From: Candidatus Helarchaeota ASGARD archaeon Hel_GB_B | GTDB taxonomy: Archaea; Asgardarchaeota; Lokiarchaeia; Helarchaeales; HEL-GB-B | Direction of reading: 5' to 3' | DNA length: 28,395 bases | NCBI GenBank assembly: GCA_005191425.1 | Contig: SUPR01000041.1 | Span: 1 to 28,395, forward strand | In this document: positions 1 to 28,395 of the stretch, in pieces | Layout of the letters: each line of letters starts with the position of its first letter | Numbering within the stretch: position 1 is the stretch's first letter | Notes under the pieces: model-generated | What the model was told of the DNA's origin: nothing | What the model saw: only the letters and a program-made list of their open reading frames with translations | Databases searched by the model: none | Program-made: the position numbers and the translations under genes

Positions 1-86
1 TAAAAAAAGCAGTCCCGAAAGCTTTTGATAAAGTGGACGGGATAGAGGCGTTTGGGGTCACGCCAGTATCTGTTCGTATTGAATAG
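1..86 (+). CDS. 3' end of an unidentified CDS entering from the left edge (partial)
   Basis: The frame from position 3 reads KKAVPKAFDKVDGIEAFGVTPVSVRIE then TAG at 84-86. It is protein-like and less AT-rich than the intergenic DNA, but too short to identify. Confidence 0.3.
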   Translation, partial: KKAVPKAFDKVDGIEAFGVTPVSVRIE

Positions 87-375
87 ATATAAAATTTATT
101 CTCCTATTATTAGCATAGGAAAATGAATAAACCCTTGCTAGAACATTATTGGAAGTATATTTTTTTATCAAACCATATGTCTGGGTATGTCTGTCCTTGT
201 TTACGACTTGTACAATATAAATAATCGTCCCGTTAACCACCACAAAAGTTTCTCCGACAAAAACGATTTTACTGGCACTTTTTTATACCCAAACTAATTT
301 TACTTGCACTGAATTGTAAATAAACTCCATGGTATGTTCTAACAAGGCGGAAATGGACGAACTACCATAATCCAG
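58..375 (-). pseudogene. Decayed DDE transposase fragment, homologous to the remnant at 25.9-26.8 kb
   Basis: Extending the listed ORF 58..243 upstream through one TAA (283-285) gives LDYGSSSISALLEHTMEFIYNSVQVKLVWV*KSASKIVFVGETFVVVNGTIIYIVQVVNKDR. This aligns without gaps over about 62 codons (375 to about 190) with FNCSNLYASTIVKEIIISVNNSVEVKLAWATPISGDILLVDETSIKINGHVWYLLLALNEDR at about 26.56-26.37 kb. The first catalytic Asp is replaced by Gly (VGET vs VDET). Confidence 0.7.
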
Positions 376-400
376 TATGAATGAAATATTTTTAAATAGA

Positions 401-3220
401 TTATTTCATTCTCAAATATTTTTTTAAATACTTGGCAGTATATGACTCTTTACAATTAACAATTTCTTCTGGAGTTCCTTCAGCTACAATAGACCCTCCG
501 GCATTACCTCCTTCTGGGCCTAAGTCTATAATATAATCTGCACATTTAATAACGTCCATGTTATGTTCAATAACAATGACTGAATTTCCAGAATTAACGA
601 GTCGATTTAATACTTTTAATAATTTAGAGATATCATAAGTACTAAGTCCTGTTGTTGGTTCATCTAATATATATAAGGTATTTCCTGTGCTTCTTTTGCT
701 TAATTCTCGAGAAATCTTTATTCTTTGGGATTCTCCTCCACTCAGATTTGGGCTTGCTTGGCCAAGAGTGATATATCCAAGTCCAACATCTTTTAATGTT
801 TGAAGTCCCCGCTTAAGTTTGCTAAATTCACTGAAAAATTCATAAGCTTCATCAACTGTCATATTTAACACATCTGAAATATTTTTTCCCTTAAATTTAA
901 TATCAAGAGTTGCTCGATTAAAACGTTTTCCGTGGCAGACTGGACATTCAATAAACACTGGGGGCAAAAAATACATTTCAATTTCTAACATCCCTATTCC
1001 AGAGCAATGTTCACATCTACCACCCTTAACATTAAAGCTGAAACGCCCCGGTTTATAACCTCTTACCTTGGATTCTGGTAATTTAGAAAATATATCTCTA
1101 ATTTGGTCGAATATCTTAGTATAAGTAGCTGGGTTAGACCTTGGAGTTTTTCCGATTGGGTCTTGGTCGATTGATATAATCTTATCGATATATTCTACTC
1201 CTTTAATTTCGTCATAATAAACCTTATTTCGATCTTCTTCGTTTCTAAGTATTTTTTTAAGAGATGGTAGCAGAATATCATTTATCAATGTGCTTTTTCC
1301 TGCCCCTGAGACTCCTGTTATGCATGTAAATACTTGCAATGGTATTTTTACATCAATTGATTTCAAATTATTCTTTTTAGCCCCTTTAATATAGAGCCAT
1401 TTTTCGTTTGGTTTGCGCCTATTTTTGGGTACACTAATCTTTTTTCTACCTGATAAATAATCCATAATAATTGATTTATTGTTTATTACATCATTTAGTG
1501 GCCCTTCAGCAACAATTTTCCCACCATAGACTCCTGCTCCAGGTCCTAATTCAATTATATAATCCGAAGCTTTAATCATTTCTTCGTCATGCTCGACCAC
1601 CAAAATTGTATTTCCAATATCTCTAAGCTTTTTTAATGTATTTATTAATCTGGCGTTATCTCTCTGGTGCAGACCAATAGTTGGTTCGTCAAGGACATAT
1701 AAAACTCCCATAAGATTTGTCCCTATTTGGGTCGCCAAGTGTATTCGTTGCGCCTCTCCTACAGAGAGAGTATCTGAAGTCCTTTCCAGTGTTAAATAGT
1801 CCAACCCGACATTTAATAAAAAATCAATCCTATTTAATAATTCTTTAATTATGTCTTTAGCAATAATTTTCTCGTTTTCATTTAATGATAAATTTATTAA
1901 AAAATTTTTCAATTCTGAAATCATTAATTTGCTCAATTGACAAATTGACTTTTTATTAATAAATACATGTCTGCTTTCAATTCTAAGTCTATCTCCATTA
2001 CAGTCTGGACAGTTTTCTTTCTTCATTAATTTCTGAATTTCTTGTCTAATATATTGAGACTTTGTTTCAAAATACCTTCTTTCTAAACTTTTTATAACTC
2101 CCTCATAATTTTTGTCATAAATATGTTGGACTCTTCCATTTCCTCCGATACTAAAATGTATAATTTCATCAGTGCCATATAATATAATATCTTGAAACTT
2201 TTTTGGTAACTCACCGAAAGGTTTATTTAAATCAATTCCAAAATGCCCCGCTACTTGTTCGACCATTTGAAACCACAATGTCTTTGAGAATTGGTTCCCA
2301 ATGATCTGTATAGCACCTTCATTAATTGATAAATTAAATTTTACTACTTTGTATGGATTAATTTCTAATGTAGTACCAAGCCCAGCGCATGTTTTACAGC
2401 TACCTACTGGACTGTTAAAAGAGAAAATTCGCGGTTCTAATTTTGGAAAACTGATACCACATTTTGGGCACGCTAATTCTTCGCTATACAGTTCTACCCT
2501 GTTTTCATCGAGATATAAGATTCCAATAAGTCCATCACTCAATTTTTTTGCAGTTTCACATGAATCTGTTAACCTACTGCGCTCTTCATCTTTAATTTCC
2601 AGTCTATCTATTACAACTTCTATATAATGTTTTTTATTTTTATTAAGTTCTATGTTATCTGACAAAAGATATATCTTACCGTCTACTCTTATTCTGTTAT
2701 AACCCTGTGATTCTAAGTCAACAAATAATTTTTTATATGCTCCTTTTCGGTTTCGGACAATAGGTGCTAGGATATAAATTTTTTTACCCTTATTTAATAG
2801 TATTTGGTCTACAATTTGTTGGATTGACTGTTTTTCAATTTTTTTACCGCATTTATAACAATATGGTATACCTATCCTGGCATATAATAACCTTAAATAG
2901 TCATATATTTCGGTAATAGTCCCTACAGTGGAACGTGGGTTGCGAGATAATGAGCGCTGCTGAATTGCTATGGCTGGAGAGAGGCCCTCTATAGATTCCA
3001 CATCTGGTTTGTCCATTTGTCCTAAAAATTGTCGTGCATATGACGATAATGATTCGACATAACGTCTCTGTCCCTCTGCAAAAATTGTATCAAATACAAG
3101 CGAAGATTTACCAGACCCAGAGATCCCAGTAATAACGACTAACTTATTTCTAGGTATTTCTACATCAATATTTTTTAGATTGTGTTGTTTTGCACCTTTA
3201 ACTACAATTTTATCTATCAT
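401..3220 (-). CDS. uvrA: Excinuclease ABC subunit A (UvrA)
   Basis: 939 aa with two ABC ATPase modules (GISGSGKSS and GVSGAGKST; LSVGEAQR and LSGGESQR; DEPT), EGQRRYVESLSSYARQFLG, and Cys-pair zinc motifs. Confidence 0.98.
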   Translation of the reverse strand: MIDKIVVKGAKQHNLKNIDVEIPRNKLVVITGISGSGKSSLVFDTIFAEGQRRYVESLSSYARQFLGQMDKPDVESIEGLSPAIAIQQRSLSRNPRSTVGTITEIYDYLRLLYARIGIPYCYKCGKKIEKQSIQQIVDQILLNKGKKIYILAPIVRNRKGAYKKLFVDLESQGYNRIRVDGKIYLLSDNIELNKNKKHYIEVVIDRLEIKDEERSRLTDSCETAKKLSDGLIGILYLDENRVELYSEELACPKCGISFPKLEPRIFSFNSPVGSCKTCAGLGTTLEINPYKVVKFNLSINEGAIQIIGNQFSKTLWFQMVEQVAGHFGIDLNKPFGELPKKFQDIILYGTDEIIHFSIGGNGRVQHIYDKNYEGVIKSLERRYFETKSQYIRQEIQKLMKKENCPDCNGDRLRIESRHVFINKKSICQLSKLMISELKNFLINLSLNENEKIIAKDIIKELLNRIDFLLNVGLDYLTLERTSDTLSVGEAQRIHLATQIGTNLMGVLYVLDEPTIGLHQRDNARLINTLKKLRDIGNTILVVEHDEEMIKASDYIIELGPGAGVYGGKIVAEGPLNDVINNKSIIMDYLSGRKKISVPKNRRKPNEKWLYIKGAKKNNLKSIDVKIPLQVFTCITGVSGAGKSTLINDILLPSLKKILRNEEDRNKVYYDEIKGVEYIDKIISIDQDPIGKTPRSNPATYTKIFDQIRDIFSKLPESKVRGYKPGRFSFNVKGGRCEHCSGIGMLEIEMYFLPPVFIECPVCHGKRFNRATLDIKFKGKNISDVLNMTVDEAYEFFSEFSKLKRGLQTLKDVGLGYITLGQASPNLSGGESQRIKISRELSKRSTGNTLYILDEPTTGLSTYDISKLLKVLNRLVNSGNSVIVIEHNMDVIKCADYIIDLGPEGGNAGGSIVAEGTPEEIVNCKESYTAKYLKKYLRMK

Positions 3221-3238
3221 AACTAGTCCAACTTCGGA

Positions 3239-5218
3239 TTATTTTATTTTAAATTTCTTTTTAAGTTCTGCTATTTTATCTCTATAAATAGCAGCTTTTT
3301 CAAATTCCAAATTAGCTGCGTATTGTCTCATAGTTTTTTCTAATTGAGCGATGGTGTTAGCAGCATCTTTTTTAGACACCTCTTTTTTAATATCAGTAAA
3401 AATTGGTTCCTTCTCTAATTCAATTATATCTTGGATCTCTTTTACTATTGTAGTTGGAGTTATTCCCATTTTCATATTATATTCTTGTTGAATTTTACGT
3501 CTTCTATTCGTTTCATCGATAGCAAATTTCATTGACTGTGTTATTTTATCAGCGTAAAGTATTGCTGTTCCATTTACATTTCTAGAAACTCTTCCTATGG
3601 TCTGTATCAATGGAATTTCAGACCGTAAAAATCCTTCCTTATCAGCATCAAGAATTGCTACTAATGATACTTCTGGTAAGTCTAGTCCTTCTCTAAGAAG
3701 GTTTATTCCGACTAGAACATCAAAACCACCCTTTTTTGACCCAAGTCTTAAATCTTTTAATAGTTCCAACCTTTCTAGAGTATGTATTTCTGAATGTAAA
3801 TATCTAGAATTAATACCATTTTCTCTTAAATAATCTGTTAATTCTTCTGCCATGCGTTTTGTCAATGTAGTTACCAATACTCGTTCATTCACCTCTGTTC
3901 GTTTCTTTATCTCTTTAATTAAATCATCAATCTGAGTAGCATATGGTCTAACCTCTATTTTTGGATCTAATAGACCTGTTGGTCTAATCAACTGTTCAAC
4001 AACAAAATTTCCACTCTTTTTAATTTCATATTCTGCAGGTGTAGCAGACACAAAAATTATTCTTTTTGCTCGTTCTTCAAATTCCCTAAATTTCAATGGT
4101 CTATTATCATAAGCGGATGGAAGTCTAAATCCATAATCAATTAAATGTTTTTTTCGAGAATAATTTCCCTCATACATTCCGTTTAATTGAGGAATTGTAA
4201 CATGGGATTCATCTATAAAAACCAAGAAATCATCCGGAAAATAATCTAATAAAGTAGAAGGGGGTTCATTTGGCGCCAACCCACTTAAATATCTAGTATA
4301 ATTTTCTATTCCTGAAACATAACCAACTTCTCTCAACATAGTTATGTCATTTCGAGTCCTAAATTCAATTCTCTGGGCTTCGACCATTTTATTTTTTGAC
4401 TTAAAATATGCGACCCTTTTTTCCAATTCATCTTCTATTTGTTTAATGGCCTTTTCTATCCTTATTTTTGGCATAATAAATTCAACTGTTGGAAAAAAGA
4501 CGAAATAATCTAAATCTTCTATAATTTTTCCTGATACTGGGTTTAAGTATGCGATTCTGTCTATGTTATCACCAAATAATTCTATTCTGACAGCCAAATT
4601 ACCCCACCCAGGAAAAACATCAATTGTATCACCCCTAACTCTAAATTGCCCATTTTGCAAATCTACATTAGTCCGCTCATATTGTATTTCAACTAATCTT
4701 CTTAATATATCGTCCCTCCTGATGGTTTGTCCTACTCTTAATTTGAGCGTCATTTCTTTATAATCTTCAGGCCTGCCCAAACCATAAATACAAGAGACAC
4801 TCGCAACTACAATGACATCTTCACGTGTCATTAAAGAGTTAATCGTTGATAACCGCAATTTTGCTATATCTTCATCAATAGCGATTTCCTTGTCTATATA
4901 TAAATCTCTAGCTGGGACGTATGCCTCAGGACGATAATATGAATAATATGATACAAAATATTCCACCGCATTATTAGGAAAAAAATCCTTAAATTCTCTG
5001 TATAATTGAGCCGCCAATGTTTTATTGTGTGATATTACCAGAACTGGGACTTGAGGTCTGATCTTGCTTATTATATTTGCCATTGTATATGTTTTACCAC
5101 TTCCAGTAACTCCGAGTAATGTTATATATCGTCTTCCATTGTTTAATGCGTTGACAATTTTTTCAATTGCTTGAGGTTGGTCTCCCTTAGGTCGAAAATC
5201 TGAAATTAATTCGAACAT
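3239..5218 (-). CDS. uvrB: Excinuclease ABC subunit B (UvrB)
   Basis: 659 aa with GVTGSGKT, HNKTLAAQLY, YFVSYY..YRPEAY, DESH, GINLLREGLDLPEV and a C-terminal UVR coiled coil (LEFEKAAIYRD). It ends 18 bp upstream of the uvrA start. Confidence 0.98.
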   Translation of the reverse strand: MFELISDFRPKGDQPQAIEKIVNALNNGRRYITLLGVTGSGKTYTMANIISKIRPQVPVLVISHNKTLAAQLYREFKDFFPNNAVEYFVSYYSYYRPEAYVPARDLYIDKEIAIDEDIAKLRLSTINSLMTREDVIVVASVSCIYGLGRPEDYKEMTLKLRVGQTIRRDDILRRLVEIQYERTNVDLQNGQFRVRGDTIDVFPGWGNLAVRIELFGDNIDRIAYLNPVSGKIIEDLDYFVFFPTVEFIMPKIRIEKAIKQIEDELEKRVAYFKSKNKMVEAQRIEFRTRNDITMLREVGYVSGIENYTRYLSGLAPNEPPSTLLDYFPDDFLVFIDESHVTIPQLNGMYEGNYSRKKHLIDYGFRLPSAYDNRPLKFREFEERAKRIIFVSATPAEYEIKKSGNFVVEQLIRPTGLLDPKIEVRPYATQIDDLIKEIKKRTEVNERVLVTTLTKRMAEELTDYLRENGINSRYLHSEIHTLERLELLKDLRLGSKKGGFDVLVGINLLREGLDLPEVSLVAILDADKEGFLRSEIPLIQTIGRVSRNVNGTAILYADKITQSMKFAIDETNRRRKIQQEYNMKMGITPTTIVKEIQDIIELEKEPIFTDIKKEVSKKDAANTIAQLEKTMRQYAANLEFEKAAIYRDKIAELKKKFKIK

Positions 5219-5450
5219 GCTTTAAATTCCTTTAATTCATTTTCGATTAACTTTAAAATTATGAAATATCTCATTAATTTTGAAAAATTATTCTCAATAT
5301 TAAAATTTATTATTTCTACACACTTAAGATTAAACTCATAAATTAAAAAATATCTTGCAAAAATACAGACCAAACCACTAAAGATAATCAGACAAAAGAA
5401 AAATTATAAAAAGATAAATAAAATTCTACAAATTTTTTAAAAAATAAGAA

Positions 5451-6767
5451 TTATTTTCTTAGTTCTTTAACTTTTTTCAAAATTTTTTCTAAAATTTCTT
5501 TATCAGTGAGTATATTTTCATTTGGTGGTTGCTTAACTTTCTTCATTCTAATAGGTACTGCGTCCATTCTATATCCAGTCCCTTCAGCTTCTATCCCTGC
5601 CATAGCTGCTGGAAATACGACATCTCCAATTAATGTTGTTGGAGTTTTATGGGGGTCTATTACAATTAGCGGGATTTTACCAAGCCATTCTGATGAAACT
5701 TTTGGAAAATTACTTATCGGGTCTGAGGATATTATAAGTGCTGCATCAGTTTCTTTTCTGATTAATATATCGTTTGCTGAAAATTCTCCTGGATTATATC
5801 TTGGATACCCCCTAGCAAAATTAATTGAATATGGATATCCGGTCTGCCAAGTAAAAACTACATTAGCACCACATACATTCCAGTGTCCACGCATTGGTAA
5901 AATTATCCATTTAGAAAATGAGTTTAAATCTTTAACAAGTAATACTGCTGAATCTATATTTCTATGTTTTCCAATTGTTTGAGTTAGTCCCATTCCGAAA
6001 AAGAGTACCCCAAACTGAGCATTTTTCATAATATTAACTAATTCGATGATTTTTTCCTTTTTTACCCCTGCTACTTCTTCAGGTATTTCAGCCCCCTTCA
6101 AAACAGCTCGCATTGCACTCAAAAGTTCAAAATCCTTTCCTTGTTGTACCTGAACAAAATCTGTCGCCAATTTTGCTGTATCTGTATACCTAGGGTCAAT
6201 AACAATTAATTTTCGTTCCATAATACCTTTTTCACGGAAATATCCTCTAATAAATGTAGAATATCTACTCAAATGTCTTGGGTGCGCATTTGCAGGATTA
6301 CTACCTACATACATAATTACATCTGCTCGGGCTTTAATTTCTCCAAGAGTTGCACCCGATGCACCTACATCTTGTTCAGCTAAAATCGTTGGTCCATGGC
6401 ATACTGATGCTGTATTATCAAGAATAGCACCAACTTCTTCAGCTAATTCTATACCTACTGCTTGGGCTCCTGCCTCTGTAGATGAAAATCCATAAAGCAA
6501 TGGATAATCTGCATTTATCAATATCTTAGCTGCTTCATTAATTGCAGTTTCAATATCTGTTTCTACCAATTTTCCGTTTTTTCTAATCATTGGAGCTTGT
6601 ACACGGTCGTCCAATTCATTTGATGAAAAAAATTTTCTAGTACCTATTGTACATGCGTTTTCTACTTCTACAATCTCATTGTTTTCGTCCACTTTTAAAA
6701 CAATATCATCACATAAAGAACCACAAAATGGACAAACACAGTCCGTATATTCTTTAATTTCTCCCAT
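5451..6767 (-). CDS. fwdB: Formylmethanofuran dehydrogenase subunit B (Mo/W-bis-pterin catalytic subunit)
   Basis: CPFCGSLCDD Fe-S motif, SVCHGPT metal-ligand motif (the Cys codon is TGC, not a Sec UGA), HPRHLSRYS, PMRGHWNVCG, YRMDAVP. The W versus Mo isoform cannot be told from sequence. Confidence 0.93.
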   Translation of the reverse strand: MGEIKEYTDCVCPFCGSLCDDIVLKVDENNEIVEVENACTIGTRKFFSSNELDDRVQAPMIRKNGKLVETDIETAINEAAKILINADYPLLYGFSSTEAGAQAVGIELAEEVGAILDNTASVCHGPTILAEQDVGASGATLGEIKARADVIMYVGSNPANAHPRHLSRYSTFIRGYFREKGIMERKLIVIDPRYTDTAKLATDFVQVQQGKDFELLSAMRAVLKGAEIPEEVAGVKKEKIIELVNIMKNAQFGVLFFGMGLTQTIGKHRNIDSAVLLVKDLNSFSKWIILPMRGHWNVCGANVVFTWQTGYPYSINFARGYPRYNPGEFSANDILIRKETDAALIISSDPISNFPKVSSEWLGKIPLIVIDPHKTPTTLIGDVVFPAAMAGIEAEGTGYRMDAVPIRMKKVKQPPNENILTDKEILEKILKKVKELRK

Positions 6768-6788
6768 CTTTCTTTCCTCTTATCATTT

Positions 6789-7178
6789 TTATGATTTAAA
6801 ACTTTCAGCTATTTCTTGAGGGCTTAATACTTTTTTACCTGGTGCTGGTTCTATATTACAAGAAATCCCTTTGAATGATGGAGTTCCAATCCCTGTAGTA
6901 TCTTCATTTATTACCTGATTTGCCCAAATTCCCATTGGAATAAAAGCAACCCCTTTATGAGGTGCATTTGGGGATTTAATTGCCCTAACAATAACCTCCC
7001 CAAAATCTGTCTTTATAGAAACAACTGAGCCGGTCATTATATGAAGTTCTGCCATGTCATCGGGGTCAAGTTCAACAATTGCTCCAGCTCTGGTCATTTC
7101 ATCTGACAATTTACTTCCTTCATAAGCTCTTCCTTGGTCTATAGTCCGTCCGGTTATTAAATTACATTTCAAGACCAT
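6789..7178 (-). CDS. fwdD: Formylmethanofuran dehydrogenase subunit D
   Basis: LITGRTIDQG, FIPMGIWAN and GTPSFKG motifs. It lies directly upstream of fwdB, with AGGAG before the ATG. Confidence 0.92.
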   Translation of the reverse strand: MVLKCNLITGRTIDQGRAYEGSKLSDEMTRAGAIVELDPDDMAELHIMTGSVVSIKTDFGEVIVRAIKSPNAPHKGVAFIPMGIWANQVINEDTTGIGTPSFKGISCNIEPAPGKKVLSPQEIAESFKS

Positions 7179-8026
7179 TTTATTATTCTCCTAAATCATA
7201 AACTAGCTTAGATGGTTAACATGATTATTCGATATTAACTTCATCGAAATTTTTATTATTTATTTAACAAAATCTTATCTATTTTAATCAAGATTTTATA
7301 GGCTTATACTTGAATCATCATTCTATCAATAAAATAAAAATTTTTTCGTATTATTCTTTTTTTGTCTATTTTCAATAAACAAAAATGTGCTTTTAAATTG
7401 TTCTAAATAAGTCTTCAATTGTCTGCTTTTTTTTATTTTGTAGGATATTTTAATTGATTATATTAATAGAAATGCGAGTTAGAACTTTCTGCATTTTTAT
7501 AATATTAAAATTTTTCGTATTTATTTATTATTTTAATAGTATTTTTAAAGTCCGTTCTTAATTTATAATTGAACTGCTTTTAATATCTTCATAATTTTTG
7601 ACTTTTAGTTAAAAAGATTTTGATTTCGCGAATTAATTTTAGATCATAACCATTTTAAACAATTCTTGCAATTAATTTTTAGCAATACTAAAAATGTTTT
7701 ATAATTAAATTTCAATTTTTATAAAAGAGATTATCTAAAAACAAATTTAAAATCAAAATATTACTGAATATTATTAGCTATCTACTTATTATTGGCTTTA
7801 TTATCTTTGGATTTTTGATGTATTTATATTACATTATGGTAAGTAATAAAATTAAATATAGGACAAAATCAATTTCTCTGTATAAATCCTTAAAAATACT
7901 ATTTACCATTGTAGTTCCCCATATTTTTAACCATTTTTTTAAAACGGAAATTAAAATAATTAAAAAGACTTTTTTAATTAATAATTTATATAAATAAATT
8001 CTACTAAAATTAATAGGGTTTTTATT

Positions 8027-8362
8027 ATGAGTAAAAAATTATTAAGCTTTTTGGGAACTCGGAAATATATAGAATCTTGTTATTCATATAATGGTAATGT
8101 TTCAAAGCCTAATCATTTTATTCAAATGGCTCTAATAGAATTAATATGTAATAATTGGGATGATGGAGATCAGATAATCATATTTTTAACTGAGAGAGCT
8201 AAAAATATGAACTGGCTAGGAAAAAACGCAAATCCCGGAGCAAATTTTGAAATAGGACTTCGTGAAAGATTAGAACATTTTAAAAAAAAATATCATTTAA
8301 AGTGGTTGATATTCCTGAGGGGAGAACTGAAAATGAACTATGGGAAATTTTTGAAAAAATAA
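8027..8362 (+). CDS. csx1: N-terminal part of a Csx1/TM1812-family CARF-HEPN protein (frameshifted)
   Basis: MSKKLLSFLGTRKY..SCY is a typical start for this CARF family. A -1 shift in the A9 run at 8282-8290 joins it to the downstream ORF. Confidence 0.8.
   Translation: MSKKLLSFLGTRKYIESCYSYNGNVSKPNHFIQMALIELICNNWDDGDQIIIFLTERAKNMNWLGKNANPGANFEIGLRERLEHFKKKYHLKWLIFLRGELKMNYGKFLKK
8282..8290 (+). other. A9 homopolymer / slippery site at the csx1 frameshift
   Basis: The zero frame reads TTT AAA AAA AAA TAT. One extra A, or a -1 shift on A_AAA_AAA, gives F-K-K-K-I-S-F-K-V-V-D-I-P-E-G and a continuous 410-aa ORF from 8027 to 9258. Confidence 0.75.
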
Positions 8363-9258
8363 TAGATGTCATTAACCCCCAAGATGAAATTTATTTTGAT
8401 ATAACACATAGTTTTCGATCTTTACCCTTCTTAATATTGATAATTTTAAATTATGTAAGATTTTTAAAAGGTATAGAAGTAAATGAGATATTTTATGGGG
8501 CTTTAGAATCTTTAGGTACTATAAAAGAAATACTGAAAAATATACCCGTAAACGAAAGAATAGCTCCAATATTTAGACTTACACCATTTATAAATTTATT
8601 TGATTGGACTGTAGCAATTGAACGATTTTTACAAACAGGAAATGCCAATATGATAAGCACTTTAAGTAATCAAGAATTAAAACCGTTGCTTATTGAAACA
8701 AGTGGAATGATTGGTGGAAAACTTAGAAAACTTATAGGAGTAATAAAAGAATTCTCAGAAAATGTTTCTACTTGCAGATTTCCCAAATTTAAAAAAAATA
8801 TCGAAAGTATAATACAAATTATACCAGAAGCTGAGTCTGAGCTTGAAAAATTAAAACCATTCAAACCTTTGTTCAACGAAATAAAAACTCAGTTTTATAA
8901 TTTCCAAAATATAGATGATATTTCAATCGGAATAAATATAGCAAAATGGTGTTTAGAAAGAGATTTTATTCAACAAGGATATACTATTTTAAGGGAAACC
9001 ATTATTAACTATGTTATTATAAAAATTTTAAATAAATATGATTTAAAAGATAGAATAACCAGGGAAAATTCAGAGAAAATGTTAAATACTATGGATAAAG
9101 AAATTCCGGAAGAGATTATAAACCTTTGGCGTGAAATTATTGAATATAGAAATGATATAAATCATGCTGGATTAAGTGAGCAAAATTTACACAAATATAA
9201 CGATTTAAAAAAGAAATTAAAAGATTTTATTTTAAAATTTGAAAATTATAATAGATAA
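8302..9258 (+). CDS. csx1: C-terminal part of a Csx1/TM1812-family CARF-HEPN ribonuclease
   Basis: CARF motif DITHSFRSLP (8398-8427) and HEPN RxxxxH motif RNDINH (9148-9165). The GTG at 8302 has no evident RBS. Confidence 0.88.
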   Translation: MVDIPEGRTENELWEIFEKIIDVINPQDEIYFDITHSFRSLPFLILIILNYVRFLKGIEVNEIFYGALESLGTIKEILKNIPVNERIAPIFRLTPFINLFDWTVAIERFLQTGNANMISTLSNQELKPLLIETSGMIGGKLRKLIGVIKEFSENVSTCRFPKFKKNIESIIQIIPEAESELEKLKPFKPLFNEIKTQFYNFQNIDDISIGINIAKWCLERDFIQQGYTILRETIINYVIIKILNKYDLKDRITRENSEKMLNTMDKEIPEEIINLWREIIEYRNDINHAGLSEQNLHKYNDLKKKLKDFILKFENYNR

Positions 9259-9361
9259 AATTTAATAAATTTATAATTAAAAGCAAATTTCAGGAAATAT
9301 AGACTAATTTGAAATTCTACAATTATTTTATTAAAACAATTTTTATTAGATCATTTGTATT

Positions 9362-9634
9362 TTATTCTTCTACCATTTGAAACGCACCTGTTGGACAGAT
9401 CTGGACGCACCTATCACATTCAAAATCAAAATCCTTATTATAACAGTATTCTGGGTGTAATAATGTATTGATCCCATTGATTACCCTCATTATTAATTCT
9501 CCCTTCATTTTTGATCTTGGGGGTATAATACCCTCTTTCAATCTTGGTTCAATTTGGAGGTTTATTGGGCATACCAAAATACACTGACAACATCCGCTAC
9601 ATTTATCTCTATCAATTTTTAGTTTTTTCATCAT
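9362..9634 (-). CDS. 2x[4Fe-4S] ferredoxin, FwdG-like
   Basis: CSGCCQCILVCP and C-x8-CDRCVQICP motifs, plus an MRVING linker similar to FwdG. The likely start is ATG 9634 (MMKKLKIDRDKC) rather than 9688. Confidence 0.8.
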   Translation of the reverse strand: MMKKLKIDRDKCSGCCQCILVCPINLQIEPRLKEGIIPPRSKMKGELIMRVINGINTLLHPEYCYNKDFDFECDRCVQICPTGAFQMVEE

Positions 9635-9822
9635 AAAAAAAAATCCCGAACTTTTTATAAATTTTAGCTCGGATTTTGCACCTATCAAAATTTAGTCATA
9701 ATTTGAACGGTATTTTAAAATTGTAATTTAAATTCAATTAATGTGTCTTAATCGGACAATGAATAATGTTTTTAAAATTAACCTATTAATTTTTTATAGA
9801 GCATAAATTAAAATGTTCCTAA

Positions 9823-9828
9823 AGGTGA
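9823..9828 (+). promoter_or_regulatory. Shine-Dalgarno-like site of the GTPase gene
   Basis: AGGTGA ends 4 nt before the ATG at 9833. Confidence 0.5.
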
Positions 9829-9832
9829 AATT

Positions 9833-10768
9833 ATGGAACAAAAAAAAATTGTTTTTCTAGGATTAGATAATGCCGGTAAAACTTCATTTATAAGAGCATT
9901 TGATGAAAATTATAATGAAATTCAAAATTTGACACCTACCGTTCGGATAGAGCGGTCTAATATTGAAATACTGGACGTATCGATTTCTCGCTGGGATTGT
10001 GGCGGACAAGAGAAATTTCGTAAAGAATATCTTATGGAAGAATCTCAGGTATTAACTGAAGCTGATTATGTACTTTATTTTATTGATATTATGGCTGAAG
10101 ACAGATATGATGAAGCATTAGGGTATTTGAAAGACATAATTGAAGCCTATAAATTAACTGGTTTTATACCACCTTTCATGATTTGTTTACATAAAGCAGA
10201 TCCATCTTATATTGATATTGCGACAGTAAAAAAGAAGATGCTCCCTCGGTGGGAAATAAAAGATAGAGTAAACAGACTTACCGAGCGACTATCTAAACTA
10301 TTAACCGGTGTTAGTAATTCAATTAATTTAACATCAATATATGACCGTAATTCAATTTTAATAGCTTTTTCAAAAGTCTTGAAATCATTTACCCCCAAAT
10401 CCGAATTAATAGACCTTGTTAATGTAATACTTGTTGAATTTGTAAAGAAAAATGACCTTCTCGCATCTTCAATAATTGAAAGAAAATCGTTATTATATAC
10501 TGAATTTAGTGTTGACCCAAAATCTAAAGAATTGTTCTCTGCATTATTAATGAACGGACTTATTTTTTACGAAAATATACAAGTGGTAAAACGCATATTT
10601 AAAATGACTCTTTTGATTGAGAATTATCGCGTGATGTTTACAAGTTATATAAAAAACAATCGAAGATATTTCTTAACTATAATGGCAAGGCTTGAGTCTG
10701 ATTTAACCAAAATAATCGATGAATTTGAAACCAAATATTTTGATAGGATATGTACAATAGTTGATTAA
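9833..10768 (+). CDS. Rag/Gtr1-like small GTPase with a C-terminal roadblock-like domain (Asgard eukaryotic signature protein)
   Basis: G1 GLDNAGKT, G2 PT, G3 WDCGGQ, G4 HKAD, G5 TSIYD. HKxD and TSI[WY]D are Rag-type rather than the Arf/Rab NKxD. A C-terminal alpha/beta extension of about 125 aa follows. Confidence 0.85.
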   Translation: MEQKKIVFLGLDNAGKTSFIRAFDENYNEIQNLTPTVRIERSNIEILDVSISRWDCGGQEKFRKEYLMEESQVLTEADYVLYFIDIMAEDRYDEALGYLKDIIEAYKLTGFIPPFMICLHKADPSYIDIATVKKKMLPRWEIKDRVNRLTERLSKLLTGVSNSINLTSIYDRNSILIAFSKVLKSFTPKSELIDLVNVILVEFVKKNDLLASSIIERKSLLYTEFSVDPKSKELFSALLMNGLIFYENIQVVKRIFKMTLLIENYRVMFTSYIKNNRRYFLTIMARLESDLTKIIDEFETKYFDRICTIVD

Positions 10769-11127
10769 TCTAAATAAATTTCGTATCTGATAGAATATCT
10801 TTTAAAATACATTTAAAAAACTAATATATAAATCAAAATTTATTTATTAATAAATAAATATCTTTTAATACTTTGACAATAATGTATTTAACTGGAATTT
10901 CTTAGACATTAATAACTCTGTCCTTATTTTACTCAAATTTTTAAGAAATTTATGTCGAATATCTATCCTTTAATTATGAAAAAAATAATTTTCTAATAAG
11001 ACTAATTATTAAGTATTCGTATATCAAAAATAACTATTATATTGTTAACATAGATTTAATAATTAGAATTAATCTTTACATTACAAAAAATCCAAAATAA
11101 ATTATAATTTTTTATACTCAAGAAAGA

Positions 11128-13701
11128 GTGATTGGAGTTTTTACTATGGATAAAGAAAATTCGGAGAAAATAGCTGAAGAGGTATTAACAGAATTAGGGC
11201 TTAATGATACAGAAGTATTAGCGTATTTATCAATTACTGGTAGGGGTGCTGTAAGTATTGGTGAAATTTCGATTCATTCAAATGTTAAAGAAGTTGAAGC
11301 TGAAAAAATAGTAAGAAAATTACTTGATATTGGATTGTTAAAAGAAATACCTGGAAAAATACCGCGATTTCAAGCAATACCACCATACACTGCATTATTA
11401 AAACAATTAGATGAGTTTCAAAGTGAAATTTCTGAGTTGAGAGAACGAGTCCCACTGGAATTAAAAAATCAATTCTCATTATTTGTTGATAGTATGGGGG
11501 AGATTACTGGTCTTCAGGATTTTCTTGCTTATGTAAGATTAATTAAAGACGAAGTTCCGCAAGCAATGGTACAACAATTCAACAAATTTGAAAGTGAATT
11601 TGAGAAATTTAAGCAGATTGAGCAATTTAGTGATTTTATAAATACTATTAAAACTGAAATTCCAAAACAATTGTCAAATAAACTTCAAAATATGCAAAAA
11701 CAAGTATTATCCACTTCTGGACTTGAGAATTTTAGAGAATTAGTAAAATATTTAAAACAAGAAATTCCGGAACAATTACAAACTGAATTTAAAAATATAG
11801 AAACTCAAACAAAAAATGTTTCTGGATTTCAAAATATGTTAAATTTTATTAATAATGCAAAATCTTCCATACCTGATAAGATGATGTCGCAATTTAATGC
11901 GATAGAAGACGAATTTAAAAAAATTTCTGGTCTTAAGGATTTAAGAAATTTTGTTTCTGATTTAAGCAAAAATATTCCTTCAAAATTAGCAACTCAATTT
12001 AATAGTATTGAGAACGAAGTGAAAAAAGTAAGTGGAATGGAAGAATTAGCCAATTATGCAGCTCAATTAGCTACTACTATCCCAGCTAAAATGACTTCTG
12101 AATTTTCTGAAATTGATAATCGATTAAAAAATGTAAGTGAACTTGTTTCTTTCAAGGCTTTCATTCAAAACCTAAAAGAAAATATACCCCAAGAGTTGAG
12201 TTCTGAATTTGCAAAATTTAAAGAAGAGATTCAAAAAGTTAGAGGGAAAATAATCAACACTTCTCAAGAACAATTCAGTGAATGGCTCGCTATTATGGAC
12301 GATATTTTCAGAGATTATATCAACCAATTTATACAAGATATTGCTATTGGTGAGATTGAAAAATTAAGGTTATTTTTTGAAAAGCAAATCATTTTAGGAG
12401 TTACCAATATTTTGTCAAAAGTAGAAAACCAAGTAGTCCAAGCGTCCTCTAGTGTGTCTCAAGAATTTGAGCGCTTAAGAAAATGGCTTTCTGAAAATGT
12501 TATTAAAAGAGTTCAAATTGCGCTTTCGGAAGTTCAGACAAGTGCTACTGTAGTATCAACTGCGGTTGATCAAGGTATAAAAACGTTAGGTGATTGGTTT
12601 ACTGCCAAAGTCGTTAAACAATTAAGCTCCACGCTTTCTGAAATTGAAAAAGGAGCAAACGAAGCAGTTAAAAATATTGAGAGCAGTGTCGGGCATTTAA
12701 AAGAGTGGTTAACCAGTGATGTCATAAACAGGTTTACTGCAGCATTGAACGAAGTAGAACAAGGTTCTAATGAAGCTTATATGTCTGTAGAACAAGGATT
12801 CCAAAATCTTGAATCATGGTTTAGGTCTGAGGTAATTCAGAACATAACCACTGCTCTAGAAGAAGTTGAGCACGGAGCTGACTCTGCTACTGATCTCATC
12901 CAAAAGGAATTTGAAAAATTTAACTCTACAATTGGTGATAAAATTATCTCTACAGTTGACGAAATAATATCCAACTTATCTTCTCAAATTTCAGAAGCAT
13001 CTAAACTTGTTACTGAAGGTTTTGCTGGTTTAAAATCTCAGTTAGAAACTAATGTTGTAGAAACTGCAAAGACTACTCTGGCAAAAGTCGAGGAAAAAGT
13101 TGGTTCAGCTTCCGAAGTAATTTCTAAATCAATGGACGGTATGCGACAGACTTATTCTGATAAAGTCGTATCCGCAACTCAAAAAATGCTAGACGATGTA
13201 GCTGAAAGGATAAATCGATCTCAAATTACTATGTATTCTCTATGGGAACGCGCAAAATCTATGGTGACTTACAAATTTGATGAAGTTTGGTTTGTTATTG
13301 GGCGCGAGGCTGCTATTGCACAAATCAATGAAACTATTAGCAGAGTAAAAGCTAGAATTCTCATTGTAGCCCCAAGCTTAGAAGATATTGATATAGTGCC
13401 AATTCTAAGCACTAAATCTCATATAGCTGTTAGAATCGCGACTTATGTCGACCTTAATTCTCGAGATCATATGGATAGACTTCATAAACTAGCACAAAAA
13501 GAAAATCTACAAATCAGAAATTATCCCGATAAAAACATTTGGGGGATTTCTAGGGAAAATGAGGAGGTGTTTATTGGAGCTGTATCTGCGAGTACTGGCG
13601 AAATTGCCGGAATTGCATCTGTCATTGGTGAACACCAAAAAATGTTTGTCCCCATCTTGGAAGACTGCTGGTTAAAAGCAAAAAAGTATGTAATGAAATA
13701 A
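11128..13701 (+). CDS. TrmB-like winged-helix protein with a long helical-repeat insert and a TrmB-like C-terminal domain
   Basis: N-terminal LTELGLNDTEVLAYL...LLDIGLL...RFQAIPP matches the TrmB wHTH. The C-terminal ~145 aa (WFVIGREAAIAQINETISRVKARILIVAP) resembles the TrmB effector/PLD-like fold. The start may be ATG 11146. Confidence 0.7.
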   Translation: MIGVFTMDKENSEKIAEEVLTELGLNDTEVLAYLSITGRGAVSIGEISIHSNVKEVEAEKIVRKLLDIGLLKEIPGKIPRFQAIPPYTALLKQLDEFQSEISELRERVPLELKNQFSLFVDSMGEITGLQDFLAYVRLIKDEVPQAMVQQFNKFESEFEKFKQIEQFSDFINTIKTEIPKQLSNKLQNMQKQVLSTSGLENFRELVKYLKQEIPEQLQTEFKNIETQTKNVSGFQNMLNFINNAKSSIPDKMMSQFNAIEDEFKKISGLKDLRNFVSDLSKNIPSKLATQFNSIENEVKKVSGMEELANYAAQLATTIPAKMTSEFSEIDNRLKNVSELVSFKAFIQNLKENIPQELSSEFAKFKEEIQKVRGKIINTSQEQFSEWLAIMDDIFRDYINQFIQDIAIGEIEKLRLFFEKQIILGVTNILSKVENQVVQASSSVSQEFERLRKWLSENVIKRVQIALSEVQTSATVVSTAVDQGIKTLGDWFTAKVVKQLSSTLSEIEKGANEAVKNIESSVGHLKEWLTSDVINRFTAALNEVEQGSNEAYMSVEQGFQNLESWFRSEVIQNITTALEEVEHGADSATDLIQKEFEKFNSTIGDKIISTVDEIISNLSSQISEASKLVTEGFAGLKSQLETNVVETAKTTLAKVEEKVGSASEVISKSMDGMRQTYSDKVVSATQKMLDDVAERINRSQITMYSLWERAKSMVTYKFDEVWFVIGREAAIAQINETISRVKARILIVAPSLEDIDIVPILSTKSHIAVRIATYVDLNSRDHMDRLHKLAQKENLQIRNYPDKNIWGISRENEEVFIGAVSASTGEIAGIASVIGEHQKMFVPILEDCWLKAKKYVMK
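11443..12240 (+). repeat. About 7.6 protein-level repeats of 35 aa
   Basis: Units with [IV]P at positions 3-4 recur exactly every 35 residues from aa 106: ERVPLELKNQF, DEVPQAMVQQF, TEIPKQLSNKL, QEIPEQLQTEF, SSIPDKMMSQF, KNIPSKLATQF, TTIPAKMTSEF, ENIPQELSSEF. They are diverged at the DNA level. Confidence 0.85.
12373..13260 (+). repeat. Eight protein-level repeats of 37 aa
   Basis: aa 416-711. Four consecutive units start with Trp exactly 37 residues apart (WLSENVI, WFTAKVV, WLTSDVI, WFRSEVI). The flanking units keep the hydrophobic register, and the array ends where the C-terminal domain begins (13261). Confidence 0.75.
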
Positions 13702-13804
13702 ACTCTATCTTTTATTTTATTTAATTTTAACCTTATTTATTTTTTAATAAACATTATTTGACAATTAAATTCAAATAATTCAAATTTAATTTTAAAATGC
13801 TAAA

Positions 13805-16132
13805 ATGAAAAAACATGCGACCATTATTATCAGTGGTATTGTACAAGGCGTTGGGTTTAGACCATTTATCTATATGGTAGCAGATTCATTAGGACTAAAT
13901 GGTAATGTATTAAATATGGGCAATGCAGGAGTTAAAATAGAAATCGAAGGGGAAGAAGATATCATAAATGAATTTATTAAAAAGATTAGATCTGATAAAC
14001 CAAAAATTTCCTCAATTGACGATTTGACAGTCCGGTGGTCTGACCGGTTAAAAAATTTTCTCAATTTTAATATTTTGAAAAGCATTGACGAAAAAGGAGA
14101 AAGCCTTGTATTACCCCCTGATATAGCAATTTGCGAGGAATGCCTAAAAGATTTTCAAGATAAAAAAAATCTACGTTTTTTTGAATATCCTTTTATTGCT
14201 TGTGCTCAATGCGGCCCACGATTTACAAGTGTCATTGATCTTCCCTATGACCGAGATAGGACAACAATGAAAAATTTCCCATTTTGTCCAGATTGTGATA
14301 AAGAATATAAAACAATTGGAAACCGCCGATTTCATGCTCAAACTTTTGCATGTAGAAATTGTGGCCCAAAATTCACTTTAAAGGAAAAAAATGGTGAGAC
14401 TTTATCTACTAAAAACCCAATTAAGACTGCAATGCAACTTTTAGATGAAGGAAATATAATCGCTATTAAAGGAATTGGTGGAATTCATATTGCATGCAAG
14501 ACTACTTCTGACGATACTATCTCCAAACTCCGTAAAAGAAAAAAACGCATAGCCAAGCCATTTGCAATTATGTGTCAAGACTTTAAAACACTTCAAACTT
14601 TTGCTTCACCCTCCCAATTAGAAATTACTGCACTAACTTCCTTCAGAAGACCGATTGTTTTAGTTAAAAAGTCTTATGATTATTATCTTTCTGACCTAAT
14701 TGCTCCAGACTTAGACTCAATCGGCGTCTTTTTACCATACTCTGGGATCCACTATTTATTATTTAAATATACAAATGAACCCGCAATAGTCTTAACTTCT
14801 GCTAATCGGTCTGATGAACCAATGATAATTTCAAATGAAGTTGCACTAAGAAAGTTAAATGACCTTGCTGATTATTTTCTATTACATGACAGAATTATTT
14901 ATCAACGTGCTGATGACTCAGTATTAATTGTAAATCAAGGTATACCTACATTAATACGAAGGTCTAGAGGATATGTCCCTCAATGGATCAATACTCCTAT
15001 CAATATTGATGATGTGGTAGTTGCACTCGGAGCTGAAGAACGAAATACCGGGTGTATCTTAAAAAGAGGTCGTGCGTATTTTACACAGCATATTGGTAAC
15101 TTGACAAATATAGACCAATTTGAATTTGAGATAAGTGCTATTAAGCACCTTATGAAGCTAACTAGAACTCAAGATGCAAAAATTTATTCATGCGATTTAC
15201 ACCCCCAATTTTTAAGTACAAGACTTGCATTTGAACTAGCTAAAGAAAAATCCGCAAAAATTATCCCAGTCCAGCATCATTTTGCACACGCAGCCAGTTT
15301 AATGGCTGAACATAATTTAAAAGAGCCCATTATCTGTATTTCATGCGATGGTTTTGGTTTTGGTCTGGACGGGACTGCATGGGGAGGTGAAATAATTCTA
15401 AGTAATTATTCTAAAATGGAGCGCCTCGGGCATATAGAACAATATATGATGCCAGGCGGAGATCTTTGTACAAAATACCCTGTAAGAATGCTCAGCTCTA
15501 TTTTATCTAAAATTTTTTCATTTGACGAGCTTCGACTATTTATTAAAAATAAATATGTTAAATACCTTCCTTATAGAGAAAAAGAACTCGAAATTTTGAT
15601 TAAACAACTCCAGAACAAAATCAATCTACCCAAAACCACCAGTTGTGGACGAGTATTAGATGCGATCTCCGCACTTCTAGATATCTGTTATGTCCGTACA
15701 TATGAAGGGGAGCCTGCTATGAAATTAGAGGCTTTTGCGAGAAAAAGTGAACAAATAGAGCATATTTTAGAACCCCAAATACATAAAATTAATGGAAAAT
15801 TAGTATTAAATACAACGATATTATTTGAAGAATTAATAAATTCATTAAAAAATCATGTCAATAAAAGTATTTTAGCATACCAAGCTCAAGATTATATCAG
15901 CAGAGGGCTTGCCTCTATTGCAATAACATTAGCTGAAAAATACGATATTAAATTAATCGGATTCTCAGGTGGAGTCGCATTTAATACTATTTTTACTCAT
16001 AATATTAAAGAAGAAATCACTAAAAACGGTCTAAAATTTATTCAACATAGACAGGTCCCACCTGGAGATGGAGGAATTTCCTTAGGACAAGCTGTTATTG
16101 CTGCCTCAAAATTTATTAAATTTGAATTCTAA
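13805..16132 (+). CDS. hypF: [NiFe]-hydrogenase maturation carbamoyltransferase HypF
   Basis: Acylphosphatase domain (GIVQGVGFRPF), two Zn fingers (CEEC..CAQCGPRF; CPDC..CRNCGP), YrdC-like domain (KGIGGIH, TSAN), Kae1-like domain (DLHP, QHHFAH, PPGDGGISLGQ). Confidence 0.97.
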   Translation: MKKHATIIISGIVQGVGFRPFIYMVADSLGLNGNVLNMGNAGVKIEIEGEEDIINEFIKKIRSDKPKISSIDDLTVRWSDRLKNFLNFNILKSIDEKGESLVLPPDIAICEECLKDFQDKKNLRFFEYPFIACAQCGPRFTSVIDLPYDRDRTTMKNFPFCPDCDKEYKTIGNRRFHAQTFACRNCGPKFTLKEKNGETLSTKNPIKTAMQLLDEGNIIAIKGIGGIHIACKTTSDDTISKLRKRKKRIAKPFAIMCQDFKTLQTFASPSQLEITALTSFRRPIVLVKKSYDYYLSDLIAPDLDSIGVFLPYSGIHYLLFKYTNEPAIVLTSANRSDEPMIISNEVALRKLNDLADYFLLHDRIIYQRADDSVLIVNQGIPTLIRRSRGYVPQWINTPINIDDVVVALGAEERNTGCILKRGRAYFTQHIGNLTNIDQFEFEISAIKHLMKLTRTQDAKIYSCDLHPQFLSTRLAFELAKEKSAKIIPVQHHFAHAASLMAEHNLKEPIICISCDGFGFGLDGTAWGGEIILSNYSKMERLGHIEQYMMPGGDLCTKYPVRMLSSILSKIFSFDELRLFIKNKYVKYLPYREKELEILIKQLQNKINLPKTTSCGRVLDAISALLDICYVRTYEGEPAMKLEAFARKSEQIEHILEPQIHKINGKLVLNTTILFEELINSLKNHVNKSILAYQAQDYISRGLASIAITLAEKYDIKLIGFSGGVAFNTIFTHNIKEEITKNGLKFIQHRQVPPGDGGISLGQAVIAASKFIKFEF

Positions 16133-16240
16133 TAATAAATTCAATTTTAAACTTTTATAACAGTTTAATATTAAAAAAGGTCTTGTTGTTTAAATAAAAG
16201 GGAGTAAAAAGTTTCTAATTTTAGGTAAAAAAAATAATTT

Positions 16241-17944
16241 TTAGATTTTTATCTCTTCATTGTATGGAAGATATGCCATATTGACTATATAATTCGAGAA
16301 ACTCGTTGAATAGTATTGGAACCAGAGGTCCTTCATTTCTTCGATTAATGCTTGTTCAAGATCATCTGGTAACATCTTGTTTACCCAAATAGTCCTGCCA
16401 TCTGGGGTTGCTGTTATTTCCCCATCTTTAACCACTACAATTCCATTTTTTATTGTATAAATTGCCTTGGCAAACCCTTTTTCTATTTTGTGTGCGTCTT
16501 TTTCTTCGAGTCCAATATTATATATTGCCACATCGCCCAATGCACCTTCTCCTAAATGTCCTCTGTTGTTTAACCCTAATACTTTAGCTGTTCCTGCTCT
16601 CGTAACTATTGCTATTTCTTCTAGTGTCATTTCGCGGTCTATGCTCGGGAGTGTTGTACGTTCAGATGCCTCAGATTTCATGGTCTTAAGCTCTTCATCT
16701 CGGGCCTTTTTTGACATTAACCATGATATAACTTTTGGGTAGAAAATGAAAGGCCCTCCATTTGGATGGTCAGTCGTGAGAAATATTTTCCATGGATCAT
16801 TTATACTCAACATTATTTCTAATCCAATAGCCCATTGGATAGCATTTACGGCTGTGCTCTTTTTAAATATGTATGGGACTATTCCAGAACTGGTTTCCGC
16901 CTCCACATCGGCATTTATCCATTTTATTCCGCCAGGTATGAAATTTGCAAGTCCTGTTATATTTTGAAGTCCAAATTCCCAAGGCCCATCGGCTGTCATG
17001 GTCGTAGTATTGCCAAAGATTACTTGCCCCATATCACAAGTTATATGGTCATGTTCATTAATATATTTTGCAAGAGTTGGTCCCTCTGAGCAAAAGTCTT
17101 TCCAACTTGTCCCGCCATAGGAATTAAACTGGATATGTGTTATATGAAAGTTATTTTTTCTTGAAGTGTTTCCATTGATACCTTCTACAGCTTTAAAGGT
17201 AGCCAAAGTTGTTTCGTAGCAACCTGGGTGCCCTAAATTGTTTGTATGAACATGAATCGTGTGCGGTAATTTTAATTTTTCGTTAGCTTTACATAAAGCA
17301 GTAACTATCTGCCTTGCAGTAACTTCCCAACCTAAATTTGGATCATCAATACTCTCTACATTTTTTCCCCATTTCCAAGATTCGTCACCGCCTGGATTCA
17401 CTATTTTCACTGCATAACCTCTTGTAGCTTTAATCAACCAAGCAACATATGCCGTTAAATATTCAAAGTTATCTTCAAGAATATATTTCATAATAAACCA
17501 ATTATTTCCCATTAAAGGAAAACAAGCTTTATCAATAATGGGCATGTCCAGAAACTCTTCATGGGTATGTATTGTTTTTAGTGGTGGAGTTGCTGGTTCA
17601 AATACTGTAGTATATCCCATTTGTGCATATCTATATGCAGTAACAAAAGTTGATGGTACTGAATAACCGGTGCCTGATCTGGTAATATCTGTTTTCTTAA
17701 CGGGATCTTTTATATGATCTTCAGGTCGGAGTATACGACCTTTATTGACTTTAGCACCCGATATATGAGAATGAAGATCAACTCCTCCAGGCATTACTAT
17801 GAGTCCAGAAGCATCAATAACTTTAGCACCTTTAGGTGCACTTGAAACTATTACTCCATCCTTAATGTATATGTCTTTTTTCTCACAGATTTTGTTAAGT
17901 GGGTCAATTACGAAGCCATTCTTAATAATTAGTGGTTTAACCAT
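16241..17944 (-). CDS. fwdA: Formylmethanofuran dehydrogenase subunit A (amidohydrolase)
   Basis: GGVDLHSHISG, YRYAQMGYTTVFEP, KIVNPGG, HVHTNNLG, TDHPNGGPF. The likely start is ATG 17944 (MVKPLIIKNG), which has GGTG upstream, rather than 18004. Confidence 0.95.
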   Translation of the reverse strand: MVKPLIIKNGFVIDPLNKICEKKDIYIKDGVIVSSAPKGAKVIDASGLIVMPGGVDLHSHISGAKVNKGRILRPEDHIKDPVKKTDITRSGTGYSVPSTFVTAYRYAQMGYTTVFEPATPPLKTIHTHEEFLDMPIIDKACFPLMGNNWFIMKYILEDNFEYLTAYVAWLIKATRGYAVKIVNPGGDESWKWGKNVESIDDPNLGWEVTARQIVTALCKANEKLKLPHTIHVHTNNLGHPGCYETTLATFKAVEGINGNTSRKNNFHITHIQFNSYGGTSWKDFCSEGPTLAKYINEHDHITCDMGQVIFGNTTTMTADGPWEFGLQNITGLANFIPGGIKWINADVEAETSSGIVPYIFKKSTAVNAIQWAIGLEIMLSINDPWKIFLTTDHPNGGPFIFYPKVISWLMSKKARDEELKTMKSEASERTTLPSIDREMTLEEIAIVTRAGTAKVLGLNNRGHLGEGALGDVAIYNIGLEEKDAHKIEKGFAKAIYTIKNGIVVVKDGEITATPDGRTIWVNKMLPDDLEQALIEEMKDLWFQYYSTSFSNYIVNMAYLPYNEEIKI

Positions 17945-18365
17945 TAAAAAGCACCATAGATAAATTATATTAATATGATTATTGTTAGATAACAAAATTA
18001 GCAAATATTAAAATTTTGTGTATAGTTTTGATGTATAAGTTTAATTTTTTTTCTTGATTATTTAAAATTTTTGATTTTAATTATTTTATTAAATTTTAAA
18101 TACGTCCCCTATCATATAATTTAAATTATTTTAGTTTGTAAATTAAACTAATAAATTCCAGAATTTTTTATTAATATATTTTCTATTATACAATAAATTA
18201 CGGAAAAAAAACTCTTTTCCTTGTTTATATTTTTAGATCAATTTTCTCAAAACACTTAAATAATGAAACAGCAAAAATTAATTAACTTATTCTTTATTTT
18301 TGATTATAATTAATTAAAATAATTATTATAATAAAAAAATAAAATTAAAAAGAGACTGAACTAAA

Positions 18366-19361
18366 ATGAGTGAAGAAGTCAAAGTTTTTTTTGATAAAGA
18401 CGCAGATTTGGGGGTACTAAAAGATAAAATTGTAGCTGTAATTGGATATGGTAATCAAGGAAAATCTCAAGCCTTAAATCTAAGGGACAGTAAAATTAAT
18501 GTTATAATTGGGAATATAGACGACGAATACAAAAATGATGCAGAAAAAGATGGCTTTGTAGTTTATTCCATTCCGGAAGCAGTTAAAAAAGCTGATATAA
18601 TAATGTTGCTAATTCCTGATGAAGTTATGGTCGAAGTCATAAAAGAAAAAATATTACCTTCTCTCACGGAAAACAAAGTAGTTTCATTTGCATCTGGATA
18701 TAATATAGCGTTTAATTTAATTGAATTACCTAAAAATATAGACATAATTTTATTGGCGCCCAGAATGATTGGACCAGGGGTAAGGAGTTTGTATAAAGAA
18801 GGATTTTATAGCTTTATTGGTGTCCACCAAGACCACTCTAAAATGGCTAAAAAAATTGTTTTAGCACTTGCAAAAGCGATTGGTTCGACTAGAAAAGGTG
18901 TAATTGAAACTACTATGGAACAAGAAGCTGCACTTGACCTTTTCACGGAGCAATGTTTTGGTCCGGCATTTGGGCAGGTTTTAATGGCATCTTTTCAACT
19001 CCTTTTGGAAGAAGGATACCCTCCTGAAGCTATATTAGTGGAATTATACATGTCTGGCGAAATGTCATATACATGGAAAACAATTGCTGAAGAAGGCTTT
19101 ATTGACCAAATGGTACACCATTCACGGACAAGTCAATATGGTAGCTTAAGTCGCGGCGTATATTATGTAAAATTTATGGAACCTATAAAAGAACAGATGA
19201 AAGAAGTATTTCAAAAAATAGTTTCTGGAAAATTTGCTAAAGAATGGCAGAAAGAACAGAAAAAAGGCGAAAAAACACTAAAAATGTTATTTGCCAGTGC
19301 TAAAAAAACATTACTTGCAGAAACAGAACGCAAGGTACGCGAAAAATTAAGATTAAAATAA
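18366..19361 (+). CDS. ilvC: Ketol-acid reductoisomerase-like protein (class I, non-canonical active site)
   Basis: GYGNQGKSQALNLRDS Rossmann motif, LLIPDE, DLFTEQ metal motif and SRTSQYG. It has FASGYN and APRMIG where canonical enzymes have FAHGFN and APKxPG. Confidence 0.8.
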   Translation: MSEEVKVFFDKDADLGVLKDKIVAVIGYGNQGKSQALNLRDSKINVIIGNIDDEYKNDAEKDGFVVYSIPEAVKKADIIMLLIPDEVMVEVIKEKILPSLTENKVVSFASGYNIAFNLIELPKNIDIILLAPRMIGPGVRSLYKEGFYSFIGVHQDHSKMAKKIVLALAKAIGSTRKGVIETTMEQEAALDLFTEQCFGPAFGQVLMASFQLLLEEGYPPEAILVELYMSGEMSYTWKTIAEEGFIDQMVHHSRTSQYGSLSRGVYYVKFMEPIKEQMKEVFQKIVSGKFAKEWQKEQKKGEKTLKMLFASAKKTLLAETERKVREKLRLK

Positions 19362-19400
19362 ATTCTATTGAATAAAAGTTATCTGCTCTTTTTAAATTTT

Positions 19401-20096
19401 TTAACGCTCTGCTGAATTTCTTGGTTTAGTTAATTTTTCAACGATATTTGGCCAAAATGGCTCTGTAAACTCCCCTTTATAGTTTATTTTTGTCCGTTTT
19501 ATAGTGATACAATCTGATGGGCACGCAGATACACATGCACCACATAAAGCACATTTGTCCTTGTCATATTCAACTTTTTTTGTCTTCATCCAACCTTTTT
19601 CTGGCTTAGGGATTGTAATTGCTTCAGTTGGACACACAACTGCACATGTTGAGCACATGCTAGGGCAGTTGGTCAAGTTTATTTCAAGTTCACCTTCACT
19701 ATATTTTTTAACTTTTGCTTTACTATCCTTCCTATCTATCCATGTAATTTCAATTTCTGGGAGAGCCTTTTCATCGATTAATTGGGTATTTTCTTCTCCA
19801 TTAACGACCACCTTAATTGCTCCAGTTGGGCATAGATATGCACATGTGCCGCAAAAGGAACATTCATTCTGGTCAAATATTACTGGAGATAATGTAGAAG
19901 CATCACCTCTTCTTGTATCACGAAGGCTTGCCCCAACAGGGCCCCTTTTAACAGCATTTTTCGGGCAAACTGTAATACACGTCCCACAACCAACGCATAA
20001 ATCTCTATTATGAATTAATTCAGTATATAATGTTAATAATCGCATTTTAATTCTTTGTTCTTTATTATTAATTGTTCTTGTAAATCCAGGTATCAA
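19401..20096 (-). CDS. fwdF: Polyferredoxin with four [4Fe-4S] motifs, FwdF-like
   Basis: CVGCGTCITVCP, CSFCGTCAYLCP, CPSMCSTCAVVCP, CALCGACVSACP, and the FwdF-like segment RGPVGAS. It has a TTG start with AAGGAGGA upstream and is shorter than methanogen 8-cluster FwdF. Confidence 0.75.
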   Translation of the reverse strand: MIPGFTRTINNKEQRIKMRLLTLYTELIHNRDLCVGCGTCITVCPKNAVKRGPVGASLRDTRRGDASTLSPVIFDQNECSFCGTCAYLCPTGAIKVVVNGEENTQLIDEKALPEIEITWIDRKDSKAKVKKYSEGELEINLTNCPSMCSTCAVVCPTEAITIPKPEKGWMKTKKVEYDKDKCALCGACVSACPSDCITIKRTKINYKGEFTEPFWPNIVEKLTKPRNSAER

Positions 20097-20103
20097 TATT
20101 TAT

Positions 20104-20111
20104 TCCTCCTT
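20104..20111 (-). promoter_or_regulatory. Shine-Dalgarno site of the fwdF-like gene
   Basis: AAGGAGGA on the minus strand, 7 nt upstream of the TTG at 20096. Confidence 0.65.
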
Positions 20112-20120
20112 ATTAATCAA

Positions 20121-20354
20121 TTATTCTTTTAATACAATTTTAATTGCGGATTGCGGGCAACTTTCAACACATAGACCGCATCCTTCACATAATTCTGGTC
20201 GTAATATATTAACCATCCCATTAATTACTTTTAAAATTGTTTTCTCTGGATTTCTGGGCATTTTATCGACTGGGCATGACCTTGCGCAATCTCCACACCC
20301 ATTACACAAGAATGTATTTACTATGGGAATGTATGTATTAATGACCTCATTCAT
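20121..20354 (-). CDS. fwdG: 2x[4Fe-4S] ferredoxin, FwdG-like
   Basis: CNGCGDCARSCP and CEGCGLCVESCP with an LKVINGMV linker; it lies directly upstream of the fwdF-like gene. Confidence 0.72.
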   Translation of the reverse strand: MNEVINTYIPIVNTFLCNGCGDCARSCPVDKMPRNPEKTILKVINGMVNILRPELCEGCGLCVESCPQSAIKIVLKE

Positions 20355-20946
20355 AATATATACCTCAACTTATTACTTATATTTAACACTTTTTGTATGT
20401 ATTTAAATCTACCCGAAAGTAGGAGATATTCAAATAAAAATTGAAATAATAAAGCATATTTTTGAATTTAATGTCTAATATAAAAAATTTTAGATATTAA
20501 TTGTAAATAGTATCCATTGTTTAATGCCTTAAAATTATTAATCTTATTATTTACAAGAAAATTTTATTTTAAAGGTTAATTTTTATCCGATCATTATGAA
20601 TAGACTGGTTCACTCAGGTTGCATTAGTGATATCCATGTTTTCATTTCTATTTTAATTAATAATACTTGAAGTAAAAATCTTTTTCAAGATTTAGACTTG
20701 TTATAAATATCAGCTTAATTCCTCTCAAATCTGTTTTAATTAATTTTTAAATTATCTCTCCACTGACCTATAGTATCACACCTGATTTTTTTCAAATAGG
20801 AATGAACCTTTTAAAAAATGGACATAAAAAGACCAAAATTTTTTTTAAATCTGTTATGAAAATTGATCATAATATCTTATATGGACATTATTCAAAAAAT
20901 AACTATCCTAATCGATAATATAAATAGATAACCGCGGTAATTAATT

Positions 20947-21387
20947 ATGTTAAGAAATATTTATATCTTTTTATCTGATGGAATTTTACTATTTGATTGG
21001 GCTTGGAATGATTTAGGACAAGACCCATTACTTATCAGTGGTTTCTGCTCAGCTTTATGGATGTTTTCAAAACAAATTGGTGGAATCGAATTTCAAATGT
21101 TAAAAACTAAATTATATACTTTTATAGGGACAAGTTCAAAAGAATATCAAATAAAAATTATACTTATTATCGATAATGTAAACGATCTTTCAAAATATGA
21201 AGACTTTTTGGAATCTATAAAAAATGATTTTTGTAAAAAGCACCGAATTGAATTAATTAAAATTAAAAACAAACAAATCCCTGTAAAGCTAAATTATTTT
21301 AAAAATTATTCCATTGATATTAAATTAATAACTGATCAATACTTCCCCGAGATTAATCATAAAAAAGATATTGTCGTATTCTCATAA
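20947..21387 (+). CDS. Stand-alone longin-like domain protein
   Basis: The N-terminal beta hairpin IYIFLSDGILLF is followed by DPLLISGFCSALWMFSKQ and then a beta sheet and helix, the usual Asgard longin pattern. Confidence 0.7.
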   Translation: MLRNIYIFLSDGILLFDWAWNDLGQDPLLISGFCSALWMFSKQIGGIEFQMLKTKLYTFIGTSSKEYQIKIILIIDNVNDLSKYEDFLESIKNDFCKKHRIELIKIKNKQIPVKLNYFKNYSIDIKLITDQYFPEINHKKDIVVFS

Positions 21388-21799
21388 TTAAAAATTAAAA
21401 AAATTTTATTATTTATTTTTAATCTAATTTGATTTTTTAATGTAATTTATTTTTTAAAATGGTTATTTGCTATAAAAATAGAGATTATATTATAGAAAAA
21501 ATATTTCTTAAATATTATTATGGCGTATTATCCTCCAATTTTTATATTACAAATTATATCGGTAAAAAGAATCACAAACTAAAAAATTAAACTGAAAATA
21601 AATTTGATAGAATGGAATTCCTTAAGAGTTTTTAGAAAATTCAATCATAAGGCTTTTAAATGATAAACAATCAACAAAATCCTTTTAAATAATGAAAAGT
21701 AAGTGTTGGTTAACTTGGTACATTCTAATAAATAAATATTTATTATTAGAAGTTGAATATATTAGCTAATTAAATAAAAAATTTCAAAAGGTCAAAAAA

Positions 21800-22486
21800 A
21801 TGTATACGCCATATAAAGTAAAAGAACGTAAAAAACTATGTCCAAGAGATGGTACCCCACTAGTAGAAATGGGAAAAGGTAGTGGGGATGGTAAAGCATA
21901 TTATTATTGTCCTATTTGTCATTATGTTAGACCTATGACACCTGAAGAGCGAAAAACTGGAATTGTTATTTCTGAAGAGCCAGTCGAAGAGCCAGAAGAG
22001 AAAAAATTAACCGTTTCAATTTATCAGATAAGAGATGAACCAATAAAAGTCGATGCATTAGACCCGAAATATGTTTCAATAGTTATTGATAAAGAAAATG
22101 ACTTTTTATGGATATGGAAAGGAAGTCAAAGCACTCCAAGCGCTGCTTACAAAGCAGGGGTTCAAGCAACAAAATTAAAATCATCTGAAAAAATGTATAA
22201 AGCAATGGTACGAATAATAGAAGAAAATAAGGAACCCGGCGATTTTTTAATTTTAGAAATACCTGTTAGAGAAGCAAAAGAAATTGAAGAAAAAGAAGCG
22301 GAGGAAGAAGCCAGGAAGAAGGCGGAGGAAGAAGCCAGGAAGAAGGCGGAGGAAGAAGCCAGGAAGAAGGCGGAGGAAGAAGCCAGGAAGAAAATAGAAG
22401 AGGAAAGTAAAAAAGAAGAAGATTCTCAAAATGAAAAAGTTGAGATCGATAACGATCAAGATCAAAATGAAGAAGAAGTTTGGTAA
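21800..22486 (+). CDS. Zn-ribbon + gelsolin-like domain + E/R/K helix + acidic Trp-terminated tail
   Basis: CPRDG...CPIC (aa 14-40); a gelsolin pattern IYQI..LDPKYVSIVID..LWIWKGSQS..A...A..L..IIEENKEPGDF (aa ~70-152); (AEEEARKK)x4; and the C-terminus DNDQDQNEEEVW. Confidence 0.8.
   Translation: MYTPYKVKERKKLCPRDGTPLVEMGKGSGDGKAYYYCPICHYVRPMTPEERKTGIVISEEPVEEPEEKKLTVSIYQIRDEPIKVDALDPKYVSIVIDKENDFLWIWKGSQSTPSAAYKAGVQATKLKSSEKMYKAMVRIIEENKEPGDFLILEIPVREAKEIEEKEAEEEARKKAEEEARKKAEEEARKKAEEEARKKIEEESKKEEDSQNEKVEIDNDQDQNEEEVW
22298..22393 (+). repeat. 24-bp tandem repeat, 4 copies, in frame (AEEEARKK)
   Basis: The unit GCGGAGGAAGAAGCCAGGAAGAAG starts at 22298, 22322, 22346 and 22370. The copies are identical except for the last base of the fourth. 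Confidence 0.97.
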
Positions 22487-22602
22487 TACGTTTACCCTTT
22501 TTTAAATATAATTTCTTTTTTATTATTTTTAAATAGAAAAAATTAAATGGACTAATATAAATTAAATTAGGTTAAATATCGAAAGTGTGTGTAATTTAAA
22601 AA

Positions 22603-22995
22603 ATGGTATCTAAAATTCCGATATATATCAAGAAATATGTCTGGCTAATTGGACAATTTATTCAAAATGTTTTATTAAAAAAGGAAGGCATTATAAAACC
22701 AGAAATCGAGCAATTAAAAAAGCAATTTCCAAATTTACAGCTTGGTGATTTGATAAATAGGCGGCGAGATTTATTTGGGGTTAATTTTGATTGGGATAAT
22801 TTTATATGCAAAGTTCGATATAAAGGAATCGAATATGATATAACTAAGACCGTAATAGAAATAGTGAGAGAACATACAAATGATGACTGGATAAATTCGA
22901 TCGGTTTTGATACAAGGGGGATTGATATAAATGCAGCTTGTAGAGCAGCTACTAAAAAAATAATTAATAAAATAATTGAAAATGGAATAATGTGA
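22603..22995 (+). CDS. Hypothetical protein, probably co-transcribed with ABCE1
   Basis: 130-aa ORF with protein-like composition whose stop is 4 bp before the ABCE1 ATG. No motif recognised. Confidence 0.75.
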   Translation: MVSKIPIYIKKYVWLIGQFIQNVLLKKEGIIKPEIEQLKKQFPNLQLGDLINRRRDLFGVNFDWDNFICKVRYKGIEYDITKTVIEIVREHTNDDWINSIGFDTRGIDINAACRAATKKIINKIIENGIM

Positions 22996-22999
22996 TTAG

Positions 23000-24802
23000 A
23001 TGCGAGTTGCAGTAATTAATCCTGATTATTGTAAGCCTAAAGACTGTGGTATTACGAAACCTTGTTTGAGATATTGTCCTTTAGTTAGGACCCATACTGA
23101 GGCAATAGTATTTGAAAAAGACATGAAATATCCTAGAATAGTGGAATCTTTATGTACTGGTTGTGGCATATGTATTAAAAAGTGTCCATTTAATGCAATT
23201 TCAATTGTAAATTTACCTGAAGAATTAAAGACTGATGCTGTTCATAGATATGGCCCGGGTTCTGGGTTCGTATTATTTAGATTACCTGTTATTAAACAAG
23301 ATAAAGTTGTGGGTTTAATTGGAGCAAATGGTTCTGGTAAGAGTACCGCAATCAAAATTCTTGCTGGGGAGATCAAACCCAATTTGGGAAATGTAAAAGT
23401 CGAGCCTAGTTGGGACGAGATAATTGATTTTTTTAAGGGTTCTGAATTACAAGGTCATTTTAAAAAATTGTCAAATAAAGAATTAAAAATCGTGTTTAAA
23501 CCCCAATATATAACAAAATTACCGCAAGTTGCCAGGGGAGTAGTAAAAGATTTATTATTAAAAGTTGATGAACGCGGTATTTTTGATGAAATCATTGATG
23601 AATTGAACTTAAAAAGTATTTTAGACAGAAACATAAATCAATTATCTGGTGGAGAACTTCAACGAGTTGCAATAAGTGCTGCTATATTAAGAGATGCTGA
23701 TTTATATATGTTTGACGAGCCAAGTTCTTTTTTAGATATTAATGAACGTATTTCAATGGCAAAGTCAATTCAATCATTGGCAAAAACTGGTAAGACCATT
23801 TTAATTGTCGAACATGACCTTGTAGTTTGTGATTATTTATCTGATTATATTTCAATAATTTATGGTGTTCCGGCTGTATATGGAATTGTATCTCATTTAC
23901 ATGGAGTTAGTAATGGTATTAATCAATATTTAGACGGCTTTATCAGGGACGAGAATGTTAGGATAAGAGATGAACCAATTTTATTTAAAATGAACCCTAC
24001 CGCATTAGAAGGTAGGTCAAGCGATGATATAATTCTAAGTTTTGGCCGAATTGAAAAGCAGTTAGGCAATTTTAAATTTCAATCTGATGGCGGGACAATT
24101 CATAAAGGTGAAATAATTGGGATAGTCGGACGAAATGGACTAGGAAAATCGACTATGATTAAAATTCTAAGTGGAGAGTTAAATCCTGACAATGAGCTGC
24201 TGATAAACAAAAAGATAAAAATTGCTGTAAAACCGCAATACATTGACCCTGATTATAAAGGTACCGTAAGAGAATTTATTAAAGAGAGCGCCAAGAAAAA
24301 GTTTGATACGTCTTTTTATAAATCGGATTATTTAAGGGCATTTGATATAGAAAAAATATTAGACAGAGAACTAAATGAACTGAGTGGCGGGGAATTACAA
24401 AAAGTATATATCGTTAAGACATTATCTGAAGAAGTCGATTTATATCTTTTAGATGAGCCTAGTGCCTATTTAGATAGTCAAGCGAGGCTAACTATAACAA
24501 AACAAATAAAAAGATTAATACAAAATAACAAAAAATGCGCAATGATTGTAGAACACGACATTTTATGCGTAGATTTTTTGAGCGATTTATTGATCGTTTT
24601 TAGTGGAACTCCTGGAATGAATGGGCATGCTTCTCCCCCTATTGACCTTAAAAATGGTATGAACCGATTTTTGAAGGAGGTAGATATCACTTTTAGACGA
24701 GATCAAAATACTGGCCGACCCCGAGTGAATAAAAAAGATTCGGAAATGGACAAAAAACAAAAGGCAATGAATGAATATTATTATATTTCAGTCCATAAGT
24801 GA
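23000..24802 (+). CDS. rli: Ribosome recycling ATPase ABCE1/Rli
   Basis: N-terminal Fe-S domain (CKPKDC..CLRYCP; CTGCGICIKKCPF), GANGSGKST and GRNGLGKST, two LSGGELQ, two DEPS, and the hinge motif TFRRD..TGRPRVNK. Confidence 0.97.
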   Translation: MRVAVINPDYCKPKDCGITKPCLRYCPLVRTHTEAIVFEKDMKYPRIVESLCTGCGICIKKCPFNAISIVNLPEELKTDAVHRYGPGSGFVLFRLPVIKQDKVVGLIGANGSGKSTAIKILAGEIKPNLGNVKVEPSWDEIIDFFKGSELQGHFKKLSNKELKIVFKPQYITKLPQVARGVVKDLLLKVDERGIFDEIIDELNLKSILDRNINQLSGGELQRVAISAAILRDADLYMFDEPSSFLDINERISMAKSIQSLAKTGKTILIVEHDLVVCDYLSDYISIIYGVPAVYGIVSHLHGVSNGINQYLDGFIRDENVRIRDEPILFKMNPTALEGRSSDDIILSFGRIEKQLGNFKFQSDGGTIHKGEIIGIVGRNGLGKSTMIKILSGELNPDNELLINKKIKIAVKPQYIDPDYKGTVREFIKESAKKKFDTSFYKSDYLRAFDIEKILDRELNELSGGELQKVYIVKTLSEEVDLYLLDEPSAYLDSQARLTITKQIKRLIQNNKKCAMIVEHDILCVDFLSDLLIVFSGTPGMNGHASPPIDLKNGMNRFLKEVDITFRRDQNTGRPRVNKKDSEMDKKQKAMNEYYYISVHK

Positions 24803-24808
24803 ATTTAA

Positions 24809-25777
24809 TTGATCAAACATAGATATTACGATTTCGTTTTTTATAATACGAGCTTAATCGCTGGTATCATCGCTCCAAAATTAATTATTAATGGAAATAA
24901 AATAATTATTTTTGAAAAAAATAGAGAATTTGGCATTCCTAGAAGATGTGGCAATTATTTAGATAGAAAATATCTCAAAAAGTTAAATATCAATGAAAAT
25001 TCTTATATGTTCCAAGCAGAATCCCACGAAATGATATTTTTTAATGAAGACAATATTGAAATTGATAAAAAAAATATTGACTTTTTAACAATTGATCCAA
25101 GATTATTTGAAAAATATCTTATTTCAAAATCTTCACAATTTGGTGTTGATATAAAAGCGTTTACAAGAATTTCAGATATTAAAGAAAACGAAAATCGAAT
25201 TAATTCTATTACTGTTAAAAGTTTCAAGTCAAAAAAGGAAATTAATATTAAATACCTAATATCTGACCAGAAAATTGGTCAGGAACTGTATATTAATAAT
25301 AAATCAATAAATAATGAAAAAATATTATCGACTCAATTTGAAATTTATACTCCTGAGCTTACTAATATAGATTATTTTTCTGTTTATAAATTCTATAAAA
25401 ATACAAACGGTATAATTTTAATTTTTCCTGCTTCTACTTCCAATTTTAATGTCTGGATGATAAATTCTCCTGCAAACCTTTCGCTTGGAGCATTTTTGAA
25501 AAATTTCTTAAAAATCAATAATTTTACTGTTTTGTCAATAATTAACCAAGACTTTTTAGTAAACCCTATTGAAATTTACAACAATTACTCAAACCACTAT
25601 ATTATAAATCCCGAAAAAGGATTAATTAATCCTATAAAAGATCATTATCTTATGACCAAAATTGAAATGGGCCTATATATTACCAAATTTTTGCAAAATC
25701 ATACAAACATTGAAGAAAAAGAAGTAATTCAGACATTTAATAAACTTTTAGACAAGTTTCCTACAATTAATATTTAA
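24809..25777 (+). CDS. Degenerate geranylgeranyl-reductase-like protein
   Basis: YDFVFYNTSLIAG...IFEKNREFGIPRRCG matches the GGR N-terminus (YDVVVVGAGPAG...EK..EIG.P.RCG), and IDPRLFEKYL matches LDRK.FDKYL. GxGxxG and the ADG motif are absent. TTG start 6 bp after ABCE1. Confidence 0.6.
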   Translation: MIKHRYYDFVFYNTSLIAGIIAPKLIINGNKIIIFEKNREFGIPRRCGNYLDRKYLKKLNINENSYMFQAESHEMIFFNEDNIEIDKKNIDFLTIDPRLFEKYLISKSSQFGVDIKAFTRISDIKENENRINSITVKSFKSKKEINIKYLISDQKIGQELYINNKSINNEKILSTQFEIYTPELTNIDYFSVYKFYKNTNGIILIFPASTSNFNVWMINSPANLSLGAFLKNFLKINNFTVLSIINQDFLVNPIEIYNNYSNHYIINPEKGLINPIKDHYLMTKIEMGLYITKFLQNHTNIEEKEVIQTFNKLLDKFPTINI

Positions 25778-25790
25778 ATTTATAGTATAC

Positions 25791-25812
25791 GACTTTTTAC
25801 AAAATCTTTTGC
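25791..25812 (+). repeat. Left terminal inverted repeat
   Basis: GACTTTTTACAAAATCTTTTGC matches the reverse complement of 26978-26999 (GAGTTTTTACAAAAACTTTTGC) at 20 of 22 positions. Confidence 0.7.
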
Positions 25813-25860
25813 TTTTATTATTACCAATTTTTTCCTTTTAATTTTTTCGACTTTTTATTA

Positions 25861-26820
25861 TCACCTCCTTTCTATTATATTTAAAACCAACCCCATTATC
25901 CTACCTACCAATTTCTTCCTAAACTTAAGCCTTTCTATTATCTCATCTACCAGCTCTGGATATTCTCTTACCGTGAAATAAAAGTTTAAAATTGATTTCC
26001 AGCGAGTTATACTCCTTTTTCCCTTAAATTTTATATTCGATTTAAGTGTACTAAATTCTTGTCTCACAATGTTCGTTGTAATACACTTTCCTCTAAATTT
26101 AGTGGCTATAACTTCCAGAATCTCAGCCACATTTTTCGGGGACCACCAAGTGTTTTTACATGATTGTCTTTTATATTATAATGATATGCATAAGTTGTAC
26201 ATATTTTAAAATAGTTTTTGGGGCATCTTTTTTTTATTTTTAATTATTATATCCGGATTATTTGTTTTGGCTTTTTTTTCTTATTTTTGGTACCCTTTTT
26301 TCGTCCACGTTTTTTATTACTTGTTAATTTGACTTCTTTTTTTGATATTCTTGTTATAAATGTATTTTCGAACTCTATCTTCGTTTAAAGCCAGCAAGAG
26401 ATACCAAACATGTCCATTAATTTTAATGGACGTTTCGTCGACTAAAAGAATATCACCAGAAATGGGTGTAGCCCATGCAAGCTTTACTTCGACTGAATTA
26501 TTGACAGATATTATTATTTCTTTTACAATAGTAGACGCATATAAATTAGAGCAATTAAAAGTCTGACTGATACGTTTTAAATCAATAGTCCCATTTTTAA
26601 AGAATTTAGTAATAGTATTACTAATTGATGGGATTAAATTTTTGAAAAAAGCACTGGTATGTGCATAGAAAGTCCTCCGGCAACTTTTGTAGGTATATTT
26701 TTAAGGATTGCCATGCACAGATGTATCGCGCCTACCTCGCTTAATACTACGCGAGTCACAATCATCAGGGAATCTTGGACATAAGACCGGGATTTTCAAG
26801 GATGCTATGATATCATTTAA
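25861..26820 (-). pseudogene. DDE transposase pseudogene
   Basis: From 26820 it reads LCPRFPDDC...GNP*KYTYKSCRRTFYAH (Zn-ribbon, TAA at 26701-26703), then ILLVDETSIKINGHVWYLLLALNED (first catalytic Asp at 26437-26439). A shifted frame gives KKRGRKKGTKNKKKK, and ORF 25861..26130 gives ITTNIVRQEFSTLK (region of the third catalytic residue). Confidence 0.8.
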
Positions 26821-26977
26821 TTTATATTATAGGTTGTAATGATATCTTAATTCATAATACATTTCCGAGTTCATCTCATACTATTTTTAGATAATAAAAA
26901 GTAGTTAAATATACAAAAATTTTTTCAAATTTCGCCAAAAAAATAGTTAAATAAAATCACTTATATATTTTTGTCGG

Positions 26978-26999
26978 GCAAAAGTTTTTGTAAAAACTC
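26978..26999 (-). repeat. Right terminal inverted repeat
   Basis: GCAAAAGTTTTTGTAAAAACTC is the inverted partner of 25791-25812. Confidence 0.7.
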
Positions 27000-27695
27000 T
27001 ATAAATCCAAAAAATTAAACTTTTGAAAAATTATCCCAAATTATCGATAATATTTTGGATTAATTTATTACCAATTTTAATATGAATTTGATGATAAAAA
27101 TCAGTAAGATTTTTAAATCATAATTTTATAATTTTATATGTTATTGCATTGGTTTTATTTCATTGGTAATTGGTAAGCAATATCTTTATTGAGATGTTCA
27201 ATGAGATCACTGTTCCATTATTTTATTAATCAAAAATCATAGATTTGATCTCACCTAAAAATTGATTTTGATCCTAATAACTATCTAATTTATCTTCAAT
27301 TCACGTCTAAACTACTATTAACCAAAAAATTTCCAAATAAACACAGGACGTGATTTGACATACTAACTTTATATCTTTATCATTTCATATCATCTATTAA
27401 ATCACAATTAAACACTATCTCAGCATAATGAATTTCATTAAAAATCCTCCTGAAGTGGTACATTGGTGTTAGATAGTGTAAATAATTCATCATTAATTAT
27501 ACATCGATATATTTTAAAACAATTTCAAAAATAAAACACAGTTTCTTAAATTTCATTTGGATTGCACCAACCAAAAATGAAATAAAACCACAACTTTTTT
27601 TAATTCATTTTGATTTCAATTTTATCGCTTTAATCTATTAGAATTGATAAATAAATGTTTTTTATATGTAAATTTCGTCCAATAATGCGATTATT

Positions 27696-28395
27696 ATGGA
27701 ATATATTAGAGAAAGCGGTAAGATAGACGATGAATCTTATATAATAGACGCTAAAAGTTGGGGAATCGAGAAACAAAACGCTGTCTATTTAATTAAAGGT
27801 AGTAAAGTAGTATTAATCGATTGTGGAACTAGGGGTGACGCCCGAAAAATTAACAAATACATTACCAAGGAATTAGGGTGTGAAAAAATAGACTATATAA
27901 TAATCACACATGGCCATATAGATCATTACGGAGGGATTTCATATTTCTTGAAAAAATATGACCAAATTAAAATTGTTGTATCTGAAAAATCGAAGAAGAT
28001 GTTAAAAGAAATCAGCAGTATAATTAATAATAACAATTTAAATTCAAAAATTTTGACAGTAAAAGAAGGTACTAAGTTAAATATAGGTAATTTACATGAT
28101 TTACAATTCTTAGAAACACCCGGACATTCTTCCGATCATATTTCTGTCTTTGACCTGAAAACTAAATTTTTGTTTGTTGGCGATTCCGCAGGTGCATTTC
28201 ATATTGGAGAAAATTTTTGCCGTCCAACTGCATATTACCCTGATTTTGAATTTACAAAATATATGAAAACTTTAAAACGATTTTTATCGATGGAAATTAA
28301 TGGGATAGGCATTGCGAGTTATGGGTTTGTCATTGGCCCAAAAAGCAAGAAAGTACTTAAATTTGGATTGAAAACATTTATCGATTGGTATAATG
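27696..28395 (+). CDS. Metallo-beta-lactamase-fold hydrolase (partial, runs off the right edge; absent from the ORF track)
   Basis: ATG 27696 opens MEYIRESGKID...VLIDCG...ITHGHIDHYGG...ETPGHSSDH...LFVGDSAG, with no stop before the window end. Confidence 0.92.
   Translation, partial: MEYIRESGKIDDESYIIDAKSWGIEKQNAVYLIKGSKVVLIDCGTRGDARKINKYITKELGCEKIDYIIITHGHIDHYGGISYFLKKYDQIKIVVSEKSKKMLKEISSIINNNNLNSKILTVKEGTKLNIGNLHDLQFLETPGHSSDHISVFDLKTKFLFVGDSAGAFHIGENFCRPTAYYPDFEFTKYMKTLKRFLSMEINGIGIASYGFVIGPKSKKVLKFGLKTFIDWYN

Follow-up and report, generated by a model that had tools for sequence, protein, structure and literature searches.

A fixed single-base frameshift in a poly-A tract splits an orphan Csx1 gene of an Asgard archaeon

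Csx1 proteins of the TM1812 type are counted among the CRISPR-associated HEPN families (Anantharaman et al. 2013, PMC3710099). Marinitoga Csx1-Crn2 and Sulfolobus islandicus Csx1 are cA4-activated ssRNases (PMC11317161 for Csx1-Crn2); in Csx1-Crn2 the CARF (residues 1-181), HTH (182-305) and HEPN (306-444) domains follow one another, the catalytic residues are R401, N402 and H406, and cA4 on the CARF domain assembles a composite RNase site (PMC11317161). Frameshifts in A tracts form a second body of relevant work. Poly-A indel pseudogenes of Buchnera and Blochmannia are rescued by transcriptional or translational slippage (cited in PMC5009743), RNA polymerases slip on tracts as long as A9, as in T. 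thermophilus dnaX (Baranov et al. 2005, PMC1088944), and frameshifting reached 40% in E. coli when A9 cassettes were placed in reporters (Antonov et al. 2013, PMC3711429). By the criteria of the last study (PMC3711429), a frameshift confined to a single species is an indel or a pseudogene.

Here we describe a csx1 gene in a window of 28,395 nucleotides (the whole stretch of DNA analysed), which is contig C120 of an Asgard metagenome-assembled genome (MAG; 3.54 Mb, 182 contigs, 28% GC, 93.7% complete). An earlier note, drawn up from the letters of the window, had described two overlapping open reading frames as the halves of an orphan Csx1-type CARF-HEPN nuclease, split exactly at an A9 run, and had offered for the split a dose-limited or phase-variable effector, a homopolymer sequencing error or a recent pseudogene. 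We consider it probable, with real room for doubt, that csx1 is a young, fixed pseudogene, possibly leaky, of a gene without a detectable activator.

Gene identity and the site of the break

The first frame (ORF1, 8027-8362, 111 aa) reads through the A run as HFKKK, the nine A's being three Lys codons. The second frame (975 bp) extends from 8284 to a stop at 9256-9258; its upstream limit is a TAA at 8281-8283 that shares bases with the run. In the alignment, frame 1 matches homologues up to F85 and the second frame matches them from the following Ile onward, so the shift sits inside the A run, as the earlier note had placed it. One additional A, or a -1 slip in which one base is read again, gives a joined protein of 410 aa; the in-frame continuation after the corrected run is ISFKVVDIPEGR, and the junction of the joined product is HFKKKISFKVVDIPEGR. 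Coordinates and homologue alignment both agree with this joined product and its intact motifs as they had been proposed. Features of the locus are collected in Table 1.

Table 1. Features of the csx1 locus, in window coordinates
Feature	Position	Strand	Basis
AT-rich spacer upstream of csx1 (848 bp, 16-20% GC)	7179..8026		sequence
2.2-kb segment (spacer, csx1 and 103 bp downstream)	7179..9361		absent between fwdD and the ferredoxin gene in same-genus genome G001
N-terminal CARF fragment (85 native residues and KKK)	8027..8290	+	aligns with residues 1-~88 of full-length TIGR02221 homologues
SFLGT, beta1 motif of CARF	8045-8059	+	sequence
A9 run, frameshift site, formal A_AAA_AAA slippery heptamer	8282..8290	+	sequence; equal length in 15 related loci
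Rest of CARF, helical HTH-like middle domain and HEPN	8284..9258	+	TIGR02221 and TIGR02549 profile matches
Out-of-frame ORF1 tail YHLKWLIFLRGELKMNYGKFLKK (23 codons and stop)	8291..8362	+	no counterpart in homologues
DITHSFRSLP, CARF motif	8398-8427	+	sequence
RNDINH, HEPN motif	9148-9165	+	sequence

The gene is a TM1812/TIGR02221-type Csx1 with the domain order CARF-HTH-HEPN. The C-terminal frame alone matched the NCBIfam model TIGR02221 (cas_TM1812) at 86.7 bits (curated cut-off 76.25 bits) over profile positions 108-216 of 218, the missing first ~107 positions corresponding to ORF1, and the DxTHG model TIGR02549 matched the second frame at 39.4 bits (cut-off 21 bits). A six-frame family search matched both sides of the break; Pfam-A gave nothing useful on either half, in a release older than the family's model PF27248. 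Searching 5.8 billion protein clusters returned ~200 homologues, nearly all of 405-450 aa, which their sources name 'TIGR02221 family CRISPR-associated protein' or 'Csx2 family' (a JGI label). The best full-length homologues were 58-59% identical, those with an organism name coming from Methanothermobacter, Methanobacteriales and Asgard MAGs. Each full-length homologue is encoded by a single ORF, and csx1 here departs from the one uninterrupted frame (~410-450 aa) of the family.

Over its whole length the joined protein can be aligned with full-length homologues, and it agrees with them at 71 of the 73 columns conserved to at least 85%, DxTHS and RNDINH included; the two deviating columns hold conservative replacements (I for L and F for L). 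No second lesion was found in it, in keeping with the earlier claim that neither half carries another. The R, N, D and H of the HEPN motif are invariant in 62 homologues, and YRNDINHAG, which holds R-x4-H, is essentially so. An AlphaFold model was computed for the homologue P0006 (59% identical; 62-sequence alignment; pLDDT 93.5), and its best fold match in the PDB was Marinitoga Csx1-Crn2 with cA4 (8y7g, E 3e-18, TM 0.77), followed by Sulfolobus islandicus Csx1 (6qzt, TM 0.61) and then by Csm6 proteins; a phmmer search of PDB sequences with a full-length homologue found nothing relevant, and only the fold search succeeded. The TIGR02221 match, the HEPN motif and the fold matches bear out the Csx1-type CARF-HEPN label. 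By analogy with these relatives, the intact ancestor is presumed to have been a cA4-activated ssRNase. On the P0006 model the break maps midway through the CARF domain, to the surface loop that connects helix 77-88 with strand 93-98; the linker at this point is variable and has four more residues in relatives.

Recurrence of the break and variation among strains

The frameshift is genuine and fixed in all sampled strains of the Asgard species. By exact look-up of both ORF products, each of which exists in several sequence variants, an identical break was found in 13 further contig records from differing samples and assemblers: 2 JGI metagenomes, 6 NCBI MAGs, 4 ENA assemblies (contig names of MEGAHIT type and SPAdes type) and 1 Logan assembly. 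Related loci are 99.3-99.99% identical to the window and fall into several SNP haplotypes (SNPs called from megablast alignments), and no indels within csx1 were found among them. In consensus contig sequences the total run length was constant in all 15 loci from at least 10 assemblies; the substitution T8281A (F85L), seen in three loci from two contigs, turns the run into A10 with total length unchanged and the frame still broken. In every sample the majority allele is the broken one. No intact allele was present among the 5.8 billion protein clusters, in which the next best match was 58% identical.

An assembly or sequencing error, with a true sequence of A10 and an intact gene, is a natural suspicion for a MAG, and homopolymers are a classic site for it; such an error would nevertheless have had to produce the same run length in JGI, MEGAHIT-type, SPAdes-type and Logan assemblies, from differing samples and on SNP-distinct haplotypes, and to leave in csx1 a pattern of polymorphism unlike that of the intact neighbour genes (see below). 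We accord it next to no credence, and the earlier suggestion of a homopolymer sequencing error falls with the recurrence of the break in the further records. Independent metagenome assemblies can in this way tell a genuine fixed homopolymer frameshift from an assembly error. The same loci bear on phase variation, in which replication slippage within a population would switch the run back and forth from an 'off' length of A9 to an 'on' length of A10. In its favour, a long homopolymer is hypermutable and csx1 is otherwise intact; against this, one length recurs in every locus (in consensus contigs, which hide minority alleles), the protein collection holds no 'on' allele, and the sole variant, T8281A, lengthens the run without altering the frame. 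We regard phase variation as highly improbable.

Only four SNPs were found in csx1 among the haplotypes (S7T, N69S, F85L and Tyr to Asn at 9037), all at positions that are variable or tolerant in the family. The ratio of nonsynonymous to synonymous changes was 4:0 in csx1, with only four SNPs, against 2:12 in the flanking genes (Fisher p=0.0049), and the comparison with the uvrAB and fwd neighbours is a generous one, because defence genes are often less constrained than housekeeping genes even when functional. With 234 synonymous and 996 nonsynonymous sites in csx1, the chance that all of four SNPs are nonsynonymous is 0.43 at neutrality and 0.008-0.045 at omega 0.1-0.2. SNP density in csx1 (3.2 per kb) is nearer to that of the spacer (4.7 per kb) than to that of neighbouring coding sequence. 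Three of the four SNPs lie in the 86-codon (257-bp) N-terminal piece and one in the 975-bp C-terminal frame, with 4 in the 848-bp spacer; the sole SNP of the C-terminal frame is a singleton on a contig whose name records 2.6x coverage.

This distribution makes continued constraint on the C-terminal part possible, and it would suit a functional C-terminal ORF (318 aa from GTG 8302, with half of the CARF, the HTH and the HEPN), which gene callers annotate as a gene, or two fragments that reassemble. The contrast in SNP density is, however, a post hoc one, drawn from four SNPs. With beta1, beta2 and three helices of the Rossmann-like sensor cut away, a CARF fold or ligand binding is unlikely in the C-terminal ORF, and no ribosome-binding-like sequence precedes GTG 8302. 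Among shorter members of the family, the one checked (P0019, 340 aa) offers no precedent: it is simply cut by the contig end, the contig starting with what we take to be adapter-like sequence, and was rejected as a second frameshifted lineage. Function of the C-terminal ORF or of reassembled fragments is, in our judgement, very unlikely.

Genomic setting

The gene stands alone between fwdD and a ferredoxin gene, in a window that also holds uvrA, uvrB, fwdB, hypF, ABCE1 and a Gtr1/RagA/Arf-like GTPase, among others. No cas genes were found in the window. In the whole MAG, Csm1 or Cmr2 (Cas10), the Cas10 palm domain, RAMP, Cas1, SMODS/CD-NTase and GGDEF gave no match above threshold (profiles TIGR02578, TIGR02577, PF22335, PF03787, PF01867, PF18144 and PF00990). 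A tblastn search of the genome with 19 proteins drawn from the cas loci of csx1 homologues (Cmr1-6, Csx3, Cas1-8 and accessory proteins) found no cas gene at a significant level and returned only generic helicase matches and one CARF-like ORF on contig C2; Csx3 and the other cas proteins matched nothing on the window's contig, the 848-bp spacer included. No CRISPR array was detected by k-mer scan of the window and the MAG. Five repeat regions flagged by the scan were rejected as arrays, all being protein-coding tandem repeats, leucine-rich (LRR) or of low complexity.

In this setting csx1 is an orphan: cas genes, an array, Cas10 and any other synthase of cyclic oligonucleotides all went undetected. 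The earlier statement that the window has no cas10, other cas gene or array holds, and extends to the whole MAG. The note had also proposed activation in trans by a distant type III system or a non-CRISPR source, and had suggested a genome search for Cas10 or other oligonucleotide cyclases as a check; that search found none in the 93.7%-complete MAG, and no cyclic-nucleotide source emerged that would support the proposal.

Homologues of csx1 sit in cas loci. The Cas10 palm domain was found in none of the 7 genomes of the order that were searched. One of them (G004) carries an intact family member of 450 aa, whose neighbours are Cas3, Csc2, Cas6 and a large subunit with an HD domain, in what looks like a type I-D locus. 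Further intact homologues lie directly after csx3, in a III-B (Cmr1-6) and I-B locus of a Methanothermobacter tenebrarum MAG or in a I-B locus. The gene described here has neither a cas locus around it nor a Cas10 in its genome, as represented by a 93.7%-complete MAG, CRISPR loci being prone to escape binning.

The gap between fwdD and the ferredoxin gene measures 2,183 bp here, against ~180-200 bp in the same-genus genome G001 (fwdBD match ending at C11:11260, ferredoxin match starting at 11443), a sister species without csx1. The spacer and csx1 were therefore either inserted in this lineage specifically or are all that is left of a segment that the sister species has lost. The AT-rich spacer, put earlier at about 850 bp, has the length and composition given in Table 1, and no RNA family, repeat or gene remnant was detected in it. 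Repeat, Rfam and promoter/terminator scans of 7100-9450 showed nothing above the AT-rich background, the sigma-70 model used being not archaeal.

Slippage at the A9 run and comparison with known systems

The A_AAA_AAA within the run is a -1 slippery heptamer, and a -1 shift on it gives the homologous continuation. The slippery sequence expected of a recoding site is present, without conservation across genera or a downstream structure. The split of csx1 is known within one species only, and a long A run is absent at this site in the three intact homologues read as DNA, which have at most A6; the earlier note had suggested this comparison of run lengths, and it yields no conserved run. Minimum free energies of the RNA after the run were no better than those of shuffled sequence (z = +0.4 to +1.1), so the weak hairpin described there earlier does not stand out. 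A stimulatory structure is needed for ribosomal frameshifting, not for RNA-polymerase slippage. Runs of A9/T9 are common in the 28%-GC genome (284, with 49 strand-wise counts within long open frames), and two further A9 runs of the window (9635-9643 and 9840-9848) lie inside unbroken ORFs.

A second poly-A site in the same genome offers a contrast. On contig C145 an A10 run forms the border between a ChlI-type AAA ORF and a VWA ORF, which stand in a -1 relationship, and a split of this type at A9/A10 is kept in five genomes of five genera despite diverged flanks; two genomes of a third family have a fused magnesium-chelatase-like ORF (752 and 772 aa). From its sequence, the C145 site appears to be a conserved A9/A10 recoding site that resembles the one described for magnesium chelatase (PMC3711429), and its conservation in five genera suggests that the lineage slips on such runs. 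One genome thus holds a non-conserved poly-A break, in csx1, beside a conserved one.

Selected slippage-dependent expression of csx1 would mean that selection keeps the A9 run because only some transcripts or ribosomes then give full-length Csx1, which would limit the dose of a toxic RNase that responds to an as yet unrecognised cyclic-nucleotide source. A perfect -1 heptamer, a run of the length at which RNA polymerases slip (PMC1088944, PMC3711429) and a frameshift that has become fixed with no further lesion accumulated are all consistent with it, and the C145-type split argues that the machinery probably slips. Set against these are the restriction of the site to one species, which by the criteria of PMC3711429 marks an indel or pseudogene, the missing run in the three intact homologues read as DNA, and the want of a stimulatory structure after it. 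All four SNPs are nonsynonymous, three of them in the N-terminal half that a full-length product needs, and no cyclase was found in the MAG. On balance we judge selected expression of this kind unlikely. The narrower proposition that an Asgard archaeon without type III CRISPR keeps a slippage-dependent low-dose Csx1 which answers an unrecognised cyclic-nucleotide source, by way of the slippage-prone decoding to which the C145 site points, seems to us distinctly doubtful. If slippage-dependent expression were true, a lineage that lacks type III CRISPR would have a CRISPR-type effector limited by slippage, and the orphan CARF sensors of Asgard archaea would become more puzzling still. The dose-limited or phase-variable effector proposed earlier meets constant run length among strains, no such run in the three intact homologues read as DNA, no structure and nonsynonymous-only SNPs, and neither programmed recoding nor phase variation of csx1 is supported.

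The alternative of a recent pseudogene, also raised in the earlier note, fits best. Its intact ancestor would have combined a CARF sensor, an HTH and a HEPN RNase, as do the enzymes that type III CRISPR systems switch on through cyclic tetra-adenylate. One A would then have been lost from a lysine-codon poly-A tract, most simply by replication slippage from A10 to A9, presumably in that direction. With no activator detectable, selection on csx1 is most likely relaxed, a state that the four nonsynonymous SNPs may reflect, and the pseudogene, having probably lost its function, would be young enough that a second lesion has not yet been gained. What stands against a pseudogene is that, frameshift aside, csx1 shows no damage and keeps every catalytic and ligand-site motif; the break would therefore be very recent or tolerated. 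The A9 frameshifting seen in E. coli and the apparent recoding site on C145 together mean that substantial full-length Csx1 could be made. RNA-polymerase or ribosome slippage on the A9 run would probably still yield a minority of full-length protein without selection for it. Leaky rescue at the run is mechanistically plausible, and some full-length Csx1 may still be made as a slippage by-product. For annotation, the 111-aa and 318-aa 'genes' in every MAG of the species should be one frameshifted Csx1 locus.

Compared with the -1 recoding of magnesium chelatase on poly-A (Antonov et al. 2013, PMC3711429), the csx1 break has the same type of slippery sequence and the same direction of shift; the magnesium-chelatase-like C145 site is conserved across genera, whereas the csx1 site is found in one species and is missing in the three intact homologues. 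The poly-A pseudogenes rescued by slippage (PMC5009743, PMC1088944) share with csx1 a single-base frameshift in an A tract, an AT-rich genome, otherwise intact frames and fixation, and the poly-A indels rescued by slippage in Rockah-Shmuel et al. 2013 (PMC3812077) appear to be of the same class. Unlike Buchnera and Blochmannia, the host here is a free-living archaeon and not an endosymbiont, and the present case is described from DNA.

With Marinitoga sp. Csx1-Crn2 (8Y7G/8Y6Z; PMC11317161) and SisCsx1 (6QZT) the joined protein shares the CARF-HTH-HEPN order and the R-N-x3-H motif, but identity is only 15-20% and the Crn2 ring-nuclease fusion is lacking here. With respect to the TM1812/TIGR02221 Csx1 family itself, the gene differs in being frameshifted and in lying outside any cas locus with no csx3 partner upstream; it is alike in its above-cut-off profile match, DxTH(G/S), length, domain order and RNDINH, and is 44-59% identical to intact archaeal members, including those of the Methanothermobacter tenebrarum MAG and of Asgard MAGs. 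Neither the csx1 gene described here, as a member of a known family, nor the kind of lesion that it carries is out of the ordinary.

Strain variation in and downstream of csx1

Four positions within the broken csx1 vary among strains (see the table). The T8281A allele, carried on two contigs, lengthens the A9 run to A10 and abolishes the TAA that closes the second csx1 frame upstream; the frame is still broken. A further A9 run (window 9840-9848) lies in the start region of a downstream gene, where it is read in frame. This gene encodes a small GTPase resembling Gtr1/RagA and Arf; in Asgard archaea, such proteins are of a eukaryote-signature type. In the intergenic region after it (window 10806-10853), a few tens of bases of the window are missing from three related contigs (L005, L009 and L019), and this difference is a small indel or repeat-copy change in the AT-rich spacer before an 857-aa ORF.

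Features in the window, in G000 (the MAG holding the window) and in G004 (another Asgard genome of the same order); C, contig; L, locus
Feature	Location	Strand	Run, variants or remark
SNPs among strains inside broken csx1	window 8046, 8232, 8281, 9037		G/C, A/G, T/A, T/A
Gtr1/RagA- and Arf-like small GTPase	window 9833-10768		two genes downstream of csx1
223-aa ORF, L027	G000 C2:7196-7867	-	tblastn match
Locus L040, with an intact 450-aa TM1812-type Csx1	G004 C193:1-14000		
Open-frame pair, MatE-like membrane protein	G000 C45:25215-27033		T10 at 26173-26182
Open-frame pair, ISL3-family transposase	G000 C13:8021-9243		A9 at 8565-8573
Open-frame pair, unnamed membrane protein	G000 C8:5277-6069		T9 at 5685-5693
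ChlI-type AAA ORF + VWA ORF pair, L037/L042	G000 C145:12406-14609	-	A10 at 13535-13544

A possible CARF-like protein in G000 and an intact Csx1 in G004

The 223-aa ORF on C2 may be an additional orphan CARF-like protein of G000. It matched (tblastn, E-value 2e-13) a protein from a Promethearchaeia cas-like locus that is itself a weak "CARF_Card1" match; its sole match in a local copy of Pfam was a weak one to plectin/S10, and it is surrounded by housekeeping genes (comB-like phosphatase, CDC48).

The intact Csx1 of G004 adjoins a Csa3-like regulator together with Cas3 helicase, HD large subunit, Csc2 and Cas6, which form a type I-D-like set, and a search of the G004 genome for a Cas10 palm domain returned none. 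The locus would be an instance of a CARF-HEPN effector placed beside a type of system for which no synthesis of cyclic oligoadenylates is known.

Homopolymer-split genes and probable magnesium-chelatase recoding

Besides the pair on C145, three more pairs of long open frames in G000 meet at homopolymers of at least 9 bases, and each pair may be a frameshift pseudogene, a recoding site or simply two neighbouring genes.

On C145, a 355-aa ChlI-type AAA ORF abuts a 377-aa VWA ORF at the A10 run in a -1 relationship. Related loci are L043, L045, L047 and L048. This split at an A9/A10 run is kept in 5 genomes of 5 genera of the order even though its flanks have diverged; in two genomes of another family the two parts are fused as a single ORF of 752 or 772 aa. 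The C145 split is probably an Asgard case of the poly-A recoding of magnesium chelatase that Antonov et al. 2013 (PMC3711429) reported.

Follow-up and report, generated by a model that had tools for sequence, protein, structure and literature searches.

A TrmBL2-like protein from a Helarchaeon with two exactly periodic repeat arrays of conserved length between its end domains

The window analyzed here is a stretch of 28,395 nucleotides from Candidatus Helarchaeota archaeon Hel_GB_B. It contains, on the forward strand, a reading frame of 857 open codons (positions 11128–13701; ORF list and translation) that starts with GTG at 11128. Residues are numbered throughout from that GTG, i.e. in the 857-aa version. 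The true start codon is probably the ATG at 11146, because every orthologue begins, in the alignment, at the position matching Met7. The gene is uninterrupted and free of indels in contigs from four independent vent and sediment metagenome studies. It encodes a protein of net charge −25 in which a TrmB-type winged helix is followed by eight repeats of 35 aa, eight repeats of 37 aa and a C-terminal PLD-like domain. The features are as follows:

11146..13701, + strand: CDS of the TrmBL2-like stalk protein (851 aa when translated from the ATG at 11146)
11185..11385, + strand: TrmB-type winged helix-turn-helix, aa 20–86 (Pfam PF01978, family profile)
11386..11442, + strand: post-wing helix, aa 87–105 (PPYTALLKQLDEF...; profile alignment to TrmBL2 up to residue 101)
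11443..12282, + strand: eight 35-aa repeats, aa 106–385 (autocorrelation, consensus and Fourier analysis)
12283..12372, + strand: non-repeat junction, aa 386–415 (WLAIMDDIF...; conservation)
12373..13260, + strand: eight 37-aa repeats, aa 416–711 (autocorrelation, Fourier and wheel analysis)
13273..13698, + strand: PLD-like alpha/beta domain of TrmB/TrmBL2 type, aa 716–857 (AlphaFold2, Foldseek, family profile)

An earlier note, made from the sequence of this locus, assigned both termini to TrmB, and profile and model searches agree with it. Pfam TrmB (PF01978) matches aa 20–86 with E 1.6e-8 and 34.7 bits, against a gathering cut-off of 25.6, and a profile of the N-terminus (41 sequences) retrieves TrmBL2 (5bpd, E 3.6e-12) and TrmB (3qph, E 1.4e-11) from the PDB. 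The C-terminus, as a single sequence, has no Pfam or PDB match; its profile (88 sequences) has TrmB 3qph as top PDB match (E 8e-5) and finds 2f5t and TrmBL2 less strongly. AlphaFold2 models aa 640–857 with a pLDDT of 92.2, and the top Foldseek matches of this model are eight TrmBL2 chains (E 5.8e-11, for 5bpd, to 8.7e-8), with the PLD-fold nucleases Nuc (1byr, 9.3e-8) and NucT, and TrmB (2f5t, 3.3e-7), also among the matches. The C-terminal domain is thus predicted to have the PLD-like alpha/beta fold of TrmBL2. Enzymes of the phospholipase D superfamily carry a catalytic HxKx4D motif. No such motif was found in aa 716–857 when the translation was read by eye, without structural superposition; the sole HxK there (H836-Q-K838) falls within the final modelled helix, and the next Asp is eight residues past the Lys. 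The modelled protein stops after the PLD-like subdomain, and Regulator_TrmB (PF11495) gives no match even at E 10. Because only the PLD-like subdomain is present, as in TrmBL2, and Regulator_TrmB is missing, it is improbable that this is an ordinary sugar-sensing TrmB, in line with the earlier suggestion that the protein could be something other than a simple repressor.

Since the N-terminal profile alignment spans TrmBL2 residues 3–101 and the C-terminal one residues 81–262, we place the repeat arrays as an insert inside the dimerization helix of TrmBL2. The helix start (aa 87–105), which by alignment corresponds to the beginning of the TrmB/TrmBL2 dimerization helix, and the helix end (aa ~676–712) both align to TrmBL2's helix, with 610 residues between; PP-Y87, at the start, is unchanged in all orthologues. 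By homology, the winged-helix head would bind DNA. Members of the family have, on average, a slightly acidic winged helix (mean net charge −0.8), and the recognition helix has Glu at three positions in 44–54% of them. An acidic recognition helix is unusual, and calls for caution in assuming DNA binding or filament formation of the TrmBL2 kind.

An insert of about 600 aa with exact periodicity had been proposed from inspection; it is real, and the autocorrelations of both arrays lie far above those of shuffled controls. In aa 100–380 the BLOSUM62 autocorrelation is 1.53, 1.45 and 1.37 at lags 35, 70 and 105, compared with a maximum of −0.02 over 300 shuffles. The consensus of the 35-aa unit is xxVPxxLxxQFxxFExEFKKVSGLxxFxxFVxxLK. 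All prolines in aa 106–385 (8/8) fall at repeat position 4; by consensus count, Pro4 is present in 31 of 32 units of this length and Gly23 in 20 of 32. Each unit has two helix starts, one at Pro4 and one at Ser22-Gly23, with conserved helix N-caps (VP-x-E and SG-L-x-E) and a Phe-rich core. Fourier power is divided among periods of 3.18, 3.5 and 3.89, and this Pro-punctuated array has no phase-continuous amphipathic stripe. The earlier description of the array as Pro-punctuated holds; its count of about 7.6 units becomes eight, because aa 351–385 retain the Pro and the first helix.

The second array is of another kind. Autocorrelation in aa 400–740 is 0.93, 0.85 and 0.43 at lags 37, 74 and 111 (shuffle maximum −0.11), and the consensus is WFxxDVIxxxxxTLxxVExxAxxASxxVxxxFxxLxx. 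The eight units are partly Trp-anchored, as first described: Trp starts four of the eight here, and 20 of 32 across four orthologues. Core positions 2, 6, 10, 13, 17, 21, 24, 28, 32 and 35 give a spacing of 11+11+15 in a 4-4-3 pattern, and the array has one Fourier peak, of period 3.70, that stays in phase across ~300 residues. Wheel analysis gives a hydrophobic face ~120 degrees wide with Trp and Phe located at its edge. In the AlphaFold2 model of aa 640–857, the final two units form a single 72-residue helix (pLDDT ~83–92). The net charge of the array is −15, and the edges of the face are poor in Lys/Arg (0.04–0.18) and richer in Asp/Glu (0.24–0.30), such that no Lys/Arg belt lies at the polar/non-polar interface. 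Pfam DUF7217 (PF23854) matches aa 454–599 with 37.5 bits (cut-off 29), and orthologue P0002 with 26.3 bits, under the cut-off. Helical periodicity alone may account for the match, and a literature search on DUF7217 found the family mentioned in no paper. PHROG tape-measure families match weakly (E 1e-5 to 1e-3).

The spacer is kept at constant length. We compared ten orthologues from Helarchaeota and relatives, 31–77% identical. In the 610 residues of aa 106–715, nine of the ten have no indel at all, at identities as low as 25–30%, and the tenth has one, of a single residue; this deletion falls in the 37-aa array, and the 35-aa array is free of indels in all ten. The globular domains (99 and 141 aa) have up to 4–5 indel positions among the same orthologues. 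A length so constant is the hallmark of a ruler or of a rod with precise packing. Seam positions are conserved and exposed positions vary most (entropy ~2). The most conserved segment of the spacer is aa 371–415, around the junction (mean column entropy 1.22, versus 1.40–1.42 in the arrays), and invariant junction residues include D392, F394, I398 and F401. Units within the protein are ~21–25% identical to one another. Between orthologues, units of the same index are 25–74% identical and those of other index 20–26%, and in the DNA, Tandem Repeats Finder detects nothing that corresponds to the arrays. On these counts the arrays are ancient, older than the divergence of the orthologues. Comparison of repeat number among homologues, which the earlier note had called for, finds it constant in orthologues; wide differences occur only between paralogous subfamilies.

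Winged helix, helical spacer and PLD-like domain, in this order, make up the body plan of an uncharacterized family. We retrieved 96 relatives with both end domains, and their spacers, which come in discrete lengths, range from 54 to 1538 aa. The C-terminal module occurs in 148 of 151 sampled Asgard genomes, with six copies in the present one, and nearly all sampled Asgard genomes have one to six relatives, every one annotated as hypothetical. Two more giant paralogues in the same genome have spacers with 11-based periods; in paralogous spacers, the two-part layout is not obvious. The present orthologue group, with its two exactly periodic arrays, is the cleanest case in the family. An ESM Atlas search with the whole of orthologue P0003 returns Promethearchaeota clusters only, with TrmB on 25–33% of members, and a feature search with each array alone yields no usable match. 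Against PDB sequences, the array profiles find matches at chance level only (designed helical bundles, haemagglutinin HA2 and CspZ). Literature searches combining TrmB with Asgard and coiled-coil, and with phospholipase D and winged, found the architecture described nowhere.

Gene neighborhood was considered, too. The gene upstream in the window encodes a Rag-like GTPase. We reject a functional tie to it because this neighbor is not conserved: a syntenic, 77%-identical orthologue carries an FrhB-like gene there. Contigs from three metagenome studies diverge from the window sequence upstream of position 10857, and three related loci have distant GTPase paralogues only, ~2 kb downstream. Across the loci compared, no conserved neighbor gene points to a partner or a process.

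We propose, tentatively and with somewhat less than an even chance of being right, that the protein is a homo-oligomeric tether derived from TrmBL2, with a stalk that serves as a fixed-length spacer, and not a sugar-sensing repressor. The protein would have retained the order of winged helix, dimerization helix and PLD-like domain that TrmB has, with the dimerization helix enlarged into an all-helical stalk of 610 residues and strictly fixed length. The first part of the stalk would consist of eight helix-break-helix units of 35 aa, and the second, of eight 37-aa units, would run as a single long amphipathic helix without breaks, of the kind that makes right-handed coiled coils. The protein would assemble as a parallel homo-oligomer, presumably a dimer or tetramer as for TrmB and TrmBL2. 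If extended, the stalk would measure tens of nanometres and serve as a rigid spacer or ruler. At one end would be the winged-helix heads, which presumably bind DNA, and at the other, a fixed distance away, the PLD-like tails, presumably a module for oligomerization or docking. DNA might thereby be tethered or bridged at a defined distance. The full-length AlphaFold2 model, made with four orthologues, has a pLDDT of 42.6, too low for the stalk to be read from it; it breaks the helices at both sites of the 35-aa units. With two helix starts each, these units could form a compact hairpin solenoid, which would make the spacer greatly shorter.

Other arrangements have to be weighed against a parallel, extended tether. 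The protein might fold back on itself: the 35-aa array would run outward and the 37-aa array back, the 8+8 units pairing in an intramolecular antiparallel bundle with its tip at aa 371–415 and the winged helix beside the PLD-like domain, much like an SMC/Rad50 arm without the ATPase. Equal unit numbers (8 and 8) and near-equal unit lengths (35 and 37 aa) suggest such pairing, which would also impose the length invariance seen in both arrays and put the most conserved part of the spacer at the turn; in TrmB and TrmBL2, moreover, both globular domains adjoin (PMC4877046). The hydrophobic periods of the arrays differ, however (~3.5 with phase breaks versus a clean 3.70), so regular pairing of two helices would be awkward. 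The seam of the 37-aa array is already continuous by itself, and paralogue spacers are not obviously two-part. Prediction of a complex between aa 87–380 and aa 381–716, in which the partner fold is uncertain, gives an ipSAE of 0.01–0.02 against a mark of 0.32, which does not weigh on the question in either direction. We consider a fold-back rod unlikely. A solenoid scaffold, in which the 35-aa units stack as a TPR- or PPR-like alpha-solenoid that binds protein or nucleic acid and forms a platform instead of a spacer, seems to us rather unlikely. A two-helix unit of 35 aa is the format of PPR proteins, and the two conserved N-caps per unit, the Phe-rich core, the discontinuous hydrophobic phase and the helix breaks of the low-confidence full-length model would all suit it. 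Its one match in the PDB, between the 35-aa array profile and a designer PPR, is marginal and at chance level (E 0.012), though, and TPR and PPR profiles have no Pfam match in aa 100–400 at E up to 10. The exposed positions are the most variable ones and, therefore, a conserved ligand-binding surface is disfavored.

Two further alternatives concern what the spacer is for, if for anything. The earlier note likened the arrays to those of apolipoproteins and lipid-droplet proteins, and envisaged a membrane- or lipid-tethered DNA-binding protein. Its amphipathic arrays would lie along a lipid surface, as in exchangeable apolipoproteins or perilipins. Helices on lipid surfaces have a period of 11/3, to which the 3.70 found here is close; Trp and Phe are at the rim of a wide hydrophobic face, and there are Apolipoprotein matches of 25.5 bits here and of 61.6 and 80.6 bits in two paralogues. 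But every one of these scores is under the Pfam cut-off of 90, the acidic 37-aa array has no basic belt at its interface, and the Pro-punctuated array has no continuous amphipathic stripe. The analogy is not supported on these points, and we regard lipid binding as improbable. An ordinary TrmB-family transcription factor with a long linker that has no function of its own is, in our estimate, very improbable. Many TrmB paralogues are plain regulators, and the TrmB winged helix and TrmB-type C-terminal domain are both here; yet the 610 residues are poor in indels while the globular domains tolerate them. Because length and seam positions are kept at ~25–30% identity, a functionless linker is hard to credit.

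The idea of a chromatin spacer, also raised in the earlier note, would fit the kinship with TrmBL2 and the fixed length of the stalk, although the recognition helix of this family is unusually acidic. Should the heads bind DNA, the protein would represent a new class of long-range DNA tether; should they not, it would be a transcription-factor scaffold put to another use. More broadly, the whole family might act, across the Asgard phylum, as molecular rulers that fix distances by tethering or bridging chromosomal DNA, the length being set by the paralogue. We hold this to be rather doubtful. If true, it would amount to a chromatin-organizing or nucleoid-anchoring scaffold with no counterpart described in other archaea. 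No prokaryotes are more closely related to eukaryotes than Asgard archaea, and such a scaffold would bear on the origin of cell-internal organization in the lineage nearest to eukaryotes.

Several known systems invite comparison. In SMC and Rad50 proteins, an ABC ATPase head flanks an antiparallel coiled coil; the stalk protein has a winged helix at one end and a PLD-like fold at the other, and Pfam and NCBIfam scans find no ATPase domain. Apolipoproteins A-I, A-IV and E (PF01442) also have long tandem amphipathic helices, some of them Pro-punctuated; the stalk protein differs in falling under the PF01442 cut-off (25.5 versus 90 bits), in having no class-A charge pattern and in its acidic array. 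Hendecad right-handed coiled coils and phage tape-measure proteins resemble it in the 11+11+15 layout with 4-4-3 spacing, the period of 3.70 and the fixed length. This likeness is one of composition and periodicity; there is no phage context, and a ruler function would be by analogy. Sugar-sensing TrmB of Thermococcus and Pyrococcus (3qph, 2f5t) likewise has a winged helix and, as its first effector subdomain, a PLD-like one, but the sugar-binding C-terminal subdomain is missing from the stalk protein, as the unmatched PF11495 indicates. Closest of all is TrmBL2, to our knowledge one of a small number of chromatin proteins in archaea for which an architectural role is defined. In Thermococcales, TrmBL2 (PDB 5bpd, 5box and 5bqt) is an abundant component of chromatin and a global repressor; the nucleoprotein filaments that it forms are stiff, and it stalls SMC (PMC4877046, PMC11840125 and PMC3031468). 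It is tetrameric, and its helix promotes dimer formation (PMC4877046). The two differ in host (Thermococcales versus Asgard archaea) and in sequence (identity ~15%), and NCBIfam NF041141 scores 19.2 bits against a cut-off of 530, at the N-terminus only. The recognition helix is more acidic in the stalk protein family, and TrmBL2 (~264 aa) has a single dimerization helix where the stalk protein has ~610 residues of arrays. Even so, TrmBL2 is the best PDB match at both ends, and the parts come in the same order—winged helix, amphipathic helix, PLD-like domain—with a sugar-binding subdomain in neither.

The feature first noticed in the sequence is real: the protein encoded at 11128-13701 is a member of the TrmB/TrmBL2 family with a giant, exactly periodic and length-invariant helical stalk. 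The stalk, of about 610 residues (aa 106-715), comprises an array of 35-aa units (aa 106-385), a junction, and an array of 37-aa units (aa 416-711). The gene and its neighbors (the latter from Pfam/NCBIfam scans) are:

9833-10768: Gtr1/RagA-like GTPase, upstream of the window protein gene
11128-13701, plus strand: ORF of the window protein, 857 open codons from GTG
13805-16132: HypF, downstream of the window protein gene

Residues are numbered from this GTG; the N-termini of all orthologues coincide with Met7, which makes the ATG at 11146 the likely true start. The window is AT-rich (G+C about 25-35%), and its source genome comprises 182 contigs and 3.5 Mb. An intact, indel-free copy of the gene occurs in contigs of four metagenome studies.

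Both termini had been proposed in the earlier note to be of TrmB type, and Pfam, two profiles and a structural match all bear this out. Residues 20-86 match Pfam TrmB above the cut-off, and an N-terminal profile of 41 sequences matches TrmBL2 (5bpd, 3.6e-12) and TrmB (3qph, 1.4e-11). Single-sequence searches of PDB and Pfam gave no match for the C-terminus; a profile of 88 sequences has TrmB 3qph as its top PDB match (8e-5), with 2f5t and TrmBL2 behind. In the AlphaFold2 model of aa 640-857 (pLDDT 92.2), a helix of 72 residues leads into an alpha/beta domain. Foldseek ranks eight TrmBL2 chains highest against this model (E down to 5.8e-11), ahead of Nuc and NucT, which are PLD-fold nucleases, and of TrmB 2f5t. 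No canonical HxKx4D motif was found on reading the protein sequence. TrmB and TrmBL2 consist of a winged helix, a dimerisation helix plus a C-terminal domain; an extra sugar-binding domain is confined to TrmB and TrmBL1 (PMC4877046). The window protein has no Pfam match to Regulator_TrmB and is without the sugar-binding subdomain, and so, by this domain plan, is of the TrmBL2 type. Since the N-terminal profile alignment extends through TrmBL2 residue 101 and the C-terminal one starts at residue 81, the 610-residue insert lies inside the dimerisation helix.

Across the family (alignment A8) the recognition helix is acidic: aa 56, 57 and 59 are Glu in 44-54% of the proteins, and the winged helix has a mean net charge of -0.8. 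Among its PDB matches, the N-terminal profile also has the ESCRT-II subunit SNF8 (E 3.4e-4).

The two precisely periodic helical arrays reported earlier hold up against shuffled sequence. BLOSUM62 autocorrelation of aa 100-380 has maxima at lags 35, 70 and 105 (1.53, 1.45 and 1.37), the top value in 300 shuffles being -0.02; aa 400-740 has maxima at lags 37, 74 and 111 (0.93, 0.85 and 0.43; top shuffled value -0.11). Both periodicities are far above chance. All eight prolines in aa 106-385 fall at repeat position 4. Across four orthologues, 31 of the 32 35-aa units have Pro4 and 20 have Gly23; of the 32 37-aa units, 31 have Leu14 and 20 have Trp1. A DNA tandem-repeat search found none under the arrays.

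By Fourier analysis, the 37-aa array has a single sharp hydrophobic period of 3.70 (37/10) across about 300 residues. The core positions of its unit (2, 6, 10, 13, 17, 21, 24, 28, 32 and 35) follow a repeated 4-4-3 spacing, readable as 11+11+15, and form a face about 120 degrees wide on the helical wheel. As a sequence pattern, this is the signature of hendecad-type coiled coils, right-handed or straight. The last two units form one continuous helix in the confident AlphaFold2 model of aa 640-857. The Fourier power of the 35-aa array is divided among periods 3.18, 3.5 and 3.89. Two helix N-caps (VP-x-E and SG-L-x-E) are conserved in its unit, which is therefore of helix-break-helix form and has a core rich in Phe. 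Variability in both arrays is greatest at exposed positions, the seam positions being conserved; conservation within the spacer is highest at the junction (aa 371-415). The net charge of the protein is -25, and that of the acidic 37-aa array is -15.

Full-length orthologues came from three retrieved proteins (P0002, P0003 and P0024) and eight genome loci, one of which (L008) is the contig encoding P0002. Aligned with the window protein, these ten orthologues (31-77% identity) make 11 sequences. They belong to Helarchaeota and Promethearchaeia MAGs, one record being labeled a bacterial MAG. This record, L009 (DATKTP010000147.1), bears the name of a bacterium, Candidatus Deferrimicrobium sp.; as it has an Asgard orthologue and the neighbors of Helarchaeota loci, the contig was probably mis-binned. 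The 35-aa array has zero indels in 280 columns in all 11 sequences, and in the 330 columns of aa 386-715 the only indel is the loss of a single residue in one sequence; the globular domains (99 aa and 141 aa) have up to 4-5 indel positions in the same alignment. Same-index repeats are 25-74% identical between orthologues, versus 20-26% for different repeats within one protein; the arrays are thus older than the orthologue group, and unshuffled since. Eight of the ten orthologues have an extra C-terminal tail of 110-140 aa that matched no known family in Pfam:

P0002 aa 851-964; P0024 aa 841-994; loci L007-L010 and L012-L014: C-terminal tail

The window protein and its nearest relative, L011, are without this tail. 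Nor is it separately encoded at this spot, given that the window gene stops at 13701 and HypF begins at 13805.

The window protein belongs to an uncharacterised family spread almost throughout the sampled Asgard genomes. Of 151 genomes sampled from the phylum, 148 have between one and six matches to the profile of the C-terminal PLD-like domain (the C-module), lying in open reading frames about 170 to 1811 aa long. An exhaustive homologue search gave 305 clusters at E up to 1e-3, and 172 sequences were retrieved. Winged helix and PLD-like domain are both present in 96 of these, with spacers of 54-1538 aa (median 291) in visible size classes. The closest ESM-Atlas clusters are Promethearchaeota proteins without names, and literature searches found no published description of the winged helix-stalk-PLD-like architecture. 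The window's own genome (G000) has six C-module copies, among them:

G000:C114, L016:1005-4745, minus strand: giant paralogue, 1246 aa, TrmB winged helix and PLD-like C-terminus; Apolipoprotein 80.6 bits
G000:C93, L017:1523-4894, minus strand: giant paralogue, 1123 aa, TrmB winged helix and PLD-like C-terminus; Apolipoprotein 61.6 bits
G000:C181, L002:1489-2472, minus strand: short paralogue
G000:C118, L003:1474-2640, minus strand: short paralogue
G000:C83, L018:1036-2241, minus strand: short paralogue

The spacers of both giant paralogues have 11-based periods (22, 44, 55 and 66). The three short ones (327-401 aa) combine a heptad-type coiled coil (periods 14, 21, 28 and 35) with the PLD-like domain; the winged helix is absent from them.

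Adjacency to the Rag-like GTPase is not conserved, and a functional link to it was rejected. At L011, the 77%-identical orthologue, synteny is kept on both sides, and another gene replaces the Csx1 pseudogene and the GTPase:

L011:8890-9855, minus strand: FrhB-like gene, in place of the window Csx1/GTPase segment

In three metagenome studies, contigs part from the window sequence exactly upstream of 10857, all with one shared loose end. Segment 8027-10857 of the window, home to the Rag-like GTPase and a frameshifted Csx1 gene, seems to be strain-specific. GTPases in three related loci are only distant paralogues, about 2 kb downstream of the orthologue. In four related loci (L007-L010), the orthologue is preceded, about 1.7 kb upstream, by a gene for an Alba-family chromatin protein. 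The genomes being kin, this is a weak hint. The Alba assignment comes from Pfam for L006/L008 and from sequence clustering for the remaining loci. An example is:

L008:5928-6221: Alba gene

How the stalk folds and functions can be read in several ways. The 35-aa helix-break-helix units might fold as a compact solenoid. Alternatively, the stalk could fold back, with the eight units of one array pairing with the eight of the other, an attractive arrangement that we nonetheless consider unlikely. Less probable still is an apolipoprotein-like or lipid-bound protein. That analogy, drawn in the earlier note, was not sustained: the class-A charge pattern is absent, and the Pfam Apolipoprotein score is under the cut-off (90 bits), as are those of both giant paralogues. 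The best-supported reading, to which we would give somewhat less than an even chance, is a TrmBL2-derived homo-oligomer that tethers or bridges at a set distance. The dimerisation helix, expanded, would act as a fixed-length stalk separating winged-helix heads from PLD-like tails. What the analysis shows is the identity of the domains, the hydrophobic seam, the invariant length and the breadth of the family. We infer that the window protein oligomerises, is extended in shape, and binds DNA, the last with caution in view of the acidic recognition helix; the winged-helix head may have a protein-binding role. Among known systems, phage tape-measure proteins give weak PHROG matches to the window protein, a likeness that we regard as analogy only.

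Follow-up and report, generated by a model that had tools for sequence, protein, structure and literature searches.

The stretch of Asgard archaeal DNA analysed here (the window, 28,395 nucleotides) encodes a 228-residue protein, P0001, that combines a zinc-ribbon-like module and a single gelsolin-homology domain with a highly variable charged spacer, and that ends in Glu-Val-Trp, three residues identical in all of its complete orthologues. We infer P0001 to be a small putative actin-binding protein of the gelsolin/cofilin superfamily, best read as a further variation on an architecture already known from Asgard archaea, the single-domain gelsolin with a C-terminal extension (1DGelX, Loki2DGel). 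Taken as a whole explanation, a gelsolin core that carries a freely evolving tether with an E-V-W docking ligand at its end has, in our estimate, a probability of about 0.6. The four modules that a sequence-only reading of the same DNA had described (a zinc-ribbon-like part, one gelsolin domain, a charged helix and an acidic tail with Trp) were borne out, and its gelsolin assignment and its expectation of a conserved terminal Trp stood, while its fixed-distance model and its Arp2/3-type interpretation did not. The coordinates of all features are given in Table 1. The protein terminates in DNDQDQNEEEVW-stop (22448-22486), with the Trp at residue 228, and at the other end all P0001 orthologues start with MYTPYK. 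Contigs of three independent public runs (X1, X2 and X4) matched positions 22367-22600, the sole listed differences lying at 22494-22495, past the stop codon, and the sequence was present in 13 public runs, chiefly hydrothermal-vent and sediment metagenomes, with no RNA run among them.

Table 1. Features of the P0001 gene and its neighbourhood in the window, with the evidence used for each.
Feature	Position	Strand	Evidence
Complete CDS, 228 aa (P0001); single ORF from ATG to TAA spanning exactly these positions	21800..22486	+	ORF list and translation
Zinc-ribbon-like module (~residues 12-45), C14-P-R-D17 ... C37-P-I-C40	21833..21934	+	alignment, AF2
Gelsolin-homology domain (~residues 70-152), W106-K-G108 and E145-P146-x-x-F149	22007..22255	+	phmmer, profile, Foldseek
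Charged helical spacer (~residues 159-205), (AEEEARKK)x4, ER/K single-helix-like	22274..22414	+	AF2, composition
24-nt tandem repeat encoding AEEEARKK units, 4.2 copies, 98% identity	22293..22392	+	TRF
Acidic, weakly conserved tail (residues 206-225)	22415..22474	+	composition, alignment
Invariant Glu226-Val227-Trp228, then TAA stop	22475..22486	+	four orthologue clusters
146-aa longin-fold protein gene	20947..21387	+	AF2, Foldseek

The identity of the central domain, proposed earlier from the sequence, was confirmed. A phmmer search of P0001 against the PDB retrieved Thor 2DGel3 (E = 0.004), and a family profile built from residues 1-160 of seven homologues matched villin (5.6e-13), gelsolin (8e-11) and Thor 2DGel3 (6e-10); the same residues 1-160 profile retrieved 294 library proteins, long multi-domain gelsolins among them. 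In the AF2 model the domain has a gelsolin fold, with a central beta-sheet (strands 72-76, 82-84, 93-97, 102-106 and 136-140) against one long helix (113-129), at a moderate model confidence (mean pLDDT 64; 66-78 over the gelsolin domain), and all 50 of the 50 best PDB matches found by Foldseek were gelsolins, the first being Thorarchaeota ProGel (7c2f_B, TM 0.76, rmsd 2.1 Å). Searched alone against Pfam, P0001 gave no Gelsolin match at E <= 1, only noise (E >= 0.38), and the homologue P0092 cleared the Pfam Gelsolin (PF00626) cut-off with 24.4 vs 21 bits. The W-x-G and E-P-x-x-F motifs were fixed in all homologues of the alignment; WxG is also the signature used by Akil et al. 2022 for recognising gelsolin domains. 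As for the type-II calcium ligands, judged by sequence alignment only, D97 was invariant, and the position of gelsolin Glu97, occupied by Asp or Glu in the six other homologues, is Ala115 in P0001 alone, therefore regulation may differ from that of the characterised 2DGels.

The zinc-ribbon-like module in front of this domain was modelled as three short strands (pLDDT 65-76), with C14, P15, R16, G18, P20, C37, P38 and C40 fixed across the eight homologues aligned. Unlike a classical four-Cys ribbon, its knuckles hold three Cys and one Asp: the first knuckle reads CPRD throughout the P0001 clade vs CPRC in the sister clade, the second being C-x-x-C in both, and Asp17 may act as a metal ligand. 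The unit of zinc ribbon and gelsolin domain was found together with the E-V-W charged spacer, with a charged spacer ending in a helix-hairpin-helix (HhH) domain, with two extra gelsolin domains and with an N-terminal coiled coil, and thus represents a mobile module with at least four partner types in this archaeal order, while the P0001 architecture itself appears, from the sequences compared, to be confined to this Helarchaeota-like order of Asgard archaea. The module and the single gelsolin-homology domain together would form the conserved core, which, judging from its homologues Thor ProGel/1DGelX and Loki 2DGel, would bind Lokiactin at the gelsolin G1 cleft. Upstream lies the gene of a longin-fold protein (AF2 pLDDT 86), whose best Foldseek matches were TRAPP Bet5, AP mu/sigma longin domains and MglB; it is a conserved neighbour, lying next to the Zn-ribbon-gelsolin gene in each of two families, in inverted order in one of them, and is missing in L044. 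The predicted complex of full-length P0001 with this neighbour scored 0.00 in a run without controls, which is not evidence for or against it, and for the downstream 130-aa ORF the ESM Atlas yielded nothing.

Several published Asgard gelsolins approach this architecture from different sides. Thorarchaeota ProGel (PDB 7C2F), which the gelsolin domain of P0001 matches best in structure, at 24% identity, is a bare domain of ~90 aa, without zinc ribbon, spacer or tail. Thor 1DGelX, which severs actin and nucleates it at low dose without calcium control (Akil et al. 2020, PNAS; PMC7444086), likewise has one gelsolin domain and a helical, non-globular C-terminal extension with a suspected second binding function (PMC7444086), and P0001 shares this layout, its single gelsolin domain being followed by a predicted helix over residues 159-226. 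The two differ in that an N-terminal zinc ribbon is not described for 1DGelX, the word "zinc" being absent from the text of the paper (PMC7444086), and in that domain X is a predicted coiled coil, whereas the extension of P0001, a polyampholyte of low complexity, varies in length and ends in E-V-W-COOH. The Gel+X proteins P0108-P0132 end in a K-I-x-x-F-L-x-D-L helix, and P0001 has no such helix. Loki2DGel / MKD1-2DGel (Akil et al. 2022, Commun Biol; PDB 7WHG) also joins gelsolin domains, a charged linker and a small zinc module (PMC9433394), and linkers of this type form a helix in one species and in another are extended and built of repeats (PMC9433394); however, it has two gelsolin domains and a C-terminal (CxxC)2 zinc domain, vs one gelsolin domain and an N-terminal zinc-ribbon-like module with C-x-x-D in P0001, and an E-V-W terminus is not described for it (PMC9433394). 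The homologue P0041 has the Loki2DGel layout, EEEARKK units included, and its C-terminal Zn domain, which is of the Loki2DGel type, showed no detectable similarity to the N-terminal zinc ribbon of P0001.

The spacer is where P0001 and its relatives differ most. E/R/K patterns form rigid single alpha helices in myosin VI/X and caldesmon, and P0001 shares with these the E4(R/K)3-like pattern, a dense potential for i/i+4 salt bridges and one predicted long helix, which reaches a pLDDT of 82-85 over residues 171-200; its spacer is rich in E/R/K, has 0.75 i+3/i+4 opposite-charge pairs per residue and, with large hydrophobic residues at 4 of 67 positions, shows no hydrophobic seam. Unlike those helices, the pattern varies across the protein's own orthologues: it is ER/K-like in the species of P0001 only, and PEVK-like with prolines and E/V/K repeats in the others (73-145 aa, 0.22-0.42 ion pairs per residue, 2-5 prolines, zero Arg). 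Over all orthologues the spacers measured 67-145 aa and had unrelated sequences with a constant composition (41-43% acidic and 21-24% basic throughout). Members of the P0001 cluster had 228, 236, 244 or 260 aa and differed by whole 8-aa units alone, and assemblies of the same species gave 4, 5, 6 or 8 repeat units; since these counts come from short-read assemblies broken inside the array (the contigs of four runs each end within the 24-nt repeat), part of the length variation within the species may be an artefact. The varying ER/K pattern and the twofold range in length indicate that the spacer is not a conserved rigid element, and together with the 4-8 repeat units they contradict the proposal that the helix holds its two ends at a fixed distance. 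We therefore read it as an extended tether rather than a ruler: a strongly charged, net-acidic spacer of 67-145 residues that would project from the core and evolve freely in sequence and length, probably taking the form of an ER/K helix made from a 24-nt tandem repeat in the species of P0001.

At the end of this tether, conservation returns abruptly. E-V-W was identical in 4/4 orthologue clusters (window/P0002, P0003, P0005 and the G004 orthologue; core identity 72-78%), and the terminal Trp was present in every complete orthologue, while the 64-142 residues preceding the tripeptide had diverged past alignability in the same four lineages. Among the other C-terminally anchored tail columns, 3/64 were invariant; residues 206-225 contained zero invariant columns among orthologues and were modelled at a pLDDT of 48-62, and the net charge of the last 15 residues was -7 in P0001 and -3 to -7 among orthologues. 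Shuffled tails gave identical last three residues in 3/200,000 cases, so the tail is more than the coincidence that the sequence-only reading had allowed for. The Val codon was GTT or GTC among orthologues, and this synonymous variation points to selection at the protein level; an invariant E-V-W behind diverged residues in turn argues for a selected C-terminal short motif. A homologue search with residues 1-160 among 5.8 billion proteins returned four true clusters only, which leaves the argument from conservation dependent on a small number of related lineages. Low-complexity EEARKK matches (TolA, TonB, SH3-domain proteins) that had appeared in a first word-based search were gone with this query. 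A metagenome scan added one more close relative (79% identity), on a contig that ends before the tail.

Within the genome, 21 of 3232 ORFs end in Trp, and none of the 3232 other than P0001 has an E-[VIL]-W terminus. The sole other acidic Trp-terminal ORF, a membrane protein on C106, does not share the motif, and near-terminal D-I-W on C72 and C9 belongs to what appear to be unrelated enzymes. Because no second protein of the genome carries E-V-W, a role as a general tag for sorting or recognition is excluded. The tail has the look of a genuine docking motif and is, by its pattern of conservation, a candidate partner-binding element: Glu-Val-Trp-COOH would serve as a short linear motif for docking to a second site, which most likely lies on another protein, and docking would link or recruit the actin-bound gelsolin to that site.

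The second site may also lie within P0001 itself. Vertebrate gelsolin is auto-inhibited by a C-terminal latch helix, and the E-V-W tail could similarly fold onto the basic N-terminus or zinc ribbon, or onto its own actin-binding face, an arrangement that we regard as unlikely but deserving some weight. The strongly acidic tail faces a basic N-terminus (K6, K8, R10, K11, K12), a flexible spacer of any length permits fold-back, and restriction of E-V-W to one protein of the genome is what a receptor within that same protein would predict; against this, spacers of 67-145 residues are much longer than required, and the AF2 helix is extended with the last residues unplaced (pLDDT <50 at 225-228), although such models often miss contacts of this kind. 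The sequences are too few for co-variation to bear on the question.

A different origin of the tripeptide is suggested by the sister clade, in which a motif [DE]-[IL]-W-x-[KS]-V-A-x-x-T-K lies between the charged helix and the C-terminal HhH domain. At the place that matches the end of P0001, its members read D-I-W-K-K-V, S-I-W-N-K-V, E-L-W-K-S-V, E-I-W-R-S-V or T-S-W-Q-K-V before the HhH domain, MAFFT puts the sister-clade Trp opposite the terminal Trp, and three other single-gelsolin proteins terminate in K-I-W-[EDQ]-K-V. E-V-W could accordingly be what was left of this longer internal motif after the P0001 clade lost everything past the Trp, with little or no function now. We consider this improbable, since a functionless tripeptide would not persist invariant next to such diverged residues; moreover, the Trp motif is missing from roughly half of the proteins in the sister clade, which makes the homology of the Trp motifs uncertain.

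The Arp2/3-type interpretation is the one to which we give the least credence. The A motifs of WASP/WAVE, cortactin, Abp1 and fungal myosin-I follow a D-D-W or D-E-W pattern, mostly lie beside WH2 and C elements and target the seven-subunit Arp2/3 complex; like them, P0001 has an acidic stretch and a conserved Trp at or near the terminus of a putative actin regulator. The sequence-only reading had suggested that the tail may be a prokaryotic counterpart of this motif in a primitive nucleation-promoting or actin-bridging factor, with the gelsolin domain gripping one actin and the tail a second actin or actin-related protein, which now seems very doubtful. The host is an Asgard archaeon that encodes Lokiactin (446 bits, L001:1495-2631, minus strand), further gelsolins and a second actin-fold protein of 853 aa on contig C168. 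The published protein closest in architecture, Thor 1DGelX, shortens the lag of actin polymerisation when present at low concentration, and the authors of that work suspect that the C-terminal extension contains an element binding to the side of actin (PMC7444086). On the other side, the residue ahead of the Trp is an invariant Val where known A motifs are acidic, the upstream region holds only low-complexity charged repeats with no WH2/LKKT-like or C-helix-like element, and the spacer is variable in length. In the genome, which is 93.7% complete, the ARPC4 (PF05856) profile found nothing at E <= 1, and neither did the ARPC2 (PF04045) profile, whose negative is weak as control genomes also gave no match to it. 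The 853-aa protein was found in both family f1 and family f2, and because it also occurs in the sister family without E-V-W gelsolins, it provides no specific co-occurrence signal; in vitro, neither the Heim2DGel tail nor the Loki2DGel Zn domain bound F-actin (PMC9433394). Equally doubtful is the proposal that E-V-W-COOH is an archaeal acidic-Trp docking motif recruiting Lokiactin or the 853-aa protein in a nucleation-promoting or filament-bridging factor that preceded Arp2/3; if it were true, one ancient element would account for the Trp motifs seen in the sister clade and in some 1DGelX-like proteins alike. P0001 thus offers no evidence of archaeal Arp2/3-type nucleation, and nothing shows it to be a forerunner of the Arp2/3 activators.

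The reading we prefer, a gelsolin core with a freely evolving tether and an E-V-W docking ligand, bears on a small set of proteins: to our knowledge, Asgard gelsolins and profilins are the sole known regulators of the Lokiactin cytoskeleton so far. Regulation of actin in vitro has been published for Asgard gelsolins of one or two domains that bear charged C-terminal extensions (PMC7444086, PMC9433394), five gelsolins of L. ossiferum co-immunoprecipitate with Lokiactin (PMC13716822), and the roles of the variable C-terminal extensions have been left explicitly open in the literature (PMC9433394, PMC7444086). Three fixed end residues on a freely changing tether would provide a compact entry point to what an Asgard gelsolin connects with.

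P0001, the 228-residue protein under study, is encoded by a single ORF whose translation confirmed the modules described by the sequence-only reading, with C14-P-R-D17 and C37-P-I-C40 at the N-terminus, followed by a central domain and four AEEEARKK units. An AT-rich spacer of 412 nt precedes the gene and T-runs lie right behind its stop, so that the gene appears to form a transcription unit by itself.

Features of the P0001 locus and its surroundings in the window
Feature	Position	Strand	Remarks
Gtr1/RagA-type small GTPase	9833-10768	+	Eukaryotic signature protein; PF04670, 84 bits; ~11 kb upstream
Longin-fold protein gene	20947-21387	+	146 aa; upstream of P0001; predicted fold pLDDT 86
P0001 CDS	21800-22486	+	Single ORF, ATG to TAA, 228 aa
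24-nt tandem repeat	22293-22392	+	Codes for the P0001 helix; 4.2 copies, 98% identity
Stop codon of P0001	22484-22486	+	Directly after the C-terminus DNDQDQNEEEVW
130-aa ORF	22603-22995	+	Without family; ends 4 nt ahead of the ABCE1/RLI gene
ABCE1/RLI gene	23000-24802		

Searched alone against Pfam, P0001 was not recognised; against solved structures, its best matches were Thorarchaeota 2DGel3 and ProGel, followed by eukaryotic gelsolins and CapG. True homologues numbered seven, every one from a MAG labelled Helarchaeota or Lokiarchaeota, and a profile of their first 160 residues retrieved 294 proteins among 1.8 billion representatives, including multi-repeat gelsolin/villin-like proteins of 700-850 residues, and matched villin (5.6e-13), gelsolin (8e-11) and Thor 2DGel3 (6e-10) in the PDB. 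The AlphaFold2 model was of moderate quality, with pLDDT 64 across the protein and 66-78 for the domain; it was laid out as strand-strand-strand-strand-long helix-strand, and gelsolin domains made up 50 of its 50 best Foldseek matches, with ProGel (7c2f_B) at the top (TM 0.76, rmsd 2.1 A). Together with W106-K-G108 and E145-P-x-x-F149, invariant among the homologues, these profile and Foldseek matches identify the central domain as a gelsolin-homology domain, bearing out the earlier assignment. The position aligned with the type-II calcium ligand Glu97 of gelsolin is Ala115 in P0001 and Asp or Glu in the six other homologues.

At the N-terminus, C14, P15, R16, G18, P20, C37, P38 and C40 were invariant in the homologue alignment, and the fourth position of the first knuckle was Asp throughout the P0001 clade and Cys in the sister clade of relatives ending in a helix-hairpin-helix (HhH) domain. 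The P0001 N-terminus is thus, as judged from the alignment, a zinc-ribbon-like element with a putative metal site of three Cys and one Asp; no similarity was found between it and the 'Zn domain' at the C-terminus of Loki 2DGels described in the literature. Full-length matches to P0001 were restricted to the three families of its order, while the rest of the class matched the gelsolin part only. Within this order the ribbon and gelsolin unit behaves as a module with four arrangements. In the P0001 clade, a charged spacer and E-V-W come after it; in a second arrangement (P0008, P0092, P0094, P0095 and others, among them P0098-P0100; loci L009, L010, L012, L042 and L043), it leads into a charged ER/K helix and then an HhH domain at the C-terminus; in a third, two more gelsolin domains follow; and in a fourth (P0103-P0137), a coiled coil precedes it. 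The third arrangement includes a 356-aa paralogue in the window's own genome (G000:C142, L049, minus strand), in which a CPRC...CPIC zinc ribbon precedes three gelsolin domains and which fits the mention by Akil et al. 2022 (PMC9433394) of a Helarchaeota 2DGel whose N-terminal gelsolin domain is divergent. The coiled coils of the fourth, drawn from the representative library, span 150-300 residues and start with MSIEWDKI..., leaving the ribbon and gelsolin unit at the extreme C-terminus. The sister-clade HhH domain is HHH_5/RadA-N-like (E 7e-6 to 1e-3, slightly below the Pfam cut-off) and is joined to ribbon and gelsolin through a very long ER/K helix, which suggests that these proteins might link actin to nucleic acid.

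The P0001 architecture was represented by just four orthologue clusters in a collection of 5.8 billion proteins, namely the window's own, P0003 (Helarchaeota), P0005 and P0004, the complete form of the last being taken from genome G004 of the same genus. All four ended in Glu-Val-Trp-stop (EEEVW, NGEVW, IEEVW and LEVW), so that the terminal Trp, which might have been coincidental in one protein, proved to be conserved. In a C-terminally anchored comparison, only three of the 64 other columns were invariant, all of them Glu, in a tail that was ~40% acidic; the Val codon was GTC in every lineage but one, which has GTT. Identity of the last three residues across the four tails had a composition-based expectation of ~7e-6 and arose in 3 of 200,000 shuffles. 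Among the 3232 ORFs of at least 80 aa in the window's genome, 21 ended in Trp and none of the others in E-[VIL]-W, and the end of the P0001 gene was reproduced by contigs of three independent public runs. The invariance of E-V-W amid a divergent tail, the shuffles and its rarity in the genome show the terminal tripeptide to be under purifying selection, as is characteristic of short linear motifs at a C-terminus. The sole other acidic Trp-terminal ORF of this genome (G000:C106:4878-5795, plus strand) encodes a membrane protein of 305 aa that combines a signal peptide, a domain on the luminal or extracellular side, one TM helix and a cytoplasmic tail whose final stretch, ...EEDSGDDDINYEIDSFEGYEPW, is acidic and aromatic.

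The acidic-Trp tail had been likened to an Arp2/3-binding motif, which our analysis did not support. Known Arp2/3-binding A motifs carry Asp or Glu before Trp, whereas the invariant residue at this position is Val, and no WH2-like or connecting-helix element was seen upstream of the tail. The ARPC4 profile found no match in the window's genome (93.7% complete), nor did ARPC2, the latter a weak negative as this search found none in control genomes either. The likeness to the A motif is therefore restricted to 'acidic plus Trp', and docking of the tail onto an actin-family protein is possible as a functional analogy. Besides a Lokiactin (446 bits), the genome encodes one more protein with an actin fold; this 853-aa protein is also present in the sister family, whose gelsolins end without E-V-W. 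In this second protein (G000:C168; L002:67-2628, minus strand; orthologues of 715-834 aa in families f1 and f2), the actin fold is N-terminal (PF00022, 153 bits; 28% identity to the Lokiactin), and a long C-terminal region bears repeated L-P-[ST]-F-L-K-[IF]-D ... E-W-E motifs.

The proposal that a rigid helix holds the tail at a fixed distance was refuted by the orthologues, in which 67, 73, 95 and 145 residues separate the gelsolin domain from E-V-W. Spacer composition was near-constant (Asp+Glu 41-43%, Lys+Arg 21-24%, net charge -13 to -28) in unrelated sequences. The window's species alone had AEEEARKK units of the ER/K type, for which 0.75 potential i/i+3-4 salt bridges per residue were counted; the other spacers consisted of Pro-containing E/V/K repeats without Arg (0.22-0.42 such pairs per residue), reminiscent of PEVK segments. 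Within the window's 90%-identity cluster, six assemblies gave lengths of 228, 236, 244 and 260 aa, the sole difference being the number of complete 8-residue units (4 to 8 copies). A sister-clade protein behaved likewise (435 versus 475 aa), and an ER/K repeat stretch of 40 residues distinguishes L042 from L043. Short-read contigs from four runs all ended within the 24-nt array, so that assembly error may account for some of the length differences within the species, with those between species unaffected; public short-read assemblies also carry a variant unit, AEEEAKLK, absent from the window's copy, and the four-unit array may thus be collapsed. The orthologues have in common a connector that is long, highly charged and net-acidic; neither a defined length nor a single-helix pattern is conserved.

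In about one half of the sister-clade proteins, the motif [DES]-[IL]-W-x-[KS]-V-A-x-x-T-K directly follows the charged helix and precedes the HhH domain, and its Trp falls under the terminal Trp of P0001 in a multiple alignment. Three unrelated-looking single-gelsolin proteins of about 160 aa (P0133, P0150 and P0163) terminate with an amphipathic helix that carries K-I-W-[EDQ]-K-V, a motif which resembles the sister-clade [IL]-W-x-[KS]-V and may be related to E-V-W. As a lead, an older element with a Trp in the extensions of Asgard gelsolins may be the ancestor of E-V-W, cut right after the Trp in the P0001 clade.

The 146-aa protein encoded upstream had no Pfam match, and its confidently predicted longin-fold model best matched TRAPP Bet5, adaptor (AP) mu/sigma longin domains, MglB and LAMTOR. 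Next to the ribbon-gelsolin gene, the longin gene lies upstream in the window, in G004 and in the MAGs that encode P0002 and P0003, and an orthologue (34-37% identity) lies downstream in genomes G001 and G002 and on the P0008 contig; it is absent at the position beside the P0005 gene. The longin-fold family is very large, with 5-20 copies per genome in this class. Retention of the adjacency in two families despite inverted gene order suggests a functional link. The downstream genes (130-aa ORF, ABCE1 and a 322-aa ORF) were syntenic in the close clade only; the 130-aa ORF sits at this place in every close relative, with 55% identity in G004, and probably shares a transcript with ABCE1.

Akil et al. 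2020 defined ProGel, 1DGelX and 2DGel, with 1DGelX joining one gelsolin domain to a coiled-coil 'domain X', severing independently of calcium and nucleating at low dose, and proposed an actin side-binding element within its extension (PMC7444086). The 2DGels of Loki and MK-D1 carry a C-terminal zinc domain and a charged linker, which is a helix in one species and made of repeats in the other. The study that described them also noted Helarchaeota proteins whose N-terminal gelsolin domain is divergent, saw neither the tail nor the Zn domain bind F-actin, and left the role of the extensions open (Akil et al. 2022, PMC9433394). In L. ossiferum, five gelsolins co-precipitated with Lokiactin in a 2026 study (PMC13716822). 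P0001 belongs to this known kind of Asgard gelsolin, in which a small zinc module is combined with a charged extension that varies between species; new are the direct coupling of an N-terminal ribbon to a single gelsolin domain and the conserved E-V-W-COOH end, which is not mentioned in the publications consulted. The main rival reading is an auto-inhibitory fold-back of the tail. Most likely, P0001 is a predicted actin-binding gelsolin with a tethered E-V-W ligand for a second site: its gelsolin core would bind actin, and a freely evolving charged tether would present the three-residue C-terminal ligand to that site. Above all, P0001 offers experiments a clean point of attack on the unexplained extensions that Asgard gelsolins carry.
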